Shown here one piece after another: positions 1-33,990 of a stretch of DNA of 33,990 bases (positions within the stretch are counted from its first letter, which is position 1; every line of letters starts with the position of its first letter). The position numbers and the translations under genes were made by a program. Under the pieces are notes generated by a model that worked only from the letters and a program-made list of their open reading frames with translations, did not search any database and had not been told where the DNA came from. The DNA comes from a virus. Lineage: Duplodnaviria > Heunggongvirae > Uroviricota > Caudoviricetes. The stretch is taken from IMG/VR virus record IMGVR_UViG_2737471857_000019. The stretch is one strand, 5' to 3'.

Positions 1-273
1 ATGCAGTTATCGAGACAAGATCTAACTGACTTGTTTGTTCGTCGCGGACAAGACTGGTCTAGCAAAGCAATTGCAGCCGCCCTTGATAATAAAGGGGTTG
101 ATATCACCACGATGGAGCGTGTACGCGGCTTAAAACCTGGAGCAATGCGTAACGTGTTTTATCGCCGCGTACCTGCATATGAATCAGCAATTGCAGAAGC
201 GATTGGTGTGGAACCGGAAGTTATCTGGCCATCACGTTATCGGAATAAAAATCCGCATAGCAACGCTGCATAG
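1..273 (+). CDS. ner: Ner-like DNA-binding regulator (Mu Ner / E. coli Nlp family); may be complete, since it starts with ATG at base 1
   Basis: C-terminal motif EPEVIWPSRY and a DW...IAAAL core resemble Mu Ner and Nlp as recalled; lies immediately upstream of the transposase as in Mu. Confidence 0.6.
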   Translation: MQLSRQDLTDLFVRRGQDWSSKAIAAALDNKGVDITTMERVRGLKPGAMRNVFYRRVPAYESAIAEAIGVEPEVIWPSRYRNKNPHSNAA

Positions 274-281
274 GTGGTGTT

Positions 282-2324
282 ATGTGGATTACAGCAAAAG
301 AGTGTGCTGGCATTGGAGGGCTACCAACACGTGAACACAATGTCAGGGCGCGTCTAGATCGTGTAATTGAAAATAAACCTGAATTAAGGCGCAAGCGTGA
401 AGGTACCAAAGCATTCGAGTATCACATCGACTGCCTGCCCGCAGAAGCGCAGAAGATTTTACGTAAACACCTGACTAATCGGGTTCTGGAAGATGCACAA
501 CTGCCTGTTGTGGCTGAACAGAAGGCAGTTAAGAACGTCACCATTCGCGATGAACTGGAGGTGATGGTCAAATGCCCGGAACTGGCATTACGCGAAGTCC
601 AGGCACTGACTGACAAGCAAAAGGCCATCGCTGATGCGCGGATATTGCTGGCTACTGAAGTGCATAAACTGCGCGAATACGCCGGAATGACCAGGAAAGC
701 CGCGTTAAAGCACATCGTTGATGGCGTGCGCATGGGGGCGTTACCTGACCGCATTATTGAAGCGGCAAATACCGCAAATGCACGTCAGGGAAAGCGAACT
801 GGTGTCAGCACCGGCAGCCTGGATAGCTGGTACTCCAGCTGGGTGATGGCGCGCGGTGATGCCAATCAGTTACTGGCGTTACTGGCTCCCGGTCATCATA
901 AGGGGACACCGTGGGAGCAGGTCTGGTGGTTGAGCGATTTCTTTATGTTCTATCGCTCATGGAAGCGACCGACCGTTGAATATGCGTATCGCGAGTTTTC
1001 AGCCTGGTGGCATGAAAAACACGCGGATGATGCGGGAATGCTGGCGGCACTGCCTTCAGTTCACGCAGTAAGACGGGTGTTAAGCAGCGTCCCGGTGATT
1101 GTTAAAGAGCGTTTCCGCTCCACCGGTTCAGCCTGGCGTTCGCTCAATCCCTTTGTGCGGCGCGACTGGACATCGCTACCGGTTAATGCGGTATGGGTCG
1201 GAGATGGTCACTGTATGAAAATGACCGCGTTTAACCCACTGACCGGCAATATTTTCCGACCAGAAGTGACGCTGGTTATGGATGCGGGGCAACGCTTTGT
1301 TGTGGGCTGGTCACTGTCCCTGTCGGAGAACGTGATAGCTGTTGCTGATGCATTACGTTACGGCATGGCACAGCACGGGATACCGCTGATTTATTACTCC
1401 GATAACGGGGGCGGCGAAAAAAACCGGGTGCTTGATGCCGATATTACCGGGATTCTGCCCCGTCTGGGTGTGGAACATCACACGGGGATACCAGGTAACC
1501 CGCAGGGGCGCGGGGTGATTGAGAGGCTTAACAAGGAAATTCCCCGGGATGTGGCCCTGAGTTTCCAGACGTACTGCTCAAAGGGAGCAGACAAGGAAAC
1601 CGTAATGATGCAGCAACGGATTATGCAGTCAGCCATTAAGGCCACCCACAAAGGGAAAGAGCTGACAAAACGGCAGGTTAAGGCGAGGGATGAAATCCCC
1701 ACCTTTGAGCAACTGATGGCCGCCATAGAGCTGGAGGTCAGACGCTATAACAACCGGCCACACAGCAGCCTTCCCCGCAAAGAGGATGGCGAATATTACA
1801 GCCCGGCAGCGTATCGCCGGAAACTGATAAAAGAGCAGAATGTTGAAATTGATTTCCTGTCACCGGAAGAACTGCATGAAATGTTCAGACCGGAAGTGAC
1901 GCGCAAAACATTTCGCGGGGAAATTCAGTTATTCAACAATATTTATTACTCGTATGAGCTGGCCGCAGAGCACGGGAATGAAGTCAGGGTCAGTTACGAT
2001 ATTCATGATGCAAACAGCGTCATTGTCCGGCGGGCTGATGGCTCTTATATCTGCGATGCCATCTGGAACGGTAACAAGGTTGATGCCTTCGCTAAACCAG
2101 TTATCGAACAAAAACTGGAGAAACGCGTCAGGGGCCGCATTGCACGGGCCACGCAGAAAATCGAAGAGGCTAAACGCGAGCTTACCCCGGCTATTACGCA
2201 GAAACCTGACTTTAATTTTGGATTTGGTCTGGAGCGTAAGGAGGAAAAGAAAAAAGAAGAACTTTATTTCTTTGCATCCGAGCGTGACCGCAATTTAAAG
2301 AAAGACGGCACAAATAACCGTTAA
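282..2324 (+). CDS. Mu-type DDE transposase (MuA-like), 680 aa
   Basis: Size and position after ner and before a MuB-like ATPase; candidate catalytic acidic residues (WVGDGH, YYSDNGG); ATG with upstream GGTGGTG Shine-Dalgarno. Confidence 0.85.
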   Translation: MWITAKECAGIGGLPTREHNVRARLDRVIENKPELRRKREGTKAFEYHIDCLPAEAQKILRKHLTNRVLEDAQLPVVAEQKAVKNVTIRDELEVMVKCPELALREVQALTDKQKAIADARILLATEVHKLREYAGMTRKAALKHIVDGVRMGALPDRIIEAANTANARQGKRTGVSTGSLDSWYSSWVMARGDANQLLALLAPGHHKGTPWEQVWWLSDFFMFYRSWKRPTVEYAYREFSAWWHEKHADDAGMLAALPSVHAVRRVLSSVPVIVKERFRSTGSAWRSLNPFVRRDWTSLPVNAVWVGDGHCMKMTAFNPLTGNIFRPEVTLVMDAGQRFVVGWSLSLSENVIAVADALRYGMAQHGIPLIYYSDNGGGEKNRVLDADITGILPRLGVEHHTGIPGNPQGRGVIERLNKEIPRDVALSFQTYCSKGADKETVMMQQRIMQSAIKATHKGKELTKRQVKARDEIPTFEQLMAAIELEVRRYNNRPHSSLPRKEDGEYYSPAAYRRKLIKEQNVEIDFLSPEELHEMFRPEVTRKTFRGEIQLFNNIYYSYELAAEHGNEVRVSYDIHDANSVIVRRADGSYICDAIWNGNKVDAFAKPVIEQKLEKRVRGRIARATQKIEEAKRELTPAITQKPDFNFGFGLERKEEKKKEELYFFASERDRNLKKDGTNNR

Positions 2325-2341
2325 TTTAAAAGGTGTTTAAT

Positions 2342-3235
2342 ATGAGTTTAATTACGCAATTAAATGACGTAATGGTCCGTTGCGGCTATACACAGACCCA
2401 CGTTGGCCGCGCAATTGGTCGTAGTAGCGCCGTTATCAACCAGTACTTACAGGGTAAATATGTAGGTGACGTTACTGACGTTGAAGAGCGTATCTCTTCC
2501 TTTGTCAGTCGTGAGCTGGAGAAGCAAAGTAATCGTCGTGTTAAAGCGAAATTTGTCGCCACGGAAATGGCAGATAAAGGGTTGGAGATGCTCTCTTATG
2601 CTCATGCGTATTGTGAAATCTGTGTGCTACATGGCGAGGCTGGTCTTGGAAAAACAATGATTCTGAGTGAATACGCCGCCAGAAACCGGGATGCGATACT
2701 GATTGAGGCTGACACAGGCTATACAGCCAGGGCGCTACTCGGGGAGCTGTGTCGCCAGCTGGGGGTAAAGGTTCGCGGCAGTATTCACGAACTGATTGAT
2801 ATCTGTGTGCGCGAACTGCGTGATTCCGGTCGTCTGCTGATGGTGGATGAAGCCGAGCTGCTCCCCTACCGTGCACTGGAGGTTCTGCGCCGTCTGCATG
2901 ACAAGGCGGGGATCGGGATTGTCCTGGCGGGTATGCCACGCCTTGTAACCAATCTTAAGGGTAATCGTGGTGAGTTTGCTCAGTTATACAGTCGTGTGGG
3001 CGTGGCGCTTGATATGGGGAGTGCGTTGTCGCCAGAGGATTTTACTCCAATAGCTACAGGATTGATGCCGGAAGCGGAAACGCCAGAAATCAGCGAGGCG
3101 CTTTACACGTATTCGCGTGGTAACGCCCGTCGCCTGTTCAAACTGGTGCGTGGCGTGTACCGGATGAGTGATGTCACCAAAGTGCCGGTGAGCGTGAAAG
3201 CCATTGAGAAATTCTCCGAAATGTTAATTAAGTGA
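2342..3235 (+). CDS. MuB-like AAA+ ATPase (target DNA activator / transposition helper)
   Basis: Walker A GEAGLGKT and Walker B LLMVDEAE; N-terminal HTH-like segment; follows the transposase. Track start 2333 is GTG; ATG at 2342 has the better spacing to AAAGG. Confidence 0.85.
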   Translation: MSLITQLNDVMVRCGYTQTHVGRAIGRSSAVINQYLQGKYVGDVTDVEERISSFVSRELEKQSNRRVKAKFVATEMADKGLEMLSYAHAYCEICVLHGEAGLGKTMILSEYAARNRDAILIEADTGYTARALLGELCRQLGVKVRGSIHELIDICVRELRDSGRLLMVDEAELLPYRALEVLRRLHDKAGIGIVLAGMPRLVTNLKGNRGEFAQLYSRVGVALDMGSALSPEDFTPIATGLMPEAETPEISEALYTYSRGNARRLFKLVRGVYRMSDVTKVPVSVKAIEKFSEMLIK

Positions 3236-3244
3236 TTGGGGGGC

Positions 3245-3577
3245 ATGGAAAAAGTGGCTCTCAGAAATGAAATCAGGGCACTCAGGAATATTGGTTGTCA
3301 TGGGCGCGTTTATTTTGATGGAACCCCTGGTGAAATTATTCCGTTTGTTGATTGCCGCGTACCGGGTGAACTGTGCGTTGATTTGTATTCCCGGGAAAGG
3401 GAAATCAATGGAACCGGAAATACCAGCGATGACTGGGACGTTGATGAATGCTGTGCGCGATTAATGATTATCCCTTTTGAGCAGAATTTACAGGGGTTTC
3501 GCCGGGCTTATCGTCTTGCGCGTATGTGTGCCCGTCTTCCCCGTTATCAGCCACGGCTTGCGTTTGCACTCAGATAA
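3245..3577 (+). CDS. hypothetical early-region protein (~110 aa)
   Basis: ORF starting right after the MuB stop with a G-rich SD; Cys-rich; no recognisable family. Confidence 0.4.
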   Translation: MEKVALRNEIRALRNIGCHGRVYFDGTPGEIIPFVDCRVPGELCVDLYSREREINGTGNTSDDWDVDECCARLMIIPFEQNLQGFRRAYRLARMCARLPRYQPRLAFALR

Positions 3578-3603
3578 TGCAGCAGAGAAATGTTAATTCA
3601 CTG

Positions 3604-3843
3604 ATGGAGAACAAAATGATGGAAAAGCAGACCATTAATGCCGTCCGTTCCCGTGCCCGTGTGGCTATCCACACCACTGGCGGTCGTGTAACGGGGCAAC
3701 ATCACCGTTTACCTGTGGTTTATGCCTGCCCGCCCGTGGGTGGTCCTGTGTGGCCGGTAACGGAAATCATCCAGACATTCAGCGGCCTGCGCCGCGTGGT
3801 GAAAACGTCCTGTATCGACGGCTGTACCGTCGTATGGCAGTAA
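3604..3843 (+). CDS. hypothetical early-region protein (~75-80 aa)
   Basis: ORF in the early operon; start may be ATG 3616/3619 behind GGAG. Confidence 0.35.
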   Translation: MENKMMEKQTINAVRSRARVAIHTTGGRVTGQHHRLPVVYACPPVGGPVWPVTEIIQTFSGLRRVVKTSCIDGCTVVWQ

Positions 3844-3857
3844 AGAGAGGAATCAGA

Positions 3858-4109
3858 ATGAGTGTAAAACTATCTGTCGAATTTACAGAAATTGGGGGCG
3901 GTAAATGCCGGATTATGATGAAGATTGACAGGTCTGACTTTCAGACAGACGAAGAGATGGCCCGCGCGGTTAGTATGGCCGGAGCCATGATGGCTGTACT
4001 GAAAGAGCATCATGAGAACGAGGTAATTGATTTACAGGTTAACGGAGGGCGTCCCGTGCAATTAACGCCGGATGCTGTGTCAGGAACAGCAGGAAATCAG
4101 ATGCATTAA
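3858..4109 (+). CDS. hypothetical small acidic protein (83 aa)
   Basis: ATG 3858 with AGAGAGG SD; N-terminus MSVKLSVEF resembles the next ORF (MAVKLEVIIY). Confidence 0.5.
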   Translation: MSVKLSVEFTEIGGGKCRIMMKIDRSDFQTDEEMARAVSMAGAMMAVLKEHHENEVIDLQVNGGRPVQLTPDAVSGTAGNQMH

Positions 4110-4119
4110 GGAGTAAAAC

Positions 4120-4335
4120 ATGGCGGTTAAGTTAGAAGTAATTATCTATACCGATGAAAAAGGCTGTGTTTTAACCCAGACCACGGGGAGTTATTCGGAG
4201 GACGGAGCTTCCGAAAAGGAGTTTCAGGTGGCAACAAGATTACATGATGTTATCAAGGAAACGCTTAGAAATGACTATAACGGCGTGAATCTTTTTTCTG
4301 AAAACGTTGCGCCTCGCGCACATAACACACATTAA
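4120..4335 (+). CDS. hypothetical small acidic protein (71 aa), possible paralogue of 3858-4109
   Basis: ATG with AAGGAG SD; N-terminal similarity to the preceding ORF. Confidence 0.5.
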   Translation: MAVKLEVIIYTDEKGCVLTQTTGSYSEDGASEKEFQVATRLHDVIKETLRNDYNGVNLFSENVAPRAHNTH

Positions 4336-4424
4336 TCTGTAAATATCACTGAGGTAATTTAATTATGACGGCTGAAAATAAAGTTAAGCAATACACGAAA
4401 ACTTAAGCGCCTGAAGGTTATTGG

Positions 4425-5009
4425 GTGGATGCCCGTGGCGTAATGACACCTGAAAGCCTTATCAAAGATATTGACCGCGACCGCGAGCAGCTGGTCGGTG
4501 AGCTTGTGGAGATGGTGATTGCTGCCTCCGCCTCACTGCGGGAACTGAAACTGCGTGCGTTTGGTGATATCCAGGCATTTATTGACCTGTCGGCGGAGAA
4601 ATACGGCGCTGTGAAAGGCGGCAAAAAAGGCAATATCACGCTTTACAGCTTTGACGGGCGATACAAGATTCAGCGCGCCATGCAGGACCGTATCGCGTTT
4701 GATGAACGCATTCAGACCGCGAAGTCGCTGATTGATGATTGCCTGGCTGACTGGACGGAAGGTGCGCGCCCTGAAATTAAAGCCATCATTAGCGAGGCAT
4801 TCAGCACGGACAAGGAAGGCAACATTAACACAGGGCGCGTTCTGGCCCTGCGTCGCCTCGAAATTGAGGACGAACGCTGGAATAACGCCATGATGCTGAT
4901 TGGTGAAGCCGTCCAGGTGATTGGCAGCAAGAGCTATATTCGTGTGTATGAGCGCGTTGGTGATTCTGATGAATACCGCGCAATCCCGCTTGATATTGCA
5001 GGGGTTTAA
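4425..5009 (+). CDS. hypothetical early protein, possibly DUF3164-like (194 aa)
   Basis: GTG start with GAAGG SD; size and position fit a family I recall from Mu-like prophages; assignment from memory only. Confidence 0.35.
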   Translation: MDARGVMTPESLIKDIDRDREQLVGELVEMVIAASASLRELKLRAFGDIQAFIDLSAEKYGAVKGGKKGNITLYSFDGRYKIQRAMQDRIAFDERIQTAKSLIDDCLADWTEGARPEIKAIISEAFSTDKEGNINTGRVLALRRLEIEDERWNNAMMLIGEAVQVIGSKSYIRVYERVGDSDEYRAIPLDIAGV

Positions 5010-5010
5010 C

Positions 5011-5244
5011 ATGCATCAGGATATCAAAGAGTACAGAGCCGGAAATCGTTGCGCGGCGTATTCGCTGGGTGCATCCAGAGCAGAACAACGCGGCGATTAT
5101 GATGAGGCAGAAAAACTGTGGCGCAAGGCAGCGCAAAGCCCGTGTAGCACCCTGCGCCGCATCTGGGCTGAACATCGTGCGGAGTTCTGCGCTAACGCTC
5201 ACCTGAAGGGCTGGAGGCCACGCCATGAATGCGAAGAACTTTAA
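5011..5244 (+). CDS. small protein, possibly ANR-family regulator-like (77 aa)
   Basis: ATG 2 nt after the upstream stop; pattern GDYDEAEKLWRKA...RIWAEHRAEFC resembles ANR-type small proteins as recalled. Confidence 0.3.
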   Translation: MHQDIKEYRAGNRCAAYSLGASRAEQRGDYDEAEKLWRKAAQSPCSTLRRIWAEHRAEFCANAHLKGWRPRHECEEL

Positions 5245-5416
5245 TAAGCAGTATCCGGTAGGGACTCGCTTCATGCACACTGCACATCCGGCGTTGCGTG
5301 GTGGTCGTGTGGTGAAAACCGTTTCACCTGCCAGAGATTTTAAATGTGGTTGTGTGGTTGAAATTAATGTCGAGCCTTATTTCGTTAAAATCGAAACACT
5401 GAAAGCACCGCATTAA
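5225..5416 (+). CDS. hypothetical small protein (63 aa)
   Basis: ORF overlapping the previous stop; no family recognised. Confidence 0.3.
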   Translation: MNAKNFNKQYPVGTRFMHTAHPALRGGRVVKTVSPARDFKCGCVVEINVEPYFVKIETLKAPH

Positions 5417-5423
5417 TTTAATT

Positions 5424-5486
5424 TGTTTTTAATTGTTATTTAAAACAGGCGTAAACCCGCCGGGCTGGCTTACGCCTGAATTAAGG
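5424..5486 (+). repeat. leader repeat copy 1 (AT-rich box, hairpin, SD) upstream of the 5497 ORF
   Basis: About 60 bp highly similar to 6049-6111; hairpin arms CAGGCGTAA (5446-5454) and TTACGCCTG (5470-5478). Confidence 0.7.
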
Positions 5487-5496
5487 GGATTTGTAT

Positions 5497-6042
5497 ATGA
5501 AAGATAAAGTCTGGGATTTTATTGTTACTCCTGAAGGTTTTGCTACCCGTTCATCTGAGAAGTTAACCAATGTAACGTTATGGACGTCATCATTGCTGGG
5601 CCATCTGGGAGCACCTGCCGATTTTATGCATGTGGTACTTGATGCACAGATTGCCGGGAATGCTATGGCCAGTAAGGGGGCTTATATTCAGGGAGATTTG
5701 TTCGCCATGATGGCGAATGACACAGCAGCGCTGTATATCGCCACACGGAACATACTGACAAGAATATCCATGCTGTCTGACTGTAAGGATATGGAAGACC
5801 TCGCATACATCCTTGAAGATGATTTGCTCACTATCTCAGGTGTGCAGGAATCCCTCCCGCGTCAGTTGCGGTTTATTGACCTGATGGAGTCATATAAAGA
5901 TAAGCCTGATTTTTTTCAGATTCGATTCAGTGGAATGGAATTGCTGGATGAATATTATTCGCTGGATTCGATTTCCCGTGATGTGAAGGCGTTTGTTAAG
6001 TCTGTTGATCGCCATTACCGGAAAGCTGAACGCTGTAGTTAA
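5497..6042 (+). CDS. hypothetical protein, visibly AT-richer than its neighbours (182 aa from ATG 5497)
   Basis: ORF with AAGGGGA SD; preceded and followed by copies of the same leader repeat; no family recognised. Confidence 0.55.
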   Translation: MKDKVWDFIVTPEGFATRSSEKLTNVTLWTSSLLGHLGAPADFMHVVLDAQIAGNAMASKGAYIQGDLFAMMANDTAALYIATRNILTRISMLSDCKDMEDLAYILEDDLLTISGVQESLPRQLRFIDLMESYKDKPDFFQIRFSGMELLDEYYSLDSISRDVKAFVKSVDRHYRKAERCS

Positions 6043-6048
6043 TAAATC

Positions 6049-6111
6049 TGTTTTTAATTTTATTTGTATATGACGTAAACCAGTCAGGGCTGGCTTACGT
6101 CTGAATAAGAG
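6049..6111 (+). repeat. leader repeat copy 2 upstream of the 6121 ORF
   Basis: Aligns with 5424-5486; hairpin arms GACGTAA (6072-6078) and TTACGTC (6095-6101), with one compensatory base-pair change relative to copy 1. Confidence 0.7.
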
Positions 6112-6120
6112 AAATTCATT

Positions 6121-6837
6121 ATGGAAAATAAAAGTAAATACATTGCCAGAATTAAAAAACTGTTACGCCTTGCCAGAGGAACATCAAGCCCGGAAGAAGC
6201 CGCTAACGCTATTGCAAAAGCCCAGGCTTATATGCGCCAGCATGGTATCAGCGAAAACGACGCGGAATTGTTCGATATTCAGGAGGCTGCCAGCGCGGGT
6301 GCCCCCAGTAATGCTGTGATTTCGCCGCGCTATATGCATGTTCTGTGTAGTCTGGTCCGCAATGCCTTCGGGGTTGAATGTTATATCTCCTTTAAATATC
6401 TGGAATCTGGTTCACGTAAATGCTACGTGAAATTTTATGGACCTGGCAGCCGCCCGGAAATCGCTGCCTACGCGTTTGATGTGCTTTCCCGTCAGATGAT
6501 GGCAGAGCGCAGGAAATATCAGGATAAACACTGCAAGCGTTGCAAACCATCCACGCGGGTGGCCCGTGGCGACCAGTTCTGCGAAGGCTGGGTCTTTGGT
6601 GCCCGTGATGTCATTGCGGTGTATGACGTCTCCCCGGAAGAAAAAAGCCGCCTTGAGCTTTACAGAAAGAACCTGCACAGCACTAAAGGACTGTGTGACG
6701 GGGATATGCGCACGGCTAAAGCATGCCGGGGTGCAGAGTTTGCCGCTACAGCCGGTTTTATCGCCGGGAAAAATGCCAGGTTGCATCAGGGGGTTAATGG
6801 TCAGAGCAACAGACTGCTGGCACTGGGGAGGGGGTAA
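6121..6837 (+). CDS. DUF2786-like protein with C-terminal Cys cluster (238 aa)
   Basis: N-terminus IARIKKLLRLA...SPEEAANAIAKAQAYMRQHGI resembles the DUF2786 helical domain as recalled; HCKRCKP...FCEGW cysteines. Confidence 0.45.
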   Translation: MENKSKYIARIKKLLRLARGTSSPEEAANAIAKAQAYMRQHGISENDAELFDIQEAASAGAPSNAVISPRYMHVLCSLVRNAFGVECYISFKYLESGSRKCYVKFYGPGSRPEIAAYAFDVLSRQMMAERRKYQDKHCKRCKPSTRVARGDQFCEGWVFGARDVIAVYDVSPEEKSRLELYRKNLHSTKGLCDGDMRTAKACRGAEFAATAGFIAGKNARLHQGVNGQSNRLLALGRG

Positions 6838-6839
6838 CG

Positions 6840-7067
6840 ATGGCTTTTAAACTTCTCAGTGTTACCGAAGCAATATACCAGCCGCCAGGAGAACGCCACG
6901 AATACAGGATGAATGACGGCAGCGCGGCGGTTGAGTTTCCCAAATATCCGGGGGCTTCCCGGTGGCGGTTCTATGACAGTGCGGGACGCCGGATTATTAA
7001 AAGAATCGTGCACAACGCCATGAAAGCCGCTGTAGAACGTCACAAAAGGAGGTTTAACTGCAAATGA
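6840..7067 (+). CDS. hypothetical early protein (75 aa)
   Basis: ORF translationally coupled to its neighbours (ATGA overlap with the next ORF). Confidence 0.35.
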   Translation: MAFKLLSVTEAIYQPPGERHEYRMNDGSAAVEFPKYPGASRWRFYDSAGRRIIKRIVHNAMKAAVERHKRRFNCK

Positions 7068-7294
7068 ATATTGAATTTTATGACTACGGAGTCACCTCAA
7101 AAATCATTGTCACCTGCTGGTTCTGGGAGTTCCGTCGCTATTGCCGGGTTGTGGATGCGGCGTTGTTTGTGGCTCCTGAAGTGCGCCACCAGAGTGGCGG
7201 TGGCCTTTTAATGAAAACCGTCATCACCGGTAAAACGGTCCCGATGTTACGGGCGTTTAAAGTGGCAAAACAGGAGGCTTGCAATGGTCATTGA
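7064..7294 (+). CDS. hypothetical early protein (76 aa)
   Basis: Overlapping-operon ORF; no family recognised. Confidence 0.35.
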   Translation: MNIEFYDYGVTSKIIVTCWFWEFRRYCRVVDAALFVAPEVRHQSGGGLLMKTVITGKTVPMLRAFKVAKQEACNGH

Positions 7295-7574
7295 TAAAAC
7301 GATAACGATCGATGTAGCCATGAATACAGGTCTGGCGCTTATCGGTTATGGCTATATCACTTTTATGTCATTCAGGTGGTTGATTTCTTCGTTCTTTAAG
7401 CAATGTGAAAAACGTTGCCGCAAAGACAAGCGCGTGAAGGCACTAAATGCGTTTAATGACGCTTTTGATATTGACCGTATGCAACAGGGAGACCCGGCAC
7501 GCGTAATTACCCAGGGAGATGTCGTGATTTTGGTATACCGGGGTGAAAAAAATGAACAGGAGGCGGCGCAGTGA
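7284..7574 (+). CDS. hypothetical small protein with N-terminal hydrophobic segment (96 aa)
   Basis: Hydrophobic stretch NTGLALIGYGYITFMSFRWLISSFF followed by a charged tail. Confidence 0.35.
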   Translation: MVIDKTITIDVAMNTGLALIGYGYITFMSFRWLISSFFKQCEKRCRKDKRVKALNAFNDAFDIDRMQQGDPARVITQGDVVILVYRGEKNEQEAAQ

Positions 7575-7879
7575 ACCAGCAAACCAGAATAAGCGATAAG
7601 AGCCTGACCAGACTGATTGCCGATGCTGACAAAATGCTTGATATGCGCGGGCCGATTGTAGACAGAGAGTGGTGGACGCTTTTACGGCAGTCCCTGGTTG
7701 AACTTCAGGAACGCCGGAGTGCCGGAATCATTCCAGTGACGCTGAGAGTAAAGGAGCATCAGGTCAGAGAGCTGGTTAATCAGTTACGAGATGTGGCAAT
7801 CAAATACCACGGAACGCAGCAATTACGGGAGCGTATAGCAACAACAGTCATTTATTCAGAACTGGTTTCAGGGGAATAA
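7571..7879 (+). CDS. hypothetical early protein (102 aa)
   Basis: GTG start overlapping the upstream stop (GTGA); no family recognised. Confidence 0.35.
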   Translation: MNQQTRISDKSLTRLIADADKMLDMRGPIVDREWWTLLRQSLVELQERRSAGIIPVTLRVKEHQVRELVNQLRDVAIKYHGTQQLRERIATTVIYSELVSGE

Positions 7880-8083
7880 TCAGATGAAAAACCGTAAGGC
7901 AAAAATTCTGTTAGCTCGCAGAAACGGTGTTGGGGTCTGGCGATGGTTGAGGATTAGTAACAGACGAGTGAGGTTGACGGGGTGTCGTGGTGTGATGGGG
8001 CACAGTTGTTGCAAAAAGCCCAGCGCGGCGCAAAACCGCTGGAAGAATCACACTAACGCAAAGTAATTAAATAATAACCAATA

Positions 8084-8111
8084 GCAGACCAAAATATATG
8101 TTTTGGTCTGC
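8084..8111 (+). promoter_or_regulatory. perfect 11 bp-stem hairpin / inverted repeat GCAGACCAAAA..TTTTGGTCTGC
   Basis: Read directly; overlaps a direct repeat ATGTTTTGGTC (8098-8108 and 8120-8130) just upstream of the 8134 ORF. Confidence 0.5.
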
Positions 8112-8133
8112 CAAAAGCGATGTTTTGGTCATT

Positions 8134-8412
8134 ATGAAGATTGAACAAATCGGAATGGCAGCCTTCCGGCAGCAGGCTGAAAGCGGTGGCGTGGATGAGT
8201 TCGTCGTGCAGCGGTTCGGTGGTGTGTATCACCTCTTCGCTGTGAATCGCCGCGCTGGTGTGTCTTATTTTCTACAGGAACGCCGTGGCGATTACAAGAC
8301 GTGGCTGTCTCTTGACCGTGCCGCCGCGTTCCTGTCAGGGATTGGCGTTTCACGTTTTACCGTGCGTTTTGAGGATAACAAACATGCTGAAAAAGATGAT
8401 CGGAGCCATTAA
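8134..8412 (+). CDS. hypothetical early protein (92 aa)
   Basis: ATG 8134 downstream of the hairpin; track start 8098 lies inside the hairpin. Confidence 0.35.
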   Translation: MKIEQIGMAAFRQQAESGGVDEFVVQRFGGVYHLFAVNRRAGVSYFLQERRGDYKTWLSLDRAAAFLSGIGVSRFTVRFEDNKHAEKDDRSH

Positions 8413-8779
8413 AGCCGGTCAGGCGTATCTGGGGTGGGATGATGTCCTTTATCGCCAGACGCTGGCCCGCCTGACCGGTAAAACCAGCACCACACGCTGC
8501 AACCTCGATGAACTGCGCATCATCCGGGAATACATGCACGAACAGGGATTTCCGCGCAAGGCCCCCGCCGGTAAAGGTCGCCGCCCTCGTGTTGCAATGA
8601 GCAGAAAATCGGTATTATCCAAAATTGAAGCGTTGCTGGCTGATACCGGTCATTCCTGGGCGTATGCAGAAGGACTGGCATCTCACATGTATAAGCAACA
8701 TGTGATCGAATGGCTGACGGATGAACAGCTTTTTGGGGTGATGGTGGCGCTGGTTAAAGATTCAAGGAGACGTAAATGA
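8384..8779 (+). CDS. GemA-like protein (Mu gp16 / DUF1018 family)
   Basis: MIGAIKAGQAYLGWDDVLYRQTLARLTGKTS...LDELRIIREYMHEQGF matches the GemA/DUF1018 pattern as recalled; ATG 8384 behind GAGG. Confidence 0.55.
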   Translation: MLKKMIGAIKAGQAYLGWDDVLYRQTLARLTGKTSTTRCNLDELRIIREYMHEQGFPRKAPAGKGRRPRVAMSRKSVLSKIEALLADTGHSWAYAEGLASHMYKQHVIEWLTDEQLFGVMVALVKDSRRRK

Positions 8780-9114
8780 AAAAACTGTTATTACTTATTC
8801 TGGCTTTATGTTTTACAGGGATATCCCATGCTTCTGATTCAGAGGAAGATTTGATCAAAAAAACATTACAGGGCGATTATCAGGCACAACGTAATCTGGC
8901 TTATTCATACATGAATGGCTGGGATGATATTTCAAAGGATATCATCAGAGGATGCGCTCTCAGGAAGGTTATTCTCTTGACACAAGCCAAAGCTGACATT
9001 GGCGATTATGGAAATGAAGCCATAGATTGCCGAAAAGTTCATCCAACAGATAACAAGAAAGTATGGGAATATGTCAGAGGATACCTGATGTTGATAAACG
9101 AGAATAAAAAATAA
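8776..9114 (+). CDS. AT-rich secreted small protein with Sel1/TPR-like segment (112 aa); moron candidate
   Basis: Signal peptide MKKLLLLILALCFTGISHA; markedly AT-rich codons compared with flanking genes; last gene before the terminator. Confidence 0.6.
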   Translation: MKKLLLLILALCFTGISHASDSEEDLIKKTLQGDYQAQRNLAYSYMNGWDDISKDIIRGCALRKVILLTQAKADIGDYGNEAIDCRKVHPTDNKKVWEYVRGYLMLINENKK

Positions 9115-9121
9115 TATGAAC

Positions 9122-9150
9122 AAAAACCTTCGCAACTGCGGAGGTTTTTT
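9122..9150 (+). terminator. rho-independent terminator ending the early operon
   Basis: Stem CCTTCGC/GCGGAGG (one G-U pair), loop AACT, followed by TTTTTT; A-run on the 5' side. Confidence 0.7.
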
Positions 9151-9156
9151 ATGGCC

Positions 9157-9184
9157 TGTACAAGCGATCATGTATGGCTATAAT
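9157..9184 (+). promoter_or_regulatory. sigma70-like promoter candidate for the Mor/C-family gene
   Basis: TGTACA, 16 bp spacer, then perfect TATAAT (9179-9184), about 30 bp upstream of ATG 9214. Confidence 0.4.
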
Positions 9185-9213
9185 AACAGTAAGTTACTAC
9201 CGGAGACGCCATC

Positions 9214-9681
9214 ATGCAGACCTTCAGTGAAACAGATCTTCGCGATGCGCAGTCACTACTGCCCGATTCCGTGCAGCAACTGATTAGCGTGATTGGCTTC
9301 CCCGCCCTGACCCGGTTAATTCGTTCTTTTGGTGGTGTGACGTTAAGTGGTAAAACCGGCGCACACGCCGAACGCACCGGCGGTGTCCATGCCCTGTTAC
9401 ATGACGTGCTGACCGAAGACGAAATCAACAGATTGATCCGCTTTCTTGGCGGTGCACCGTTTTACATTCCTCGTTGCGATCATGCGTTACGTGCCCTGCG
9501 TAACACCCGTTTTATGGCTGATTTACAGCAGCATGTAAAAGACGGATGCTCACACCGGCAGGCGCTGGCACTACTCTGTCCCCGTTACGGGATTTCAGAC
9601 CGGTACGCATGGCAACTGATACACCGACGACAAAAACAGACTTCGCTGAAAAGCCCCACCCAGGTGGGGCTTTTTGATTAA
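9214..9681 (+). CDS. Mor/C-family transcriptional activator (middle/late regulator)
   Basis: C-terminal HTH-like SHRQALALLCPRYGISDRYAWQLI and a FYIPR segment as in Mu Mor/C; in the middle position after the early terminator. Confidence 0.55.
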   Translation: MQTFSETDLRDAQSLLPDSVQQLISVIGFPALTRLIRSFGGVTLSGKTGAHAERTGGVHALLHDVLTEDEINRLIRFLGGAPFYIPRCDHALRALRNTRFMADLQQHVKDGCSHRQALALLCPRYGISDRYAWQLIHRRQKQTSLKSPTQVGLFD

Positions 9682-9706
9682 CAGGCCTCAGAAAAAGGAG
9701 ACACTT

Positions 9707-9985
9707 ATGACCAACTATACGGCACCAGGCGAGTATACGGCCTACTCAGAGCAGGCCCGGGATGCTGCCGGACGCCGCTTCGCTTATATGAAAAATCTGG
9801 CCAGCCAGCTAAACCGAATGGCCGAACAACCGGATATGGTTGTTCAGGAAGAAGCGTTGCAGTGTGCCATTGCTGACATCATCGCCAGCGAAAACGAGAT
9901 GCGTGCAGCTATGGAAAAGGCGAACGCCTCTGCTCCGCTTTGTAATAAACCTCTTATTATGCCGGATTCTCTTTCCCGCTTCTGA
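9707..9985 (+). CDS. hypothetical protein (92 aa)
   Basis: ATG 9707 behind AAAAAGGAG; no family recognised. Confidence 0.35.
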   Translation: MTNYTAPGEYTAYSEQARDAAGRRFAYMKNLASQLNRMAEQPDMVVQEEALQCAIADIIASENEMRAAMEKANASAPLCNKPLIMPDSLSRF

Positions 9986-9988
9986 TTT

Positions 9989-10032
9989 AGCACCCCGCCG
10001 CGGCGGGGTGCTGAACTCCCCCAGCAGTACCC
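9989..10032 (+). promoter_or_regulatory. 24 bp perfect palindrome overlapping copy A of the late-block dyad motif
   Basis: AGCACCCCGCCG|CGGCGGGGTGCT at 9989-10012; motif GTGCTGAAC..CAGTACCC at 10008-10032. Confidence 0.5.
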
Positions 10033-10168
10033 ACCACACCAGACCGTTTACCCTCTCCACTCAGACCACAAAGCACCTTAAGGGATAGCGCCCGGCAAAA
10101 GTCATTCTGTGCCTTTGACCGGGTGTTATTTACGGGCCGTCAGTGGCTCAGATTTACAGGAGAAACTC

Positions 10169-10561
10169 ATGTCTGAACCCTTATCAGGCGGCGGAGCTGT
10201 GGCAGTCACCATCGGTGGTGCCAGTGTGTTTGGTCTTCTCACCAATACCGATTTTGGCGTCGTGGTGGGCGCGTTTGCCGGGGCGCTTTTTGTTGTCACG
10301 CAACAGAAAGAAATCCCGGTGTGGCGAATGGCCATCCACCTGCTCGTCGCGTTTGTGGTTGGCGTTCTGGGGGCTGGCGTGGCTGCGTCACTGATGCAGT
10401 GGCTGACCCACTACAACGACAAGCCGCTCGATGCATTGTGTGCGGTCGGTGTCTCGGCGTTATCCATCAAGATACTGACCTTTCTTTATCAACAGGAAAT
10501 TTCATCGCTGTTCGGCCTGTTTTCCAGACTGCGCGGCGGAGGGGGTGGAAATGGAAAGTAG
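10169..10561 (+). CDS. putative holin-like membrane protein (130 aa)
   Basis: Three hydrophobic helices; ATG behind ACAGGAG; immediately upstream of the endolysin. Confidence 0.45.
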   Translation: MSEPLSGGGAVAVTIGGASVFGLLTNTDFGVVVGAFAGALFVVTQQKEIPVWRMAIHLLVAFVVGVLGAGVAASLMQWLTHYNDKPLDALCAVGVSALSIKILTFLYQQEISSLFGLFSRLRGGGGGNGK

Positions 10562-10829
10562 CCTTGCCGGTATCGTGAATGTCTGGCTGTGTCTCGCCAT
10601 TGTGCTGGGGTTGTTTGTGTATCGCCGTCACGGTGCGGCGCATAAACCGATGATTACCTGGCTGGCGTACTGGCTGATGCTCGGCTACATCATCATCCCG
10701 TTCCGCTGGCTGTCAGGTACATACACACACTCCAGCTGGCTGGTTGTGGCGCTGAATCTGGTGTTCTGTGCGCTTATCGTGTGGGCGCACGGGAATTTGT
10801 CAAAAATCCTTTCGTTACTGCGGAGGTGA
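10551..10829 (+). CDS. small membrane protein (holin/antiholin partner candidate)
   Basis: Hydrophobic segments; overlaps the stop of the previous ORF; within the lysis cassette. Confidence 0.4.
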   Translation: MESSLAGIVNVWLCLAIVLGLFVYRRHGAAHKPMITWLAYWLMLGYIIIPFRWLSGTYTHSSWLVVALNLVFCALIVWAHGNLSKILSLLRR

Positions 10830-10831
10830 AT

Positions 10832-11209
10832 ATGTCGGAAAAATTCCGTTTCAGTCAACGTAGCGAGAAAAATCTGGCTGGCGTAAAACCACAACTGGTG
10901 GCGGTTGTACGCCGTGCGCTGGCGTTGTCGGACGTCGATTTTGGTATTACCGAAGGTTTACGCACGAAAGAACGTCAGAAACAACTTGTCGCTGAAGGCA
11001 AGAGCCAGACCATGAACAGCCGTCACCTTACTGGCGATGCTGTTGATGTCGTGGCTTACGTTGGTGGCACCATTTCATGGGACTGGCCGTTATACGAAAA
11101 AATCGCCCGAGCCTTTAAACAGGCTGCCGCAGAGCTGGGTGTCGCCATCGAATGGGGCGGAGACTGGAAAACGCTGAAAGACGGGCCTCATTTCCAGTTA
11201 AAACGCTGA
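10832..11209 (+). CDS. endolysin, peptidase M15 (L-alanyl-D-glutamate peptidase / VanY-like)
   Basis: Zn-ligand motifs SRHLTGDAVDV and DGPHFQL typical of the M15 fold; ATG 10832 behind GGAGGTG. Confidence 0.7.
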   Translation: MSEKFRFSQRSEKNLAGVKPQLVAVVRRALALSDVDFGITEGLRTKERQKQLVAEGKSQTMNSRHLTGDAVDVVAYVGGTISWDWPLYEKIARAFKQAAAELGVAIEWGGDWKTLKDGPHFQLKR

Positions 11210-11222
11210 TGCGGGAGGGATT

Positions 11223-11405
11223 ATGAACAGAAGTCACTGGCCCCACAGAACGCCACGTAAAGCCGTGCGCTGTGTTCTGGCCCTGTTTCTGGTGATGTTG
11301 CTTCCGGTGGGATGCACTGACATTAACAGAGCGGGCCAGCTGTTTGACGCGGCGGCACAGGTCTGCCGGATTATCGACGGTATCCGGCAGTGTTCGCAGA
11401 ACTGA
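11223..11405 (+). CDS. small lipoprotein-like protein, possible o-spanin (60 aa)
   Basis: Hydrophobic leader ending LLPVGC, similar to lambda Rz1 as recalled; follows the endolysin; no i-spanin partner identified. Confidence 0.35.
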   Translation: MNRSHWPHRTPRKAVRCVLALFLVMLLPVGCTDINRAGQLFDAAAQVCRIIDGIRQCSQN

Positions 11406-11425
11406 TTTTTTGAAGGTCTGGCACA

Positions 11426-11632
11426 GTGAGCGTTATCAGATTTACAGAATACACAGGTTCAGGAGGTGCAGGCGCTGTCATGGTGCTCGCTGAACGCATC
11501 ACCCATTTTTACCGTCAGCACGGTACACATGATGGCACTGTCATTGAACTGGATACCGGGAAAAACGTGTTCGTTCTTGAAAATCCCGACGAAGTTCAGC
11601 GCAGGATTGAACAGGCTCAGAAGGACACTTAA
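11426..11632 (+). CDS. hypothetical protein (68 aa; start may be ATG 11480)
   Basis: ORF between the lysis genes and the gp27-like gene. Confidence 0.3.
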   Translation: MSVIRFTEYTGSGGAGAVMVLAERITHFYRQHGTHDGTVIELDTGKNVFVLENPDEVQRRIEQAQKDT

Positions 11633-12132
11633 TGGCGTGGTCACAGGATATCAGGGACAAAGTCCGTAACGGGTACATCTTTGACCAGCTTCCGCTGGAT
11701 ATCGTCGCCATGAAGTACGCCGTGCCGCACGATACCGCGCGGCGCTGGAAAACGCAGGCGATGAAGAACGGTGACGACTGGGACAAGCTGCGGGCCGCTC
11801 ACGCGCTCGCCGGTGACGGGCTGGAAAGTGTCGCCCGCACCGTGCTTATCAGTCTGGTGGTGAAGTGTCAGACGACGCTTGAACGGCTGAACCAGAACCC
11901 GGACATCCCGCCGCAGGAGTCCGTCGAACTGCTGGCGAGTCTGTCTGACAGTCTCAGTAAGGCGGTGGCCAGCAGTAAAAAAATCCTGCCGGAAACCGAC
12001 CGGCTCGCCACGGCACTGGAAGTGGTGCAGCGGCTCGGCGCGTTCATCAAGGAGCGTCACCCGGCACAGTATGCCGCGTTCCTTGAGGTGCTCGAAGGCT
12101 TCGCTAAAGAGCTTGAGGATAATTTCAGTTAA
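11632..12132 (+). CDS. Mu gp27-like protein (DUF1804), putative small terminase / DNA-binding subunit
   Basis: N-terminus MAWSQDIRDKVRNGYIFDQLPLDIVAMKYAVPHDTARRWK fits the DUF1804 pattern as recalled; upstream of the large terminase. Confidence 0.55.
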   Translation: MAWSQDIRDKVRNGYIFDQLPLDIVAMKYAVPHDTARRWKTQAMKNGDDWDKLRAAHALAGDGLESVARTVLISLVVKCQTTLERLNQNPDIPPQESVELLASLSDSLSKAVASSKKILPETDRLATALEVVQRLGAFIKERHPAQYAAFLEVLEGFAKELEDNFS

Positions 12133-12138
12133 CCACAG

Positions 12139-12158
12139 CGGCCCGGTTTTCCGGGCCG
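12139..12158 (+). promoter_or_regulatory. GC-rich hairpin CGGCCCGG-TTTT-CCGGGCCG
   Basis: Perfect 8 bp inverted repeat between the gp27-like gene and the methyltransferase; no downstream U-run. Confidence 0.4.
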
Positions 12159-12178
12159 TCTGATATTCGGGATTTGTA

Positions 12179-12919
12179 ATGCAAAAACAGATTATTGGTA
12201 ACGCAACGTTGTATTGCGGTGATGTTCTTGATGTGCTGCCAGCGTTATCCGAACGTTTTGATGCCGTCATTACCGACCCGCCTTACAGCAGTGGTGGCAC
12301 ACATAAATCAGACCGCAGCATAGCCCCTTCGGACAAGTATGTCGGTCACACCCGGTATGCCGAGTTCACCGGCGATAACCGCGACCAGCGCAGCTGGGCG
12401 TTCTGGTGTTCCATGTGGATTTCTCATGCATTGCACAGGCTGAATCCCGGCGGTTATTTCATGGTGTTCAGTGACTGGCGACAACTACCGGCGCTTACCG
12501 ATGCATTTCAGGCCGGTGGTGTGCTGTGGCGTGGTCTGGTTGTCTGGGATAAAACGCAGGCTTCCCGTGCGCCACACACCGGCTATTTCCGGCATCAGGC
12601 CGAGTATGTGGTCTGGGGCAGCAACGGAAAACTCGACAAATGCCCGCACGGTGGCCCGTTCCCTGGTGTGATTACGCAGCGTGTTGTCCCGTCTGAAAAA
12701 CTGCACATGACCGCAAAGCCAGTTCAGCTGATGGCCGAGCTGGTTAAACCGCTGGCACCGGATGCGCACGTCCTCGATCCGTTTATGGGAAGCGGCACCA
12801 CCGCCATCCCTGTACTTGCCCGTGGCGGACGGTTTACCGGCATTGAAATGACTAACCAGTATTTTGATATCGCCTGCGCACGTATCGAAAAAGCGCAGGC
12901 AGAAGCAGCGCAGGTGTGA
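12179..12919 (+). CDS. orphan DNA methyltransferase, beta-class (N6-adenine or N4-cytosine), 246 aa
   Basis: Motif IV DPPY near the N-terminus and motif I FMGSGTT near the C-terminus; no adjacent restriction endonuclease. Confidence 0.8.
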   Translation: MQKQIIGNATLYCGDVLDVLPALSERFDAVITDPPYSSGGTHKSDRSIAPSDKYVGHTRYAEFTGDNRDQRSWAFWCSMWISHALHRLNPGGYFMVFSDWRQLPALTDAFQAGGVLWRGLVVWDKTQASRAPHTGYFRHQAEYVVWGSNGKLDKCPHGGPFPGVITQRVVPSEKLHMTAKPVQLMAELVKPLAPDAHVLDPFMGSGTTAIPVLARGGRFTGIEMTNQYFDIACARIEKAQAEAAQV

Positions 12920-12920
12920 C

Positions 12921-14561
12921 GTGGCAAAACGTAAACTTTCCATTAAAGAGTTTCAGAGAAGCTTACAGGAGTACATCGCCAACCTCCGCCAGACCATTGA
13001 GGCTGAATGTCTGGGGTTTGATGTTAACCCGCAGGCCACACAGGCCCGCCGGGCGGCAGTCTGCGACCCGGTGACGGGCTACGATTATTTTGTCGAAAAC
13101 TATTTCCCGCACTACGTCCGCAACCCGGCAAAAAGTGAGCTGCATAAATACCTGTTCAGCCGTCTGCCACAGGTTGTGGCAAGCCCGGACCCGGAGAACG
13201 ACGCCATCGCCGCGCCCCGTGGTGAAGCAAAATCCACGCTGGTGACGCAGCTGTTTACCCTGTGGAACATTATCCGGGCCATTAAACATTACCCGGTCAT
13301 CATTATGGACAGTATCGACCAGGCTTATCCGATGCTGGAAGCCATCAAGGCTGAACTGGAATTTAACCCCCGTTTAAAAAACGATTTCCCGGAAGCGTGC
13401 GGACAGGGGCGCGTCTGGCGTATGGGGACTATTGTCACGGCCAACAATATCAAGGTGACCGTCGCCGGTAGTGGTAAAAAACTGCGCGGTCTGCGCCACG
13501 GTCCGTACCGTCCTGACCTGGTTATCCTCGACGACATCGAGAATGACGAGATGGTGCGTAACCCGGAGCAGCGCGACAAGCTGCACGACTGGCTCACTAA
13601 AACCGTGATGCCGCTGGGTGAGGCTGGCGGTAAAACCGATATTATTTATATCGGGACCATCCTGCATTACGACTCCGTGCTGTCGCGCACGCTGAATAAC
13701 CCGATGTGGAAAACAGCCCGCTTTAAGGCTGTTATTCAGTGGCCTGCCAACATGAAGCTGTGGGACGAGTGGGAAGAACTCATCCGCAACAAACAGCCGG
13801 AAGCGGCGGAGGCACTTTACCGGCAGAACGAAGCCGAGATGCTCGCCGGGTCGGTGGTGTCATGGGCGGCGCGTCCCCTGCTGGCACTGATGAAAATCCG
13901 TGTCCGTGACGGTCACGACACCTTTGATTCTGAATACCAGAACGACCCGGTCAGCGGTGAAGATGCGCTGTTTGCGGGCTGCATTAAGTTCTGGGTTAAC
14001 CGTCTTGATGAATGGGTGTTCTACGGCGCTGTTGACCCCAGTCTCGGGAAGAAAAACAAAAACCGCGACCCGTCGGCCATTCTCGTGGGGGGCTTTAACC
14101 GCTTTACCGGCATTCTGGATGTGGTTGAAGCCGATATCCGCCGACGTCTGCCAAATAAACTTATCGAAGACGTGATCAAGTATCAGCGGGAATACCACTG
14201 TCTGTGCTGGTCGTTTGAGTCCGTTCAGTTTCAGGAGTTTCTGCGTACCGTGCTGGTTGAGCGTTCGGCGGCGCTGGGCGTACCGGTTCCGGCGCTGCCG
14301 GTCATCCCTCTGGAGGATAAGGCGCTGCGTATTGAGTCCCTTCAGCCGCATATGGCCAACGGCCTGATTCGCATCAGTCCCGCACATCAGACGCTGATTG
14401 ACCAGCTGCGCCACTACCCCAAAGCCGACCATGATGACGGCCCGGACTGTCTGCACATGCTGTGGACGCTGGCAGTGTCGCGCAGCGCAAAATTTCAGAT
14501 ACACACCCCACGCAGCACCGGGCGTGACCGTGGCGGGCGTTTTGGTTCAGGAGGATGGTAA
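12921..14561 (+). CDS. terminase large subunit (Mu gp28-like)
   Basis: ATPase-like motifs (PRGEAKST, LVILDDIE), about 550 aa, upstream of the portal; track ORF starts at TTG 12864 inside the MTase, GTG 12921 follows the MTase stop. Confidence 0.75.
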   Translation: MAKRKLSIKEFQRSLQEYIANLRQTIEAECLGFDVNPQATQARRAAVCDPVTGYDYFVENYFPHYVRNPAKSELHKYLFSRLPQVVASPDPENDAIAAPRGEAKSTLVTQLFTLWNIIRAIKHYPVIIMDSIDQAYPMLEAIKAELEFNPRLKNDFPEACGQGRVWRMGTIVTANNIKVTVAGSGKKLRGLRHGPYRPDLVILDDIENDEMVRNPEQRDKLHDWLTKTVMPLGEAGGKTDIIYIGTILHYDSVLSRTLNNPMWKTARFKAVIQWPANMKLWDEWEELIRNKQPEAAEALYRQNEAEMLAGSVVSWAARPLLALMKIRVRDGHDTFDSEYQNDPVSGEDALFAGCIKFWVNRLDEWVFYGAVDPSLGKKNKNRDPSAILVGGFNRFTGILDVVEADIRRRLPNKLIEDVIKYQREYHCLCWSFESVQFQEFLRTVLVERSAALGVPVPALPVIPLEDKALRIESLQPHMANGLIRISPAHQTLIDQLRHYPKADHDDGPDCLHMLWTLAVSRSAKFQIHTPRSTGRDRGGRFGSGGW

Positions 14562-14564
14562 TTA

Positions 14565-16160
14565 ATGGCACAGCTTGTTGATATTTACGGACGCCCGCTG
14601 AAACGTGAGGCACTCAAAACCACGCAGTCGGTCAGAGTGGCAGAACGGCTGCGCATTTATCCCGACCACCCGTCCCGTGGTCTGAATATCAGAAAACTGC
14701 CGCGCATTCTGGAAGCTGCCGAACGCGGCTATCTTCCGGCGCAGGCGATGCTGTTTGCGGATATGGAAGAACGTGATGGCCATCTGTTCGCAGAGATGGA
14801 AAAGCGCAAAAAAGCCTTGCTGACGCTGGACTGGTCGGTGGAGCCGCCCCGCAATGCCTCGAAGGCAGAAAAGGAGCTGGCCGCCGCCGTGGATGACTGG
14901 CTGCACGGTATCCCGGACATGGAGGACATCATCCTCAACGGGATGAGTAGTGTCGGTTACGGCTTCAGCTGTCAGGAAATCAGCTGGGCGTTCGTGGATA
15001 AAACGTGGTTACCGGATGCGGTGACGCTGCGCCCGCATAACTGGTTCATTACCCTGCCGGAACACAATGACGAACTCCGCCTTGATGACGGCAACCGTGG
15101 GGAAGATGGTAAGGACGGCTCCGCACTGTGGCCGTTCGGCTGGCTGGTTCATCGTTACAACGCCCGGTCGGGGTTCCTGGGTTCATCCGGCCTGTTCCGC
15201 GTACTGGTCTGGCCGTATCTGTTTAAAAACTTTGCGTTGCGTGATATGGCGGAATTTCTGGAGATTTACGGCCTTCCGGCGCGCATTGCGTACTATGCAC
15301 AGGGCACCAGTGACGAAGACCGGGACAACATTCTCGAAGCCCTGGTTAATCTGGGCCATGAAGCGGTGGCAGCCCTGCCGCAGGGTAACGAAATCGAGTT
15401 CAAGGAAGCCGCGTCCGGTGGGCCGGAGGCGTTCATGTCGATGGTGGAATGGGCGGAGCGTACCACCTCAAAAGTGATTCTGGGCAGTACGCTGACCAGC
15501 CAGGCTGACGGTAAAACCTCCACCAACGCGCTGGGTAATGTGCATAACGAGGTCCGGCACGACATTCTGGCCGCCGATGCGCGCCAGCTGTCCGGCATGT
15601 TCAGCAGCCTGATACAGATGATGGCCAGCCTCAACGGCTGGCAGGATATCCCGCCACGCCGTCTGCCGCGTCTGGTGTTTGATGTGCAGCAGGAAGCCGA
15701 CATTAAGGGGGTGGCGGAAGCCGTCAGTGTGCTGGTCAACAATGTGGGAATGAAGGATATCCCGGTGTCGTGGGTGCGCAAAAAAACCGGTATCCCCACC
15801 CCGAAAGACGGCGAAGAGGTACTGGTTCCGGTGGCACAGCGTCTCCCTGTGCAGGCCGGTCTCAGCCAGCTGCGTGAGCGGATGAATGTTGCCGCACTCA
15901 GTCAGCAGGACAACGGGGAGGACGACCCGGCACAGCGCGCCATCGACCGGGCAGCACTTCCGGCAGAGGCCATCGCGCAGGGAATGAACGAACTGGTGGC
16001 CCCGCTGGTGCAGGCCATACAGGAAGGCCGGAATGCAGACGAGGTCATGAACGTACTGGCGGATGCATGGACGGAGCTGCCGGATGACACACTGCGGCAG
16101 TTGCTGGCGCAGGCATTCTTTGTGGCGGATATCTGGGGGCGACTGAATGCCGACAGCTGA
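14565..16160 (+). CDS. portal protein (Mu gp29 / DUF935-like)
   Basis: 531 aa ORF immediately after the terminase; Mu synteny. Confidence 0.75.
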   Translation: MAQLVDIYGRPLKREALKTTQSVRVAERLRIYPDHPSRGLNIRKLPRILEAAERGYLPAQAMLFADMEERDGHLFAEMEKRKKALLTLDWSVEPPRNASKAEKELAAAVDDWLHGIPDMEDIILNGMSSVGYGFSCQEISWAFVDKTWLPDAVTLRPHNWFITLPEHNDELRLDDGNRGEDGKDGSALWPFGWLVHRYNARSGFLGSSGLFRVLVWPYLFKNFALRDMAEFLEIYGLPARIAYYAQGTSDEDRDNILEALVNLGHEAVAALPQGNEIEFKEAASGGPEAFMSMVEWAERTTSKVILGSTLTSQADGKTSTNALGNVHNEVRHDILAADARQLSGMFSSLIQMMASLNGWQDIPPRRLPRLVFDVQQEADIKGVAEAVSVLVNNVGMKDIPVSWVRKKTGIPTPKDGEEVLVPVAQRLPVQAGLSQLRERMNVAALSQQDNGEDDPAQRAIDRAALPAEAIAQGMNELVAPLVQAIQEGRNADEVMNVLADAWTELPDDTLRQLLAQAFFVADIWGRLNADS

Positions 16161-17313
16161 CGATGTTGACCTGGGGTATGCGTACACACTGAAACCGGAA
16201 GAAGCGATTAAGTATTTCGAAAGTAAGGGATACGTTATCGGCTTCCGCTGGCACGATGTGAAGGATATCGCCAACGCCCGGGCGTTCACGGTGGCGGGCG
16301 TGCTGAAACTGGATGTGCTGAAGGATATCCGTGATGGCCTGACGGCCGCACTGGCTGACGGCGGGACGTTCCGGGAGTTTGCTGCACAACTGGAGCCACT
16401 GCTGGAGAAAAAAGGCTGGCTGGGTAAAAAACTGATTGTGGACGAGGACACCGGCGAACTGCACGGCAGACAGCTGACGCCGCGCCGGTTGCGCACGATA
16501 TTTGATACCAACATTCAGTCGTCCTACAACGCCGGACGTTATCAGCAACAGATGGCGAACGTGGCCGACCGGCCTTATTTTGAGCGCGTGGCGGTGATGG
16601 ACCTTCACACACGCCCGAAACACGCCGCCCTGAACGGCTTTACCGCCCGGGCGGATGACCCGGTCTGGGAGTATTTCTACGCCCCTGACGGGTACGGATG
16701 CCGCTGCCGTATCCGGGCGCGTTCGGCGTCTGATGTGGAGAAATATGGCCTGACGGTGCAGAGCAGCGAGGGGCGACTGGTTGAGGTTGAGCAGGAATAT
16801 GGCCAGCCGGGCCTGACCATCAGAACAATGGGACTGAAGATGCCGGACGGCTCCGTGTATACCGCCGACCCGGGCTTCGGATTTAATCCCGGTCGGGTGG
16901 CATGGCAGCCGGAACTGGAGAAATATGATTACCGCAGTGCCCGCCAGTATGTCACCGGCACTCTGACCGGGCCGGATTTTGCCCGGGGACTGGCGAACGT
17001 CAGCGAACTGGATGCGCGCCAGCGATATCCGCTGGCCATCCGTTCACCGGAACAGGTCGCCGCCACGGGCGCTGCACGGCAGACGGTAAACCTTACGGCT
17101 GACGTTATGAAGCGCCTCAGTGCAACAGACACGCCCCCGGCCGCCGCCGACTATGTGCTGATGCAGCAGACCATCGAACGGGCGGAGCATGTCACGCAGG
17201 ACGGCAACGCGTGGCGGTATGCGTTACAGTCGGGCGACCGCTGGTCAGTGGCGACGGTTGAGGATGACGTGCTGACAGACTGGGTTATGCAGGATACCCC
17301 GGAGGCATCATGA
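16147..17313 (+). CDS. head morphogenesis protein (Mu F / SPP1 gp7 family)
   Basis: 388 aa ORF overlapping the portal stop; Mu synteny. Confidence 0.7.
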   Translation: MPTADDVDLGYAYTLKPEEAIKYFESKGYVIGFRWHDVKDIANARAFTVAGVLKLDVLKDIRDGLTAALADGGTFREFAAQLEPLLEKKGWLGKKLIVDEDTGELHGRQLTPRRLRTIFDTNIQSSYNAGRYQQQMANVADRPYFERVAVMDLHTRPKHAALNGFTARADDPVWEYFYAPDGYGCRCRIRARSASDVEKYGLTVQSSEGRLVEVEQEYGQPGLTIRTMGLKMPDGSVYTADPGFGFNPGRVAWQPELEKYDYRSARQYVTGTLTGPDFARGLANVSELDARQRYPLAIRSPEQVAATGAARQTVNLTADVMKRLSATDTPPAAADYVLMQQTIERAEHVTQDGNAWRYALQSGDRWSVATVEDDVLTDWVMQDTPEAS

Positions 17314-17860
17314 GCAACGGTAAACTGGATATTAAGATTGATTTAAGCGCGTATAACACCACGCTGGGGAAACTGATTCGTTCCGTGAAGGACCGGCGCG
17401 ATCTGATGACGGCACTTGCGGGTTCCATGCTGGATGCGGTTGAGACTAACTTTGAACAACAGGGGCGCCCGAAATGGATGGGCTGGAGTCCGGCTTATGC
17501 GAAACGGCGCGGCCCCGGGCAAATCCTTCAGAAATCCGGGCGACTGGCTGCCAGTATCCGCTCTGCGGTTAACAATAACGAGGCCACGGTCGGGACAAAC
17601 GTCCGTTATGCCCGTATCCACAACGAAGGCGGCGAAATCCGCCATCAGGCACGGACGCAGAACCTGTATTTTAAACAGTACAAAAACGGCAGCGTCAGCA
17701 CCCGCTTTGTGAAAAGCGCAACAGTAATTTTGTGCAGAGCGCAACGGTCGGAGCGTATACGGTCAACATGCCCGCGCGCCCCTTCCTTCAGCTTGTACAG
17801 GACGACATCGACGAGCTGGAGAACACCGCAAACCGCTATTTTGCGCGTGTGATTGACTGA
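17310..17860 (+). CDS. virion morphogenesis protein (Mu G-like), apparently frameshifted by a 23 bp near-tandem duplication
   Basis: Frame of 17310 runs to 17852 with an aberrant tail; the frame shifted by -1/+2 encodes ...NMPARPFLQLVQDDIDELENTANRYFARVID and stops at 17860; duplicated segments 17706-17728 and 17729-17751. Confidence 0.6.
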
Positions 17861-18013
17861 ATGACCACAAACGCGCTGTAATCGTCTGTGGCAACATAAA
17901 CGCCTCACGGATGAGGCATTACAGCACCGCACCCCGTAAATGCTGTCAGAATCGTTTTTAAAAGGGTTTTAAAAACGGTTTTATTTCCCCTTTTATCCTT
18001 TCGCGTTATGGCT

Positions 18014-18040
18014 GGGTGCTGAACACCCTCCACAGTACCC
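18014..18040 (+). promoter_or_regulatory. late-block dyad motif copy B (GGGTG-CTGAA-CACCC then CAGTACCC)
   Basis: Shared with 10005-10032 and 29764-29781; lies 20-47 nt upstream of the protease/scaffold start. Confidence 0.5.
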
Positions 18041-18060
18041 CGTGTTCCCCTTCCGTCATC

Positions 18061-19185
18061 ATGCCGCGTATGAAACTGAACATTGCGGCGTTAAGCCTCG
18101 AAATTACTAAAGCAACCCACAGCGAAATCCAGCTGTTTCCGGCGGGCGAGTTCAGCGCGGTGGATGGTCGCCCACATACCGATGAAGTCGAAAGCGGTAA
18201 ATGGGTGCTGACCGCTGAACTGGCCGCGCAGCTTGTCGCGCAGGTGGCCGCCCGTACCACGCCTTTTGTCATTGATTACGAACATCAGACGCTGCGCGCC
18301 GTAAACAACGGCAAGCCCGCCCCGGCGGCGGGCTGGTTCAGCCAGGTGGAATGGCGAGAAGGCGCGGGCCTGTATGCCACCGGTGTGGAGTGGACGGATA
18401 ACGCGGCGGCCATGATTGCCGCCGGTGAGTACAAATTTATTTCCCCTGTTTTTGCCTACAACAAGCGCGGCGAAGTGCTGGAGCTGTTACATGCTGCGCT
18501 GACCAATACCCCGGCGCTCGACGGTATGGACGCGGTCATGCTGGCTGCGGCCAGCCGTCTGGCGAGTCTGTCAACTGAAACGGAGAACACAACGGTGGAT
18601 GAAGAACTGTTAAACGACTTGCTGTCCAGTCTGCGCTGGATGCTTAACCTCCCGGTTACCTCAACGGCGGAAGATATCAAAAACGAGCTGCAAAAGGTCG
18701 TTGACATGATTTCGAACGGTCAGGGAACGGCGGCGGCATCCGTCAGCCTGCTGGCCCTGCTGAATCAGAAAGACGAGCAAATCGCCAGCCTGTCAGCCAG
18801 TGCCTATGACCCGTCAAAACACATTTCCCTTGCGGCCTTTGAAGAACTTCAGGGGCGTTATGCCGCACTGGCGCAACAGTCCGGTGAGGCCGAAGCCGGG
18901 GCACTGATTCAGGCGGCGCTGTCTGACGGGCGACTGCTTCCGGCGCAGGAAGACTGGGCGAAAGATTACGCCAGCCGCGATATCAACGGCTTTAAGTCCT
19001 GGCTGGATAACGCACCAAAACTTGTTGCACTCAGTCAGACCCAGACCGGCGGTAAACCACCCCAAACGCCGTCGCCTGCCCCGGCGCAGATTAAAACCGG
19101 TGATGACATCGATGTCGATATCGCCATTTGTTCAATGATGGGCGTTGATCCAGAGGATGTCGCCCGTTACGCAGGAGACAAGTAA
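18061..19185 (+). CDS. head protease/scaffold protein (Mu I-like)
   Basis: Position after G and before the major head gene; track start 18016 is a GTG inside the conserved motif, ATG 18061 preferred. Confidence 0.7.
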   Translation: MPRMKLNIAALSLEITKATHSEIQLFPAGEFSAVDGRPHTDEVESGKWVLTAELAAQLVAQVAARTTPFVIDYEHQTLRAVNNGKPAPAAGWFSQVEWREGAGLYATGVEWTDNAAAMIAAGEYKFISPVFAYNKRGEVLELLHAALTNTPALDGMDAVMLAAASRLASLSTETENTTVDEELLNDLLSSLRWMLNLPVTSTAEDIKNELQKVVDMISNGQGTAAASVSLLALLNQKDEQIASLSASAYDPSKHISLAAFEELQGRYAALAQQSGEAEAGALIQAALSDGRLLPAQEDWAKDYASRDINGFKSWLDNAPKLVALSQTQTGGKPPQTPSPAPAQIKTGDDIDVDIAICSMMGVDPEDVARYAGDK

Positions 19186-19581
19186 ATGGATCGCAATACC
19201 CCCTATCGTGACGGCGAGCTGAACCCGGTGCCGGTTGCCGCTGCGACCGAAATTTTTGGCGGCCATATGGTGGCCGTTAACGCATCCGGTTATGCCGTTC
19301 CGGCCAGTGCCACGGCCTCACAGATTACGCTGGGCGTGTCTGATGGCTGGGTGGATAACAGCACCGGCAGCGATGGCGACGCCACCGTTCTGGTGCGTTG
19401 CGGCAAAGCCTTTCTGATGGCGAACAGCACCTCAGACCCGGTCACGCAATCGCAGGTCGGCAAGGTGTGCTACGTGGAAGACAGCGTGACCGTGGCAAAA
19501 ACCGACAACAGCAGCGCCCGCCCTGTCGCCGGGAAAATAATCGGCATCGGTGACGATGGCGTCTGGGTTCATTTCAGTTAA
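19186..19581 (+). CDS. small head-associated protein (Mu Z position; possibly DUF2190-like decoration protein)
   Basis: Gly/Ala/Val-rich 131 aa ORF between the protease/scaffold and major head genes. Confidence 0.4.
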   Translation: MDRNTPYRDGELNPVPVAAATEIFGGHMVAVNASGYAVPASATASQITLGVSDGWVDNSTGSDGDATVLVRCGKAFLMANSTSDPVTQSQVGKVCYVEDSVTVAKTDNSSARPVAGKIIGIGDDGVWVHFS

Positions 19582-19591
19582 GGAGCAAAAC

Positions 19592-20500
19592 GTGATAGTC
19601 AACGTTAAAAACGTCAAACAGATTTTTATCAATCTGAAGGCCACCTTCCAGAAAGCCTTCGACCAGTCACCAACTGACTGGCAGAAGGTGGCAATGGAAG
19701 TGCCATCAAACGGCAAGGAGAACGACTACAGCTGGTTAAGTCGTTTCCCGAAAATGCGCGAGTGGATTGGTGACAAGGTCGTTAAATCACTGGCGGCATT
19801 TAACTACACCATCCGTAACAAGGACTGGGAAGCCACGGTTGAAGTCGATCGTAACGACATCGAGGACGACCAGATTATGGGCTATGCCCTTCAGGCGAAA
19901 GGGGCCGGACAGTCGGCGGCAGAGCTACCAGCAGATATTGTGGCGTCCCTTATCAGTAACGGTTTTACCAATCCCTGTTACGACGGTCAGATGTTCTTTG
20001 ATACCGACCACCTGGTCGCCGGTAAATCGGTGTCCAACAAAGGCACCAAAAAACTCAAAGTTGGCTCGCTTGCCGAGGCGAAAGCCTCCTACGGTGCCGC
20101 CCGTACGGCCATGCGTAGTCTGAAAGATGACGAAGGCGCATCCCTCAAAATTCGCCCGAATCTGCTGGTTGTGCCACCGGCGCTGGAGGATGACGCGAAC
20201 TACCTGATGACCGCCGAGAAGTTCCCGGACGGCACGCCGAACCCGTACCGCAATACCGCCGAAGTGCTGGTGATGCCGGAGCTGGCGTCGGATTCTGCGT
20301 GGTTCCTGTTTGACACCACCAAACCAGTGAAACCGCTGATTTATCAGCTGCGTAAAAAGCCTGTTTTTGTGGAGCAGACGGACTACAACAGCGACAACGT
20401 GTTCAAGCGTAAGAAGTTCCTGTTTGGTGCCGAAGCGCGCTGTAACGGCGGTTACGGCTTCTGGCAGATGGCATTTGGTTCTGATGGTACGACGGAGTAA
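19592..20500 (+). CDS. major head subunit (Mu T-like)
   Basis: GTG 19592 with a strong AGGAG SD 6 nt upstream; about 300 aa; Mu synteny. Confidence 0.75.
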   Translation: MIVNVKNVKQIFINLKATFQKAFDQSPTDWQKVAMEVPSNGKENDYSWLSRFPKMREWIGDKVVKSLAAFNYTIRNKDWEATVEVDRNDIEDDQIMGYALQAKGAGQSAAELPADIVASLISNGFTNPCYDGQMFFDTDHLVAGKSVSNKGTKKLKVGSLAEAKASYGAARTAMRSLKDDEGASLKIRPNLLVVPPALEDDANYLMTAEKFPDGTPNPYRNTAEVLVMPELASDSAWFLFDTTKPVKPLIYQLRKKPVFVEQTDYNSDNVFKRKKFLFGAEARCNGGYGFWQMAFGSDGTTE

Positions 20501-20503
20501 TGC

Positions 20504-20836
20504 ATGGAAAAGGTGATTGAAATTACCGCCCGCCGTGAGGGTTTTCGCCGCTGCGGTGTGGCACACAGCGCAACCACGAAGGAATGGCCTGCGGATGCGT
20601 TCACCCCGGAACAGCTGGCGGTGCTGAAGGCTGACCCCATGCTGATTGTGGTGGAGCGCGATAAAGCGTCCGGCCAGAACGACGCGGCCCGGGGTGATGA
20701 GCTGGCCGCACAGCTGGATGCCGAGCGTCAGAAAGTCAGCGAACTGACGGCGCAGCTGGAAGAAGAGCGCGGGAAGGTCCGGGAACTGACAGCGGCGCTT
20801 AAAGCAGCGCAGAAAGCGGACAAAAAGGAGAAGTAA
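20504..20836 (+). CDS. Mu-like head-region protein with C-terminal coiled coil (110 aa)
   Basis: MEKVIEITARREGFRRCGVAHSA... resembles a conserved FluMu-region protein as recalled. Confidence 0.45.
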   Translation: MEKVIEITARREGFRRCGVAHSATTKEWPADAFTPEQLAVLKADPMLIVVERDKASGQNDAARGDELAAQLDAERQKVSELTAQLEEERGKVRELTAALKAAQKADKKEK

Positions 20837-20839
20837 CCC

Positions 20840-21271
20840 ATGTCTTACGCCACACCGGAACAGTTCATCAGGGCGTTCAGTGAACGCGAGGCGCGCACAC
20901 TGACGGATGAAGACATGACGGGATTCATCGACGAAGAAAAGCTGGCCTCCGCGCTTGCGCGCGCCAGTGCCCAGATTGATGGCTATCTGGTGGGGCGTTA
21001 CCGGACCCCGTGGCCTGACAGCCCGGGGATTCTGGTGGGTTATTGCTGCGATATCGCCCGTTATCACCTGGCGACCGATTACCGTATCTGCTCAGAAGAA
21101 ATTCAGATGCGCTACCGGGACGCCATCCGCTTTCTGGAGAAAGTCGCGGCAGGACAAATCAACCTCGGGCGGGATACGTCCGGCAGCGTGATCCAGTCAT
21201 CGTCACAGGTGCGTATCCGCTCCGGCTCCCGTCAGTTCGGGCGTGAGTCCACGCGGGGAGGTGCATTCTGA
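20840..21271 (+). CDS. Mu gp36-like protein (DUF1320)
   Basis: 143 aa, position after the major head gene; family assignment from recalled pattern. Confidence 0.55.
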   Translation: MSYATPEQFIRAFSEREARTLTDEDMTGFIDEEKLASALARASAQIDGYLVGRYRTPWPDSPGILVGYCCDIARYHLATDYRICSEEIQMRYRDAIRFLEKVAAGQINLGRDTSGSVIQSSSQVRIRSGSRQFGRESTRGGAF

Positions 21272-21324
21272 TTACTGAAATTGAACGGGCGCTGGTTGAG
21301 CGTCTGCGCTGTGGCCTGGGGCAT

Positions 21325-21906
21325 ATGGTGCAGGATGTCCGCACCTATGCCGGTGAACTGGATGAAGACCCGGGCCGGATTGTTCGCAGCCTTCCGGCAG
21401 CCTGGGTGACGTTCGGCGGCATCGTGAAAACCGAACGCTATTCCACGTCACGCCGGAAATACATTGCCATCGGACGCTTTGTGGTTGTGGTGGGTGATTA
21501 CAACACCCGCAGCGAACAGAGCGCCAGACAGGGAGGCTCTGTCCGGGATGAAGTCGGGACAAACCAGCTGGTTGAATCCGTCCGTCGCCTGCTGACCGGT
21601 CAGGATTTGGGGCTGGAGATTGATTATTTCGAACCCGGGCGGGTCAGGACGCTGTTTAACACCGGCGTGGCAGAACGGGCAATGTCCGTGTTTGCCTGTG
21701 AGTTCGATACCCGCTGGGTGGAGCACGCGCTGGAGAACGGCAAATGGCCGGAGCGCGGCGCAGAAGCGGACCGTCTCTTCAACCGCTACCACGGCAGGCT
21801 GTCAGACCCTGACCCGGATTTACTGCGAATTGGTACGCAATACGGCGCAGATATCTGTGGTCTGGATGAATTAAGAGAGCAACAGCATGAACAAAATGAA
21901 GGTTAA
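21325..21906 (+). CDS. Mu gp37-like protein (DUF1834); the true start is probably upstream at about 21268-21271 on a non-ATG codon
   Basis: The frame is open from 21247 and encodes (L)ITEIERALVERLRCGL before the first ATG. Confidence 0.55.
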   Translation: MVQDVRTYAGELDEDPGRIVRSLPAAWVTFGGIVKTERYSTSRRKYIAIGRFVVVVGDYNTRSEQSARQGGSVRDEVGTNQLVESVRRLLTGQDLGLEIDYFEPGRVRTLFNTGVAERAMSVFACEFDTRWVEHALENGKWPERGAEADRLFNRYHGRLSDPDPDLLRIGTQYGADICGLDELREQQHEQNEG

Positions 21907-22129
21907 GGCGGCTCCCGGGGTGAAGTTCCCGATGGAGGATAACGCCCGGAAATACATCACCACGGAAGCGGTGAACGTTGAGAACACCGCTTATTACCGG
22001 CGCGCCGTTCAGGACGGTGACCTGATTCTGGTGAAGGATGAGCCTGAAACCACCGTGACGGCTGAACAGGACGCCGTGCAGGTAAAAGCGAAGGCGAAGA
22101 GAGAGAAACAGGTGGATTCCGATGAGTGA
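21887..22129 (+). CDS. Mu gp38-like small protein (DUF2635-like)
   Basis: 80 aa ORF directly upstream of the sheath gene. Confidence 0.45.
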   Translation: MNKMKVKAAPGVKFPMEDNARKYITTEAVNVENTAYYRRAVQDGDLILVKDEPETTVTAEQDAVQVKAKAKREKQVDSDE

Positions 22130-23543
22130 AATTCAGTTTGACACCATTTCGGGCGGTATCCGTAAGCCCGGTGTGCATTTTGAGTTTAATACCCGGCTGG
22201 CCGTTAACACGCTGCCGGGTAATGAACAGCGTGTTCTTGTGATTGGTCCGATGCTGTCAGGCGGCACCGCCACGCCCCTGAATGCCGTTTCCGTGTATTC
22301 CGAAGACGAAGCGGATTTGTATTTCGGGGCCGGTTCGCTGGCCGCTGCAATGGCGCGCGCGGCCATTAATGCCAACAGCTATCTGCAACTGGATGTTATC
22401 GGTATTGCAGACAGTGGCGCAGGAAAGGCAGCAACCGGCGCGGTTACCGTCAGCGGTACGGCAATCAGCAGCGGCACACTGTCGGTATGGGTTGCCGGTG
22501 AGCAGGTCACGGTGGATGTGGAAACCGGTGATGAACCGTCGAAAATCATTCCGGCACTGGTGGAAGCAATGACGCAGACGCCCTCGCTTCTGGTGACGGG
22601 GGAATACAAATCAGAAACCTCTCAGCTGACGGTGACCACCCGGACCAAAGGAGCCTGGGGGAATGACATTACCCTGTCAGCGTCCACCACGGCAGGCGGT
22701 CTGACCGTGAACGCCACGCCGATGGCGAACGGCGAAATGGACCCGGATATTCAGCCCGCACTGGATGCAGTTTTCGCCGCCGGTCACAACATTCTGATTT
22801 GTCCGTTCAGTACCACGCCAGCCCTTGCCGCCCTGAAGCAGCATCTGGAGAAAACCGGGAACGCGATGGAACAGCGCGGCGCGATTGGCTGTGCGGGCTG
22901 GACGGGCAGTCTCGGGAACGGGATCACCCTGGCAGCTGGTGTGAACAGCGGGCGCGTGTCCGTCCCCTGGTATCGCGGCTCCGTGAAGCTGCCAGCGGTA
23001 CTGGCTGCCATCTACGGCGCTGTGATGGCGGGCGAGGAAGACCCGGCACGTCCGCTGAACTCGCTGGCGCTGTCCGGGCTGGATGTGGTCGCCATGTCAC
23101 AGCGTGAAAGCCGTAACGAGCAGGAAAACGCCCTGCATAACGGCCTGACGCCGGTTGAGGTTGGCCCGGGTAACACGGTGCAGATTGTGCGTGCGGTCAG
23201 TACGTACACGGTTAACGCACAGGGCGTGACTGACGTCTCGTTACTGGATGTCACGTCCATCAGAACGCTGGACTACACCCGCAAGGCGTGCCGCGAACGC
23301 ATCAGCCTTCGCTTCCCGCGCGAAAAACTCAGCACCCGTACTATCGCAAAAGTGGAAAGCGAACTGTATGACGTGCTGATTAAGCTGGAGGAAGCGGAGA
23401 TTCTGGAGAACGTGGAAGCGAACAAGGCAAAGCTGCGCGTTCAGCGAAACGGGAAAGATGCAAACCGTCTCGACTGCGTGGTTCCGGCGGATGTGGTTAA
23501 CGGCCTGCATGTGTTTGCCGGTCGCATCGACATGATTTTGTAA
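22122..23543 (+). CDS. tail sheath protein (Mu L-like)
   Basis: 473 aa ORF followed by a 124 aa tube-sized gene; contractile-tail synteny. Confidence 0.75.
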   Translation: MSEIQFDTISGGIRKPGVHFEFNTRLAVNTLPGNEQRVLVIGPMLSGGTATPLNAVSVYSEDEADLYFGAGSLAAAMARAAINANSYLQLDVIGIADSGAGKAATGAVTVSGTAISSGTLSVWVAGEQVTVDVETGDEPSKIIPALVEAMTQTPSLLVTGEYKSETSQLTVTTRTKGAWGNDITLSASTTAGGLTVNATPMANGEMDPDIQPALDAVFAAGHNILICPFSTTPALAALKQHLEKTGNAMEQRGAIGCAGWTGSLGNGITLAAGVNSGRVSVPWYRGSVKLPAVLAAIYGAVMAGEEDPARPLNSLALSGLDVVAMSQRESRNEQENALHNGLTPVEVGPGNTVQIVRAVSTYTVNAQGVTDVSLLDVTSIRTLDYTRKACRERISLRFPREKLSTRTIAKVESELYDVLIKLEEAEILENVEANKAKLRVQRNGKDANRLDCVVPADVVNGLHVFAGRIDMIL

Positions 23544-23555
23544 GGAGCGCGGTAA

Positions 23556-23930
23556 ATGTCCATTAAAGAATATGTCGGCTCGATTGTGCTGGAGGTGGAC
23601 AGCCAGGAAATCGAGATCACCGACTTTGATGTTCAGATCAACACCGGGCGAAAGCTGGTCAAGACCATGAACAAAACCGGCAGGGCCAAAGGCTTTGCCC
23701 GTGGCATTGCCACTTACGATATTTCAGTTTCGGCGGTTATCCCTGATACCAACGAGCCGGACTGGGAAAATCTGGAAGGTGTGAAAATCTCAATTTATCC
23801 GCTCAGTAACAGCGGTAAGCGCACCTCTTATCTGGACTGCTTCACCGTTGAAGTGGGTGAGAAATACACCGTCGACAGTGAAGCGAAAATTGATATCAAA
23901 ATGGCTGCACTCAGGAAGGTGACAGGATGA
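23556..23930 (+). CDS. tail tube protein (Mu M-like)
   Basis: 124 aa ORF after the sheath gene. Confidence 0.7.
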   Translation: MSIKEYVGSIVLEVDSQEIEITDFDVQINTGRKLVKTMNKTGRAKGFARGIATYDISVSAVIPDTNEPDWENLEGVKISIYPLSNSGKRTSYLDCFTVEVGEKYTVDSEAKIDIKMAALRKVTG

Positions 23931-24310
23931 CTTTGATTAATACACAGACTGGCGAACTGTCTGATGGCGTGGTGTTTAACGGCACCGTTCATAAAAACTT
24001 TGAGCTGCGTCTGCCGGTCATGCGTGATAACGGGCAGGCACTGGAAGAAACGGAAGAACGCTTTCAGACGGTGGATGGCTTCGCGGCGGATTATTACTAC
24101 CGCTGTGCGGTGATGGTGGCAACGCTGGTCCGTCTGGGGGATATTCCGCAGGAAGAACTGACGGCGGAGCTGTTACACGACAACATGACGCCGGACGATT
24201 TTAATATTCTGCTGGCATCACGCAACGTCCTGAAGGTAAAGCGGAACGGCGGGAATCCCGGCTCGCCGGACTCCGGCTCGCAGTCCTCATCCTCGGGCGC
24301 TACGGAATAA
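23927..24310 (+). CDS. tail assembly chaperone (short form)
   Basis: 127 aa ORF immediately upstream of the tape measure gene. Confidence 0.6.
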   Translation: MTLINTQTGELSDGVVFNGTVHKNFELRLPVMRDNGQALEETEERFQTVDGFAADYYYRCAVMVATLVRLGDIPQEELTAELLHDNMTPDDFNILLASRNVLKVKRNGGNPGSPDSGSQSSSSGATE

Positions 24311-24483
24311 CCGAAGAGCAAATCATGACCATGAGCCGTCCCGAGCTGGACGGCTGGCTTGCCGCCGTTGACAGGCTGAACGGCGGCGGCTCAGGAAGGA
24401 AGGACACCTCACAGACCACCCGCCAGTCATTTAAATCCCTCAGAAAGAAACGCAGAAAAGGTAAGCAGAAAAATGGCCGGTAA
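24290..24483 (+). CDS. -1 frame extension of the tail assembly chaperone (putative programmed-frameshift long form)
   Basis: The -1 frame is open across the chaperone 3' end and stops at TAA 24481-24483, overlapping the tape measure ATG 24473; slip site not identified. Confidence 0.45.
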
Positions 24484-26695
24484 TTTCAAAGTTGGCATGA
24501 CCCTGACTGCGAAGGACGAAGCCTCGCAGGTTCTGGAAAAGGGAAAAAAGAAGGTTGTAAAAGCCACTGAAGGAGTGGAAAAAGCAACCAAAAAGGCAGG
24601 TCAGGAACAGAAACGCACCGATGATGAGAGCGTCAACAGCACAAAAAGGGTTGTCACCGAATTACAGCGTGCAGCCCGTGCCCGGGAAACGCTTGGCATC
24701 CGTTCGGAGCATGAAATCCGTCGGGAAATCGCCCTTACTGAAGCCAGTTATAACCGCCTTGCCCGTAGTGGCGTTATGTCTGCCCGCGAACAGGCGCGGG
24801 CATGGCGTGCCACGAAAGAGCAAATCCGGGAACTGAAGCGGGAAATGCGTGGTGTCGGCACGCTGGCAAAGGCGGCCAATATTGGCGGCAACGTCCTGAC
24901 GATTGGTGGTGGTATCGCAGCAGGTGCGGCCATTATGGCGCAGCCGGTCAAAAAGCAGATGAGCTACGAACGCCGGCTGGCAATGATGGCCAATACCGCC
25001 TTCAGTGATGGCGGGCTGGAAGGGCGCAGGGCTGGTCTTGAGCAGATGAAAAGCAGCATCCGTAACGCGGTGACCTATGGCGGCGGTACGAAAGAAGACG
25101 CAGCCGAAACACTGGATGCCCTGCTGAAAGACGGCATTTCATTTGACACAGCCAACAAGTGGCTGCCTGAACTGATGAAATACGCCACGGCTTCTGGTGC
25201 ATCTGCAACAGACCTGGCCAACGTAATGGTCAAAGGAAAAAAGACCTTTGGATTCAGGGATGAAGATATTTCCACCGTTCTGAATATGGCGATTGCAGCG
25301 GGCAAAGAAGGCAGCTTTGAACTGAACGACATGGCCCGCTGGTTATCCCAGCAAATGGGCGCTGCGTCAGCTGCGGGGATGAAAGGCAAAGATGATTTCG
25401 TCAAGATTCTGGCGCTGAATGAAGCTGCCGCCATCACGGCTGGAAGCAGTGATGAAGCCGGAAATAACGTGGTTAACCTGCTGGCAAAACTGACCAGTAA
25501 GGATATTGAAACAGCGGCTGCGGGGATAAATTACAACGGTAAGGGAATCGACTTTTCCGGCACGCTGACTGAAGCACGTGAGAATGGACTTAATCCGATA
25601 GACGCGCTGTCCAGCCTGATAGACAAAATCGTTGCCAGCGATAAACGCTATCAGGAGCTGCAAAAGAAACTGGCCTCCGCCCGGGATAAAGGCGAGCAGA
25701 CGGCTGTTTATGATTCGATGGCAACACTCCTTGAAGGCTTTGGTGTCGGAAAGCTGGTTGCAGACCGTCAGGCGTTGATGGCGTTGTTAGCCTACCGTAA
25801 CAACCCTGAATACCGGAAAAAGGTTGAAGACGCGATTAATCAGCAGCGCACCCTGCCGGAAGGCCAGCGCGCGGGTGATGTGGATTTTAACTTCATATCC
25901 GGCCTCAATGACTTTAAAACCGAACAGGCTAAAAACACGCTTGAATTTTCACAAATGGACAGCATGAAAAAGCTGGCGGATGCGTCCGGTACTGTGGCCG
26001 ATGCCATAAGCTGGGCGGGTGAAAAATTTCCGGGGCTGACCACAGCAGTGGTGGGTGCCACGACCGCGATTGAAGCGATGACCGCAGCGGCTCTGACATG
26101 GGCCGGGATCAAAATCCTGACCGGGGGTAAACCCGGTGGCAAGGCTGGCGAGGTTGTCGGTGATGTAATTGAAAACACGGTCAAAAAAGGCAAAGGATTT
26201 AAATTCCCCGGCATTGCCGGTAGCCTGCTTTCTTTCGGTGGCACCGTTACGGCACTGGCCACCGCAACCAGCCCGGAAGAAGACGCCGCCGTCGAAGGAA
26301 GCGAAGAACGCTGGAAACGCATCCGCGCCCGATATCCCCAGGAAATCATCGACGCCGCCCGCAAAAAATACCAGCCATGGTGGCAGTTTGGGGAAGGCTA
26401 TTCCACCGAAAACGAAGAATGGTTGAGGCGCTGGGAGGAAGACACGAAAAAAGCCGCATCTGATGCCCTGCCATCACCGGCGCAGGTTAACAAAGCCGCA
26501 GGAAACACAACGCCTGAACCGGCATCAACGCAACCCGGACGCATCACCCAGCCGGAATACCTCACGCACTGGGGGCCACCTGCCAGCCCCATTAATTTCA
26601 CCACACAACTGGTGCTCGATGGTCAGGTCGTGGCGGAGGCAGTGAACAAATACAACCTTCAGGACGGTAACAGAGGCACGGGAGGAACTTACTGA
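24473..26695 (+). CDS. tail tape measure protein
   Basis: 740 aa Ala/Gly-rich protein between the chaperone and the DNA circularisation gene. Confidence 0.8.
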   Translation: MAGNFKVGMTLTAKDEASQVLEKGKKKVVKATEGVEKATKKAGQEQKRTDDESVNSTKRVVTELQRAARARETLGIRSEHEIRREIALTEASYNRLARSGVMSAREQARAWRATKEQIRELKREMRGVGTLAKAANIGGNVLTIGGGIAAGAAIMAQPVKKQMSYERRLAMMANTAFSDGGLEGRRAGLEQMKSSIRNAVTYGGGTKEDAAETLDALLKDGISFDTANKWLPELMKYATASGASATDLANVMVKGKKTFGFRDEDISTVLNMAIAAGKEGSFELNDMARWLSQQMGAASAAGMKGKDDFVKILALNEAAAITAGSSDEAGNNVVNLLAKLTSKDIETAAAGINYNGKGIDFSGTLTEARENGLNPIDALSSLIDKIVASDKRYQELQKKLASARDKGEQTAVYDSMATLLEGFGVGKLVADRQALMALLAYRNNPEYRKKVEDAINQQRTLPEGQRAGDVDFNFISGLNDFKTEQAKNTLEFSQMDSMKKLADASGTVADAISWAGEKFPGLTTAVVGATTAIEAMTAAALTWAGIKILTGGKPGGKAGEVVGDVIENTVKKGKGFKFPGIAGSLLSFGGTVTALATATSPEEDAAVEGSEERWKRIRARYPQEIIDAARKKYQPWWQFGEGYSTENEEWLRRWEEDTKKAASDALPSPAQVNKAAGNTTPEPASTQPGRITQPEYLTHWGPPASPINFTTQLVLDGQVVAEAVNKYNLQDGNRGTGGTY

Positions 26696-27915
26696 TGGGC
26701 TGGGCTGAAAACCTGCAAAACGCTTCCTTTCGCGGTGTGCAGTTTGATGTACTGAACACGGATGAGCAAATCAGCCGCGACCATGCGGCCTATGAATACC
26801 CGTTTGTTGACGGGGCGGATTTGCACGACCTCGGACGCAAGGCGCGACCGTTCCGCATGACGGCGTTCCTGTGGGGGGAGTATTACGAATATAAACTCGA
26901 AAAGCTGATCGCCGCCCTGGACGAAGGCGGCGATGGTGAGCTGATTCATCCGGTTTACGGCTCCGTACCGTCGGTGATTGTGACCGGCTACAGCATTCGC
27001 CATGACGCAGAAAGCCCGGACAGCTGCACCATCGACATGAGCTTTCTGGAGAACCGCACCGGCAGCGCGTTGTTCAGCACCCCGTTACCGGAGCTGTTTG
27101 CACAGCAGTTATTTGAAGAACTGGATAAGTTACTGGCACAGTTAAGCGAATTATTTGACGCTGTTACGGCCCCTTTAAAGACCATTAACAGCGTGATTAA
27201 AAAAATCCAGACGGTACGTGCCACGCTGGTGAATACCCTGCTGATGTTCAAAAGCGATTTTCTCTCATCCATCGACAATATGATGTCACTGGCCAGCGAA
27301 CCCGGAAAGTTTATCGGCGGGCTGGCAGAGGTGCTGGAAATCCACACGTCAGATGTCGGGCACGCGCTGCCGGTCGCACTGGTCAGCGGCGATAAAACGC
27401 CGTCTGTGGCACTTCCGCCGGATGCGTCCGTGGAAGACGTGCAGGACGTGAAAGCGGCTTATGCGGTTCTGGCAGCCTCAGAGCTGGCCAGCGTGGCGAC
27501 GGCGATACTGTCAGATGAGGCCCAGTCAGAGCAGCTTATACCGGCGGATATCGGGCGACTGGTCGGGGATGTGCGCACCCGCTTACAGGCCGCCATCACG
27601 CTGTTCCGTGAACGCTATGAAGGCGAACGCGAACGGATAACCGAAACCGCATCACCGCTGGGGCTGATGTACCCGGAAATTATTCAGAGCATGAAGAACG
27701 TGGCGGCATCCGTGCAGGATGTCGGCCTGCTGGTGCTTTCACGCCGCCCACCGCTGACGCAGAAACAGGTGCAGGCGGACAGTTGTCTGCTGTTGCTGGC
27801 GTGGCAGTGGTACGGCGATTACAGCCGTGCGGCAGAGCTGCAACGTCTGAACCCGCAACTGCGTGACCCGAACAACATAACCGCCGGGATGGTGATTAAT
27901 GCCTATGCAAAATAA
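26695..27915 (+). CDS. DNA circularisation protein (Mu N-like)
   Basis: N-terminus ASFRGVQFDV...GRKARPF...TAFLWGEYY matches the DNA circularisation N-terminal domain as recalled. Confidence 0.75.
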   Translation: MGWAENLQNASFRGVQFDVLNTDEQISRDHAAYEYPFVDGADLHDLGRKARPFRMTAFLWGEYYEYKLEKLIAALDEGGDGELIHPVYGSVPSVIVTGYSIRHDAESPDSCTIDMSFLENRTGSALFSTPLPELFAQQLFEELDKLLAQLSELFDAVTAPLKTINSVIKKIQTVRATLVNTLLMFKSDFLSSIDNMMSLASEPGKFIGGLAEVLEIHTSDVGHALPVALVSGDKTPSVALPPDASVEDVQDVKAAYAVLAASELASVATAILSDEAQSEQLIPADIGRLVGDVRTRLQAAITLFRERYEGERERITETASPLGLMYPEIIQSMKNVAASVQDVGLLVLSRRPPLTQKQVQADSCLLLLAWQWYGDYSRAAELQRLNPQLRDPNNITAGMVINAYAK

Positions 27916-29110
27916 CGACGACAAAATCAGCCTGGTCATTGCCGGAAGGTCGCATTCTGACTGGAGCAGTTATCGTATTGACAGCGATTTCCTGAAAGCC
28001 GCCGACGGCTGGCAGCTTCAGCTGGGACTGCCTGAAAAGGTGTTCCCGGCGGATATCGTCCGGGGTGCGCCGGTCCGTTTGCAGGTGGGAGACGAGACGG
28101 TCCTCAGTGGTCGCGTGGACAGCGTGCGCCGCAGTGTATCCCGTCAGAGCTGCACGCTGACCCTGTCCGGGCGTGATGATGCCGCCATTCTGGTGGACTG
28201 TGCCGCGCCGGTGTTCAGCGCCAATCAGCTGACGCTGGACGAGGTCATCGACAGGATTGTCAGACCGCTGGGGATACAGCGCATCCGTATTCAGGCGTCC
28301 GGTGTGTCACGTAATGACAAGGTCGTTATAGAGCCGGGGATGCGTGCGTGGGATGCACTGGCCAAAGCTGCCGCCGGTCGCGGCTTATGGCCGTGGTTTG
28401 AGCCTGACGGTACGCTGGTTGTGGGTGGTCCTGACTACACCACCACGCCGGTGGATACACTGATTCTGAAGCTGGACGGTACCGGGAACAACGTGATGGA
28501 GCTGGACGATACCCGGTCCATTAACGGCTGTTTCTCCGAACTGACAGTGCTGGCCCAGAGCCACGCCCGCCGCGCAGACAGCAAGAAACAGGTGGCCGTG
28601 GTGCCGCTGGATATCTGGAACGAGGACGGCAGCGTGCGCACATTGTCCGGGCAGGACAGCGGTAATACGGACAGTGGCCAGACGGGCATTCATAACATGA
28701 AAGCCGTGGCCACCGACCCCACCGTGGATTATTACCGCCCGCAGATAATCACCCAGGGCGACACCAGTAACATGGAGCAGGTGAACTGGCGCGCCAAAAA
28801 AATGATGAGTGATGCCCGTCTGTCGGGGCTGGATATCGTCGCACTGGTTGCAGGTCATCGCACGGCGGACGGTGTCCTGTGGCAGCCCGGCCAGCGTGTG
28901 CGGATTGTCAGCGAACCCCACGGCATTGATTCCATCTTTTTCCTGATGGGGCGTGAGTTCAGCGGAGGCCGGAGCGGGCAGACAACCCGGCTCCGCTTTA
29001 AGGAGGATGGCGTGTGGATACCTGATGCCTTCCCGCGCGAGAAGAAACGCCATCACCGCAGGGGCAAAAAGAAAAAAGAGGTCGCCATTGTTAAGGTCTG
29101 GGAGAAATGA
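27899..29110 (+). CDS. baseplate hub protein (Mu P / gp44-like)
   Basis: 403 aa ORF following the N-like gene; Mu synteny. Confidence 0.65.
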   Translation: MPMQNNDDKISLVIAGRSHSDWSSYRIDSDFLKAADGWQLQLGLPEKVFPADIVRGAPVRLQVGDETVLSGRVDSVRRSVSRQSCTLTLSGRDDAAILVDCAAPVFSANQLTLDEVIDRIVRPLGIQRIRIQASGVSRNDKVVIEPGMRAWDALAKAAAGRGLWPWFEPDGTLVVGGPDYTTTPVDTLILKLDGTGNNVMELDDTRSINGCFSELTVLAQSHARRADSKKQVAVVPLDIWNEDGSVRTLSGQDSGNTDSGQTGIHNMKAVATDPTVDYYRPQIITQGDTSNMEQVNWRAKKMMSDARLSGLDIVALVAGHRTADGVLWQPGQRVRIVSEPHGIDSIFFLMGREFSGGRSGQTTRLRFKEDGVWIPDAFPREKKRHHRRGKKKKEVAIVKVWEK

Positions 29111-29763
29111 TGTGGGACAAGGTTAATCAGCGCATACAGCAGGCACTGGCCGCCGTTCGCCAGGCATTCAGGGTGGTGACCGGTACGGTGGACAGTTCGA
29201 CCAAAGTACAGTTGCTTCAGCTGAACGGGCTGGCAGGCGAACAGCTGGACGGTGCGGAGTATTTTCAACATTACGGCCTCACCACATCCCCGCCGCCCGG
29301 CTCGATGGGTATTGCCGTTCCGCTGAATGGTAATACCTCCCATACCGTCGTCGTGGCCACAGAGCACGGCGCATATCGCCTGACGGAACTGAAACCCGGG
29401 GAAGTGGCCCTGTATACCGACGAAGGCGCGAAAATTGTGCTGAAGCGCGGACGTGTGATTGAAACGGAGTGTGATATTTACCGGGTGAAATGTAATTCGT
29501 TTGAAGTTGAAGCAAAGGACAGCGCTGGTTTTATTACTCCCCAACTTACCGCAAGTGAGCAATTAATTGCTGAAGGGAAAATATCCGGTAATGGGGGTAT
29601 GGCCATTAAAGGTGGCAAAGGAAAATATACTGCCACCTTTGAAGGCAATATCAACCACACAAGCGGTGTGATTACCTCCGTTGACGTCACCATTAATGGC
29701 GTTAAAATCGGAACGCACAAACACCCGACCCCACACGGCATGTCTGACACGCCGGTTAATTAA
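29107..29763 (+). CDS. baseplate spike / assembly protein V (Mu gp45-like)
   Basis: 218 aa ORF after the hub gene; Mu synteny. Confidence 0.65.
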   Translation: MMWDKVNQRIQQALAAVRQAFRVVTGTVDSSTKVQLLQLNGLAGEQLDGAEYFQHYGLTTSPPPGSMGIAVPLNGNTSHTVVVATEHGAYRLTELKPGEVALYTDEGAKIVLKRGRVIETECDIYRVKCNSFEVEAKDSAGFITPQLTASEQLIAEGKISGNGGMAIKGGKGKYTATFEGNINHTSGVITSVDVTINGVKIGTHKHPTPHGMSDTPVN

Positions 29764-29781
29764 GTGCTGAACACCCTCACC
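29764..29781 (+). promoter_or_regulatory. late-block dyad motif copy C (GTGCTGAACACCCTCACC)
   Basis: Starts immediately after the gp45 stop codon, 36 nt upstream of the gp46 ATG. Confidence 0.5.
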
Positions 29782-29816
29782 TGATTCTGACCTGTCCATG
29801 CTGCCAGACTGGCGGC

Positions 29817-30167
29817 ATGGACCAGACGATTTCACCTGCAACCGGCGACTACGAACGCCGCCGGATTTATACACTCCATAACGCGGTTTATCTGCGACTG
29901 GCGACACCGCTTGGCAGTTACTGGGCGGATGCGTCGCTGGGGTCACGCCTGCACGAACTGAAGCGGGAAAAAGACGTTTCCCGTGTTCACAGGCTGGCGG
30001 CGCAGTATGCCAGCCAGGCACTTCAGCCCCTGCTTGATGACGGGCGGGCAAAATCCATTACCGTTGACACGAAAGCGGGCCAGCGAGGCTGGCTGTTGCT
30101 GTTAATCACCGTCACGGATAACGCGGGCACACCGCAGACGTTTGAACACCCTGTGAGGATTATGTAA
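29817..30167 (+). CDS. baseplate protein (Mu gp46-like)
   Basis: 116 aa ORF between the spike and J-like genes. Confidence 0.6.
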   Translation: MDQTISPATGDYERRRIYTLHNAVYLRLATPLGSYWADASLGSRLHELKREKDVSRVHRLAAQYASQALQPLLDDGRAKSITVDTKAGQRGWLLLLITVTDNAGTPQTFEHPVRIM

Positions 30168-31246
30168 TGCCGTTTCCTGTTCCGGGCGTTGCTGAAAACA
30201 CAGAACGCCAGCTACGTGATATCGCTAACGCCCTGCCGGGAGAAACCATCGACACCGGCGCTGACAGCGATTACCGCATTCGTGCAAATGCCGTATCCGG
30301 CGTGGCGGACGGACTTTATATGCATCAGGGATGGATCCTCCGTCAGGTGTTTCCTGACACGGCAGACCCTGAATATCTGGAGCTGCACTGCCGTACGCGC
30401 AATGTTTTTCGTAAAAAAGCAACGGCCTCATCCGGTCCGGTAGTGATTACCGGCACACCCGGTAAGACGCTGCCAGCCGGTGCGGAAATTCGTGGTGAAG
30501 GTGTCAGCGTGGCCACCACAGCAGACTGCACCATCGGTGATGAAGGCAGCGCAGAGGTGACGGTAAAAAGCACCGCCACGGGTGTACAGACGAACGCATC
30601 CGCAACGCAGACGGCAACGCTGGTCAGCCCGCCGGAAGGCATCAACAGCACGGTGACGATTAAATCCCTGACCGGTGGAACGGACAGGGAAAGTGACACC
30701 GACCTGCTGGCGCGTTATCTGGATATCCTGCGCAGGCCGCCCGCTGGCGGTAACAAATATGATTACAAACGCTGGGCGCTGGAAGTGGATGGCGTTACCT
30801 CAGCATATGTGGAGCCGTTACGTCGTGGGTTGGGGACGGTTGATGTGGCCATTACGTCAGCCAATGACCTCCCTTCGCAGGAACTGATTAATGCCGTGCT
30901 GGCACATATTGAGGAAGTCCGCCCGGTCACAGCGAAGGACACAATGGTACTGGCCCCGACGAAAAAAGCCGTTGATTTCGTTGTTCGGGTAAAAACCAGC
31001 GGCCTGACCGTTGAGCAGATAAAACCGCAGATAACTGACGTTATCACGGATTTTATGAACCGGCTGGAGCCGGGGCAGGAATTAATAATTTCACAACTGG
31101 AAACCCAGATTTCATTAATTTCCGGTGTCAGTGACCGGCGAATCATTACGCCAGCAGACAACGTAAAAGCCATTATTAACGCGTCAACGTGGGAATGGCT
31201 GCGCCCGGGAAATATTGATATTCAGTCTTTTCCACGTGAGGGGTGA
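30167..31246 (+). CDS. baseplate J-like protein (Mu gp47)
   Basis: 359 aa ORF; Mu/P2 baseplate synteny. Confidence 0.7.
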   Translation: MPFPVPGVAENTERQLRDIANALPGETIDTGADSDYRIRANAVSGVADGLYMHQGWILRQVFPDTADPEYLELHCRTRNVFRKKATASSGPVVITGTPGKTLPAGAEIRGEGVSVATTADCTIGDEGSAEVTVKSTATGVQTNASATQTATLVSPPEGINSTVTIKSLTGGTDRESDTDLLARYLDILRRPPAGGNKYDYKRWALEVDGVTSAYVEPLRRGLGTVDVAITSANDLPSQELINAVLAHIEEVRPVTAKDTMVLAPTKKAVDFVVRVKTSGLTVEQIKPQITDVITDFMNRLEPGQELIISQLETQISLISGVSDRRIITPADNVKAIINASTWEWLRPGNIDIQSFPREG

Positions 31247-31250
31247 TTTT

Positions 31251-31823
31251 ATGAATATGGTCGATTTATTTCGCGCCATGCTGCCACCTGTCAGTTATGA
31301 CCTGAACGGGAAATATATTTCCGCAGAACTGACAGCCGAGGCTGACGTCATGGAGGCCGTGAAGGCCTCAGCGGCGCGCGTTCTGGCACAAATCACCCCG
31401 TTGCAGGCATCGATGACGCTGTCCGACTGGGAGCGCGTGTACAGTGTTGTCCCCCGTGAAGAGGCAACACAACAGGAGCGGCGGCAGAACATTCTGGTAA
31501 AAATGGCAGCCACTGGCGGACTGTCAATCCCTTACTTTAAGAGCCTTGCCGCCAGTCTGGGCTATACCATCACCATTACGGAGCCGCGACCGTTCCGGGT
31601 GGGGATAAACCGCTGCGGCGACCGTCTGCTGATACCGGAAATCCGCTGGGCGTGGCAGGTCAACGTTATCGGGACAAAAACACCGGTCTACCGGTTCAGA
31701 ACGGGCGCATCGGCAACCGGCGAACCTCTGACGGCCTTTGGTGAATCCATTTTAGAAAACACGTTTAAAGACCTTAAACCGGCTTTTACAGACTGTTATT
31801 TTACGTATGAGGTGGAGGAATAA
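31251..31823 (+). CDS. tail protein (Mu gp48-like, DUF2313)
   Basis: ATG 31251 with GAGGGGTGA SD (track start 31215 is TTG); follows the J-like gene. Confidence 0.6.
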   Translation: MNMVDLFRAMLPPVSYDLNGKYISAELTAEADVMEAVKASAARVLAQITPLQASMTLSDWERVYSVVPREEATQQERRQNILVKMAATGGLSIPYFKSLAASLGYTITITEPRPFRVGINRCGDRLLIPEIRWAWQVNVIGTKTPVYRFRTGASATGEPLTAFGESILENTFKDLKPAFTDCYFTYEVEE

Positions 31824-32626
31824 TGCAGAATTTAATGCCCCCGGTGAATACGCCGGATAAGTTATTTCATGATGGTGACCCGACTCAGGGAATTGAGGGA
31901 ACCATCGTTACTGCTGAATTTATGAATAATCATCAGGCAGCAACGCGTGATTTGCAGCAGGAGGTGATTAACGTCCTTAAAGAGGCTGGCGTCACCCCTG
32001 ACCCGGAAAAACAAAACCAGCTGGTTGAGGCGCTGACCTCGTTTATTGGTCAGAAAGTCCCGGATGCATCACTGACGCAAAAAGGCGTGGTGCAGCTTAA
32101 CAGTGCTGTTAACAGTGAATCAGAAACAGAAGCTGCCACACCAAAAGCGGTCAAAATTGCGATAGATAACGCAAACGCCAGACTGGCAAAAGACCGTAAC
32201 GGCGCAGACATCCCGAATAAACAGTTGTTTCTGGATAACATCAGCGGTGTGCCAAAAGCACGCAAGGTCAACGGTATGGCCCTGACTTCGGATATCACCA
32301 TCAGCAGCATCAGCGGCAACGCCGGAACAGCAACCCGCCTTCAGAACGCCCGCAGAATCAACAATGTGCTGTTTGATGGCTCCAGCGATATCACAATCAC
32401 CAGTACCGATTCTGGTGCTGTGCGTAATTTCCAGTATACCAACGAGGTGTTTCATAATCCCGGCGGTACTGAAATTACATGGACATTCCGGGCACCTTCC
32501 GGCTGTCAGTTGTCAGGCATTTATGTCCAGGAAACGGGAGATAATACAGCAGACAATATCGGTGGTGTGTATTACAAATCCGCGCAGATTTATATCAATG
32601 GCTCATGGCGCACCGTATCCGGTTAA
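31823..32626 (+). CDS. tail fibre protein (short, 267 aa)
   Basis: Motif TQKGVVQLNSAVNSESETEAATPKAVK typical of phage tail-fibre N-terminal regions; followed by a Tfa-like gene. Confidence 0.7.
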   Translation: MQNLMPPVNTPDKLFHDGDPTQGIEGTIVTAEFMNNHQAATRDLQQEVINVLKEAGVTPDPEKQNQLVEALTSFIGQKVPDASLTQKGVVQLNSAVNSESETEAATPKAVKIAIDNANARLAKDRNGADIPNKQLFLDNISGVPKARKVNGMALTSDITISSISGNAGTATRLQNARRINNVLFDGSSDITITSTDSGAVRNFQYTNEVFHNPGGTEITWTFRAPSGCQLSGIYVQETGDNTADNIGGVYYKSAQIYINGSWRTVSG

Positions 32627-32640
32627 TTAAGGAGAAAATA

Positions 32641-33165
32641 ATGGAACTCAGAAACGTCACGCGTTATTACCCGGAAGAAATGCCTTATGGTGAAAACATT
32701 CAGTATTTCCGCAGTGAAGACGGACAGGATTTTTATGAATCACTGGATAAATTCACGAAGAAATACAAATTGTGTATTCACCCTGAAACCGGCGTGATTT
32801 ATTCGATGGCGGAAGACGTGTCCCGTCTTTATCCGGCTGGTTTCACTATTGTGGAAGTGGACGAACTGCCGGAGGGTTTTGGCATTGAAGCCTGCTGGTA
32901 TTACCGGGATGGCGAAGTGCTGCCGGTTCCGGTTGATTATTCGCAACTGGCAGAAAAGCAACGCCAGCGTCTTCTGGCTGAAGCCAGGGACATCACCTCC
33001 GACTGGAAAACCGAGCTGGGACTGGGCACCATCAGCGACGATGACAAAGCCCGTCTTACGCAGTGGATGGCATATATCAAAGCGGTGAAGGCGCTCGATT
33101 TAAGCCTGGTCAGTGATAAATCTTCCTTTGATTTAATTCAGTGGCCGGAAAAACCTGACGTGTAA
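32641..33165 (+). CDS. tail fibre assembly chaperone (Tfa / Mu U-like)
   Basis: ATG behind AAGGAG; C-terminus resembles the lambda Tfa family as recalled. Confidence 0.65.
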   Translation: MELRNVTRYYPEEMPYGENIQYFRSEDGQDFYESLDKFTKKYKLCIHPETGVIYSMAEDVSRLYPAGFTIVEVDELPEGFGIEACWYYRDGEVLPVPVDYSQLAEKQRQRLLAEARDITSDWKTELGLGTISDDDKARLTQWMAYIKAVKALDLSLVSDKSSFDLIQWPEKPDV

Positions 33166-33171
33166 AACAGT

Positions 33172-33197
33172 AACGGTCGCTGTCTGGTGACCGTTTT
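33172..33197 (+). terminator. rho-independent terminator after the tail-fibre assembly gene
   Basis: Stem AACGGTC/GACCGTT with a 10 nt loop, followed by TTTT. Confidence 0.6.
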
Positions 33198-33213
33198 CAG
33201 TTCAGAAGGCTTT

Positions 33214-33990
33214 ATGTCTGTATTAATTTCAGGAGCGCTGATTAATGGCGCTGGCATTCCGATGGCGGAATGCAAAATTTATTTAGATGCACTGGTTAAT
33301 ACCAGTGAAGTGGTTATTGAATCATTTGCGGTTATTGAAACCGATGCGGCGGGACAGTATGCCTTTGAAGCACAAAAAGGCAAATACACCGTACACATCA
33401 AACAAAAGAACGGCCCTAAGTGCTGTGTGGGTGATATTTCGGTTTACGATGACTCAAAGCCCGGCACACTGAATGATTTTCTGACCGCGCTGGATGAAGG
33501 CGACCTCAAGCCCGACGTGGTGAAACGCTTTGAGGAAATGGTGGCGCAGGCGCAGCAGAGCGCGGAAGCAGCAGCGGAAAGCGAGCGACAGGCCGGGCAA
33601 CATGTCGCTGATGCGCAGAAGATAAAGGAAGACTGCGAGACGCTGGCGGATAACGTACAGCAGAATGCAGAAGCCGTTGCCGAAGACAAAAATCAGGTGG
33701 CGTTGCTGGCGTCATCTGCCACACAGGATGCGGCCCGCGCAGAGCAGGCTGTCAAGGATGCCGACACGATAGTCCGGAAAGCGGTCGATAAACTTGCTGA
33801 TGCCGCAACGCTGACCGGCGAGGCAAAGGCCAGTGCCGAAGCTGCCGCACAAAGCGAACAGAATGCGGAAAATCACGCTGATAATGCAGCACAAAGCGCA
33901 CAGCAGACCGCGCAGGATGTGGAGGCAACGGTCACCGCACGTGATGATGCGGAACGTTTTGCGGGTGAGGCAGAAAACAGCGCACAGACA
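33214..33990 (+). CDS. second tail fibre, lambda Stf-like N-terminal domain with Ala-rich coiled-coil shaft; 5' partial, runs off the window
   Basis: MSVLISGALINGAGIPMAECKIYLDALVNTSEVVI...GTLNDFLTALDEGDLKPDVVKRFEEMV resembles the lambda Stf N-terminus as recalled; no stop before 33990. Confidence 0.65.
   Translation, partial: MSVLISGALINGAGIPMAECKIYLDALVNTSEVVIESFAVIETDAAGQYAFEAQKGKYTVHIKQKNGPKCCVGDISVYDDSKPGTLNDFLTALDEGDLKPDVVKRFEEMVAQAQQSAEAAAESERQAGQHVADAQKIKEDCETLADNVQQNAEAVAEDKNQVALLASSATQDAARAEQAVKDADTIVRKAVDKLADAATLTGEAKASAEAAAQSEQNAENHADNAAQSAQQTAQDVEATVTARDDAERFAGEAENSAQT

What the first reader, a model, noticed from the sequence alone, without database searches (positions are those of the whole stretch)
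3245..4335. Cluster of four small early proteins immediately after MuB, including a possible paralogue pair
Four 70-110 aa ORFs with good SDs have no recognisable family. Two of them start MSVKLSVEF and MAVKLEVIIY and are similarly sized and acidic, suggesting a local duplication. The Mu semi-essential early region is where host-takeover and anti-defence functions reside, so these are candidates for uncharacterised inhibitors.
Basis: inference. Interest (0 to 1): 0.4.

Follow-up and report, generated by a model that had tools for sequence, protein, structure and literature searches.

The report
Small early genes after MuB
Four real small genes follow the transposition ATPase gene of a Mu-like E. 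coli prophage: one is the phage's host-killing Kil protein, and the other three are uncharacterised, frequently swapped accessory genes, two of which are at most very ancient relatives.

Summary
The four ORFs exist as described: 3245-3577, 3616-3843, 3858-4109 and 4120-4335, all on the + strand. All four evolve under purifying selection.

"No recognisable family" is wrong for ORF2. It is a Kil homologue (phrog_2679, E 1e-35; C-terminal motif shared with Mu Kil).

ORF1, ORF3 and ORF4 have no Pfam, NCBIfam, PADLOC or PDB match. Their families are narrow and restricted to Enterobacterales.

ORF3 and ORF4 show no pairwise similarity (BLASTP finds nothing; Smith-Waterman is at chance). They are not a recent local duplication.
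- AlphaFold gives both the same strand-strand-helix core.
- A profile of ORF4 relatives from six further genera aligns to the ORF3 family over 46 columns (P 4e-4; 0 of 100 shuffles reach the score).
- Distant common ancestry is therefore plausible but unproven.

Across 32 related loci, the stretch between MuB and DUF3164 takes 11 architectures.
- Kil and ORF4 are always present.
- ORF1, ORF3 and a 63-aa gene absent from this window are optional.
- ORF4 carries a roughly 150-bp divergent core inside near-identical flanks.

No link to Mu E6 (Gnarl2) was found.

Verdict: an ordinary but well-defined accessory early region. The function of three of the four genes remains inferred.

The parts
2333..3235 (+). 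MuB-like AAA+ transposition ATPase. It is the conserved upstream flank of the variable region (context).
   Evidence: 300-aa ORF. Annotated 'AAA family ATPase' in relatives. Pfam AAA_22 and TniB hits are on record for the identical gene in L025-L027. It follows a 680-aa Mu-transposase gene.
3245..3577 (+). ORF1: a 110-aa, mildly basic (pI 8.3) optional accessory early gene of unknown function.
   Evidence: No Pfam, PHROG, NCBIfam, PADLOC or PDB match. Only 6 protein clusters exist, from E. coli and Salmonella. pN/pS is 0.14-0.34 in this frame. Present in 11 of 32 related loci. There is a weak N-terminal resemblance to Mu gp8/E7: 0 of 120 shuffles reach the hhalign score, but 208 of 3000 reach the Smith-Waterman score.
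3616..3843 (+). ORF2: a Kil homologue (75 aa, pI 10.3). It is the conserved core gene of the region.
   Evidence: phrog_2679 'Kil' at E 1.1e-35, and phrog_2743 (Mu Kil's own family) at 0.0045. Mu Kil hits phrog_2679 at 9e-5. BLASTP against Mu Kil gives 34% over the C-terminal 44 aa, E 2e-5. hhalign P is 2.8e-4. Present in all 32 related loci at 91-99% identity. pN/pS is 0.02-0.15.
3858..4109 (+). ORF3: an 83-aa acidic optional accessory gene with a predicted strand-strand-helix-strand fold.
   Evidence: phrog_35084 at E 2e-13. Only two real relatives appear among 1.84 billion representative proteins. Three divergent types exist, 37-45% identical to each other. pN/pS is 0.31-0.48. AF2 pLDDT is 74.6, with E4-13, E16-24, H31-51 and E56-61. 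Present in 17 of 32 loci. Absent from 5426 complete E. coli genomes, but the exact protein is recorded in 98 index blocks of the public assembly collection.
4120..4335 (+). ORF4: a 71-aa acidic gene that always occupies the slot just upstream of DUF3164. Predicted strand-strand-helix core with a disordered tail.
   Evidence: phrog_7438 at E 1.3e-51. 21 protein clusters, all named ones from Enterobacteriaceae. Present in all 32 related loci. Relatives lie upstream of DUF3164 in Xenorhabdus, Photorhabdus, Pantoea and Morganella. AF2 pLDDT is 68.7, with E3-11, E17-25 and H32-53. pN/pS is 0.18-0.66.
4159..4302 (+). Divergent core of ORF4 (codons 14-61). It exists as discrete allele types inside near-identical flanks.
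   Evidence: Window versus L018: 55% nucleotide identity in the core (pN 0.43, pS 0.52). The first 13 codons are 95% identical. Kil and DUF3164 on either side are mostly 93-100% identical per 30-nt window.
4365..5009 (+). DUF3164 gene, the conserved downstream flank. In this window it is interrupted by a TAA at codon 14 (4404-4406).
   Evidence: Pfam DUF3164 at E 6e-80. Relatives encode 214 aa with CAA (Gln) where the window has TAA.

Best explanation
The segment is the promoter-proximal part of the accessory ('semi-essential') early region of a Mu-like transposable prophage of E. coli.

The four genes are closely packed on one strand, behind the transposase (A) and MuB-like genes. I infer that they are read as part of the same early transcript.

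- ORF2 is the phage's Kil protein. It is a small basic protein and is fixed in every relative. By homology to Mu Kil, it is expected to stop normal growth of the host cell envelope and kill the host when expressed.
- ORF1 and ORF3 are optional cassettes that come and go between otherwise near-identical prophages.
- ORF4 always occupies the slot in front of DUF3164, but its middle is exchanged between deeply diverged allele types.
- ORF3 and ORF4 are small, mildly acidic proteins with the same predicted beta-hairpin plus helix core. They are probably very old relatives, not a recent duplication.
- The most likely role of ORF1, ORF3 and ORF4 is as enzyme-less binding proteins that modulate host or competitor targets early in the lytic cycle.

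Shown here: gene reality, Kil homology, the mosaic architecture and the predicted fold.
Inferred: co-transcription, the Kil phenotype, and any host-directed role of ORF1, ORF3 and ORF4.
For: Gene reality: pN/pS is below 1 for all four genes.

Operon layout:
- Intergenic gaps are 9-38 nt.
- Promoter-like and terminator-like sites are not enriched.
- No Rfam family matches.

Kil homology:
- PHROG matches in both directions.
- BLASTP against Mu Kil, E 2e-5.
- hhalign P 2.8e-4.
- In Mixta, Yersinia and Serratia prophages the same ORFs score with both Kil-type HMMs, strongly only in Mixta.
- Mu kil expression gives spherical E. coli cells (Waggoner 1989, as cited in PMC3961180).

Accessory character:
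- 11 architectures occur in 32 loci. Kil and ORF4 are constant; ORF1, ORF3 and x63 are found in many different combinations.
- ORF4 has a sharply bounded divergent core.

Shared fold and remote relatedness of ORF3 and ORF4:
- AF2 models.
- Six targets are shared between the two BFVD top-50 lists.
- The extended profile comparison gives P 3.9e-4 and z 7.
- HMM ranking of ORF3 types.

Precedent: Mu E6, a small early accessory protein, alters O-antigen and phage sensitivity (PMC12373910).
Against: - No function was tested. No match to any defence or anti-defence model was found, and PADLOC is a defence library, not an anti-defence one.
- The reciprocal ORF3 profile does not retrieve ORF4 above noise (E 3-5).
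- Column shuffles destroy secondary-structure periodicity, so z 7 may reflect shared architecture rather than ancestry.
- The AF2 models are of only moderate confidence (pLDDT 69 and 75), and their alignments are shallow.
- The conserved adjacency of ORF4 to DUF3164 could mean a phage-internal role rather than a host-directed one.
- No significant similarity to Mu E6 (Gnarl2) was found.
Confidence: 0.6

Rival explanations
1. ORF3 and ORF4 are unrelated genes. They merely converge on an N-terminal beta-strand (M-x-V-K-L) and a common small strand-strand-helix architecture, so the 'paralogue pair' is an illusion.
For: - No pairwise similarity.
- Comparison of the close families is at chance once the Met is removed: 8 of 120 shuffles reach the score.
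- The ORF3 HMM does not find ORF4 above noise.
- A third ORF at 6840 also starts MAFKL.
- Strand-strand-helix is a common small fold, and no specific fold family was found.
Against: - The extended ORF4 profile aligns to the ORF3 family across all three secondary-structure elements, with P 3.9e-4, and 0 of 100 shuffles reach the score.
- All three ORF3 types rank ahead of about 6000 unrelated ORFs.
- The sequence alignment agrees with the independently predicted element boundaries.
- Both families end in a C-terminal His.
Confidence: 0.35
2. ORF4, and perhaps ORF3, works with the adjacent DUF3164 protein in phage DNA metabolism or transposition rather than acting on the host. The divergent core would track a phage partner.
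For: - ORF4 is present in all 32 related loci, always directly upstream of DUF3164.
- ORF4-family genes lie upstream of DUF3164, mostly adjacent to it, in Xenorhabdus, Photorhabdus, Pantoea and Morganella.
Against: - The ORF4 allele type does not track the DUF3164 variant. Type-2 alleles occur with DUF3164 copies 94-99.5% identical to the window's.
- The window's DUF3164 carries a nonsense codon while ORF4 is intact.
- Most DUF3164 loci outside Enterobacterales have no detectable ORF4 relative.
Confidence: 0.2
3. ORF3 and/or ORF4 are functional equivalents of Mu E6 (Gnarl2): small early proteins that alter host O-antigen/LPS and so change susceptibility to other phages.
For: - Mu E6 is a small acidic protein (87 aa, pI 5.6) that lies two genes downstream of kil.
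- E6 is reported to downshift O-antigen bands and sensitise wild E. coli to T5.
- ORF3 and ORF4 have similar size, charge and position, an N-terminal strand and a C-terminal His.
Against: - Profile comparisons of ORF3, ORF4 and x63 with a 15-sequence E6 family are at chance: 32, 13 and 62 of 100 shuffles reach the score.
- The extended ORF4 profile against E6 gives z -0.1.
- Only an 11-residue N-terminal strand links E6 to a third group of proteins.
- The target of Gnarl2 is itself unknown.
Confidence: 0.12
4. Some of the four ORFs are chance open frames or decaying remnants with no function.
For: - The families are very narrow.
- One public gene caller picked a different 54-aa frame inside ORF1.
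- The prophage carries a nonsense mutation in DUF3164.
Against: - pN/pS is well below 1 in the stated frames.
- Substitutions in ORF1 fall mainly on its third codon positions ([11, 4, 28]). In the alternative frame most of them would fall on second positions.
- ORF3 keeps its frame and length at 37-45% identity.
Confidence: 0.03

Closest known systems
Bacteriophage Mu Kil (gp5; PHROG 2743 and 2679)
   Same: ORF2 has the same size (75 vs 74 aa). It occupies the same place in the early operon behind B. It shares the C-terminal motif PPV...SG..R.V.T....GC..(I/V)W(Q/R) at the very end. PHROG matches run in both directions.
   Different: Only about 34% identity, confined to the C-terminal half, with an unrelated N-terminal half. 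In this window ORF1 sits between B and Kil. The killing and cell-rounding phenotype was not tested for this subfamily.
Mu E6 / Mup07 = Gnarl2 (Silas et al., PMC12373910)
   Same: It is a small acidic early accessory protein near kil. It starts with a hydrophobic beta-strand-like N-terminus (MAKVIIEI) and ends in His. It lies in a region that varies between related phages.
   Different: No significant sequence or profile similarity to ORF3, ORF4 or x63. The fold of E6 was not predicted here. The O-antigen phenotype was not tested.
Mu E7 / gp8 (phrog_3690, function unknown)
   Same: The N-terminal helix motif of ORF1, V-x-(L/I)-RNEI-x-AL-x-x-I, matches that of E7 (8 of 13 identical). A YRL...AR motif follows later in the same order.
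   Different: E7 is 139 aa, ORF1 is 110 aa. Statistical support is inconsistent: 0 of 120 shuffles reach the hhalign score, but 208 of 3000 reach the Smith-Waterman score. E7 has no known function, so the link would not explain ORF1.
Phage 'accessory regions' of fast-evolving counter-defence genes (Silas et al. 2023 preprint and 2025 paper)
   Same: Conserved flanks (MuB, DUF3164) enclose a variable set of small genes. Those genes occur in many combinations between near-identical genomes.
   Different: That work surveyed cultured phage genomes only. This prophage lineage has no match in the phage collection. None of these genes has a tested phenotype.

Membership tests
Mu Kil family (PHROG 2679/2743) | Significant sequence or profile similarity to Kil proteins | tested here: met
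   phrog_2679 at E 1.1e-35 and phrog_2743 at 0.0045. BLASTP against Mu Kil, E 2e-5. hhalign P 2.8e-4. Both Kil-type HMMs score the same ORFs in other genera, clearly in Mixta.
Mu Kil family (PHROG 2679/2743) | Protein of about 74 aa encoded just downstream of the B gene in the early operon | tested here: met
   75 aa. Directly after MuB in 20 of the 31 related loci that include the B gene, and after ORF1 in the window and 10 others.
Mu Kil family (PHROG 2679/2743) | Expression kills the host and makes cells spherical | not testable with these tools
   The phenotype is known for Mu kil only (PMC3961180, citing Waggoner 1989).
Gnarl2 / Mu E6 (Mup07) family, for ORF3 and ORF4 | Sequence or profile similarity to Mu E6 | tested here: not met
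   hhalign against a 15-sequence E6 family: 32 of 100 (ORF3), 13 of 100 (ORF4) and 62 of 100 (x63) shuffles reach the observed score. The extended ORF4 profile gives z -0.1.
Gnarl2 / Mu E6 (Mup07) family, for ORF3 and ORF4 | Downshift of O-antigen bands and sensitisation of wild E. coli to T5 | not testable with these tools
   Phenotype described in PMC12373910.
ORF4 family (phrog_7438; the small protein in the slot upstream of DUF3164), with ORF3 as candidate member | Pairwise or close-family sequence similarity between ORF3 and ORF4 | tested here: not met
   BLASTP finds nothing. 1651 of 3000 shuffles reach the Smith-Waterman score. 8 of 120 shuffles reach the hhalign score without the Met.
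ORF4 family (phrog_7438; the small protein in the slot upstream of DUF3164), with ORF3 as candidate member | Similarity to a family profile widened with cross-genus members | tested here: inconclusive
   hhalign P 3.9e-4 over 46 columns, and 0 of 100 shuffles reach the score. HMM E-values of 0.028-0.34 in 6004 ORFs rank ORF3 types directly below the accepted members. The reciprocal search is at noise level.
ORF4 family (phrog_7438; the small protein in the slot upstream of DUF3164), with ORF3 as candidate member | Same predicted fold | tested here: met
   ORF4: E3-11, E17-25, H32-53. ORF3: E4-13, E16-24, H31-51, plus one extra strand. pLDDT is 68.7 and 74.6. The models could not be superposed directly.
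Mu E7 / gp8 family, for ORF1 | Sequence or profile similarity to Mu gp8 | tested here: inconclusive
   hhalign E 0.011 over 28 N-terminal columns. 0 of 120 shuffles reach the hhalign score, but 208 of 3000 reach the Smith-Waterman score. ORF1 has no PHROG match, including to gp8's family phrog_3690.
Known defence-system proteins (PADLOC) and curated protein families (Pfam, NCBIfam) | Match above the family threshold | tested here: not met
   Only sub-threshold chance hits for ORF3 (Cas_NE0113 at 0.024; Csx14 at 0.008; Csx1 at 0.024). Nothing for ORF1 or ORF4.

The most novel reading that the evidence does not exclude
ORF3, ORF4 and the neighbouring optional 63-aa gene belong to one fast-diversifying superfamily of small strand-strand-helix early proteins of Enterobacterales Mu-like prophages. 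The family is marked by an N-terminal M-A/S-V-K-L strand and a C-terminal His. Its members are exchanged as cassettes or as gene cores. Each would neutralise a different host barrier or defence, or a competing phage, by direct binding, in the manner of Gnarl2.
Probability: 0.2. Interest if true: 0.55.

Novelty: new member of a known kind. Interest (0 to 1): 0.3.

Why it matters
The early accessory region of Mu is a classic but still largely unassigned block of genes. One of its small proteins (E6/Gnarl2) was recently shown to remodel host LPS.

This window offers a compact natural experiment in a related E. coli prophage lineage. One slot is fixed (Kil). One slot is always filled but has swapped cores (ORF4). 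Three cassettes are optional. Near-isogenic natural variants are already in the databases.

That makes the genes easy to test for toxicity, anti-defence or exclusion phenotypes. If they turn out to be host-directed inhibitors, they would add new small-protein families to the counter-defence catalogue. As it stands, the finding mainly corrects an annotation (ORF2 is Kil) and defines three narrow families.

Tried and rejected
Searches that returned nothing useful:
- blastn and tblastn of the region, ORF2 and ORF1 against 50,697 phage records gave nothing significant.
- Exhaustive phmmer of ORF3 against 1.84 billion representatives gave only two real relatives.
- Word-indexed homologue searches for ORF1, ORF3 and ORF4 returned only narrow enterobacterial clusters.
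- PDB sequence searches found nothing.
- The Kil-pattern scan of species-representative genomes found nothing.
- ORF3 patterns in IMG/VR found no close relative.

Ideas rejected:
- Recent tandem duplication of ORF3 and ORF4. There is no DNA or protein similarity.
- Homologous recombination through the shared 5' ends as the cause of ORF3 gain or loss. By eye, only about half of the first 24 nt match.
- In-situ positive selection as the cause of the ORF4 core divergence. Core dS is about 0.9, so the cores are old alleles exchanged by recombination.
- A zinc-finger reading of ORF1. Only three Cys are invariant.
- DNA mimicry. Net charge is only about -4.
- An RNA element or an internal promoter or terminator.

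Technical notes:
- The first attempt at hhalign shuffling timed out.
- One HMM run returned stale output and was repeated.
Full report
**What is there**

Four + strand ORFs follow the MuB-like ATPase gene (2333-3235):
- ORF1, 3245-3577, 110 aa.
- ORF2, 3616-3843, 75 aa.
- ORF3, 3858-4109, 83 aa.
- ORF4, 4120-4335, 71 aa.

The gaps between them are 9, 38, 14 and 10 nt. A DUF3164 gene follows 29 nt later.

ORF2, ORF3 and ORF4 have canonical Shine-Dalgarno sequences 6 nt upstream. ORF1 has only a G-run next to its ATG and probably relies on coupling to the MuB stop codon.

Promoter-like and terminator-like sites are not enriched, and no Rfam family matches. This fits one continuous early transcript, but transcription itself is inferred.

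The rest of the window is a nearly complete Mu-like prophage. It has Ner-like, transposase, MuB-like, DUF3164, DUF2786 and GemA genes, followed by late genes.

**Are the genes real?**

I compared the window with related loci by the Nei-Gojobori method.

| Gene | pN/pS |
|---|---|
| ORF1 | 0.14-0.34 |
| ORF2 | 0.02-0.15 |
| ORF3 | 0.31-0.48 |
| ORF4 | 0.18-0.66 |
| DUF3164 | 0-0.18 |

In the most divergent ORF1 comparisons, substitutions fall on codon positions as [11, 4, 28]. The gene caller used for some public assemblies picked a 54-aa ORF in another frame (window 3300-3464). In that frame most changes would fall on second positions, so it is not the coding frame.

**What the genes are**

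*ORF2 is a Kil homologue.*
- It matches phrog_2679 ('Kil protein for bacterial septation inhibition') at E 1.1e-35, and Mu Kil's own family phrog_2743 at 0.0045.
- Mu Kil matches phrog_2679 at 9e-5.
- BLASTP against Mu Kil gives 34% identity over the C-terminal 44 residues, E 2e-5.
- hhalign of the two subfamilies gives P 2.8e-4, with the shared motif PPV...SG..R.V.T....GC..W(Q/R) at the C-terminus.
- In Mixta, Yersinia and Serratia prophages the same ORFs score with both Kil-type HMMs. Only Mixta is strong with both.
- Mu kil expression makes E. coli spherical (Waggoner 1989, as cited in PMC3961180).

*ORF1, ORF3 and ORF4 remain unassigned.*
- They have no Pfam, NCBIfam, PADLOC or PDB-sequence match above noise.
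- ORF3 and ORF4 match PHROGs of unknown function: phrog_35084 at 2e-13 and phrog_7438 at 1e-51.
- Their families are narrow: 6 clusters for ORF1, 21 for ORF4 and 2 for ORF3.
- An exhaustive phmmer search of ORF3 against 1.84 billion representatives added only one 45%-identical protein.

**The paralogue claim**

Direct comparisons are negative.
- BLASTP finds no alignment at E <= 100.
- 1651 of 3000 shuffles reach the Smith-Waterman score.
- With the trivial initiator Met removed, 8 of 120 column shuffles reach the hhalign score of the two close families.
- The M-[SA]-V-K-L start also occurs in a third early ORF at 6840 (MAFKLLSV).
- A recent local duplication is excluded.

Three observations keep an ancient relationship open.

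1. AlphaFold2 gives the same core for both proteins. ORF4 has E3-11, E17-25 and H32-53 (pLDDT 68.7). ORF3 has E4-13, E16-24 and H31-51, plus an extra strand at 56-61 (pLDDT 74.6). The two BFVD top-50 lists share six targets, although no hit is significant.

2. I anchored a search on DUF3164 and fetched 51 loci from other species. Small proteins upstream of DUF3164 (directly adjacent in most cases) in Xenorhabdus, Photorhabdus, Pantoea and Morganella belong to the ORF4 family. An example is MAVKIEILITSESGEL...QHNLH. An iterative HMM search accepted them at E 1e-4 to 1e-8 under a conservative database size, and Morganella at 8e-5.

3. This extended 28-sequence profile, with the Met removed, aligns to the ORF3 family over 46 columns covering both strands and the helix. 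The score is 24.0, P is 3.9e-4, and 0 of 100 shuffles reach it (maximum 17.1, z 7.0). As an HMM, it ranks all three ORF3 types directly below the accepted members among 6004 ORFs. Only two same-slot ORFs are interleaved with them. The ORF3 E-values are 0.028-0.34, and noise starts at 1.6.

There are caveats. The reciprocal ORF3 HMM finds ORF4 only at E 3-5. Column shuffling also destroys secondary-structure periodicity, so shared architecture alone could raise the score.

I put distant homology at roughly 60%.

**No link to Mu E6 or E7**

By eye, ORF3 and ORF4 resemble Mu E6 and ORF1 resembles Mu E7.

Mu E6/Mup07 is Gnarl2. It is a small accessory protein that downshifts O-antigen bands and sensitises wild E. 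coli to T5. Its target is unknown (bioRxiv 10.1101/2023.04.06.535777; PMC12373910).

I built a 15-sequence E6 family from IMG/VR. It showed no similarity to ORF3, ORF4 or x63 above chance. The extended ORF4 profile showed none either (z -0.1). Only an 11-residue N-terminal strand links E6 to a third group of proteins that start MAKVII and lie upstream of DUF3164.

The ORF1-E7 link is inconsistent: 0 of 120 shuffles reach the hhalign score, but 208 of 3000 reach the Smith-Waterman score.

**Comparative anatomy**

Related prophages occur in 58 of 5426 complete E. coli genomes. They also occur in IMG/VR and in draft assemblies.

Across 32 loci of this lineage, the stretch between MuB and DUF3164 takes 11 architectures.
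- Kil is always present, at 91-99% identity.
- ORF4 is always present.
- ORF1 is in 11 loci.
- ORF3 is in 17 loci, as three types 37-45% identical to each other.
- A 59-63 aa gene, x63, is absent from this window. Where present, it overlaps the start of ORF4. It occurs in many combinations with the other genes.

The window's exact ORF3 is absent from all complete E. coli genomes. It is, however, recorded in 98 index blocks of the public assembly collection. GCA_025684895.1 is 100% identical from MuB through ORF4.

ORF4 exists as discrete allele types.
- Between the window and L018, codons 14-61 are 55% identical at the nucleotide level (pN 0.43, pS 0.52, dS about 0.9).
- The first 13 codons are 95% identical.
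- Kil and DUF3164 on either side are mostly 93-100% identical per 30-nt window, and the last 24 nt of ORF4 plus the spacer match completely.
- This points to exchange of old alleles by recombination at conserved gene ends, not in-situ hypermutation.

**Interpretation**

This is the accessory early region of a Mu-like prophage. It contains one conserved host-killing gene (Kil), two optional cassettes (ORF1 and ORF3) and one always-filled but mosaic slot (ORF4).

The small size, the lack of any enzyme-like features, the mild acidity of ORF3 and ORF4, the fast protein evolution and the cassette behaviour all point the same way. So does the Gnarl2 precedent. A role as binding modulators of host or competitor targets is the best guess.

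A phage-internal role with DUF3164 is a serious rival for ORF4, because of the conserved adjacency. Nothing here demonstrates an anti-defence function.

**Verdict**

The annotation claim is wrong for ORF2. The duplication idea holds only as a possible ancient relationship. The finding is a new set of members of a known kind of region, and its interest is moderate to low until phenotypes are measured.

Noticed in passing
window 4365-5009 (TAA at 4404-4406): The DUF3164 gene carries a premature TAA at codon 14, where E. coli relatives have CAA (Gln). The relatives encode 214 aa. The remaining frame can restart only at GTG 4425 (194 aa). Contigs otherwise identical to the window have the intact gene.
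   Followed up: partly
window 3300-3464 (+), inside ORF1: Public assemblies (L025-L027) call a 54-aa gene in another frame here instead of the 110-aa ORF1. The codon-position pattern of substitutions shows that the 110-aa frame is the coding one.
   Followed up: yes
L001:2525-2716, L008:3820-4011 and others; absent from the window between 4109 and 4120: A further optional 59-63 aa acidic gene (x63, MSLELELTFSLDRPGK...KHGG) sits between ORF3 and ORF4 in many relatives. It overlaps the ORF4 start by about 10 nt. It is present but unannotated in RefSeq record NZ_OY754349 (L003).
   Followed up: partly
L054 (E. coli RM9088, NZ_CP042298.1), locus 1962-2984: An IS1A element has inserted into ORF4 in this strain, leaving a 44-aa stump. 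The gene is therefore dispensable for prophage maintenance.
   Followed up: no
window 4107-4109, 4333-4335, 5414-5416; L055-L070; Mu gp7: Many small early proteins of these prophages end exactly in His. Examples are ORF3 (..NQMH), ORF4 (..HNTH), the 63-aa ORF at 5225-5416 (..KAPH), relatives in six genera (..NVH, HVH, NLH, NIH) and Mu E6 (..KTCH). I could not tell whether this is a functional C-terminal motif.
   Followed up: no
window 6840-7067 (+): A third early ORF (75 aa, basic by composition) begins MAFKLLSV, close to the MSVKL and MAVKL starts of ORF3 and ORF4. This weakens the N-terminus as evidence of homology.
   Followed up: partly
L062, L066, L067, L068, L098 (Trabulsiella, Yersinia, Kosakonia, Serratia, Pantoea), just upstream of DUF3164: A separate group of 63-85 aa proteins starts MAK(V/I)(V/I)I, and most end in ..N/H-V-H. 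They occupy the slot upstream of DUF3164. They share only the N-terminal strand with Mu E6/Gnarl2 (hhalign over 11 columns, z 6.1), and they resemble ORF3 weakly (P 0.027, z 3.4).
   Followed up: partly
L030-L033 versus the window, MuB to DUF3164: The same ORF3 type (83-92% identical) occurs with the type-2 ORF4 allele and without ORF1 in other E. coli assemblies. The three variable elements therefore reassort independently.
   Followed up: yes

What the first reader, a model, noticed from the sequence alone, without database searches (positions are those of the whole stretch)
5424..6837. Two-gene module in which each gene carries its own copy of a ~60 bp leader repeat
The early region is otherwise a tight string of overlapping ORFs. 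Here two consecutive genes (5497-6042, 182 aa, AT-rich, no recognisable family; 6121-6837, DUF2786-like with a Cys cluster) are each preceded by the same element: an AT-rich box (TGTTTTTAATT.TTATTT), a hairpin, TGAAT.AAG, then the SD and start codon. This looks like an acquired, separately regulated cassette, the classic place for a defence or anti-defence moron in a prophage.
Basis: partly seen in the sequence, partly recalled or inferred. Interest (0 to 1): 0.65.

Follow-up and report, generated by a model that had tools for sequence, protein, structure and literature searches.

The report
Conserved hairpin linker flanking a prophage gene cassette
The two "leader repeats" are real copies of a strongly conserved, apparently undescribed intergenic hairpin element of Mu-like prophages of enterobacteria; the element marks the spot where accessory genes are swapped in and out, and here its two copies bracket one orphan gene of unknown function.

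Summary
Window 5409-5489 and 6033-6114 are two copies (about 80% identical) of one element: an AT-rich box, a 29-30 nt hairpin, a WRAWTY motif, then the SD and ATG.

Copy 1 is not private to the 181-aa gene. It is the ancestral, near-universal element that follows a 63-aa gene (p63) in Mu-like prophages of Enterobacterales. At least about 15 unrelated gene families sit directly downstream of it. The hairpin arms are 94-95% identical where the flanking sequence is only 40-50% identical.

Copy 2 is a lineage-specific duplicate. It arose with the insertion of the E. coli-only ORFan p181 between p63 and the DUF2786 gene. DUF2786 itself is an ordinary, widespread early gene of this phage clade.

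Sister prophages lack the p181 gene. They carry a single chimeric element, copy-1 left half joined to copy-2 right flank. This is the signature of homologous recombination inside the shared hairpin core. The closest analogue is the PeSL motif of T4-like phages.

The molecular role of the hairpin is inferred, not shown. Candidates are mRNA punctuation or processing, an antisense terminator, or a protein operator. No sigma-70 promoter, canonical terminator, Rfam family or defence-family match was found. The function of p181 remains unknown.

The parts
5225..5416 (+). p63: a 63-aa gene (phrog_5591) predicted to be an SH3-like small beta-barrel; the conserved upstream partner of the element
5417..5447 (+). 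Copy 1 AT-rich box
   Evidence: In the family, three TTTAAA-like boxes are phased about 11 bp apart, centred at -28, -17 and -6.
5448..5476 (+). Copy 1 hairpin GGCGTAAACCCGCCGGGCTGGCTTACGCC, extendable by the CA/TG pairs to 5446-5478
   Evidence: Folding. Covariance model hit at 5409-5489, 80.8 bits. Across the family, 98% of cells are paired and 4 pairs show double changes.
5477..5482 (+). Copy 1 conserved 3' motif TGAATT (family consensus WRAWTY); similarity between differing relatives ends at about this point
   Evidence: Positions +3 A 99%, +5 T 97%, +6 Y 98%. BLAST similarity of E. coli relatives that carry other downstream genes ends at query position 63-65.
5483..6042 (+). Private leader with SD (5483-5496) and the gene for p181, an E. 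coli-restricted ORFan (phrog_7741)
   Evidence: No Pfam or PADLOC match. Only E. coli homologues at 84% identity or more. No distant relatives. dN/dS about 0.28, so it is a real gene. AF2 pLDDT 45, all-helical, not usable.
6043..6071 (+). Copy 2 AT-rich box, sharing TGTTTTTAATT.TTATTT with copy 1
6072..6101 (+). Copy 2 hairpin GACGTAAACCAGTCAGGGCTGGCTTACGTC
   Evidence: Covariance model hit at 6033-6114, 74.5 bits. Folding z-score -3.8. The compensatory G-C to A-U change is seen only in this window.
6102..6107 (+). Copy 2 conserved 3' motif TGAATA
6121..6837 (+). DUF2786 + DUF7168 gene (phrog_421), a conserved early gene and not part of the cassette
   Evidence: Pfam matches above the curated cut-offs. 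Homologues in 23 of 80 related loci, some starting directly after DUF3164. In Yersinia it follows the single element directly.
5448..6071 (+). One repeat period (624 bp): the unit that is present or absent between related prophages, comprising the hairpin core, the p181 leader, the p181 gene and the AT box
   Evidence: L028 and L100 carry one chimeric element, copy-1 left half plus copy-2 right flank, followed by DUF2786. L014, L018 and L090 are analogous.

Best explanation
The repeat is a conserved intercistronic hairpin element of about 75 nt. It is specific to a clade of Mu-like prophages of Enterobacterales.

Its ancestral position is immediately after the 63-aa gene p63, at the border between the conserved early genes and a variable accessory-gene region.

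In this window a 624-bp cassette was inserted at that border, ahead of the conserved DUF2786 gene. The cassette holds the private leader, the ORFan p181 gene and a second element copy. The result is two direct repeats that bracket p181. Recombination within the shared hairpin core of about 37 bp adds or removes the cassette, as PeSL motifs do in T4-like phages.

This evolutionary part is shown by comparative data; I put it at about 0.85.

The hairpin is conserved even where it is single-copy, so it must also have a molecular job. The most likely job (inferred, about 0.35) is punctuation of the sense-strand polycistronic early mRNA. In this view a stable stem-loop sits outside the footprint of the ribosome terminating on the upstream gene. 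It is flanked by single-stranded AU-rich RNA and by an RNase E-type site (RN|WUU, for example CUGA|AUU). Cleavage there would separate the upstream transcript from the accessory-gene transcript, stabilise one or both, and give each plugged-in gene a standard expression context.

The function of p181 is unknown. It is an accessory prophage protein under purifying selection.
For: Family and position:
- An IMG/VR pattern scan returned about 55 distinct true elements. All have the layout stop codon, AT box, hairpin, WRAWTY, SD, ATG.
- An unbiased scan anchored on the DUF3164 protein returned 80 loci from many genera. The model hits 18 of them. All 18 are Enterobacterales, with one copy each on the gene strand, right after p63.
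- In complete E. coli genomes the element occurs only in the roughly 59 genomes that carry this prophage.

Conservation:
- Hairpin arms show 94-95% mean pairwise identity, against 42% for the p63 3' end, 49% for the AT box and 39% for the downstream leader.

Structure:
- 98% of cells are paired, 4 of 11 pairs have double changes, and 0 of 500 shuffles reach the observed values.
- 14 sense-only G.U cells are spread over 3 pairs, against 1 antisense-only cell.

Generic junction:
- About 15-17 unrelated protein families start 13-28 nt after the hairpin.
- L045 has three cassettes in tandem, each headed by an element. The middle element carries compensatory CC/GG to TC/GA changes.

Recombination:
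- L028 and L100, and L014, L018 and L090, have one chimeric element exactly where L001, L025 and the window have element, p181, element.
- p181 is in 28 of about 59 prophages.
- In L002 the DUF7448 insertion is likewise bounded by ...GCCTGAAT on both sides.
- Copies 1 and 2 share an AT-box variant not seen in other lineages, so copy 2 is a local duplicate.
- Outgroups have a single element, for example p63, element, DUF2786 in Yersinia.

RNase E motif:
- 74 of 79 elements match R-N-W-U at +2 to +5, with T at +5 in 97%. The consensus RN|WUU is taken from PMC5222698.
Against: - No experiment or transcript data were available, so the strand and the molecule (RNA or DNA) on which the hairpin acts are unresolved.
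- The conserved mid-stem A.C mismatch on the sense strand is a G.U pair on the antisense strand. The antisense hairpin is the more stable one in 24 of 28 distinct variants.
- 35 of 79 elements have at least 5 U in the 8 nt after the antisense hairpin, against 2 of 79 on the sense strand.
- RN|WUU is a low-information motif in AU-rich sequence.
- RNase E or mRNA stability alone does not explain why the stem sequence, and not just the pairing, is nearly invariant. That pattern fits recognition by a specific protein, or homogenisation by frequent recombination.
- Copy numbers per genome are low (1-3), unlike the dense PeSL arrays.
- The recombination inference rests on comparing end products, not on observed events.
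Confidence: 0.5

Rival explanations
1. The hairpin works on the opposite strand as an intrinsic terminator or insulator. It would stop leftward transcription coming from reverse-oriented accessory genes, or from the right, before it enters the transposase and immunity region. Its position in front of forward genes would then be incidental.
For: - The antisense stem is a perfect 10-bp GC-rich helix, because the sense A.C mismatch becomes a G.U pair. It is more stable in 24 of 28 variants.
- The antisense tail is AUUUUUAAAA-like, with at least 5 U in 8 nt in 35 of 79 elements.
- The scanner calls a terminator-like site on the minus strand at the L144 element.
- In E2348/69 and STEC346 a reverse-strand 72-aa gene with a good SD ends about 80 nt from the element and would run into it.
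Against: - The U-tract is poor in 44 of 79 elements, including window copy 2 (AUAUACAAAU).
- 14 variant cells keep pairing only on the sense strand.
- The conserved WRAWTY motif, and the constant geometry relative to the upstream stop codon and the downstream SD, are oriented with the genes.
- Reverse-oriented neighbours are rare among about 80 elements.
- No terminator call was made at either window copy.
Confidence: 0.15
2. The hairpin is the cognate operator, on RNA or on extruded DNA, of a specific protein. The most obvious candidate is the always-adjacent p63. The pair would control translation, stability or antitermination of whatever cassette follows, in the manner of Com/mom or N/nut. 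Extra copies would put added cassettes under the same control.
For: - The stem and loop sequence is near-invariant while p63 itself diverges to about 30-45% identity.
- p63 and the element co-occur strictly, and the spacing from the stop codon to the hairpin is fixed at 29-34 nt.
- p63 is a small beta-barrel, a fold class that includes KOW and Sm-type nucleic-acid binders.
- Some AT boxes resemble boxA followed by a hairpin, for example CTCTTTTAAA. This comparison is from my own memory of lambda nutL.
Against: - Co-occurrence is confounded with phylogeny.
- The boxA-like string is absent from both window copies.
- The P2-like half-elements have no p63 nearby.
Confidence: 0.12
3. Each repeat is an internal promoter plus a 5' leader hairpin, so that each gene is separately transcribed.
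For: - The AT-rich upstream box resembles an UP element or a -10 region.
- T at position -1 and A at position -2 are conserved.
- PeSLs, the closest analogue, do contain proven promoters (PMC2839356).
Against: - No sigma-70-like site was called at any of the 7 copies scanned.
- The best -10-like hexamer abuts the hairpin, so transcription would start inside the 5' arm and the conserved hairpin could not form in the RNA.
- The genes lie in one orientation within a tightly packed operon.
Confidence: 0.08
4. The element has no function of its own. It would be a selfish or hitch-hiking recombination scar, kept uniform by frequent gene conversion between co-resident Mu-like prophages.
For: - Breakpoints fall within the element.
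- Several hosts carry 2-3 related prophages, for example Paludibacterium, Avibacterium and H. influenzae.
Against: - The single-copy element is retained at the same position and in the same orientation in 18 of 18 hits across at least 10 genera.
- It shows compensatory changes and a conserved flanking motif. Gene conversion alone would not maintain pairing.
Confidence: 0.07

Closest known systems
PeSL (promoter-early stem-loop) motifs of T4-like phages (Arbiol, Comeau and Krisch 2010; Comeau et al. 2014; PMC2839356, PMC4122927)
   Same: A conserved composite intergenic motif (AT-rich stretch, stem-loop, SD and start of the next gene) that flanks ORFan cassettes in a variable region. Indels between sister phages have their breakpoints inside the motif. 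The motif serves as a homologous-recombination linker.
   Different: - The order of parts differs. PeSL runs stem-loop, AT-rich stretch, -35/-10, SD. Here it runs AT-rich box, stem-loop, SD.
- No sigma-70 consensus is found here.
- The sequences are unrelated.
- These are temperate transposable phages rather than T4-like lytic phages.
- There are 1-3 copies per genome rather than dozens.
- Promoter, terminator and mini-circle activities have not been tested here.
Morons of lambdoid phages (Juhala et al. 2000; from memory)
   Same: p181 is an extra gene with lower GC and a patchy distribution, inserted between two conserved genes.
   Different: Morons are defined as carrying their own promoter and terminator, and as lacking conserved flanking linkers. 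Here no promoter or terminator is detected, and the insertion is bounded by a conserved repeat.
Integron gene cassettes with attC sites
   Same: Each unit is an ORF plus an imperfect-palindrome element. The units form arrays in one orientation, and the boundaries fall at a fixed point of the element.
   Different: - There is no integrase.
- The element is conserved in sequence as well as in structure.
- The exchange is explained by homology.
- The element is tied to one phage clade.
REP/BIME and other intercistronic stabiliser hairpins; RNase E or RNase III processing sites of polycistronic phage early mRNAs, such as the T7 R sites (from memory)
   Same: A GC-rich hairpin between cistrons of an operon, with AU-rich single-stranded flanks. 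It shares the 9-mer GGCGTAAAC with some REPs.
   Different: - It is not dispersed in the host chromosome.
- The stem, at 12-13 bp, is too short for a canonical RNase III site.
- No processing data exist.
Lambda nut sites (boxA plus the boxB hairpin)
   Same: A U/A-rich box followed by a sequence-conserved hairpin early in an early operon.
   Different: No N-like protein is present, boxA is not conserved, the hairpin is much longer, and no downstream terminators have been identified.

Membership tests
PeSL-type recombination linker | A stable stem-loop in the intergenic motif | tested here: met
PeSL-type recombination linker | An AT-rich stretch, with the motif ending at the SD and start codon of the downstream, often ORFan, gene | tested here: met
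   About 15-17 downstream gene families.
PeSL-type recombination linker | Indels or replacements between close relatives whose breakpoints lie inside the motif | tested here: met
   Chimeric single elements in L028, L100, L014, L018 and L090. The DUF7448 insertion in L002.
PeSL-type recombination linker | A strong sigma-70-like early promoter (-35/-10) within the motif | tested here: not met
   No consensus hit at any of the 7 copies scanned.
PeSL-type recombination linker | The stem-loop acts as a terminator, and mini-circles form | not testable with these tools
   This needs reporter assays and inverse PCR.
Intrinsic (Rho-independent) terminator | A GC-rich hairpin followed directly by a U-tract | tested here: inconclusive
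   Sense strand: 2 of 79 elements have at least 5 U in 8 nt. Antisense strand: 35 of 79. No call at either window copy. One minus-strand call in L144.
Sigma-70 promoter | -35 and -10 hexamers with a 16-18 nt spacer | tested here: not met
Any Rfam family | A score at or above the family's gathering threshold | tested here: not met
   No hits at gathering thresholds. The best sub-threshold hit is Lnt, 26.5 against 55 bits.
REP/BIME host repeats | Dispersed in many copies in host intergenic regions | tested here: not met
   Found only in the roughly 59 E. coli genomes that carry the prophage, at 1-4 places each.
Moron | Own promoter and terminator flanking the inserted gene | tested here: not met
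Moron | Patchy presence among close relatives, and deviant base composition | tested here: met
   Present in 28 of about 59 prophages. GC 0.38-0.47 against 0.52-0.56.
DUF2786 / DUF7168 protein family (the second gene) | Pfam HMM score above the curated cut-off | tested here: met
   DUF7168 95.9 bits (cut-off 25.5). DUF2786 49.4 bits (cut-off 23.9).
Known anti-phage defence proteins (PADLOC) | An HMM match to a defence-system component | tested here: not met
   No family for p181 or DUF2786 at E up to 0.1. Anti-defence activity cannot be tested here.
Integron cassette / attC | A tyrosine-recombinase integrase and the R''/R' core sites | not tested
   No integrase is annotated in the related prophage early region. 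Core sites were not searched for.

The most novel reading that the evidence does not exclude
The hairpin and the adjacent 63-aa SH3-like protein p63 form a portable post-transcriptional control module. p63, or a host factor it recruits, would recognise the invariant stem-loop and set the translation, stability or read-through of whatever accessory gene is plugged in downstream. Recombination at the hairpin would then both capture a new gene and place it under this control. That would make it a homology-driven, integron-like cassette acquisition system in transposable phages.
Probability: 0.12. Interest if true: 0.8.

Novelty: new variant of a known kind. Interest (0 to 1): 0.55.

Why it matters
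- The element pinpoints a defined hot spot where Mu-like prophages of E. coli, Salmonella, Yersinia, Photorhabdus, Pectobacterium and other genera load and unload accessory genes. It can therefore serve as a search handle for finding such cargo, which may include defence or anti-defence genes.
- It would extend the PeSL idea, conserved regulatory linkers as vehicles of modular shuffling, from T4-like lytic phages to temperate transposable phages.
- A non-coding element kept about 95% identical while its neighbours are saturated with change is a strong candidate for a new cis-acting RNA or DNA signal. It is directly testable with end-mapping and reporter assays.

Tried and rejected
- **SD sequestration or translational coupling by pairing of the AT box with the SD.** The predicted SD pairing with the 5' flank (0.48) is no higher than with shuffled flanks (0.51, p = 0.2). 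Not supported beyond a composition effect.
- **Sigma-70 promoter.** No consensus hit.
- **Known RNA family.** None.
- **Host REP-like repeat.** Rejected on distribution.
- **p181 function.** No Pfam, PADLOC or PDB match. No distant homologues. No hit in the phage collection and a single plasmid hit. The AF2 model has pLDDT 45, so no fold search was attempted.
- **DUF2786.** Five papers mention the name; only titles and abstracts were seen and none concerns its function. No PDB relative.
- **P2-like phages.** They share the 5' half and the 3' flank of the element, but these do not fold into the long hairpin (z about -1.4). They are not counted as family members.
- **Strand assignment from G.U versus A.C asymmetry.** The signals contradict each other.
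- **A general literature search** for such an element in Mu-like phages found nothing relevant.
Full report
**1. Observation**

The 63-aa ORF at 5225-5416 is followed by an 80-nt gap, the 181-aa ORF at 5497-6042, a 78-nt gap, and the 238-aa ORF at 6121-6837.

The two gaps align at 85% column identity with two single-base indels. Each gap contains:
- an AT-rich box (5417-5447 and 6043-6071);
- a hairpin (5448-5476 GGCGTAAACCCGCCGGGCTGGCTTACGCC, and 6072-6101 GACGTAAACCAGTCAGGGCTGGCTTACGTC);
- TGAATT or TGAATA;
- an SD and then ATG.

Copy 2 differs from copy 1 by a compensatory G-C to A-T exchange in the stem. A covariance model (R1) built from family members finds exactly these two sites in the 34-kb window, at 80.8 and 74.5 bits. 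The remaining early region is tightly packed. The unit is about 75-80 nt rather than 60.

**2. The window and its relatives**

The window is a Mu-like prophage encoding MuA, MuB, DUF3164, ANR, GemA and Mor. It is 92-94% identical to prophages in 58 of 5,426 complete E. coli genomes.

The element is not a host repeat. In E. coli it occurs only in those prophages. Rfam has no match.

**3. A conserved element family**

A pattern scan of IMG/VR returned about 55 distinct true copies. All share one layout:
- the stop codon of the upstream gene;
- about 31 nt of AT-rich sequence, with three TTTAAA-like boxes phased about 11 bp apart;
- a nearly invariant hairpin, GGCGTAAACCCGC(C/A)GGGGCTGGCTTACGCC;
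- the motif WRAWTY, with +3 A at 99%, +5 T at 97% and +6 Y at 98%;
- an SD, then an ATG 13-28 nt after the hairpin.

To remove the bias of the pattern scan, I anchored a genome scan on the neighbouring DUF3164 protein. This gave 80 loci from gamma- and beta-proteobacteria and others.

R1 hits 18 of these loci. All 18 are Enterobacterales: Photorhabdus, Xenorhabdus, Buttiauxella, Trabulsiella, Phytobacter, Pantoea, Lonsdalea, Yersinia, Pectobacterium and Symbiopectobacterium. Each has one copy, on the gene strand, directly after a p63 homologue. Loci from Pseudomonas, Pasteurellaceae, Neisseriales and Burkholderiales have neither p63 nor the element. In several of them (Pseudomonas and a Neisseriaceae bacterium) DUF2786 starts a few nt after DUF3164.

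In the 18 unbiased loci the hairpin arms are 94-95% identical on average. The p63 3' end is 42% identical, the AT box 49% and the downstream leader 39%.

On a 58-sequence alignment, 98% of cells are paired and 4 of 11 pairs show double changes. None of 500 shuffles reaches the observed values. Examples of double changes are GGCGTGA/TCACGCC in Pantoea and CC/GG to TC/GA in L045.

**4. A generic junction for accessory genes**

About 15-17 unrelated protein families start right after the element. They include DUF2786, DUF7448, a GemA-like protein by its N-terminal sequence (from memory, not checked against a family library), small zinc-ribbon proteins and p181.

Locus L045 has three consecutive cassettes, each headed by an element. 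E. coli B1172 (L002) has this order: p63, element, DUF7448, degenerate element, p181, element, remnant of a reverse-strand gene, DUF2786.

**5. How the window's arrangement arose**

Among close relatives, L001, L004, L025 and the window have element, p181, element. L028 and L100 have a single element made of the copy-1 left part (p63 end, copy-1 AT box, copy-1 loop variant) and the copy-2 right flank, running straight into DUF2786. L014, L018 and L090 are the same kind of chimera relative to L025, L002 and L004.

p181 is present in 28 of the roughly 59 prophage-bearing E. coli genomes.

Copies 1 and 2 share an AT-box variant (TGTTTTTAATT.TTATTT) that other lineages lack. Outgroups have one element, for example p63, element, DUF2786 in Yersinia. 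The double-element state is therefore derived.

I read this as a 624-bp unit added and lost by homologous recombination within the shared core of about 37 bp. The unit comprises the hairpin core, the p181 leader, the p181 gene and the AT box. This is the logic described for PeSL motifs of T4-like phages (PMC2839356, PMC4122927).

**6. The proteins**

- **p181.** It has no Pfam, PADLOC or PDB match. Its homologues are only from E. coli, at 84% identity or more. It has no distant relatives among 1.84 billion representative proteins. One copy sits on an E. albertii plasmid. dN/dS is about 0.28, so it is a real gene under purifying selection. The AF2 model is unusable (pLDDT 45, all-helical).
- **The 238-aa protein.** It is DUF2786 plus DUF7168. 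It is a common early gene of the clade. Its function is unknown.
- **p63.** It models as an SH3-like small beta-barrel (pLDDT 83). Its structural neighbours are only generic.

**7. What the hairpin does (inferred)**

Facts that constrain the answer:
- It keeps a fixed orientation relative to the genes.
- Both flanks are AU-rich.
- The 3' motif is nearly invariant and matches the RNase E core RN|WUU with U at +2 (PMC5222698).
- There is no sigma-70 consensus at any of 7 copies.
- There is no sense-strand U-tract.

I therefore favour a sense-strand mRNA punctuation, processing or stability element. This is not shown.

The counter-evidence is real. The conserved A.C mismatch is a G.U pair on the antisense strand. 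The antisense hairpin is more stable in 24 of 28 variants. Also, 35 of 79 elements have a U-rich antisense tail. In E2348/69 a reverse-strand gene would terminate at the element.

In the other direction, 14 variant cells keep pairing only on the sense strand, against 1 on the antisense strand.

The near-invariance of the stem sequence and its strict association with p63 keep a protein-operator model alive. SD sequestration by the AT box was tested and is no better than with shuffled flanks.

**8. Verdict**

One gene, not two, is an acquired cassette. The "leader" is a clade-wide element. Separate regulation and a defence role are unsupported.
- I found no description of this element. It is best filed as a new variant of the PeSL-type linker or intercistronic-hairpin kind.
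- Interest is moderate. The evolutionary story is clear and useful, the conservation is unusual, and the molecular function is still open.

Noticed in passing
window 5446-5454 and 6070-6078; family-wide: In 60 of 73 distinct elements the first G of the hairpin completes an ATG or TTG, which is followed by GCG (or ACG) and TAA. This makes a two-codon mini-ORF (ATG GCG TAA) inside the 5' arm. Window copy 2 has ATG ACG TAA. Window copy 1 and all 13 E. coli-type first copies have CAG instead. The Pantoea stem variant GGCGTGA still ends in a stop codon (TGA). There is no SD upstream.
   Followed up: partly
L125 (PSP3) about 2497-2545; L127 (Fels-2) about 2499-2545; many Klebsiella, Salmonella and Yersinia P2-like phages: P2-like phages carry AATTAATGGCGTAAACCCGCCGGG...GCC(T/C)AAATTCAGGAG between a DUF5347 gene and the orf79-like DUF2732 gene. 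This matches the 5' half and the 3' flank of the element but lacks the 3' arm, and it does not fold into the long hairpin. It may be an old recombination joint between phage families, or a shared short signal.
   Followed up: partly
L208 (E. coli E2348/69) 3641-3859, minus strand; L003 2933-3151, minus strand; remnants in L002, L004, L014, L018, L025 and L090: A reverse-oriented 72-aa gene (WP_000564495.1) with a strong SD sits directly after the element in some relatives. Truncated remnants of about 190 nt sit at the same place in others. Read in the antisense direction, the element would be its terminator.
   Followed up: partly
window 8082-8130: Two adjacent, nearly identical palindromes, GACCAAAA(TATAT/GCGAT)GTTTTGGTC, overlap the start of ORF 8098-8412. 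The first is called terminator-like on the minus strand. This could be an operator or a regulatory hairpin.
   Followed up: no
L002 2185-2241: The element after the DUF7448 cassette in E. coli B1172 is a degenerate version, GGCGCAGGTAAACAGGTCTGCGCCTGAAT (R1 25.6 bits). It keeps the flanking GGCG..CGCC, a GTAAAC string and the CTGAAT junction.
   Followed up: partly
NZ_CP043265.1 (Escherichia albertii plasmid) 159334-159876: A p181 homologue (91% aa identity) lies on a 200-kb conjugative plasmid. This suggests that a copy of the Mu-like prophage has transposed into a plasmid.
   Followed up: no
L128 and L129 (Photorhabdus australis); L165/L167 (Avibacterium paragallinarum); L157/L181 (H. influenzae); L180/L184/L198 (Paludibacterium): Several genomes carry two or three related Mu-like prophages. 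The two P. australis loci, on different scaffolds, gave identical match statistics and an identical contig range. Co-resident copies would provide partners for element-mediated recombination.
   Followed up: no
window 5011-5244: The gene before p63 is annotated in relatives as an ANR-family (AraC negative regulator) protein. Here it gives only weak TPR-like Pfam hits. It is present in only some of the loci that have the element.
   Followed up: no

Follow-up and report, generated by a model that had tools for sequence, protein, structure and literature searches.

A short, AT-rich gene for a seemingly exported protein lies between gemA and mor in an E. coli Mu-like prophage, and the question it raises is whether it is a stray foreign insert, an ordinary phage component or a piece of exchangeable cargo, and what its product might do in the envelope. 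The window discussed here is the whole 33,990-nt stretch of DNA that was analysed (IMG/VR record IMGVR_UViG_2737471857_000019). The original prediction, made by reading this DNA alone, was of a secreted Sel1/TPR-like small protein of foreign composition, the last gene of the early operon, serving as a lysogenic-conversion or superinfection-exclusion moron. The features on which the following discussion rests are collected in Table 1.

Table 1. Features of the gemA-mor interval and of the protein encoded there
Feature	Position	Strand	Basis or remark
gemA (gp16-like), upstream gene	8384..8779	+	Pfam PF06252 GemA, E 7.5e-18
Exchangeable cassette: last gemA codons, RBS, cargo gene, terminator	8753..9155	+	alignment of slot variants, junction sequences, 58-genome span census
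Shine-Dalgarno AGGAG, 6 nt 5' of the Sel1-like ATG	8765..8769	+	sequence reading
Sel1-like ORF, 112 aa + stop	8776..9114	+	family phrog_5882, full-length PHROG match E 1.6e-55
Predicted Sec signal peptide, aa 1-19, MKKLLLLILALCFTGISHA, cleavage after SHA	8776..8832	+	n/h/c regions, -3/-1 rule by inspection, hydrophobicity
gemA TGA stop	8777-8779	+	overlaps the Sel1-like ATG (ATGA)
Mature protein, 93 aa, 10.8 kDa, pI 6.5	8833..9111	+	five helices: capping helix + two Sel1-like helix pairs
Cys60 codon, family-invariant; putative disulfide partner of Cys85	8953..8955	+	alignments, helix register (inference)
Cys85 codon, family-invariant	9028..9030	+	alignments
Intrinsic terminator closing the gemA-cargo transcription unit, 12-bp stem, 4-nt loop, T-run	9122..9150	+	RNA fold -15.8 kcal/mol, z -4.64, 0/200 shuffles as good
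Sigma-70-like promoter match TGTACA-16-TATAAT ahead of mor	9157..9184	+	promoter scan; conserved in all slot variants
mor-family activator, downstream gene	9214..9681	+	Pfam PF08765 E 1e-6; phrog_836 E 2.6e-42
Second terminator, after mor	9648-9675	+	fold -20.6 kcal/mol

Sequence comparison marks the reading frame as a genuine protein-coding gene under purifying selection: residues 1-112 align with positions 1-114 of the 114 in the phrog_5882 HMM, and dN/dS against a relative 88% identical is 0.17-0.23. A chance frame within an AT-rich spacer might be suspected, given the short length, the AT-richness and an annotation that goes no further than hypothetical protein. That reading is refuted by the gene's conservation, since hundreds of homologues have six invariant and nine nearly invariant columns in common and dN/dS is about 0.2; with a good RBS and a confidently predicted fold as well, its probability is negligible. 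The overlap of start and stop codons suggests that the gene is translationally coupled to gemA and co-transcribed with it.

As predicted, the first strong terminator after gemA directly follows the gene, its hairpin at 9122-9149 being followed by the T-run; the predicted span of 8776-9150 is right for its start, and the ORF ends at 9114, the remainder taking in the terminator. Both terminators of Table 1 were missed by a consensus terminator scanner and were established by folding. The only Rfam matches there are sub-threshold, terminator-type matches to leader families, and no RNA gene is proposed. A scan of the plus strand between 8300 and 8776 found no promoter-like site, so that, with the gene coupled to gemA, one classical moron feature is missing in the window. 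In Pasteurellaceae relatives the gene is bracketed by two terminators, one of which precedes it, yet no promoter match was found there either. In the GenBank record of Mu, a semi-early promoter is marked immediately upstream of gemA; in Comamonas the ATG of the Sel1-like gene overlaps the stop codon of an HTH, repressor-like gene, and in BcepMu-like prophages the gene likewise comes after such a gene. This coupling to repressor genes and the semi-early promoter of Mu, taken by analogy, hint at expression of the family in lysogens; should lysogens repress the early operon completely, the gene would act only in lytic growth.

The AT-rich codon usage that had been noted by eye is borne out by calculation. 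The ORF has a GC content of 0.369 and a GC3 of 0.354, both the lowest among the 52 ORFs that reach 60 aa (in GC, gemA has 0.525, mor 0.532 and the whole window 0.542; in GC3, the neighbours have 0.53-0.56), and the minimum over 339-bp windows of all 33,990 bp, 0.366, starts at 8779. The GC of the gene falls far outside the range of its neighbours, and its z-score over the whole window is -3.24; the only equally low windows are 14 overlapping ones, all at 8773-8789. Its codon adaptation to the phage's own genes, computed with each gene left out in turn, is 0.546, the lowest of 38, against a median of 0.708. Relatives in Salmonella, Aquitalea, Bordetella and Comamonas are AT-rich against their own phages too, by 7-16 GC points.

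The signal peptide was also correctly foreseen. Its anatomy fits a Sec substrate, with MKK, then LLLLILALCFTGI, then SHA ahead of the predicted cleavage site and SD after it; over its most hydrophobic 11 residues the Kyte-Doolittle mean is 3.06. The call rests on these rules, on low AF2 confidence (pLDDT below 50) at residues 6-18, and on the hydrophobic N-terminal segment found in 206 of 229 phrog_5882 relatives (about 90%). By inspection the N-terminus has no lipobox and no twin-arginine motif: LALC carries L at -1 and is therefore not a lipobox, and the lipoprotein reading was rejected, while a lipobox-like site occurs in 61 of the 229 relatives scanned. No signal for export past the periplasm is present in the protein, which we infer to be exported to that compartment.

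The mature protein of about 93 aa folds, according to the predicted structure (AF2, pLDDT 85.6), as a capping helix and two Sel1-like helix pairs, only five helices in all after the signal peptide, where SLR arrays typically have three or more repeats. This alpha/alpha helical-repeat fold superimposes on solved SLR proteins, the closest of which include the Legionella effector LpnE and the UPEC protective antigen c5321, and its GDxxAQxxLAxxY helix motif aligns with their repeats. The profile of 42 family members matches the SEL-1 repeat protein 8sxq with E 7.5e-4 in four repeat-wise alignments (E 0.12 for 6ok3). The predicted Sel1/TPR-like character thus stands at the level of structure and profile, while the Pfam Sel1 model (PF08238) stays below threshold, with E 0.022 and 15.8 bits against a cut-off of 30.7 over a single stretch, aa 36-59, and reaches E <=0.01 in only two of the 42 relatives. 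All 229 family members scanned have at least two cysteines in the domain, and 203 have exactly two; in the predicted structure Cys60 and Cys85 lie 9 and 10 residues from the loop joining two consecutive antiparallel helices, a register in which a Cys60-Cys85 disulfide would lock the protein in the periplasm.

By profile comparison the gene is a member of a large unannotated family rather than a one-off foreign gene. Counted in representative clusters, the family has 410 within E <=1e-3, or 202 if the limit is set at E <=1e-5; phrog_5882 has no function assigned to it in PHROGs v4, and its members are all annotated as hypothetical. Relatives from Bordetella, Comamonas and Aquitalea also match phrog_5882, and there are also chromosomal, non-phage members. 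Beyond the sub-threshold Sel1 match, scans of the protein and 42 relatives against Pfam, NCBIfam and PADLOC gave no family; weak matches to MerG in these scans were treated as noise. Among 50,697 phage records, a nucleotide search matched only the gemA part and tblastn found a single phage, Mannheimia phage 3927AP2 (deposited under two accessions). A Foldseek comparison with viral predicted structures (BFVD) gave nothing significant (best E 0.77). At full sensitivity the family profile found no match in Mu 7.5-12.5 kb or BcepMu 1-14 kb, and the remote-homology search as a whole gave no confident match to a core Mu-like protein, in line with the original prediction; on these comparisons the gene is not in the core Mu-like gene set. 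Our search of the literature on Mu-like and transposable phages with Sel1, on GemA/Mor with a signal peptide and on periplasmic superinfection exclusion found no study of the family.

The setting of the gene is far more constant than its presence. Gene order across genomes indicates that transposable phages recurrently carry phrog_5882 members at the junction between early or immunity genes and lysis or late genes: members in Mu-like prophages of gamma-, beta- and zetaproteobacteria adjoin gemA/mor or a repressor, just upstream of the lysis genes. The order gemA, Sel1-like gene, mor holds in 33 of 40 IMG/VR and GTDB loci, with all three genes detected in those 33; the remaining seven are truncated by the contig end or have mor more than 800 nt downstream. 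The order is gemA, in some cases mor, Sel1-like gene, endolysin in Salmonella, Hafnia, Aquitalea and Mariprofundus. Next come mor, a 103-aa gene, holins and an M15 endolysin in the window, VanY in Aquitalea, GH19 in Mariprofundus and Hafnia, a lysozyme and Rz in Comamonas, and a holin and SLT in Bordetella.

Comparison with related E. coli prophages shows that gene and terminator together make up an accessory unit, exchanged as a cassette and joined to the 3' end of gemA, the difference among these prophages being confined to the interval given in Table 1. In 58 E. coli genomes with flanks 95-99% identical, the slot holds the Sel1-like gene in 13 (carriers include STEC, avian and human E. coli), a 158/159-aa protein in 22 and a 174-aa protein in five, and is empty in 18. 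All these states of the slot, own gene, unrelated cargo or none, are seen in prophages whose flanks are 96-97% identical. Both alternative proteins carry signal peptides and are unrelated to the Sel1-like protein; a search with the family profile ruled them out as distant members, and they have no Pfam or PADLOC match, phrog_19473, with no assigned function, being their only match. All the cargo genes of the slot are low in GC (0.37-0.43), and the junctions of the empty, 158/159-aa and 174-aa variants indicate that the terminator sequence travels with the cassette. The phage thus probably grows without needing the Sel1-like gene, which would be interchangeable with the other secreted cargo of sister prophages.

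Might the gene nevertheless be an ordinary, vertically inherited component of its phage lineage, no moron at all, its AT-richness a mere by-product of amino-acid content? Synteny is kept across very distant Mu-like phages, the Mariprofundus gene has the same GC as its phage, and dS against the relative L009 is 0.36, near enough to the 0.44-0.59 of the flanks that the gene must be regarded as having co-diverged with its neighbours. Yet 45 of the 58 near-identical E. coli prophages are without the gene, 27 of them carrying unrelated genes instead; it was not found in the regions of Mu and BcepMu that were searched; the GC deficit recurs in four other lineages; and GC3 too is the lowest in the window, so that the composition is not explained by amino-acid content. 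Purely vertical inheritance is accordingly very unlikely. The moron reading is largely supported by the patchy presence and replacement, the odd composition and the terminator of its own; the parts that do not hold are an own promoter and an isolated insert. Nor can the gene be called foreign in the sense first suggested, since it has co-diverged with its flanks and the family recurs at the same early/late junction in transposable phages of three proteobacterial classes.

As to function, T4 offers a possible parallel in Spackle, a periplasmic protein made early, which by stoichiometric binding inhibits the lysozyme domain of gp5 of incoming phage (PMC7677548). A second parallel is a Sel1-repeat protein that serves in immunity by neutralising a toxin (PMC7108748). 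By analogy, the Sel1-like protein may bind a protein target in the envelope stoichiometrically and so sequester or block it; the target could be an incoming phage's peptidoglycan hydrolase or entry component, or else a host envelope enzyme, and the proposed outcome would be protection of the infected or lysogenic cell. Our best overall explanation is therefore an exported, disulfide-locked accessory periplasmic binder for superinfection exclusion or envelope protection, to which we give a probability of roughly 0.4; the lysogenic conversion or superinfection exclusion named at the outset is hypothetical. Neither this protein nor either of the two alternative cargo proteins matches a PADLOC-DB model at E <=0.1, and the chromosomal, non-phage members imply that the family is not intrinsically an anti-phage device.

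The constant position beside the lysis cassette could instead point to a role in lysis. T4 RI antiholin, a periplasmic lysis regulator, provides the model for a factor made before the late genes that would prevent premature lysis or set its time by binding either peptidoglycan or the periplasmic domain of a holin, endolysin or spanin. Three different genome layouts do place the gene just upstream of the lysis cassette, with no more than two genes in between, and its product is probably periplasmic and probably made early. Against this, the adjoining endolysins come from unrelated families (M15/VanY, GH19, GH24-type lysozyme, SLT and GH108), which makes a specific endolysin partner unlikely; in the window, Salmonella, Aquitalea and Mariprofundus a terminator stands between the gene and the lysis genes; Mu lacks the gene in the region read (7.5-12.5 kb); and sister E. 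coli prophages with the same holin, WP_001372993.1 (L001, L002, L004, L005 and L006), have the slot empty or filled by something unrelated, so that the lysis cassette works without it. A second holin, WP_000445984.1, is shown to be identical in L001 and L002 only. We consider control of lysis timing improbable.

A lysogenic conversion not directed at phages has a similarly small chance of being correct. The protein would then be an orphan binder of the immunity type, neutralising competitors' toxins that act in the periplasm (T6SS effectors or bacteriocins), or it would serve in host interaction or virulence, as Sel1-repeat proteins of pathogens are known to do. The nearest solved folds, LpnE and c5321, suit this, as do the STEC, avian and human carriers and the repressor-like gene to which the Sel1-like gene is coupled in prophages of Comamonas and Bordetella, and a Sel1-repeat protein does act as a toxin-neutralising T6SS immunity protein (PMC7108748). 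In no locus, however, does a toxin gene lie beside the Sel1-like gene; the protein has only about two repeats and lacks a signal for export past the periplasm; and phage-borne members occur in free-living environmental Mariprofundus, Aquitalea and Comamonas as well as in pathogens, which argues against a role specific to animal hosts.

If the proposed role as a periplasmic binder is true, the slot between gemA and the terminator would be a natural exchange site for secreted proteins; if it is not, this is simply another prophage accessory gene. A broader claim seems doubtful, though less so than the rival functions: that such exported, disulfide-locked mini-Sel1 proteins form a widespread unrecognised class, a signature accessory of transposable phages from Zetaproteobacteria to Enterobacteria, placed either where early and late genes meet or within the repressor operon and acting as a new periplasmic factor for superinfection exclusion or envelope protection, with the gemA-terminator slot as a dedicated, rapidly exchanging locus for secreted cargo like the defence hotspots of other prophages. 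The 13/22/5/18 split among the 58 E. coli genomes supplies ready-made isogenic comparisons for exported phage cargo. Characterising a family of more than 400 clusters, for which neither Pfam nor NCBIfam has a model, would yield a small, tractable periplasmic protein-binding scaffold and would give an annotation to a gene that prophages of STEC, Salmonella, Pasteurellaceae and Bordetella carry.

Compared with LpnE (6deh), EsiB/c5321 (4bwr), AlgK (3e4b), the periplasmic domain of SflA (6if6) and HcpC (1ouv), the Sel1-like protein is alike in helix motif and, probably, in its extracytoplasmic location. It differs in being phage-borne and in size, with about two helix pairs and a cap in 93 mature residues where solved SLR proteins have 4-20 repeats; the family also has its own D-Y/x-G-N-E motif and a single Cys pair, which would link helix B of repeat 1 to helix A of repeat 2. 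In the Helicobacter Hcp proteins, of which HcpB and HcpC structures are available, cysteines cross-link helices as well. Phage morons, as defined by Hendrix and colleagues, are extra genes such as lambda bor and lom or those of the HK97 type, and the gene resembles them in its patchy occurrence among close phages, atypical composition, own terminator, position at an operon boundary and apparently envelope-targeted product. It departs from them in being coupled to gemA, with no promoter of its own in the window, and in that one family keeps returning to the same site in phages of three proteobacterial classes, as a sporadic moron does not usually do. The Sel1 immunity proteins of T6SS, Sel1E of K. 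pneumoniae and PA5087 of P. aeruginosa, are SLR toxin neutralisers with predicted direct binding (PMC7108748), but they are some 250-350 aa long and encoded beside effector genes, whereas the Sel1-like gene is phage-encoded and has no toxin neighbour. No homology to Spackle was detected, a PDB match to it not being found at E <=10 nor a place among the top 60 structural matches. Both are nevertheless small, helical and Sec-exported (by prediction for the Sel1-like protein), and they would share the same logic, that of an exported early binder (PMC7677548).

The window holds most of a Mu-like (transposable) prophage, with transposase genes, DUF3164, DUF2786, GemA, Mor, holins, an M15 endolysin, DUF1804, terminase and a Mu-type portal among its genes. 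Of central interest is a small reading frame, here called the cargo gene, whose ATG overlaps the TGA of gemA in an ATGA junction. Because of this overlap upstream and a strong terminator directly downstream (-15.8 kcal/mol by RNA folding, z -4.6, 0 of 200 shuffles equally good), it is the last gene of its stretch, ahead of the first strong terminator 3' of gemA, just where the original prediction of an early-operon-end gene had put it. A second terminator (-20.6 kcal/mol by folding) closes mor, leaving mor isolated between two strong intrinsic terminators (9122-9681). The promoter-like site of mor is near-consensus, sigma-70-like and kept in every slot variant; seemingly strong for a late activator, it would have to be held silent in the lysogen.

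Features of the cargo-gene region and of related loci (SLR, Sel1-like repeat gene of the cargo family)
Feature	Position	Strand	Remarks
Cargo ORF	8776-9114	+	112 aa
gemA	8384-8779	+	Pfam GemA, E 7.5e-18
AGGAG ribosome-binding site	6 nt 5' of cargo ATG	+	sequence reading
Terminator	9122-9150	+	12-bp hairpin and T-run; starts 7 bases past cargo stop
Promoter-like site TGTACA-16-TATAAT	9157-9184	+	pattern match, downstream of terminator
Mor-family gene	9214-9681	+	sole one seen in window; Pfam/PHROG matches
Alternative-cargo slot, OkiPb01701 prophage (L002)	3480-3959		same place as window 8776-9114
Alternative-cargo slot, sister E. coli prophage L006	978-1454		same place
Alternative-cargo slot, sister E. 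coli prophage L005	1029-1553		same place
Salmonella			GemA-96 aa-SLR-Mor-holin-lysozyme
Hafnia			GemA-Mor-SLR-GH19
Aquitalea			GemA-Mor-SLR-VanY
Mariprofundus			GemA-Mor-SLR-GH19
Bordetella, two BcepMu-like prophages (L049, L055)			HTH regulator-membrane protein-SLR-holin-SLT
Comamonas (L052)	4436-5495		HTH (CI-repressor-like, weak)-SLR-lysozyme-Rz

Both the GC (0.369) and the GC3 (0.354) of the cargo ORF are the lowest among the 52 ORFs of 60 aa or more, the GC of gemA being 0.525, of mor 0.532 and of the window 0.542; the GC minimum across the 33,990 bp, in 339-bp windows, starts at 8779 (0.366, z -3.24). Since GC3 is also low, amino-acid content does not explain this bias. Of 38 genes, it also has the weakest codon adaptation, computed leave-one-out with the phage's own genes as reference (0.546 vs. 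a median of 0.708). The AT-rich composition first noticed by eye is confirmed. Two other AT-rich patches of the early region, at about 4068-4430 and 5789-6250 (339-bp windows, GC at most 0.40), may be further acquired early genes. On the minus strand, a 79-aa ORF (8932-9171) runs antisense to the 3' half of the cargo gene and to the terminator, and a promoter-like site matching at 9/12 positions lies on that strand at 9033-9005. This ORF probably just reflects how AT-rich the sequence is.

The cargo protein begins MKK-LLLLILALCFTGI-SHA/SD (slash, predicted cleavage point), in which inspection shows n-, h- and c-regions and, at -3 and -1, the small residues expected of a signal-peptidase-I substrate; it contains neither a lipobox nor a twin-arginine motif. 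The mature protein would have 93 aa (10.8 kDa, pI 6.5) and five predicted helices (AF2, mean pLDDT 85.6), pLDDT being below 50 at residues 6-18 and at least 88 elsewhere. The original prediction of a secreted, Sel1/TPR-like small protein thus agrees with a predicted Sec signal peptide, and its structural label is correct as to fold, since a 42-member family profile matches a solved SEL-1 repeat protein, repeat by repeat (E 7.5e-4); the formal Pfam Sel1 test, however, failed (E 0.022, 15.8 bits vs. the 30.7 needed). On these comparisons the protein appears to be a divergent mini-SLR of about two repeats, sharing fold and profile with Sel1/SLR proteins but falling below the Pfam threshold and having too few repeats for a typical member. 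In the AF2 model a loop joins two consecutive antiparallel helices, with C60 lying 9 and C85 lying 10 residues away from it; this register would suit a disulfide between the two cysteines, which we infer would form.

By sequence the protein belongs to phrog_5882, of function unknown (full-length match, E 1.6e-55). Databases already list its sequence, labelled hypothetical, under E. coli, Salmonella and E. albertii. A word-indexed search found nine close clusters only (E. coli, Citrobacter, Rodentibacter, phage MAGs), and an exhaustive profile search 410 representative clusters at E <= 1e-3, 120 of them at E <= 1e-10. The 202 clusters of a second family search (E <= 1e-5) are all annotated "hypothetical", none with a Pfam domain, and come from Enterobacterales, Pasteurellaceae, Bordetella, Comamonas, Aquitalea, Noviherbaspirillum, Mariprofundus and metagenomes. 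Y35, R39, A42, C60, D77 and C85 are invariant over 42 diverse members. All 229 members with the core motif have at least two domain cysteines (203 have exactly two); in 206 the N-terminus includes a hydrophobic segment, accompanied in 61 of these by a lipobox-like site. In settings other than Mu-like phages, some family members lie on the chromosome or have an N-terminal domain fused to them. Compared with an 88%-identical relative (L009), the cargo gene has a dN/dS of 0.17-0.23 (gemA and mor, 0.06-0.09) and a dS of 0.36 (close to the 0.44-0.59 of its flanks), as expected of a real, constrained gene that has co-diverged with its neighbours in its lineage; a spurious ORF is excluded.

The gemA-to-mor stretch was found, at 95-99% identity, in 58 of 5,426 complete E. 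coli genomes. Judged from span length and from one representative read for each state, the slot between gemA and terminator is empty in 18 of them and holds the cargo gene of the window in 13; another 22, EPEC E2348/69 among them, have a 158/159-aa protein there, and the remaining 5 have one of 174 aa. Both alternative proteins have signal-peptide-like starts and genes of low GC (0.40-0.43); a family-profile search found no relation to the cargo family, and neither has a Pfam or PADLOC match or a known function, the 174-aa protein matching phrog_19473. What varies is the segment between about 8753, in the final codons of gemA, and about 9150, where the terminator ends; the terminator itself comes in two versions, each travelling with its cargo. 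Downstream, the first holin (WP_001372993.1) is the identical accession in prophages of all four slot states, and the second (WP_000445984.1) is identical in the STEC313 (L001) and OkiPb01701 prophages. This polymorphism is moron-like behaviour. Elsewhere, a 246-aa ORF between the DUF1804 gene and terL (12179-12919) has a counterpart annotated as DNA-methyltransferase in the STEC313 prophage (13881-14621) and none in the OkiPb01701 prophage, where terL directly follows DUF1804; it looks like a second polymorphic accessory gene.

Pattern-based scans for close members gave 37 IMG/VR and 3 GTDB loci, and the order GemA-SLR-Mor holds in 33 of the 33 where all three genes were detected, including Pasteurellaceae phages whose GemA matches that of the window at only E 1e-7 to 1e-17 and in which two intrinsic terminators flank the SLR gene. 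Gene orders around distant members, from exact-protein look-ups, are tabulated. In Salmonella, Aquitalea, Bordetella and Comamonas the GC of the SLR gene is 7-16 points lower than that of its phage, a gap that the Mariprofundus gene does not show. In the three BcepMu-like prophages the family member lies downstream of an HTH repressor-like gene divergent from the transposase operon; in Comamonas a switch-like region with an inverted repeat lies between the HTH gene and that operon, and the HTH stop is overlapped by the SLR ATG (ATGA). This arrangement suggests co-expression of the SLR gene with an immunity gene. The Comamonas protein has an N-terminal membrane anchor rather than a cleavable signal. 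No family member was found by profile search in the stretches read of Mu (7.5-12.5 kb) and BcepMu (1-14 kb).

As a hint that the cargo gene may be expressed in the lysogen, a semi-early promoter is annotated immediately 5' of gemA in the Mu record. In the window, the gap heading the unit of a 92-aa ORF, gemA and cargo gene carries, beside a weak promoter-like site (8047-8075), a tandem pair of palindromic 18-mers CCAAAA-N6-TTTTGG (8089-8106 and 8111-8128, within 8084-8130), the first extending to a 14+14-nt inverted repeat. The pattern has no further match in the window, where chance would give 0.2, and the pair is kept at the same place in 9/9 E. coli-type relatives; it may be an operator for a semi-early promoter like that of Mu. 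A 1992 paper reportedly presents, in its title, constitutive expression of the gem operon as lysogenic conversion.

The cargo protein would be made together with GemA, carried by Sec across the inner membrane and oxidized to a compact two-repeat SLR module, which would then bind another envelope protein; SLR and TPR modules serve as scaffolds for interactions between proteins. For a gene with an export signal, an SLR fold, an exchangeable cassette and a recurrent position in transposable phages, we tentatively favour a protective role (probability about 0.4), in superinfection exclusion or envelope protection, because sister prophages swap the gene for other secreted proteins or drop it, because it accompanies a repressor-like gene in BcepMu-like phages, and because there are precedents in T4 Spackle, a periplasmic protein made early that inhibits the lysozyme of an incoming phage stoichiometrically (PMC7677548), and in Sel1-repeat immunity proteins (PMC7108748). 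The cargo protein is homologous neither to Spackle nor to any defence protein in PADLOC.

A role in lysis control would account for the constant nearness of the SLR gene to lysis genes, but these are diverse, terminators intervene, and sister prophages have the same first holin with no SLR gene, which makes it unlikely. We would give no better odds to lysogenic conversion unrelated to phage (toxin immunity or host interaction), as no toxin gene adjoins the SLR gene and free-living bacteria are among the hosts. A plainly vertical "core" gene, contradicted by slot polymorphism and GC3 alike, is less probable still.

What is new is that transposable phages recurrently carry this family as an accessory gene at a conserved position, and that its slot in E. 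coli swaps secreted cargo. The moron of the original prediction stands as to polymorphic presence, atypical composition and its own terminator, but the cargo gene differs from phage morons in having no promoter of its own in the window. The arrangement also departs from that of phage Mu, which has mor fused to gemA and a terminator only after mor, whereas here terminators stand on both sides of mor.

What the first reader, a model, noticed from the sequence alone, without database searches (positions are those of the whole stretch)
12139..12919. Orphan beta-class DNA methyltransferase between the two terminase subunits, preceded by a GC hairpin
In Mu the gp27 and gp28 genes are adjacent. Here a 246 aa methyltransferase (DPPY, then FMGSGTT) sits between them, with a perfect 8 bp GC hairpin (12139-12158) upstream and its stop immediately followed by the terminase GTG. 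No cognate nuclease is present. A packaging-linked orphan methylase is a plausible anti-restriction device expressed late so that packaged DNA is modified.
Basis: partly seen in the sequence, partly recalled or inferred. Interest (0 to 1): 0.5.

Follow-up and report, generated by a model that had tools for sequence, protein, structure and literature searches.

The report
Optional methylase gene beside phage terminase
A Mu-like E. coli prophage carries an intact but optional DNA adenine methylase gene just upstream of its large terminase gene, most likely to protect packaged phage DNA from restriction; this is an ordinary, already annotated kind of phage gene, and the nearby GC hairpin belongs to the phage backbone, not to the methylase.

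Summary
ORF 12179-12919 (+) encodes a 246-aa beta-class amino-methyltransferase with DPPY before FMGSGTT. A perfect 8-bp GC hairpin lies at 12139-12158. The TGA stop is one base before the terL GTG at 12921.

- **The hairpin is not part of the methylase unit.** Nineteen complete E. coli genomes carry the same prophage without the methylase and keep the hairpin. So does a more distant methylase-free relative.
- **The gene is an optional cassette.** It is a 743-nt insert, replacing 7 nt, with no promoter or terminator of its own. It reuses the backbone's terL ribosome site for its last two codons and stop.
- **The left neighbour is DUF1804**, the D3112 type, not a Mu gp27 homologue. TerL is not Mu gp28-like either.
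- **The phage has no mom, com or nuclease gene.**

Homologous methylases sit directly before terL in other transposable phages, and behind Com or in other late slots in P2-like phages.

Most likely it is a late-expressed m6A anti-restriction methylase, silent in the lysogen. Its target sequence is unknown. I file it as a new member of a known kind, of low interest.

The parts
11632..12132 (+). DUF1804 gene (D3112 orf24-type DNA-binding protein). It is the presumed small-terminase analogue by position and is not a Mu gp27 homologue.
   Evidence: PF08822 1-163/164, E 5.7e-53. phrog_756 'DNA binding protein'. BLASTP against Mu gp27 gives E 0.61. Mu gp27 is PF11985.
12136..12162 (+). Conserved backbone GC hairpin. 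The perfect 8-bp stem is at 12139-12158 with a TTTT loop, followed by a moderately T-rich tail, TCTGATATT.
   Evidence: Present in methylase-plus and methylase-minus prophages. Variant stems and loops occur in L010, L011, L095 and L240.
12168..12910 (+). Cassette-specific DNA: 743 nt found only in methylase-plus prophages. Methylase-minus prophages have TGTATAC (7 nt) here.
   Evidence: Alignments A1 and A2 against L003, L004 and L005. The 736-nt length difference appears.
12169..12172 (+). Weak Shine-Dalgarno (GGGA), 6 nt before the methylase ATG. Relatives have GGGGGA here.
   Evidence: Sequence. Relatives.
12179..12919 (+). Beta-class DNA amino-methyltransferase, probably N6-adenine, 246 aa. 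Its last two codons (CAG GTG) and its TGA stop lie in sequence shared with methylase-free prophages.
   Evidence: PF01555 at 87.3 bits. phrog_67 E 1.2e-54. PADLOC MTase_II PDLC03321 E 1.9e-64. AF2 model pLDDT 84.5 with best folds M1.HpyAVI, CcrM and M.BceJIV. Catalytic motifs invariant in 27 and 33 homologues.
12275..12286 (+). Motif IV, DPPY (catalytic).
12782..12802 (+). Motif I, FMGSGTT (AdoMet binding).
12912..12916 (+). terL Shine-Dalgarno (AGGTG), inside the last methylase codons. The same sequence precedes terL in methylase-free prophages.
12921..14561 (+). Large terminase gene, GTG start.
   Evidence: phrog_38 E 7e-142 and TIGR01630. RefSeq terL.

Best explanation
The ORF is an intact, solitary beta-class DNA methyltransferase, most likely making N6-methyladenine. 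It is carried as an optional, promoterless cassette in the one real intergenic gap of the late lysis/head operon of a transposable prophage (D3112/B3-type packaging genes, myovirus tail).

**Proposed mechanism**
- It is transcribed only after induction, on the late operon transcript that also encodes the lysis proteins, DUF1804, TerL, portal and head proteins.
- It is translated from its own weak ribosome site. Terminating ribosomes can hand over to the terL GTG one base further on.
- The enzyme methylates replicating phage DNA shortly before headful packaging, so that virion DNA resists adenine-methylation-sensitive restriction in the next host.
- It would stand in for the Mom function that this phage lacks.
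- The GC hairpin upstream is an older backbone element, probably a leaky terminator or RNA-stability stem-loop. It precedes whichever gene comes next and is not a methylase-specific control.

**Shown:** gene integrity, family, fold, solitary status, cassette boundaries, operon position, hairpin independence.

**Inferred:** adenine target, late-only expression, translational coupling, anti-restriction role, hairpin function.

**Unknown:** the recognition sequence.
For: **Identity and integrity**
- Family and motifs.
- TDPPYSSGG and DPFMGS are invariant across 27 and 33 homologues of 53-93% identity.
- The fold matches solved beta-class methylases: M1.HpyAVI 2e-15, CcrM, M.BceJIV.

**Optional cassette**
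- Of the 55 complete E. coli genomes that carry this region, 36 have the methylase and 19 do not, with flanks 96-99% identical.
- The junctions are exact.

**Late operon context**
- Genes from 10109 to 17852 lie head to tail, with gaps of -17 to +20 nt. The only exception is the 46-nt gap that holds the hairpin.
- No promoter-like site is found on the + strand between 9184 and 15000.

**Tight junction with terL recurs in relatives**
- L010, L011, L094 and L095 have stop, 1-2 nt, then GTG.
- L020 and L121 overlap a TerL that is only 34-36% identical to the window's.

**No other modification or nuclease gene**
- No Mom, Com or Gin homologue is present.
- The complete right end of the prophage runs from tail-fibre genes straight into host fliH.
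- No nuclease family hits.

**Precedents**
- Mu-like prophages FluMu and Pnme1 carry m6A methylases in place of mom, and these protect DNA from many restriction enzymes (PMC3299994).
- Prophage methylases can be silent in lysogens (PMC5778455, PMC4659465).
- Methylase genes cluster upstream of the large terminase gene (the 'ParB-Tls locus', PMC6536676 citing Iyer et al. 2013).
Against: - No experimental datum exists for this protein or any close homologue. The target base, the recognition sequence and activity on double-stranded DNA are all unverified.
- The closest curated subfamily, NF010253 (the M.EcoGIX-like plasmid methylases, reported to act on single strands, PMC7736820), matches full length but far below its cutoff (76.6 against 244 bits). 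An unusual substrate preference therefore cannot be excluded.
- About one third of otherwise near-identical prophages do without the gene, so any benefit is conditional.
- The ribosome site is weak, and a strong hairpin sits upstream. Expression could be low.
Confidence: 0.7

Rival explanations
1. Packaging-coupled or regulatory methylase. The enzyme marks phage DNA for recognition by the DUF1804/TerL packaging machinery, or times late functions, as Dam methylation does for the P1 pac site. Its place between DUF1804 and terL would then reflect a functional complex.
For: - A tight stop/start junction with terL occurs in several divergent transposable phages, including ones whose TerL is only 34-36% identical to the window's.
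- The literature has suggested that DNA-binding partners next to terL direct modification during packaging (PMC6536676 citing Iyer et al. 2013).
Against: - Nineteen of 55 E. coli copies and 7 IMG/VR copies with 99% identical DUF1804 and TerL lack the gene.
- About 50 relatives with TerL of 54-81% identity lack it.
- The same methylase clade sits in unrelated late slots of P2-like phages.
- The gene is therefore dispensable for packaging.
Confidence: 0.1
2. Lysogenic-conversion gene (moron). It is expressed in the lysogen and changes host gene expression, or protects the host chromosome as a 'molecular vaccine'.
For: - The gene has a presence/absence polymorphism typical of morons.
- Orphan methylases have been proposed to have such roles (PMC4659465, introduction).
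Against: - There is no promoter-like site upstream.
- The cassette brings only 11 nt of 5' leader and no terminator.
- It is embedded in a late operon.
Confidence: 0.07
3. The hairpin is a methylase-specific control element, for example a Com-like target or a moron boundary that arrived with the gene. This is implied by the first reader.
For: - A similar hairpin lies 18-20 nt before the methylase ATG in L010, L011 and L095.
- Homologous methylases in P2-like phages are preceded by a Com zinc-finger gene.
Against: - The hairpin is present unchanged in all methylase-free E. coli variants. A variant of it lies before terL in methylase-free L240.
- There is no Com homologue in the window.
- The stem ends about 10 nt upstream of the ribosome site, so it cannot mask it.
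Confidence: 0.03
4. Decaying, non-functional remnant of a former restriction-modification system.
For: - No partner nuclease is present.
- The gene is lost in a third of copies.
Against: - The reading frame is full length with all catalytic residues.
- The exact protein is found on 213 contigs, in a 90%-identity cluster of 440 members.
- Homologues at 53-80% identity keep the same length and motifs, which indicates purifying selection.
Confidence: 0.03

Closest known systems
Solitary phage/prophage beta-class DNA methyltransferases (PF01555; PHROG 67; PADLOC MTase_II PDLC03321). Examples are Bordetella phage BPP-1 Bpm (53% identity) and the methylase of P2-like Escherichia phage Chuche (54%).
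   Same: Same family, length and motif order. The putative DNA-contact stretch SRAPHTGYFRHQxEY is the same. All are solitary and lie in temperate phage genomes.
   Different: The genomic slot differs. Here the gene is directly upstream of terL in a transposable phage. In Chuche and many Salmonella/E. coli P2-like phages it follows a Com zinc-finger gene. In other P2-like contigs it lies in the tail or head-completion region. No member has a published recognition sequence that I could find.
Hin1523 / Hia5 / Nma1821: non-specific m6A methyltransferases of the Mu-like prophages FluMu and Pnme1 (Drozdz et al. 2012, PMC3299994).
   Same: A Mu-like prophage without mom carries a solitary adenine methylase presumed to protect phage DNA from restriction.
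   Different: Those enzymes are alpha-class (FxGxG before DPPY, as stated in PMC5778455) and sit at the mom position at the right end. This one is beta-class and sits before terL. Relaxed specificity is unknown here.
'ParB-Tls locus': DNA-modification genes sandwiched between a ParB-like gene and the large terminase gene (Iyer et al. 2013, as described in PMC6536676).
   Same: The methylase lies immediately upstream of the large terminase gene, with a DNA-binding protein gene on its other side.
   Different: The upstream gene is DUF1804, not ParB, and no ParB domain is fused. The methylase is optional within one phage lineage.
M.EcoGII / M.EcoGI (349-aa beta-class non-specific adenine methylases of lambdoid prophages; PMC5778455).
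   Same: Beta-class, prophage-borne and solitary. Silent in the lysogen (reported for M.EcoGI/II, expected here).
   Different: This protein is about 100 residues shorter, and both the prophage type and the slot differ. A 352-aa gene annotated DNA-methyltransferase, possibly of that kind by length, lies in the neighbouring lambdoid prophage of strain 08-00022; I did not compare its sequence. No direct sequence comparison with M.EcoGII was possible.
Mu Com/Mom modification module.
   Same: Presumed purpose: late modification of adenines in phage DNA against restriction.
   Different: There is no sequence relationship. The chemistry differs (methylation against acetamido modification), as do the position and the control.

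Membership tests
Beta-class DNA amino-methyltransferase (PF01555 N6_N4_Mtase) | Profile match above the curated threshold | tested here: met
   87.3 bits against a cutoff of 26.7
Beta-class DNA amino-methyltransferase (PF01555 N6_N4_Mtase) | Motif order: catalytic (D/S)PP(Y/F) N-terminal to AdoMet-binding FxGxG | tested here: met
   DPPY at residues 33-36 and FMGSG at 202-206. Both are invariant in homologues.
Beta-class DNA amino-methyltransferase (PF01555 N6_N4_Mtase) | Rossmann-like methyltransferase fold matching solved beta-class enzymes | tested here: met
   AF2 model with pLDDT 84.5. Foldseek: M1.HpyAVI 2e-15, CcrM 1e-14, M.BceJIV 9e-14.
Beta-class DNA amino-methyltransferase (PF01555 N6_N4_Mtase) | AdoMet-dependent methylation of adenine N6 (or cytosine N4) in DNA | not testable with these tools
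   DPPY rather than SPPY/F favours adenine, by established motif knowledge only.
Solitary (orphan) phage methyltransferase | No cognate restriction endonuclease in the element | tested here: met
   RefSeq annotation of the 99.8% identical prophage. Pfam and PADLOC give no nuclease hit on the unassigned ORFs.
Solitary (orphan) phage methyltransferase | Encoded inside a phage genome and co-oriented with the late genes | tested here: met
M.EcoGIX-like plasmid methylases (NCBIfam NF010253 / PRK13699) | Score at or above the curated subfamily cutoff | tested here: not met
   76.6 bits against 244. A distant relative only.
CcrM (NF050803) and YhdJ (NF008572) equivalogs | Score at or above the equivalog cutoff | tested here: not met
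   51.6 against 830, and 40.7 against 292. Only the C-terminal AdoMet region matches.
Mu-like prophage methylases replacing mom (Hin1523/Hia5 type) | Alpha-class motif order and location at the mom position at the right end | tested here: not met
   The order here is beta. The gene lies before terL. The right end of the prophage holds only tail-fibre genes.
Com-controlled modification module (Mu com-mom; Com plus methylase in P2-like phages) | Com zinc-ribbon gene (PF10122) immediately upstream | tested here: not met
   No Com homologue in the window at E<1. Com is present upstream of homologues in 37 of 159 related loci.
ParB-Tls modification locus | Modification gene directly upstream of the large terminase gene | tested here: met
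   1-nt spacer. The same holds in relatives.
ParB-Tls modification locus | ParB-like gene or domain on the other side | tested here: not met
   The upstream gene is DUF1804 only.
Intrinsic (Rho-independent) terminator, for the hairpin | GC-rich stem-loop followed by a U-tract | tested here: inconclusive
   The stem is strong (region fold -22.6 kcal/mol). The tail TCTGATAT has 4 T in 8 and fails the scan's criterion of 5 in 8. The tails in L010 and L240 would pass.

The most novel reading that the evidence does not exclude
DUF1804-methylase-TerL could be the transposable-phage version of a packaging-coupled modification module. The methylase would be made in fixed ratio with TerL through translational coupling and would act on DNA as it is recognised or threaded for headful packaging, perhaps on transiently single-stranded or nicked DNA, given its distant kinship with the single-strand-specific M.EcoGIX family. 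The conserved hairpin would act as an attenuator that sets the dose of both. This would explain why the same slot is used in lineages with very different TerL proteins.
Probability: 0.08. Interest if true: 0.55.

Novelty: new member of a known kind. Interest (0 to 1): 0.2.

Why it matters
The significance is modest. The gene is a typical phage counter-restriction device, already annotated generically in hundreds of E. coli assemblies.

Two things are useful.

- **Natural controls.** Methylase-plus and methylase-minus versions of one prophage exist with exact, known junctions. They allow the cost and benefit of a phage methylase to be measured without engineering.
- **One specificity for a large clade.** The putative DNA-contact segment is invariant across a clade spread over Mu-like, P2-like and BPP-1-like phages. 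Determining one specificity would therefore probably annotate thousands of genes.

The work also corrects two easy misreadings: the hairpin is not tied to the methylase, and the flanking genes are not Mu gp27/gp28 homologues.

Tried and rejected
- **Nucleotide search of the phage collection.** No match. The element is known only as a prophage.
- **Looking for the recognition sequence.** PDB sequence and fold hits are all at 23% identity or less. NCBIfam equivalogs are far below their cutoffs. Source names are generic. Literature searches for BPP-1 Bpm and phiE125 found nothing usable. The papers on M.EcoGII, M.EcoGIX and the ST131 methylome concern other families. The specificity stays unknown.
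- **Rfam at E<=1 on 11000-13500.** No hit.
- **Hairpin as a Com target or methylase-borne element.** Rejected, as set out under the rival explanations.
- **Formal covariation count on the MAFFT alignment A5.** Not run, because MAFFT mis-registers the 3' arm of L095 and L240. The variants are listed by eye instead.
- **Iyer et al. 2013.** Could not be read. It is cited through PMC6536676.
- **Mechanism of insertion or deletion.** Only ambiguous micro-homology (ATTTGTA) lies at the left junction. No direct repeats or recombinase sites were recognised.
- **E2348/69 as evidence that mom is absent.** Rejected, because that copy is truncated within gin. OkiPb01701 was used instead.

Full report
**What is there**

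The window is almost a whole transposable (Mu-like) prophage of E. coli. It encodes a Mu-type transposase and MuB-like ATPase, DUF3164, GemA and Mor. These are followed by holins, an M15 endolysin and DUF1804. Next come the methyltransferase, TerL, a Mu-type portal, MuF and a myovirus tail. The region 11400-13300 is 99.8% identical to strain 08-00022 and occurs in 55 of 5426 complete E. coli genomes. The phage collection has no nucleotide match.

ORF 12179-12919 (+) encodes 246 aa, with DPPY at residues 33-36 and FMGSGTT at 202-208.

- **Families.** It matches PF01555 (87.3 bits, cutoff 26.7), phrog_67 (1e-54) and PADLOC MTase_II PDLC03321 (2e-64, full length).
- **Motifs.** In alignments of 27 and 33 homologues at 53-93% identity, TDPPYSSGG and DPFMGS are invariant. 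So is a central stretch, R130-P-H-x-G-Y-F-R-H-Q-x-E-Y143.
- **Fold.** An AlphaFold model (pLDDT 84.5) superposes on solved beta-class methylases M1.HpyAVI, CcrM, M.BceJIV and M.MboIIA. The only low-confidence loops are residues 38-42 and 130-135. The second lies in the invariant stretch and is a plausible DNA-contact loop (inference).
- **Integrity.** I found no lesion in the catalytic motifs.
- **Public record.** The exact protein is already public on 213 contigs under generic names.

**The hairpin is real but is not the methylase's**

The stem CGGCCCGG/CCGGGCCG with a TTTT loop is at 12139-12158, six bases after the DUF1804 stop. Three more pairs extend it. The 61-nt region around it folds at -22.6 kcal/mol (z = -3.05). 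It is the only GC-only perfect stem of 8 bp or more in the window, against 0.075 expected per shuffle. The window as a whole is rich in intergenic hairpins (20 counts against 3.4 in shuffles).

The decisive result came from the E. coli genomes. Thirty-five genomes contain the full query. One more has the methylase but is cut upstream by an IS66 element. Nineteen match at 96-99% identity but are 736 nt shorter. Alignment of three of these (L003, L004, L005) shows the following:

- DUF1804, the hairpin and TCTGATATT are unchanged.
- Then comes TGTATAC, where the window has 743 nt (12168-12910).
- Then comes the shared CAGGTGTGAC-GTG of terL.

So the hairpin belongs to the backbone. The cassette brings only 11 nt of leader plus the coding sequence. 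The last two methylase codons (CAG GTG), its TGA stop and the terL ribosome site (AGGTG) are sequence that the methylase-free phages also have.

Seven IMG/VR contigs show the same methylase-free form.

Relatives carry variants of the hairpin:

| Locus | Hairpin | Context |
|---|---|---|
| L240 (DUF1804 77%, TerL 81%) | GGCCCGGG-TTCT-CCCGGGCC | methylase-free; followed by a T-rich tail, a GGGG ribosome site and the terL GTG |
| L010 | GGCCCGG-ACTC-CCGGGCC | 18-20 nt before the methylase ATG |
| L011 | AAGGCCCGGA-ACG-TCCGGGCCTT | 18-20 nt before the methylase ATG |
| L095 | GCCCGGA-ACAA-TCCGGGC | 18-20 nt before the methylase ATG |

In L095 a 99-aa lipoprotein-like ORF has been inserted between DUF1804 and the hairpin.

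The GCCCGG core never varies. The loops differ, and peripheral pairs are exchanged: C-G becomes A-T, and extra inner A-T or G-C pairs appear. One E. coli variant (L092) has a C-to-T change that keeps a G.U pair only in the + strand RNA. This is modest evidence for a selected RNA stem-loop.

It fails the terminator scan's U-tract rule in the window, though it would pass in L010 and L240. It ends about 10 nt before the ribosome site, so it cannot mask it. A leaky terminator or an RNA-stability element is my best guess, and it is only an inference. Rfam has nothing here.

**Context and expression**

From 10109 to 17852 all genes are co-oriented, with gaps of -17 to +20 nt. The single exception is the 46-nt hairpin gap. 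No sigma-70-like site is predicted on the + strand between 9184 and 15000. The gene is therefore most simply read as part of the Mor-dependent late transcript. It would be silent in the lysogen, as was reported for other prophage methylases (PMC5778455, PMC4659465).

The neighbours are not Mu gp27 and gp28.

- The left gene is DUF1804, the family of D3112 orf24.
- Mu gp27 is PF11985.
- BLASTP of either neighbour against its Mu counterpart is not significant.
- Mu gp27 and gp28 are indeed adjacent.

In DUF1804-type phages this junction is a variable slot:

- It is overlapping or adjacent in RcapMu and many IMG/VR contigs.
- Klebsiella phage ST405-OXA48phi1.1 has three small ORFs there.
- D3112 has an antisense ORF there.
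- Mannheimia phage 3927AP2 has a 48-aa ORF there.

**Solitary status**

The near-identical RefSeq prophage has no nuclease annotated. Pfam and PADLOC find none among the unassigned ORFs. There is no Mom, Com or Gin homologue. In strain OkiPb01701 the prophage's right end runs from tail-fibre genes straight into host fliH. The methylase is thus the only DNA-modification gene, and it is optional.

**Relatives**

I fetched 159 loci that encode homologues of the methylase.

- Sixteen have the DUF1804 ... methylase-terL arrangement. They include Intestinirhabdus and Buttiauxella. They also include Serratia-type phages whose TerL is only 34-36% identical to the window's and whose methylase overlaps terL.
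- Thirty-seven have a Com zinc-ribbon gene directly upstream. These are P2-like phages of Salmonella and E. coli such as phage Chuche, and betaproteobacterial prophages.
- Others lie after a Mu-type portal gene, or in P2-like late slots.

Among TerL relatives of the window, only those at 88% identity or more ever carry the methylase. About 50 relatives at 54-81% identity do not. Gain and loss are evidently frequent.

Within E. coli there are two alleles. They differ by a mosaic patch at about 12379-12578, while the flanks stay 99% identical.

**Comparison with what is known**

- Solitary phage methylases as counter-restriction devices are textbook.
- Mu-like prophages that replace mom with an adenine methylase are documented (PMC3299994). 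Those are alpha-class enzymes at the right end.
- Clustering of modification genes just upstream of the large terminase gene has been described as the ParB-Tls locus (PMC6536676 citing Iyer et al. 2013). Here the partner is DUF1804, not ParB.
- The nearest curated subfamily, the M.EcoGIX-like plasmid methylases, matches full length but far below its cutoff.
- CcrM and YhdJ match only in the AdoMet region.

No source gave a recognition sequence.

**Verdict**

The methylase is an intact, optional, promoterless late-operon cassette. It most likely makes m6A to protect packaged DNA (confidence about 0.7). The hairpin is an independent, conserved backbone element. I file it as a new member of a known kind, with low interest (0.2). 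The main practical value is the set of natural methylase-plus and methylase-minus prophage pairs, together with the likely single specificity shared by a very large phage methylase clade.

Noticed in passing
window 8084-8111, 9649-9674, 9989-10012, 17953-17977: Four further perfect hairpins with 10-11-bp stems lie at gene-block boundaries. 9649-9674 has A-run and T-run flanks and overlaps the 3' end of the Mor gene. 9989-10012 lies before the holins. 17953-17977 lies between the G-like gene and the protease. Perfect stems of 8 bp or more are about six times more frequent than in shuffles (20 counts against 3.4).
   Followed up: partly
window 12379-12578: E. coli prophages carry two methylase alleles. 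The 93%-identical one, represented here by locus L093, differs from the window's mainly by a mosaic patch over residues ~68-133, while DUF1804 and TerL stay 99% identical. This suggests recombination inside the gene.
   Followed up: partly
window 33214-33990 and beyond (L253 5115-7987): The prophage has no gin, com or mom. Its right end carries a second long tail-fibre gene plus a DUF4376 gene and then host DNA (fliH in OkiPb01701). The E2348/69 copy sits in the eut operon, has a different tail-fibre end and keeps a 31-aa Gin remnant.
   Followed up: partly
window 8776-9114: A 112-aa ORF with a clear signal peptide (MKKLLLLILALCFTGISHA) and no family hit lies between the GemA-like gene and Mor. 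Strain 08-00022 has a different 159-aa gene at this place. It is a candidate moron.
   Followed up: no
L095 1914-2213: In a related IMG/VR prophage, a 99-aa lipoprotein-like ORF (lipobox LSAC) is inserted between DUF1804 and the conserved hairpin. Both sides of the hairpin therefore act as insertion slots.
   Followed up: partly
L002 5778-5984 and 37 further loci (e.g. L026, L131-L159): Homologues of this methylase in P2-like phages are preceded by a Com zinc-ribbon gene (PF10122). This implies Com-type translational control of an ordinary methyltransferase rather than of Mom.
   Followed up: partly
L020 4001-4753, L121 4001-4774: In Serratia-type transposable prophages, the homologous methylase overlaps the start of a TerL that is only 34-36% identical to the window's. 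The methylase-terL junction is thus kept across very divergent packaging enzymes.
   Followed up: partly
window ~11344-11493 (L001 19945-20094): RefSeq annotates a 49-aa 'SPASM domain-containing protein' overlapping two small ORFs upstream of DUF1804. It looks like an over-annotation.
   Followed up: no
L001 602-1660: In strain 08-00022, the lambdoid prophage next to the Mu-like one carries a separate 352-aa gene annotated DNA-methyltransferase. By length it may be of the M.EcoGII/M.EcoGI kind. Its sequence was not compared.
   Followed up: no

What the first reader, a model, noticed from the sequence alone, without database searches (positions are those of the whole stretch)
17675..17860. Virion morphogenesis gene appears frameshifted by a 23 bp near-tandem duplication
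Segments 17706-17728 (TTTGTGAAAAGCGCAACAGTAAT) and 17729-17751 (TTTGTGCAGAGCGCAACGGTCGG) match at 17 of 23 positions and encode FVKSATV / FVQSATV in the same codon phase. After the duplication the original frame gives a low-complexity Arg/Ser/Thr-rich tail to 17852, while the shifted frame encodes ...NMPARPFLQLVQDDIDELENTANRYFARVID ending at 17860, which looks like the genuine conserved C-terminus. Deleting one copy restores a single ~157 aa protein, the size of Mu G. This is either an inactivating lesion (a defective prophage), a sequencing or assembly artefact, or a recoding site.
Basis: partly seen in the sequence, partly recalled or inferred. Interest (0 to 1): 0.5.

Follow-up and report, generated by a model that had tools for sequence, protein, structure and literature searches.

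The report
One-base deletion breaks prophage tail-completion gene
A Mu-like prophage gene needed to finish the virus tail is knocked out of frame by the loss of a single A from a run of five, not by a 23-base duplication; this is an ordinary inherited prophage-decay mutation.

Summary
The frameshift is real, but its cause was misread. Window 17310-17860 is the G-like "virion morphogenesis" (tail completion, Pfam PF05069) gene of a Mu-like prophage. All 55 matching complete E. coli genomes have one more base here. The window has GTG-AAAA-GC (17712-17715) where they have GTG-AAAAA-GC. Adding one A gives a 183-aa protein 100% identical to WP_050937630.1.

Both "23-bp repeat units" are present in every intact homologue. 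There they read FVKKRNSN/FVQSATVG. This motif is conserved down to about 32% identity and lies a fixed 22 residues from the PARPF motif. So no duplication event occurred. FVKSATV is just the out-of-frame reading of unit 1.

The A4 allele is not a one-off sequencing error. The exact 180-aa aberrant product is found on at least 14 contigs. The five contigs compared come from separate samples (two NCBI assemblies, three SRA runs) and are gap-free against the window, with slightly different haplotypes. G is the only one of 51 prophage genes split across frames.

I found no slippery heptamer, no stimulatory RNA structure and no conservation of the two-frame layout, so programmed recoding is unsupported.

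The lesion replaces the last 48 residues (two strands, the PARPF loop and the C-terminal helix). Mu gpG mutants are non-infectious. Verdict: an ordinary prophage pseudogene, of low interest.

The parts
17310..17714 (+). 5' part of the G-like tail completion / virion morphogenesis gene, in its native frame (residues 1-135). The ATG overlaps the stop of the upstream Mu F-like gene (ATGA).
   Evidence: tblastn of WP_050937630.1 residues 1-135 gives 100% identity at 17310-17714. Pfam PF05069 matches profile positions 2-112 of 148.
17712..17715 (+). The lesion: an A4 run where all intact relatives have A5 (GTG AAA AAG CGC becomes GTG AAA AGC GC), i.e. a 1-nt deletion.
   Evidence: Alignment A1. All 55 complete E. 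coli genomes have 552 nt against 551, and 90 nt against 89. It is the only isolated 1-nt indel in conserved sequence compared with 08-00022.
17716..17860 (+). 3' part of the gene, now in the -1 frame relative to the start. It encodes RNSNFVQSATVGAYTVNMPARPFLQLVQDDIDELENTANRYFARVID plus the stop, which is the genuine C-terminus.
   Evidence: tblastn residues 133-183 map to 17705-17857 in another frame. Pfam profile positions 115-147 are matched. P155, A156, R157, P158 and L160 are invariant in alignment A3.
17715..17852 (+). Aberrant out-of-frame tail of the 180-aa product (SATVILCRAQRSERIRSTCPRAPSFSLYRTTSTSWRTPQTAILRV plus stop).
   Evidence: This tail has no homologue outside the frameshifted cluster: other hits cover only about 72-75% of the 180-aa query.
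17706..17728 (+). In intact genes it has one more A and encodes FVKKRNSN.
17729..17751 (+). 'Repeat unit 2', which encodes FVQSATVG in the genuine frame.
   Evidence: The motif F-x-x-[KR]-x-x-x-N-[FY] lies exactly 22 residues before PARPF in 75 of 91 full-length homologues.
17703..17718 (+). Perfect 6-bp inverted repeat CGCTTT / AAAGCG with loop GTGA. It encloses the A run. No function is claimed.
   Evidence: RNA fold. The overall z-score of -1.0 is not significant.

Best explanation
This is a genuine, heritable single-nucleotide deletion (A5 to A4 at 17712-17715). It most likely arose by replication slippage in the homopolymer. It lies in the tail completion protein gene of a Mu-like E. coli prophage (Mu gpG / P2 gpS family, Pfam PF05069). 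The gene sits between the Mu F-like head morphogenesis gene and the protease/scaffold gene.

Translation from the normal ATG at 17310 is correct for 135 residues. It then shifts frame, so the last 48 residues are replaced by 45 unrelated residues ending at 17852. The lost part comprises two beta-strands, the invariant P-A-R-P-F loop and the C-terminal helix.

The expected result is a non-functional tail completion protein. The prophage would then be unable, or barely able, to make infectious particles, while every other gene compared in the window (50 of the 51 reference CDS) stays in a single frame.

Shown: the deletion, its inheritance in several datasets, and the loss of conserved structure. 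Inferred: the slippage origin, the loss of function and the defective-virion phenotype. The 23-nt near-repeat is an ancestral feature of the intact gene and plays no part in the lesion.
For: - All 55 complete-genome homologues are 1 nt longer.
- Alignment A1 places the gap in the A run.
- Adding one A gives a 183-aa protein 100% identical to WP_050937630.1.
- The exact 180-aa aberrant product occurs on at least 14 contigs. These include GCA_000819145.1 and GCA_000798355.1 (100% identical to the window over 20.5 and 9.0 kb) and Logan SRR22857857, SRR25824661 and SRR25825179. The Logan contigs have 6-14 SNPs and zero gaps over 5-11 kb, and all show GTGAAAAGC.
- G is the only one of 51 reference prophage CDS split between frames.
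- It is the only isolated 1-nt indel in conserved sequence.
- Pfam PF05069 coverage drops from profile positions 2-147 to 2-112.
- The AlphaFold model of the intact homologue has strands 141-147 and 150-154 and helix 164-182, with block-mean pLDDT about 78-90, all downstream of the shift.
- PMC11099176 Table 1 lists Mu gpG (Mup31, 156 aa) as a tail completion protein with a non-infectious mutant phenotype.
Against: - No raw reads were inspected, and the sequencing platforms of the assemblies are unknown to me.
- The site is a homopolymer, the classic place for indel errors. One error-riddled contig (L018) shows the same missing A.
- Loss of function is inferred, not measured.
- Low-level -1 slippage at G-AAA-AG would regenerate the exact wild-type protein. 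A tail completion protein is a minor virion component, so the allele could be leaky.
Confidence: 0.88

Rival explanations
1. Sequencing or assembly artefact: the true genome has A5 and the base was lost by a homopolymer miscall.
For: The lesion is in a homopolymer. Contig L018 (Logan SRR11434955, protein P0002) has the same missing A together with 7 other gap openings in 2.2 kb, nearly all short deletions in homopolymer runs. This shows the site can be hit by errors. None of the 55 complete genomes and neither of the 2 metagenome contigs carries A4.
Against: Five contigs compared, from separate samples, carry A4 with zero other gaps relative to the window over 5-20 kb. They show at least four slightly different haplotypes, counting the window's own. 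The window has no other frameshifted gene among 51. It has no other isolated 1-nt indel in 21 kb of conserved alignment. An error-prone data set would show many.
Confidence: 0.06
2. Recoding site: the two-frame arrangement is decoded by programmed -1 ribosomal frameshifting (or transcriptional slippage) to give the full-length protein.
For: A -1 slip of tRNA-Lys on G-AAA-AG would give FVKKRNSN, which is exactly the wild-type sequence (direct reading of the sequence). The protein is needed only in small amounts (inference from the tail completion protein literature).
Against: There is no X-XXY-YYZ heptamer in the G frame. RNA folding of 17700-17800 is not significant (z -1.0), and the only local hairpin encloses the site rather than following it. 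The two-frame layout is not conserved: all 55 complete genomes, a 442-member cluster at 90% identity, and homologues down to about 32% identity encode one continuous ORF. Four A's is far below the run length generally associated with transcriptional slippage (own knowledge).
Confidence: 0.04
3. One reading: a 23-bp near-tandem duplication inserted into a roughly 157-aa gene caused the frameshift.
For: There is a 17/23 match between adjacent 23-mers, the only such locus in the window. 23 is not a multiple of 3, and removing one copy restores an ORF. That 175-aa ORF scores marginally higher against Pfam PF05069 than the true 183-aa protein (94.6 against 92.9 bits), because this segment is an insertion relative to the model.
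Against: Every intact homologue carries both units. The corresponding peptide F-V-K-K-x-x-S-N-F is kept at an invariant distance of 22 residues from PARPF in 75 of 91 full-length relatives, including Klebsiella and Pseudomonas phages at 32-51% identity. The units differ at 6 of 23 positions, so they are not a recent duplication. The predicted size is wrong (175 aa, not 157 aa).
Confidence: 0.01

Closest known systems
Bacteriophage Mu gpG (Mup31, UniProt Q01261), a tail completion protein (TCP / Ne1)
   Same: It belongs to the same Pfam family, PF05069. It has the same gene position, immediately after the Mu F-like gene and before the protease/scaffold gene I. The literature classes Mu gpG as a tail completion protein whose mutants give non-infectious particles (PMC11099176).
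   Different: The intact protein here is 183 aa against 156 aa. It carries an insertion of about 35 aa (residues about 114-150, which include the 'repeat units') that is absent from the Mu/BcepMu-type G of phage PhiKM. Sequence identity to PhiKM G is only about 30-34%. The window copy is frameshifted.
WP_050937630.1 and relatives: 'phage virion morphogenesis protein' of E. coli Mu-like prophages (e.g. strains 08-00022, OkiPb01701, E2348/69)
   Same: The DNA is 99.8% identical, with the single gap as the only difference in the gene. The repaired protein is 100% identical. The prophage architecture is the same.
   Different: These copies have A5 and a continuous 183-aa ORF, whereas the window has A4. 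Some of these relatives carry other lesions instead, such as ISCro1 in the tape measure gene of 08-00022.
HK97 gp10-family tail completion protein in the SaPI1/80alpha neck structure (PDB 9mu2 chain P)
   Different: Sequence identity is 15%. There is no sequence-level PDB hit and no significant Foldseek hit. The match is to a predicted model, not to an experimental structure of this protein.
Homopolymer-indel pseudogenes in decaying prophages (general phenomenon, own knowledge)
   Same: It is a single-base loss in a short mononucleotide run that inactivates one structural gene of an otherwise intact prophage. It is inherited in a bacterial lineage.
   Different: Nothing distinguishes this case, other than that a -1 slip at the same spot would restore the exact wild-type sequence.

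Membership tests
Pfam PF05069 Phage_tail_S / tail completion protein (Mu gpG, P2 gpS) | Score above the Pfam gathering threshold | tested here: met
   The 180-aa window ORF scores 79.2 bits and the repaired 183-aa protein 92.9 bits, against a cut-off of 24.3.
Pfam PF05069 Phage_tail_S / tail completion protein (Mu gpG, P2 gpS) | One reading frame covers the whole domain, including the C-terminal P-A-R-P-F segment | tested here: not met
   The window ORF covers profile positions 2-112 of 148 only. Positions 115-147 lie in the other frame (17716-17860). The window copy is therefore a pseudogene of this family.
Pfam PF05069 Phage_tail_S / tail completion protein (Mu gpG, P2 gpS) | Mu-type synteny: portal, then F-like, then G, then protease/scaffold, then major head protein | tested here: met
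   The Pfam calls on L005, which is identical to the window, give PF06074, PF04233, PF05069, PF10123 and PF10124 in that order. The RefSeq annotation of 08-00022 agrees.
Pfam PF05069 Phage_tail_S / tail completion protein (Mu gpG, P2 gpS) | HK97 gp10-like tail completion fold | tested here: met
Pfam PF05069 Phage_tail_S / tail completion protein (Mu gpG, P2 gpS) | Required for infectious virions | not testable with these tools
   This is known for Mu G amber mutants only through PMC11099176 Table 1, which cites Grundy & Howe 1985.
Programmed -1 ribosomal frameshift site | Slippery heptamer X XXY YYZ in the upstream frame within the overlap | tested here: not met
   No such heptamer occurs in frame anywhere in 17310-17850. 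The site reads G-AAA-AGC.
Programmed -1 ribosomal frameshift site | Downstream stimulatory RNA structure | tested here: not met
   For 17700-17800 the MFE is -29.9 kcal/mol against a shuffle mean of -26.4, giving z -1.0. 34 of 200 shuffles fold at least as well.
Programmed -1 ribosomal frameshift site | The two-frame organisation is conserved among homologues | tested here: not met
   55 of 55 complete genomes have a single ORF. So do the members listed from the 442-member cluster (apart from contig-end partials) and all the distant homologues examined.
Tandem duplication lesion | Intact relatives carry one copy of the unit | tested here: not met
   All relatives carry both units. The spacing to PARPF is invariant in 75 of 91 homologues.

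The most novel reading that the evidence does not exclude
The A4 allele may be leaky rather than null. A -1 slip of tRNA-Lys at G-AAA-AG recreates the exact wild-type 183-aa protein. A tail completion protein is needed in only a few copies per virion, so a frameshifting rate of about 1% or less might still allow some infectious particles. The allele has persisted across several prophage haplotypes that continued to exchange capsid-gene segments. That persistence would then reflect a tolerated, or even selected, down-tuning of phage production rather than simple decay.
Probability: 0.08. Interest if true: 0.35.

Novelty: already known. Interest (0 to 1): 0.08.

Why it matters
This matters little beyond annotation. 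It shows that this Mu-like prophage, in the lineage represented by GCA_000819145.1 and GCA_000798355.1, carries a single identifiable lesion in an essential tail-completion gene and is probably defective for infectious particle production.

The locus should be annotated as a frameshifted pseudogene of a 183-aa protein, not as a 180-aa 'phage morphogenesis protein' (GDR85536.1).

It is also a caution on method. A short nucleotide near-repeat next to a frameshift suggested a duplication. Comparison with relatives showed that the repeat is ancestral and that the true lesion is a one-base homopolymer deletion a few bases away.

Tried and rejected
1. 23-bp duplication model: rejected by alignment with close relatives and distant relatives.
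2. Recurrent hotspot or phase-variation idea, prompted by a second frameshifted protein (P0002) on an E2348/69-like allele: rejected. Its only retrievable contig, L018, has 8 gap openings (10 gap bases) in 2.2 kb, nearly all short deletions in homopolymer runs, so it is sequencing noise.
3. Exact-pattern scan of GTDB representative genomes for either allele: no hits, which is uninformative.
4. Metagenome scan: only two hits, both A5.
5. Sequence search of the PDB: nothing below E = 0.6.
7. Promoter/terminator scan around the gene: nothing on the + strand.
8. Nucleotide search of the phage collection: only one weak Klebsiella phage hit. The protein-mode search was needed to reach Mu-like phages.

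Full report
**What is in the sequence.** The window is a Mu-like prophage with all its genes on the + strand. The order is Ner-like gene, transposase A and B, early genes, Mor, lysis genes, terminase, portal (14565-16160), Mu F-like gene (16147-17313), the gene in question (17310-), protease/scaffold, major head gene, sheath, tube, tape measure, baseplate and tail fibre.

- 17706-17728 and 17729-17751 match at 17 of 23 positions.
- The ORF from the ATG at 17310 runs to 17852 with an Arg/Ser/Thr-rich tail (180 aa).
- A second frame carries ...NMPARPFLQLVQDDIDELENTANRYFARVID to 17860.

A period-23 match this good is the only one in the window. It occurs in only 2% of Markov-simulated windows, although looser scans over periods 15-30 expect 1.7 such loci and find 6. 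One figure is wrong: removing one unit gives a 175-aa protein, not about 157 aa.

**What the lesion really is.** The 551-nt gene region matches 55 complete E. coli genomes. Every listed match in the full-gene search (30 of 55) spans 552 nt, and all 55 span 90 nt against an 89-nt sub-query. None is 100% identical.

Aligning the window with four of them shows a single difference in the critical region. The window has GTG-AAAA-GC where all the others have GTG-AAAAA-GC (alignment A1). Adding one A at 17712-17715 produces a continuous 183-aa ORF. It is 100% identical to WP_050937630.1 (strains 08-00022 and OkiPb017xx) and 98-99% identical to the alleles of strains E2348/69 and 47-1826. The frameshift is therefore a one-base deletion in an A5 run.

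**The 'duplication' is ancestral and is not a peptide repeat.** Both units are present in all intact relatives. There they are read as FVKKRNSN and FVQSATVG. FVKSATV exists only as the out-of-frame reading of the first unit after the deletion.

The same peptide is kept in distant homologues:
- Klebsiella phage ST405-OXA48phi1.1 (51% identity): FARKSKANYAEWNTIPAYEIKMPARPF.
- Pseudomonas phages Ps59 and B3 (32-34% identity): FVNRRRANFSQ... and FVPRRRSNFAQ....
- Many enterobacterial homologues.

Among 91 full-length family members, 75 have F-x-x-[KR]-x-x-x-N-[FY], always exactly 22 residues before the P-[AK]-R-P-[FWY] motif. The only two that lack any form of the C-terminal motif are the two frameshifted sequences.

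The Mu/BcepMu-type G of phage PhiKM (152 aa) lacks the whole insertion of about 35 aa that contains these units. This explains why the subfamily is 180-183 aa rather than 156 aa. The Pfam model cannot tell the 175-aa construct from the true 183-aa protein (94.6 against 92.9 bits), because the segment is an insertion relative to the model. Only the comparison with relatives settles the question.

**Real mutation or artefact?** The exact 180-aa aberrant protein is on record on at least 14 contigs (NCBI accession GDR85536.1, named 'phage morphogenesis protein').

| Source | Locus | Comparison with the window |
|---|---|---|
| GCA_000819145.1 (JWZF01000047.1) | L005 | identical over 20,543 nt |
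| GCA_000798355.1 | L007 | identical over 9,049 nt |
| Logan SRR22857857 | L006 | 14 substitutions, zero gaps, 11.4 kb |
| Logan SRR25824661 | L008 | 6 substitutions, zero gaps, 5.6 kb |
| Logan SRR25825179 | L009 | 11 substitutions, zero gaps, 5.1 kb |

All five read GTGAAAAGC. The substitutions cluster at 19987-20406 in the major head gene. The A4 allele therefore sits on at least four slightly different haplotypes, counting the window's own.

Three further results argue against a general error signature in the window:
- tblastn of the 51 CDS of the 08-00022 prophage shows G as the only gene split between frames.
- In 15.6 kb and 5.8 kb alignment blocks against 08-00022, the A-run gap is the only isolated 1-nt indel in conserved sequence. 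The other gaps are in-frame or lie inside divergent mosaic patches.
- By contrast, a second frameshifted protein (P0002) comes from a contig (L018) with 8 gap openings in 2.2 kb, nearly all short deletions in homopolymer runs. That is what sequencing error looks like here, and it is not evidence of recurrence.

The intact protein cluster has 442 members. The exact 183-aa sequence is on 326 contigs and other members are on up to about 150 contigs each. Both metagenome matches are A5. A4 is therefore a rare, derived, heritable allele.

**Recoding?**
- There is no X-XXY-YYZ heptamer in the G frame.
- The RNA around and downstream of the site folds no better than shuffles (z -1.0). The only local hairpin (CGCUUU/AAAGCG) encloses the run rather than following it.
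- The two-frame layout is not conserved in any homologue.

A -1 slip of tRNA-Lys on G-AAA-AG would give the exact wild-type peptide, so some leakiness is conceivable. That is true of any homopolymer deletion, and nothing marks this one as programmed.

**Consequence.**
- The protein is a Pfam PF05069 member. The window ORF covers profile positions 2-112 of 148, and the remainder (115-147) lies in the other frame.
- An AlphaFold model of the intact homologue P0004 (pLDDT 81.8) places strands 141-147 and 150-154, the PARPF loop and helix 164-182 downstream of the shift.
- Foldseek and the sequence search of the PDB found nothing significant.
- Auzat et al. 2024 (PMC11099176, Table 1) list Mu gpG (Mup31, 156 aa) among tail completion proteins, with a non-infectious mutant phenotype.
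- The aberrant ORF ends 8 nt before the normal stop, and the next gene lies 209 nt away, so I expect no polar effect.

My inference is that this prophage cannot make infectious virions, or makes very few.

**Verdict.** The proposed cause is wrong, and the 'inactivating lesion' option is right. This is an ordinary frameshift pseudogene in a prophage: already known in kind and of low interest.

Noticed in passing
window 19987-20406 (major head gene, gpT family): Other carriers of the A4 allele (L006, L008, L009) differ from the window almost only by substitutions clustered in this 420-nt stretch. This looks like a recombination patch in the capsid gene of a prophage that already carries the G frameshift.
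   Followed up: partly
protein P0047 (JGI metagenomes, 7 members), related to P0044: This is another out-of-frame variant in a related G/tail-completion subfamily. After ...YYRQNKDGS it reads LKNPAPTLSTGTLSGRIKLRCPRV..., which appears to be the +1-frame reading (judged by back-translating the P0044 protein, no DNA examined) starting at the same Lys-Lys (A-rich) spot. It also has a short deletion. I did not check whether it is real or a sequencing error.
   Followed up: no
L018 (Logan SRR11434955 contig, 2509 nt): This contig has 8 gap openings (10 gap bases) in 2.2 kb relative to E2348/69, nearly all short deletions in homopolymer runs. Its 180-aa 'frameshifted G' (P0002) and its truncated F gene are sequencing artefacts.
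   Followed up: yes
L010 36002-38617 (E. coli 08-00022 prophage); window 24473-26695: The closest relative with an intact G has an ISCro1 (IS66 family) element inserted in its tape measure gene. RM9088 also carries IS66 insertions. The window's tape measure gene is intact (740 aa). Different members of this prophage family are decaying through different lesions.
   Followed up: partly
window 23927-24480: The 127-aa ORF 23927-24310, just upstream of the tape measure gene, is overlapped by a -1-frame ORF open from about 24205 to 24480. This is the position of the conserved tail-assembly-chaperone programmed frameshift of long-tailed phages (own knowledge). No canonical X-XXY-YYZ heptamer was found in frame.
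   Followed up: partly
window 17861-18069 (intergenic region between G and the protease gene): This is a 209-nt non-coding gap. It has a hairpin GCCTCA-CGGA-TGAGGC at 17902-17917 with no T-run after it, followed by an AT-rich stretch (TTTTAAAAGGGTTTTAAAAACGGTTTTATTT, about 17945-17985). It lies where Mu has its late promoter P_I (own knowledge). The sigma-70 and terminator scan found nothing on the + strand.
   Followed up: partly
window 17703-17718: The deleted base lies within a perfect 6-bp inverted repeat, CGCTTT-GTGA-AAAGCG. In the A5 ancestor the loop is 5 nt. I do not know whether this hairpin favours slippage.
   Followed up: no
window 33166-33990: There is no substantial + strand ORF after the tail fibre assembly gene (32605-33165). 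Mapping to JWZF01000047.1 suggests the window ends about 2 nt from the end of that 70,470-nt contig. The assembly probably breaks in or near the prophage right end or an invertible segment.
   Followed up: no
window 12179-12919: An N6/N4 DNA methyltransferase gene (PF01555) sits between the DUF1804 gene and the terminase large subunit gene, inside the late/structural region. It is 100% conserved in 08-00022.
   Followed up: no

What the first reader, a model, noticed from the sequence alone, without database searches (positions are those of the whole stretch)
18014..18040. Dyad motif GGGTG-CTGAA-CACCC repeated at the head of three late gene blocks
GTGCTGAAC(A/T)CCC occurs three times, always in an intergenic gap: before the lysis cassette (10005-10032), before the protease/scaffold gene (18014-18040) and after the spike gene, before gp46 (29764-29781). 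Copies A and B share a longer element ending CAGTACCC. The core is a near-perfect inverted repeat with a 5 bp spacer, as expected for a dimeric regulator site or a 5' RNA stem-loop. It is the best candidate for the site recognised by the Mor/C-family activator at 9214-9681. In copies B and C it lies only 20-47 nt upstream of the start codon, so it may be transcribed as a conserved 5' hairpin rather than act as a -43 activator site.
Basis: seen in the sequence. Interest (0 to 1): 0.55.

Follow-up and report, generated by a model that had tools for sequence, protein, structure and literature searches.

The report
Late-promoter activator box of Mu-like prophage
The thrice-repeated motif is real and is most likely the DNA site where this Mu-like prophage's own Mor/C-type activator recruits the host RNA polymerase to three late promoters, a known kind of switch with a recognition sequence I found in no paper; two of the promoters appear to make mRNAs that start exactly at the start codon.

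Summary
GTGCTGAAC(A/T)CCC occurs exactly three times (10008, 18016, 29764, all + strand, all intergenic), against 0.01 expected by chance. The window is an E. coli Mu-like prophage.

The conserved unit is a 16-bp imperfect dyad, GCTGA-N6-TC(A/C)NC.

Each copy, and each related site in more than 100 related prophages, has an nAnnnT -10-like hexamer at a fixed distance: 32-33 nt after CTGAAC, 32 in all three window copies. That puts the dyad centre 31 bp before the hexamer, at -43.5, which is the geometry of the phage Mu C-protein box.

The base before CTGAA tracks the type of Mor/C gene the phage carries. It is G in 51 of 51 late sites of phages with a window-type gene. It is A in 56 of 56 late sites of phages with the other type. 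Phages with both genes have an A-type site in front of the second gene.

So this is an activator box at -43.5, not a 5' RNA hairpin.

At copies B and C the ATG lies 6-7 nt after the hexamer and there is no Shine-Dalgarno sequence, which predicts leaderless mRNAs. At copy C a 13-bp palindrome spans the hexamer and the ATG; its function is unexplained.

The parts
9214..9681 (+). Mor/C-family transcription activator gene (155 aa), called 'type II' here; the proposed reader of the motif
   Evidence: Pfam PF08765 Mor, E 1e-6, 29.1 bits against a cutoff of 24.9. A profile of its relatives hits the solved structures of Mu 'Late transcription activator C' (9l0x, 9vw8), E 5e-5. PGAP calls the homologue in L001 'Mor transcription activator family protein'.
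10010..10025 (+).
   Evidence: The homologous position in relatives carries the same box.
10049..10054 (+). -10-like hexamer TACCCT of promoter A, 32 nt after CTGAAC; predicted start near 10059-10063, leaving about 105 nt of leader before the holin gene, which has a Shine-Dalgarno sequence
   Evidence: The transcription start is inferred, not measured.
18018..18033 (+).
18057..18062 (+). -10-like hexamer CATCAT of promoter B, 32 nt after CTGAAC
18070..18072 (+). ATG of the protease gene, 7 nt after the hexamer and with no Shine-Dalgarno sequence; predicted to be at or next to the transcription start (leaderless mRNA)
   Evidence: PGAP start in L001. Weakest anti-SD pairing of 48 CDS, dG +1.2. 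The same geometry occurs in 54 of 64 relatives.
29766..29781 (+).
29805..29810 (+). -10-like hexamer CAGACT of promoter C, 32 nt after CTGAAC
29794..29822 (+). 13-bp-arm palindrome (one G-T pair) centred on the hexamer; it encloses the -10 hexamer and the gp46 ATG (29817). Function unexplained
   Evidence: As RNA -24.9 kcal/mol, z -6.1, 0 of 200 shuffles fold as well. Arms co-vary in relatives.

Best explanation
The three copies are the activator-binding boxes of three late promoters of a Mu-like prophage: one for the lysis operon, one for the protease/scaffold and head operon, and one for the gp46 and baseplate/tail-fibre operon. Each promoter has a weak sigma-70 -10-like hexamer (TACCCT, CATCAT, CAGACT) and no usable -35. 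Instead, a 16-bp imperfect dyad GCTGA-N6-TC(A/C)NC is centred 31 bp before the hexamer, that is at -43.5. The phage's own Mor/C-family protein (9214-9681) is inferred to bind there as a dimer or higher oligomer and recruit host RNA polymerase, as Mu C does at Plys, PI, PP and Pmom. The sequence data show the repeat, the fixed spacing to the hexamer, the conservation at homologous positions, and the co-variation of the box with the activator type. Binding, activator dependence and the transcription start points are inferred. At copies B and C the ATG follows the hexamer by 7 and 6 nt and is preceded by no Shine-Dalgarno sequence, so these two operons are predicted to be transcribed as leaderless mRNAs.
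For: (1) There are 3 exact copies against 0.01 expected; all are on the + strand and intergenic. (2) Homologous positions in relatives from Enterobacterales, Neisseriales, Pseudomonas and others carry (CC)ACTGAACCCCTTCA or nnGCTGAACCC... (3) Spacing is fixed. In the capsid-anchored loci every CTGAACCC(C/T) word in this orientation has nAnnnT 31-33 nt after CTGAAC (32 in most), and nearly all other CTGAAC words there lack it. Across all loci, 136 of 168 unique + strand CTGAAC-plus-C-rich words have the hexamer at +32/33, against 0 of 23 on the - strand and 61 of 728 other - strand words. (4) The dyad centre lies 31 bp before the hexamer in all three copies. The same count is read in Mu Pmom (ATTATGCC|CCAATAAC, then TAAGAT), and Mu C binds a 16-bp imperfect dyad centred at -43.5 (PMC2582627). 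(5) The box co-varies with the activator. Phages with only a window-type ('II') Mor gene have G before CTGAA at 51 of 51 lysis/protease sites. Phages with only the other type ('I') have A at 56 of 56. Phages with both genes have an A-type box within 200 nt upstream of the type II gene in 17 of 18 loci and G-type boxes at the late sites in 29 of 30. (6) Positions A and B are the positions of Mu Plys and PI, and the activator gene sits just before the lysis genes, as C does in Mu. (7) No complete sigma-70 promoter is found at or just after any of the three copies; the only call nearby ends about 56 bp upstream of copy C, inside the gp45-like gene. (8) The protein is a Mor/C family member.
Against: There is no experimental binding, footprint or transcript-start data for this phage or any close relative. 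The box does not resemble Mu's C box in sequence (TTAT-N6-ATAA), and the protein shares only a short 62%-identical stretch with Mu C. The right half-site in the window is weak (3 to 4 of 5 matches to the left half). The hexamers are poor -10 elements. The co-variation counts are per contig and many contigs are closely related, so the number of independent events is much smaller than the counts. The third promoter is not at the position of Mu PP: it precedes gp46, not gp44.
Confidence: 0.8

Rival explanations
1. The motif acts in RNA, as a conserved 5' stem-loop (GGGUG-CUGAA-CACCC, of the lambda boxB kind) that is bound by a regulator or controls translation of the downstream gene.
For: Copy B can form a 5-bp stem with a 5-nt loop, and copies B and C are close to start codons.
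Against: Stems pair 4/5 and 3/5 in A and C. Folding is no better than shuffles (z -0.66, -1.33, +0.06). The upstream arm is replaced by cca, ctg, gcg or ccg in relatives with no compensating change downstream. The conserved hexamer and ATG geometry puts the motif upstream of the predicted start. No Rfam family matches.
Confidence: 0.03
2. It is a DNA site for some other factor: another phage DNA-binding protein inherited together with the Mor gene, or an alternative sigma factor that uses GAAC as a -35 element.
For: Co-variation with the Mor type cannot by itself exclude a tightly linked second gene. GAAC resembles the -35 element of ECF sigma factors (my own knowledge).
Against: The spacing from GAAC to the hexamer is 32 bp, not 16-17. 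No sigma gene is annotated in the near-identical prophage L001. The small ORF between the Mor gene and site A in the window is absent in relatives, where site A follows the Mor gene by about 60 nt. The dyad at -43.5 is the Mor/C signature.
Confidence: 0.08
3. It is a chance repeat or a selfish or structural intergenic repeat (REP-like) with no role in transcription.
For: It is short and occurs only in intergenic DNA.
Against: 0.01 copies are expected by chance. The element keeps the same three positions relative to lysis, protease and gp46 genes in distantly related hosts. Its orientation is strict and its spacing to a -10-like hexamer is fixed.
Confidence: 0.02

Closest known systems
Phage Mu C-dependent late promoters (Plys, PI, PP, Pmom) and the Mor-dependent middle promoter Pm
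   Same: The activator belongs to the same protein family. The promoter has a -10 hexamer without a -35. A 16-bp imperfect dyad overlaps the -35 region and is centred at -43.5 (31 bp from dyad centre to hexamer in both). Promoters stand in front of the lysis genes and in front of gene I. The activator gene lies just upstream of the lysis genes. Some relatives have a two-step Mor-to-C-like cascade.
   Different: The recognition sequence is unrelated (GCTGA-N6-TCNNC or ACTGAA-N4-TTCAGT, against TTAT-N6-ATAA). The window has only one Mor/C gene, and it is preceded by a sigma-70-like promoter (TGTACA-16-TATAAT). The third promoter precedes gp46, not P/gp44. There is no mom gene or mom promoter. 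The gene I and gp46 starts lie 6-7 nt after the hexamer (predicted leaderless), whereas Mu gene I starts about 25-30 nt after its predicted start and has an SD-like AGCAGGA.
Leaderless mRNAs of temperate phages and transposons (lambda cI from PRM, Tn1721 tetR; from my own knowledge)
   Same: The AUG is predicted at the 5' end of the transcript and there is no Shine-Dalgarno sequence.
   Different: The known cases are low-level regulatory genes. Here the first cistrons of structural late operons would be leaderless. The start is predicted from geometry only.
P2/186/P4 late promoters activated by Ogr/B/Delta (TGT-N12-ACA at about -55; from my own knowledge)
   Same: A phage-encoded activator site replaces the -35 at several late operons of a temperate myovirus.
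   Different: The protein family is different (a zinc-finger protein), as are the site and its position.

Membership tests
Mor/C-dependent promoter (phage Mu paradigm) | The phage encodes a Mor/C-family activator | tested here: met
   PF08765, E 1e-6, above the gathering score. The profile hits PDB entries for Mu C, 9l0x and 9vw8, E 5e-5.
Mor/C-dependent promoter (phage Mu paradigm) | A recognisable -10 hexamer but no typical -35 hexamer | tested here: met
   nAnnnT hexamers at fixed spacing. The sigma-70 scan finds no full promoter at or just after any of the three copies; its one call near copy C ends about 56 bp upstream of the motif.
Mor/C-dependent promoter (phage Mu paradigm) | A 16-bp imperfect dyad centred at -43.5 | tested here: met
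   The dyad centre is 31 bp before the hexamer in A, B and C and in relatives, the same count as in Mu Pmom. The dyad is perfect in L053 (ACTGAAGGGCTTCAGT). The numbering assumes the hexamer is the -10.
Mor/C-dependent promoter (phage Mu paradigm) | Sites stand at the heads of the late operons (lys, I, P, mom) | tested here: inconclusive
   The lys and I positions match. The third site precedes gp46 rather than gp44/P. There is no mom gene.
Mor/C-dependent promoter (phage Mu paradigm) | The box specificity matches the activator (protein and site co-vary) | tested here: met
   51 of 51, 56 of 56, 17 of 18 and 29 of 30. The counts are not phylogenetically independent.
Mor/C-dependent promoter (phage Mu paradigm) | The activator binds the box and transcription depends on it | not testable with these tools
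   Needs gel shift or footprinting and reporter or start-site mapping.
Leaderless mRNA | No Shine-Dalgarno sequence before the start codon | tested here: met
   The protease gene and gp46 have anti-SD pairing of +1.2 and -1.5 kcal/mol, among the three weakest of 48 CDS in L001.
Leaderless mRNA | The transcript 5' end coincides with the A of the AUG | not testable with these tools
   Only predicted. The ATG is 6-7 nt after the hexamer in the window and in 54 of 64 relatives, against 8.9% of all ATG triplets.
RNA hairpin regulator site (boxB-like) | The stem is conserved or compensated across copies and relatives | tested here: not met

The most novel reading that the evidence does not exclude
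A large family of Mu-like prophages, found from Enterobacterales to Neisseriales, Pseudomonas, Burkholderia and further, may transcribe the protease/scaffold operon and the gp46 baseplate operon as leaderless mRNAs from activator-dependent promoters. In that reading, a co-varying palindrome that encloses both the -10 hexamer (A-11 and T-7 form the closing pair) and the start codon is a functional device. It could, for example, silence the SD-less AUG on read-through transcripts so that only promoter-initiated leaderless mRNA is translated, or it could act as a DNA structure that helps promoter opening.
Probability: 0.5. Interest if true: 0.65.

Novelty: new member of a known kind. Interest (0 to 1): 0.45.

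Why it matters
It gives a sequence rule for finding late promoters in a very common but little-studied group of Mu-like prophages: the box, 32 bp, nAnnnT, and at two operons the ATG. It also shows two natural activator/box specificities that differ mainly at the base before CTGAA. These coexist in some phages as a Mor-to-C-like cascade and could serve as an orthogonal regulator pair. Finally, it makes a clear and cheap prediction, leaderless late structural mRNAs, which would be unusual for highly expressed phage genes in E. coli.

Tried and rejected
- Megablast of 9000-19300 against cultured phages found nothing. No cultured phage has a close 'type II' activator; the best hits are Klebsiella phage ST405-OXA48phi1.1 at 41% and SuMu at 33%.
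- Rfam gave no match anywhere in the window.
- I first looked for a -10 about 24 bp after TGAA, by analogy with Mu's ATAA. This failed. The correct register is 31 bp from the centre of the downstream-shifted dyad.
- A brute-force search for repeated words in all loci was too noisy, and one script timed out, although its partial output revealed the variant boxes.
- To decide whether the palindrome works in RNA or DNA, I compared + and - strand folding and counted G-T against A-C mismatches. A broad candidate set showed no asymmetry (119 against 123 G-U pairs). The curated set shows G-T above A-C (10 against 3 in pairs 8-11), but with selection bias and related sequences. The result is inconclusive.
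- A MAFFT/RNAalifold alignment of the palindromes misplaced gaps and gave only a partial structure, so I anchored on the hexamer instead.
- I looked for amino-acid positions that separate the two activator types. All that segregate perfectly lie at residues 42-70, the presumed dimerisation half, and none lies in the helix-turn-helix. No specificity determinant can be named.
- Literature searches for the motif strings and for leaderless or late promoters in Mu-like phages found nothing relevant.

Full report
**Observation.** GTGCTGAACWCCC has exactly three matches in the window, at 10008, 18016 and 29764. All are on the + strand, and 0.01 matches are expected from dinucleotide-preserving shuffles. 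With two mismatches allowed, four more appear, all on the - strand. The three exact copies lie in gaps between genes:
- Copy A lies after ORF 9674-9985 and about 150 nt before the holin gene.
- Copy B lies between the G-like virion morphogenesis gene and the Mu gene-I-like protease gene.
- Copy C lies directly after the TAA stop of the gp45-like spike gene, 40 nt before the gp46 ATG.

Copies A and B also share CAGTACCC downstream.

**Context.** The window is a Mu-like prophage of E. coli. The B region is found at 90-100% identity in 55 of 5426 complete E. coli genomes. The gene order matches Mu: transposase A and B, a GemA-like gene, a Mor/C gene, lysis genes, terminase, portal, F, G, I, T, tail genes, and gp43 to gp48.

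ORF 9214-9681 is a Mor/C family protein. Pfam PF08765 matches it at E 1e-6. A profile of its relatives hits the solved structures of Mu late activator C at E 5e-5. It is nevertheless distant from Mu C: only a 21-residue stretch around FYIP aligns well. It lies just before the lysis genes, as C does in Mu.

**Comparative evidence.** I fetched 80 loci around capsid homologues from one genome per species and 80 IMG/VR contigs around homologues of the activator.

In about 25 of the capsid-anchored loci, the same three positions carry a related word. The hosts include Trabulsiella, Kosakonia, Pectobacterium, Serratia, Morganella, Xenorhabdus, Neisseriales, Pseudomonas and Halothiobacillus. The positions are before the lysis genes, before the protease gene and before gp46. 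Most loci carry (CC)ACTGAACCCCTTCA. Morganella and Xenorhabdus carry GTG- or CTG-CTGAACCC...

Variants show the real symmetry:
- Bryobacterales loci have the perfect palindrome ACTGAAGGGCTTCAGT.
- Other loci have ACTGAAGTCCCTCAGG.
- The window-type consensus is gTGCTGAACcCCctCAaC, that is GCTGA-N6-TCAAC.

In the window the 16-bp units are:
- GCTGAACTCCCCCAGC (10010-10025)
- GCTGAACACCCTCCAC (18018-18033)
- GCTGAACACCCTCACC (29766-29781)

**The sites are promoters.** In the capsid-anchored loci every CTGAACCC(C/T) word in this orientation is followed by an nAnnnT hexamer 31-33 nt after CTGAAC, 32 nt in most cases. The hexamers resemble TAtaCT, for example AATACT, TATTCT, TACACT and CATTCT. Nearly all other CTGAAC words in those loci lack it.

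Across all loci, 136 of 168 unique + strand CTGAAC-plus-C-rich words have the hexamer at +32/33. On the - strand, 0 of 23 such words have it, and 61 of 728 other - strand CTGAAC words do.

In the window the hexamers are TACCCT (10049), CATCAT (18057) and CAGACT (29805), each exactly 32 nt after CTGAAC. The sigma-70 scan finds no complete promoter at or just after any of the three copies. Its one call nearby ends about 56 bp upstream of copy C, inside the gp45-like gene.

The centre of the 16-bp dyad lies 31 bp before the hexamer. With the hexamer at -12 to -7, the centre is at -43.5. I read the same count in Mu Pmom, where ATTATGCC|CCAATAAC is followed 31 bp from the dyad centre by TAAGAT. Mu C is reported to bind a 16-bp imperfect dyad centred at -43.5 that overlaps the -35 region, at promoters with a -10 but no -35 (PMC2582627).

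**Link to the activator.** The Mor/C homologues fall into two groups. Type II is window-like: 44-99% identical to the window protein. Type I is like the L006 protein: about 40% identical to the window protein and 64-72% identical to L006.

| Mor/C genes in the contig | Site examined | Base before CTGAA | Count |
|---|---|---|---|
| Type II only | lysis and protease sites | G (gtg, ctg, gcg, ccg...) | 51 of 51 |
| Type I only | lysis and protease sites | A (cca) | 56 of 56 |
| Type I then type II | box within 200 nt upstream of the type II gene | A (cca) | 17 of 18 |
| Type I then type II | lysis and protease sites | G | 29 of 30 |

The two-gene phages behave like the Mu Mor-to-C cascade.

Within type II, the right half-site also changes from lineage to lineage. 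Examples are CCCGCCAACT in Morganella, CCTCTCAGCC in other contigs, and ACCCTCCACAG in E. coli.

The counts are per contig and many contigs are related, so there are far fewer independent events than the numbers suggest. The pattern is still consistent across several lineages. It also holds at the protease site, 8 kb away from the activator gene in the head module. The gp46 site, 20 kb away, is outside the IMG/VR contigs; in the four type II prophages where it could be read (window, L034, L041, L043) it is also G-type.

The small ORF between the activator gene and copy A in the window is not conserved in relatives, so it cannot be the universal partner.

**Mechanism.** I conclude, with confidence about 0.8, that the motif is the promoter-distal half-site plus spacer of the binding site of the phage's C-like activator. 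The activator would turn on three late promoters by recruiting host RNA polymerase.

Shown by sequence: the repeat, the fixed spacing, the positional conservation and the co-variation. Inferred: binding, dependence on the activator and the start points.

**Leaderless prediction.** At B and C the ATG follows the hexamer by 7 and 6 nt (CATCATgccgcgtATG; CAGACTggcggcATG), always as cATG. The A of the start codon is therefore at +2 (B) or +1 (C), at or next to the expected start.

Neither gene has a Shine-Dalgarno sequence. In the near-identical prophage L001 their anti-SD pairing is +1.2 and -1.5 kcal/mol, among the three weakest of 48 CDS. The holin gene downstream of copy A has a normal SD and a leader of about 105 nt.

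The same hexamer-to-ATG geometry is present at the protease gene in 54 of 64 capsid-anchored loci. That includes loci with quite different upstream boxes, such as the Burkholderia locus L064. Only 8.9% of all ATG triplets show it. In Mu itself gene I starts about 25-30 nt after the predicted PI start and has an SD-like sequence.

**Palindrome.** At copy C a 13-bp-arm palindrome (29794-29822, one G-T pair) is centred on the fourth base of the hexamer. The conserved A and T of nAnnnT form the closing pair, and the 3' arm contains the ATG (-24.9 kcal/mol as RNA, z -6.1).

Relatives have such palindromes at the protease and gp46 sites, and the arms co-vary: GCTGCC/GGCGGC, GCCCCGC/GCGGGGC, AGCCCCG/CGGGGCT, TACCGATA/TATCGGTA. 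Pairing is nearly complete over pairs 2-7, against much lower pairing when the partner is slid by one base.

Palindromes are absent at the lysis sites and are degenerate at copy B of the E. coli clade (z -0.49). Whether the structure acts in DNA or in read-through RNA could not be decided.

**Comparison with what is known, and novelty.** This is a Mor/C-type late promoter set, which is a known kind of system. Its recognition sequence is unrelated to Mu's, and I found it described in no paper. No cultured phage in the searched collection carries a close type II activator.

I file it as a new member of a known kind. The predicted leaderless late operons and the palindrome over the -10 and the ATG are the parts that go beyond the Mu paradigm, and they need experiments.

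Noticed in passing
window 29794-29822; also L003 about 20280-20310, L007 about 8430-8460 and 20370-20400, L025 about 8450-8480, L064 about 8465-8495 and many others: A long palindrome is centred on the -10-like hexamer and includes the start codon of the protease and gp46 genes. Its arms co-vary between phages. It is absent at lysis promoters and degenerate at window copy B. Its function is unexplained; candidates are an RNA structure that masks the start codon on read-through transcripts, or a DNA structure.
   Followed up: partly
L104 6818-8400, L110 8920-10510, L123 8925-10520 and about 15 other IMG/VR loci: Relatives carry two Mor/C paralogues in tandem. A ccaCTGAACCCCTTCAAC box plus AATACT hexamer lies just upstream of the second gene, and a terminator-like hairpin follows. 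This looks like a Mu-style Mor-to-C cascade. The window has only the second type.
   Followed up: partly
window 9123-9184: Upstream of the activator gene there is a hairpin followed by a T-run (AACCTTCGC-AACT-GCGGAGGTTTTTT), then a sigma-70-like promoter TGTACA-16-TATAAT (9157-9184). The promoter was called by the scan. The terminator was seen by eye only and was not called by the tool. This suggests the early transcript ends here and the activator gene has its own promoter.
   Followed up: partly
window 17953-17977: An AT-rich palindrome, CGTTTTTAAAA-GGG-TTTTAAAAACG, lies in the gap between the G-like and I-like genes. It is conserved as TTTTTAAAA-N-TTTAAAAA in 15 of 74 relatives. It sits in the same intergenic gap where the Mu record annotates the gyrase cut site (L002 17879), so it is a candidate strong gyrase site.
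   Followed up: partly
window 9991-10010: A GC-rich hairpin, CACCCCGCCGCGGCGGGGTG, lies directly after the stop of ORF 9674-9985. Its 3' arm supplies the GGGGTG that precedes copy A. No T-run follows it. It may mark or stabilise the end of the middle transcript.
   Followed up: no
alignment of 83 unique Mor/C homologues; window protein residues 42-70: All positions that separate type I from type II activators lie in the N-terminal half (GGVTLSG against GGTTFP(I/F)G, and residues 58, 66-67 and 70). None lies in the C-terminal helix-turn-helix. This might reflect avoidance of heterodimers where both paralogues coexist.
   Followed up: no
L001 28708-31323 (relative, not the window): In E. coli 08-00022 the otherwise near-identical prophage has an IS66-family element (ISCro1) inserted in the tape-measure gene, so that copy is probably defective.
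   Followed up: no

What the first reader, a model, noticed from the sequence alone, without database searches (positions are those of the whole stretch)
24290..24483. Probable programmed -1 frameshift extending the tail assembly chaperone
The frame at -1 relative to the chaperone is open through the chaperone 3' end and continues 57 codons past its stop (...GITEEQIMTMSRPELDGWLAAVDRLNGGG...KRRKGKQKNGR), terminating at TAA 24481-24483, which overlaps the tape measure ATG. This geometry matches the conserved chaperone frameshift of tailed phages (lambda G/GT). I could not find a canonical X-XXY-YYZ slippery heptamer, so the mechanism or site may be atypical.
Basis: partly seen in the sequence, partly recalled or inferred. 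Interest (0 to 1): 0.4.

Follow-up and report, generated by a model that had tools for sequence, protein, structure and literature searches.

The report
Tail chaperone -1 frameshift, non-canonical site
A Mu-like E. coli prophage very probably makes a long form of its tail assembly chaperone by a programmed -1 ribosomal frameshift at G_GUA_AAG (24235-24241), an ordinary phage device with a degenerate slip site that annotation pipelines miss.

Summary
The frame at -1 to the chaperone gene (23927-24310) is open from 24205 to TAA 24481-24483 and runs 57 codons past the chaperone stop. One coordinate is wrong: the internal ATG is at 24325, not 24318.

- **Relatives:** 39 loci compared have an in-frame A_AAG at this position. 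21 of them, the more distant ones, carry the canonical A_AAA_AAG. One lineage has G_GGA_AAG. The window's clade has G_GUA_AAG or G_GCA_AAG.
- **Frame opening:** in 20 loci the -1 frame opens exactly at the heptamer.
- **Selection:** third-position variability switches from the 0 frame to the -1 frame at the heptamer. That is before the chaperone stop and before any ATG, GTG or TTG.
- **Spacing:** the slip site lies 30 codons upstream of a conserved Met in nearly every lineage, while the 0-frame tail varies from 10 to 30 residues.

The predicted product is 185 aa (105 + 80). A stimulatory hairpin 5 nt downstream is possible but unproven. No protein evidence exists.

Verdict: a new, unannotated member of a known kind. 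Interest is modest.

The parts
23556..23930 (+). Tail tube gene (124 aa), immediately upstream of the chaperone
   Evidence: phrog_185 tail tube protein, E 3.3e-35. It follows the sheath gene 22122-23543, which matches Pfam Phage_sheath_1 and Phage_sheath_1C.
23927..24310 (+). Tail assembly chaperone, short (0-frame) form, 127 aa. Folded domain is residues 1-106; the tail 107-127 is predicted disordered and is low-complexity.
24235..24241 (+). Proposed -1 slip site G_GUA_AAG (0-frame codons ..G GUA AAG). The A_AAG tetramer is 24238-24241. After the slip the next codon read is GCG, 24241-24243.
   Evidence: It is the only conserved in-frame Z_ZZN motif in the overlap. All relatives compared have A_AAG here, in the heptamers A_AAA_AAG, G_GGA_AAG, G_GCA_AAG or G_GUA_AAG. 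In L003, L030/L031 and L065-L081 the -1 frame opens exactly at the heptamer. K105 and R106 are invariant in the protein alignments.
24241..24483 (+). T segment: 80 codons plus stop in the -1 frame, fused to residues 1-105 to give a predicted 185-aa long form
   Evidence: Translation. Variability peaks at the -1-frame third position from the slip site onward. The first 30 residues are conserved across 21 lineages with fixed spacing to a conserved Met. Matches phrog_3114, E 9.4e-19. The AlphaFold2 fusion model has helix 89-124 continuous through the junction.
24242..24277 (+). 36-nt nearly invariant, G+C-rich block just 3' of the slip site. It is dual-coding and contains the candidate stimulator.
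   Evidence: Mean variability is 0.01/0.117/0.038 by codon position, against 0.19/0.11/0.36 upstream. 24247-24270 is identical in all but two of the ten clade sequences aligned (L027, L030), which are only 54-66% identical as chaperone proteins.
24247..24268 (+). Candidate stimulatory hairpin: stem 24247-24253 (CGGCGGG) pairs with 24262-24268 (CUCGCCG), 7 bp, 8-nt loop, 5-nt spacer after the heptamer. UNPROVEN.
   Evidence: It is in the minimum-free-energy fold. The z-score is about -0.5 (not significant), there is no covariation and 6 of 7 pairs never vary. There is no Rfam match.
24325..24483 (+). 52-aa ORF as called by annotation pipelines (PGAP 'hypothetical protein'). It is the C-terminal part of the T segment.
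   Evidence: RefSeq annotation of E. coli relatives. Database proteins of 50-52 aa are called from this ATG. ATG 24325 corresponds to M134, inside the predicted T fold.
24473..26695 (+). Tape measure protein gene (740 aa). It overlaps the T stop by 11 nt.
   Evidence: Pfam PhageMin_Tail, E 5.1e-21; ORF list.

Best explanation
The region encodes the two forms of a tail assembly chaperone of a Mu-like contractile-tail prophage. Most ribosomes read 23927-24310 and make the 127-aa short form. A minority slip back one base at G_GUA_AAG (24235-24241).

Proposed mechanism (inferred): the single E. coli tRNA-Lys pairs weakly with AAG and re-pairs with AAA (24238-24240). The P-site tRNA-Val on GUA re-pairs only partly with GGU. 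Alternatively, tRNA-Lys slips alone in the P site while the rare CGG codon waits in the A site. Either route continues with GCG at 24241 and ends at TAA 24481-24483.

The product is a 185-aa fusion: the folded chaperone domain (1-105) joined to an 80-residue T segment (AERRESRLAGLRLAVLILGRYGITEEQIMTMSRPELDGW...KKRRKGKQKNGR).

By analogy with lambda gpG/gpGT, both forms would bind the tape measure protein through the shared domain. The T segment of the rare long form would recruit the tail tube protein to start polymerisation, and neither form would stay in the virion.

**Shown here:** the geometry, the conserved slip motif, the switch of selection to the -1 frame at the motif, the absence of a start codon, and the chaperone fold.

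**Inferred:** that frameshifting occurs at all, its efficiency (probably 0.1% to a few %), the role of the 3' G+C-rich hairpin, and the function of the T segment.
For: 1. **Position.** The ORF pair lies between the tube and tape measure genes of a Mu-like tail module.
3. **Conserved slip motif.** All 39 loci compared have an in-frame A_AAG at the invariant L-K-x-K-R position. 21 more distant loci have the canonical A_AAA_AAG, L029 has G_GGA_AAG, and the window's clade has G_GUA_AAG or G_GCA_AAG.
4. **Frame opening.** In 20 loci (L003, L030/L031, L065-L081) the -1 frame opens exactly at the first base of the heptamer. In L030 the 0-frame stop follows 39 nt after the AAG codon, so the shift there is confined to 43 nt that contain no other slippery motif.
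5. **Selection.** In 14 distinct clade sequences, variability peaks at the 0-frame third position upstream of the heptamer (0.36). In 24278-24310 it peaks at the -1-frame third position (0.318), still inside the chaperone ORF and before ATG 24325.
6. **T segment conservation.** The first 30 -1-frame residues are 0.47-0.87 identical to the window in 14 of 21 lineages. The 0-frame tail is 0.09-0.83 identical and varies from 10 to 30 residues. The slip-to-Met spacing is 30 codons in nearly all.
7. **No start codon.** There is no ATG, GTG or TTG in the -1 frame from 24205 to 24324, and no consistent Shine-Dalgarno sequence before the conserved ATG in relatives.
8. **Domain boundary.** The predicted chaperone fold ends at K105/R106 and the 0-frame tail is disordered. 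In the fusion model, helix 89-124 runs through the junction and M134 (ATG 24325) sits inside the T fold.
9. **Literature.** A_AA.G is the most shift-prone tetramer in E. coli, reaching 5.6% with a strong 3' pseudoknot, and IS elements use it (PMC4066793). The lambda G:GT ratio is about 30:1 (PMC5009743).
Against: - There is no protein, ribosome-profiling or reporter evidence.
- The heptamer is not canonical. The P-site GUA to GGU re-pairing has a mismatch at the middle position.
- A_AA.G tetramers without a stimulator are barely above background (about 0.15%, PMC4066793).
- The candidate 3' hairpin has no statistical or covariation support.
- A Met at 24331 is conserved in all relatives and could serve as an independent start.
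- RefSeq and gene callers treat the 52-aa ORF as a separate gene.
- The near-invariance of 24242-24277 could be explained by dual coding alone.
Confidence: 0.8

Rival explanations
1. The 52-aa (or 50-aa) ORF is an independent small gene. It would be translated from ATG 24325 or 24331, perhaps by coupling or re-initiation after termination at TAA 24308-24310, and no fusion would be made.
For: The Met at 24331 is conserved in every relative. A weak GAAGAG lies 6 nt before ATG 24325. The chaperone stop is only 15-21 nt upstream. PGAP and other gene callers annotate it this way, and phrog_3114 models it as a 56-aa protein.
Against: The -1 frame shows the signature of purifying selection for about 28 codons upstream of this ATG, where no start codon exists. 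The slippery motif is conserved at a fixed 30-codon distance. Relatives have no consistent SD sequence: L033 has none and in L003 it abuts the ATG. The GAAGAG is simply the conserved Glu-Glu codons. The predicted T fold begins at the junction, not at the Met. This rival could still be true in addition to the frameshift.
Confidence: 0.1
2. A -1 frameshift does occur, but at another place or by another route within 24205-24307: for example at G_GGC 24295-24298, by a -2/+1 shift as in phage Mu, or by transcriptional slippage.
For: The heptamer is non-canonical. G_GGC is the only other Z_ZZN motif in the overlap. Phage Mu, with the same gene order, uses a -2 shift on GG_GGG_CGA (PMC3458567).
Against: G_GGC is not conserved (TCG GAC in L019 and L023) and lies downstream of the 0-frame stop of L030. 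G_GG.N tetramers are not shift-prone in E. coli (PMC4066793). The +1/-2 frame runs only 20 codons past the stop and is not the conserved one. There is no GG_GGG_CGA motif and no similarity to Mu gp41. The window has only three A in a row and no run of 5 or more, so RNA polymerase slippage is implausible. Selection on the -1 frame starts at 24241, not later.
Confidence: 0.06
3. The -1 ORF is a non-functional remnant or chance open frame in a decaying prophage, and nothing beyond the short chaperone matters.
For: The element is a prophage. Several database relatives come from indel-laden assemblies (P0032, P0040, P0046, P0049).
Against: An open run of 92 codons has P of about 0.004 by chance. 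The peptide is conserved down to about 35-45% identity in many lineages from Klebsiella, Ralstonia, Serratia and metagenomes, with codon-position periodicity of variation.
Confidence: 0.02

Closest known systems
Lambda gpG/gpGT, and HK97, P2 E/E+E' and other tail assembly chaperone -1 frameshifts (Levin 1993; Xu, Hendrix & Duda 2004)
   Different: There is no detectable sequence similarity to the characterised chaperones: no Pfam hit and only a fold-level match. The slip site is G_GUA_AAG, which is not an X_XXY_YYZ heptamer (lambda uses G_GGA_AAG). The host phage has a Mu-like contractile tail. Nothing has been tested experimentally.
Phage Mu gp41 / Mu_56 long form (-2 frameshift on GG_GGG_CGA)
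   Same: The overall tail module has the same order (gp36/gp37-like, DUF2635, sheath, tube, chaperone, tape measure, DNA circularisation protein) and the chaperone sits in the same place.
   Different: The shift here is -1, not -2. The slip motif is different. BLASTP finds no similarity between the two chaperones.
A_AAG tetramer -1 frameshift signals of IS3-family insertion sequences, and the E. coli dnaX A_AAA_AAG site
   Same: Both rely on tRNA-Lys re-pairing from AAG to AAA, the strongest determinant of -1 slippage in E. coli (PMC4066793). Relatives of this locus carry the dnaX-type heptamer A_AAA_AAG. The window keeps only the A-site half, as IS3 does.
   Different: IS3 and dnaX have demonstrated stimulators (pseudoknot, hairpin, upstream SD). 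Here only an unsupported candidate hairpin was found. The gene context and product function also differ.
Non-XXXYYYZ slip motifs catalogued for tail assembly chaperones by PRFect (PMC10885494)
   Same: That study reports annotated chaperone frameshifts without a 'threethree' motif, including motifs such as 'twoonefour' (XX-Y-ZZZZ) that resemble GG-U-AAAG.
   Different: Those motifs come mostly from actinobacteriophage annotations and are untested. GGUAAAG is not literally one of the listed patterns.

Membership tests
Tail assembly chaperone G/GT-type programmed frameshift | Two overlapping ORFs located between the major tail (tube) gene and the tape measure gene | tested here: met
   Tube 23556-23930 (phrog_185), chaperone 23927-24310, -1 ORF ending at 24483, tape measure 24473-26695 (PhageMin_Tail).
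Tail assembly chaperone G/GT-type programmed frameshift | The upstream ORF is a tail assembly chaperone by homology or fold | tested here: met
Tail assembly chaperone G/GT-type programmed frameshift | The downstream coding sequence is in the -1 frame, is under selection from within the overlap, and lacks its own start there | tested here: met
   The periodicity of variation switches to the -1 frame at the heptamer. The first 30 residues are conserved and the spacing is fixed. No ATG, GTG or TTG from 24205 to 24324.
Tail assembly chaperone G/GT-type programmed frameshift | A conserved slippery sequence in the overlap | tested here: met
   In-frame A_AAG in all 39 loci compared. Canonical A_AAA_AAG or G_GGA_AAG in 22 loci.
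Tail assembly chaperone G/GT-type programmed frameshift | The slippery sequence is a canonical X_XXY_YYZ heptamer in this genome | tested here: not met
   The window has G_GUA_AAG and no canonical heptamer anywhere in 24205-24307. This is typical of the family but not strictly defining, since Mu uses -2 and other non-canonical motifs are reported (PMC3458567, PMC10885494).
Tail assembly chaperone G/GT-type programmed frameshift | The fusion protein is made at a low, fixed ratio and is required for tail assembly | not testable with these tools
   Needs a reporter assay, mass spectrometry or western blot, and phage genetics.
IS3-type A_AAG tetramer -1 frameshift signal | A_AAG in the 0 frame with a non-slippery P-site codon | tested here: met
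   GUA AAG at 24236-24241; the P-site re-pairing GUA to GGU has a central mismatch.
IS3-type A_AAG tetramer -1 frameshift signal | A 3' stimulatory hairpin or pseudoknot 5-9 nt downstream | tested here: inconclusive
   A 7-bp G+C-rich stem (24247-53 with 24262-68) with a 5-nt spacer is in the MFE fold, but the z-score is -0.5 and there is no covariation. The 3' 45-nt MFE is -18.0 in the clade against -12.1 kcal/mol in A_AAA_AAG relatives, which is explained by G+C content.
Phage Mu gp41 -2 frameshift | GG_GGG_CGA slip site and -2 geometry | tested here: not met
   The motif is absent. The conserved extension is in the -1 frame, and the -2/+1 frame runs only 20 codons past the stop.
Phage Mu gp41 -2 frameshift | Sequence homology to Mu gp41 | tested here: not met
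   BLASTP finds no alignment at E of 100 or better.
Rfam frameshift elements | Match to a curated frameshift-stimulating RNA family | tested here: not met
   The only hit is a chance-level sRNA match on the opposite strand, E 0.22.

The most novel reading that the evidence does not exclude
In this clade the ancestral dnaX-type heptamer A_AAA_AAG has decayed to a bare A_AAG tetramer (G_GGA_AAG, then G_GYA_AAG). The loss of P-site slipperiness would be compensated by a newly fixed, nearly invariant G+C-rich 3' element (24242-24277) acting as a strong stimulator. If so, this family is a natural series showing how slip site and stimulator co-evolve to hold a chaperone ratio constant. A related oddity: some relatives (A6 instead of A8) encode the long form in frame and would need the opposite shift, or none, to make the short form.
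Probability: 0.3. Interest if true: 0.45.

Novelty: new member of a known kind. Interest (0 to 1): 0.3.

Why it matters
The biology is the well-known tail assembly chaperone frameshift, so the gain is mostly in annotation and detail.

**Annotation.** The analysis gives a function to two 'hypothetical proteins' (phrog_508 plus the unknown-function phrog_3114) that recur in Mu-like prophages. At least 55 complete E. coli genomes carry close relatives, as do Klebsiella, Citrobacter, Serratia and Ralstonia phages. No source annotates the fusion in any of them.

**Tools.** Heptamer-based frameshift finders miss this site because only the A-site half of the motif is slippery.

**A possible test set.** The family offers a graded natural series at one homologous position: A_AAA_AAG, G_GGA_AAG, G_GCA_AAG and G_GUA_AAG. 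It could be used to measure how much P-site re-pairing contributes to -1 frameshifting in E. coli.

Tried and rejected
- **Pfam** scan of the chaperone and the 52-aa ORF gave no hits.
- **Rfam** scan of 24000-24600 gave nothing relevant.
- **DNA search of the phage collection** returned only short tube-gene matches. tblastn gave four distant phages, which turned out to be useful.
- **The genome-contig scan** with the chaperone alignment yielded only 3 loci, because the search pattern was anchored on the clade-specific motif.
- **The broad T-peptide alignment** was too divergent for a locus search; a narrower one worked.
- **RNA folding** of the 3' region in the window and eight relatives gave no significant z-scores. 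The pair count showed no covariation. A hand-built H-type pseudoknot (loop CCCGG 24257-61 with UCGGG 24293-97) was dropped because G24297 varies to A without compensation.
- **An upstream SD-like stimulator:** AGGU overlaps the heptamer, which is too close for -1 stimulation, and it is absent in L026.
- **Homology to Mu gp41** was rejected.
- **Database proteins that read through the junction** (P0049, P0032, P0046, P0060) come from indel-ridden assemblies and were not counted as evidence.
- **Single-ORF fusions in Logan assemblies** (P0059, P0064) are real sequences in several samples, but they may be homopolymer mutations. They were used only as alignment rows for structure prediction, not as proof.

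Full report
**Observation.** The window around the finding is a Mu-like contractile-tail module. It contains:
- sheath, 22122-23543 (Pfam Phage_sheath_1 and Phage_sheath_1C);
- tube, 23556-23930 (phrog_185);
- a 127-aa ORF, 23927-24310 (phrog_508 'tail assembly chaperone', E 2.6e-40);
- a 52-aa ORF, 24325-24483 (phrog_3114, unknown function);
- tape measure gene, 24473-26695 (PhageMin_Tail).

Close relatives (94-96% DNA identity) are prophages in at least 55 complete E. coli genomes. RefSeq calls both small ORFs 'hypothetical protein' and annotates no frameshift.

The -1 frame relative to the chaperone is open from 24205 to TAA 24481-24483. It overlaps the chaperone by 103 nt and runs 57 codons beyond its stop. 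There is no X_XXY_YYZ heptamer and no homopolymer of 5 or more bases in the overlap. Given the stop frequency in the -1 frames of the window's genes, an open run of 92 codons has P of about 0.004. A -1 ORF after a gene end is common here, so geometry alone proves little.

**Locating the slip site.** I collected relatives from several sources: viral contigs, species-representative genomes, GenBank phages (Klebsiella phage ST405-OXA48phi1.1, Ralstonia phage YO374_1 and two faecal phages) and E. coli genomes. Chaperone identity to the window ranges from 100% down to about 37%. A second search keyed on the downstream peptide added 17 more divergent loci.

In every locus there is one in-frame A_AAG inside the overlap, at the invariant protein motif L-K-x-K-R (K105 and R106 are invariant). 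The heptamers are:
- A_AAA_AAG in 21 more distant loci (L003, L033-L035, L065-L081);
- G_GGA_AAG in L029;
- G_GCA_AAG in L022 and L025-L028;
- G_GUA_AAG in the window's clade, L023 and L030/L031.

In L003, L030/L031 and all of L065-L081, a stop closes the -1 frame immediately before the heptamer, so that frame can only be entered there or later. In L030 the 0-frame stop follows 39 nt after the AAG codon. This confines the shift to 43 nt that contain no other slippery motif.

The homologous site in the window is G_GUA_AAG, 24235-24241. Here the ancestral canonical heptamer has kept only its A-site half.

**Evidence that the -1 frame is translated from the slip site, not from the ATG.** Four lines point the same way.
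- **Codon-position variability.** In 14 distinct clade sequences, nucleotide variability upstream of the heptamer peaks at the 0-frame third position (0.36, against 0.11-0.19). The 36 nt after the heptamer are almost invariant (0.01/0.117/0.038). In 24278-24310, still inside the chaperone ORF, the peak moves to the position that is third in the -1 frame (0.318, against 0.08-0.11).
- **Peptide conservation.** Across 21 lineages, the first 30 -1-frame residues (AERRESRLAGLRLAVLILGRYGITEEQIMT) all lie upstream of the conserved Met. In 14 of the 21 lineages they are 0.47-0.87 identical to the window, and often more conserved than the last 30 residues of the chaperone domain. The 0-frame tail is low-complexity, 0.09-0.83 identical, and varies from 10 to 30 residues.
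- **Fixed spacing.** The distance from the slip site to the conserved Met is 30 codons in nearly all lineages.
- **No start signal.** No ATG, GTG or TTG occurs in the -1 frame between 24205 and 24324. Relatives show no consistent Shine-Dalgarno sequence before the Met.

A model of the conceptual 185-aa fusion was built with five natural single-ORF fusions as alignment rows. It predicts that helix 89-124 runs straight through the junction K105|A106, followed by helices 130-134 and 138-151 at pLDDT of about 80, and then a disordered basic tail. ATG 24325 is M134, inside this predicted fold. The alignment is shallow, so this is supportive only.

**Mechanism.** E. coli has one tRNA-Lys that reads AAG weakly and AAA well (established knowledge). 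A_AA.G is the most shift-prone tetramer in E. coli. It reaches 5.6% with a strong 3' pseudoknot but stays near background without a stimulator, and IS3-family elements use it (PMC4066793).

In G_GUA_AAG the P-site tRNA-Val would re-pair with GGU with a central mismatch. The event is therefore either a tandem slip with poor P-site re-pairing or a single-tRNA slip, and the rare CGG codon that follows may help. Either route gives ...NVLKVK-AERRES....

A low percentage would suit this system, since lambda makes G and GT at about 30:1 (PMC5009743).

A 7-bp G+C-rich hairpin (24247-53 with 24262-68) with a 5-nt spacer is in the minimum-free-energy fold. Its stability is not beyond shuffled controls (z about -0.5), and its pairs never vary, so covariation cannot be judged.

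The 3' 45 nt fold more stably in the non-canonical clade (-18.0 kcal/mol, n=12) than in A_AAA_AAG relatives (-12.1, n=17). This tracks G+C content and one phylogenetic split. The stimulator is therefore a hypothesis, not a finding. Transcriptional slippage is implausible in the window, which has only three A in a row. It cannot be excluded for relatives carrying the T-A8-G run.

**Comparison with known systems.** Functionally this is the lambda G/GT, HK97 and P2 E/E+E' arrangement. Phage Mu itself has the same gene order and a verified long form. However, Mu uses a -2 shift on GG_GGG_CGA (PMC3458567; GenBank AF083977 annotation), and its gp41 has no detectable similarity to this chaperone. Non-XXXYYYZ motifs in chaperone frameshifts have been catalogued computationally (PMC10885494).

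**Rivals.**
- Separate translation of the 52-aa ORF cannot be excluded as an additional product. It does not explain the conserved, start-less 28 codons upstream.
- A shift elsewhere in the overlap, a -2 shift, or a dead ORF are each contradicted by the comparative data.

**Verdict.** This is a new, currently unannotated member of a well-known kind with a mildly unusual slip site. Direct protein evidence is lacking. Interest is modest (0.3).

Noticed in passing
L037 2501-3013; L038 2501-3013; L039 16-528; L040 588-1100 (relatives, not the window): Four assemblies from different sequencing runs encode the chaperone and T segment as one continuous 170-aa ORF (P0059, P0064). The A-run at the slip site is A6 (CTT AAA AAA GCG) instead of A8, so the long form is the 0-frame product. 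The short-form tail lies in the +1 frame, open for about 33 codons. A 171-aa variant (P0072; its A-run length was not checked) and 131-aa short forms fall in the same 90% cluster. These could be homopolymer mutations or errors, or phages that make only, or mainly, the long form.
   Followed up: partly
L003, L033-L035, L065-L081 (relatives): Most distant relatives have T-A8-G at the slip site. The T plus two A form the TAA that closes the -1 frame just before the heptamer. A run of eight A could also support RNA polymerase slippage, giving the same fusion by a second route.
   Followed up: no
window 24258-24266 and 24273-24281: The 9-nt direct repeat CCGGCTCGC occurs twice, 6 nt apart, within the dual-coding block. 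It encodes PGS/SGS in the 0 frame and RLA/RLA in the -1 frame. It contributes several alternative CCGG-based pairings to the predicted folds.
   Followed up: partly
window 24473-24483: The tape measure ATG (24473) lies 8 nt upstream of the T-segment stop (ATGGCCGGTAA). This 11-nt overlap is conserved throughout the clade, which suggests translational coupling of the tape measure gene to the upstream ORFs.
   Followed up: no
window 24242-24277, 0 frame (chaperone residues 106-117): The 0-frame tail motif R-N/S-G-G-N-P-G-S-P-D-S is nearly invariant in the clade, although it is predicted disordered and is absent from relatives with the canonical heptamer. Whether the constraint acts on this peptide, on the -1-frame peptide or on the RNA could not be separated.
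   Followed up: partly
RefSeq E. coli relatives (L001 3770-3928, L002 2270-2428): PGAP annotates the T segment as a stand-alone 52-aa hypothetical protein and the chaperone as 'hypothetical protein' in the relatives inspected; at least 55 complete E. coli genomes carry this region. No ribosomal-slippage feature is annotated, and PHROGs lists the T part (phrog_3114) as unknown function.
   Followed up: yes
database proteins P0032, P0040, P0046, P0049, P0060: Several E. coli and Serratia database entries for this locus are chimeric readings across frames. P0049, for example, reads ...KVK|AERRES... in one ORF. They come from assemblies with many indels, and they could be mistaken for natural fusions.
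   Followed up: partly
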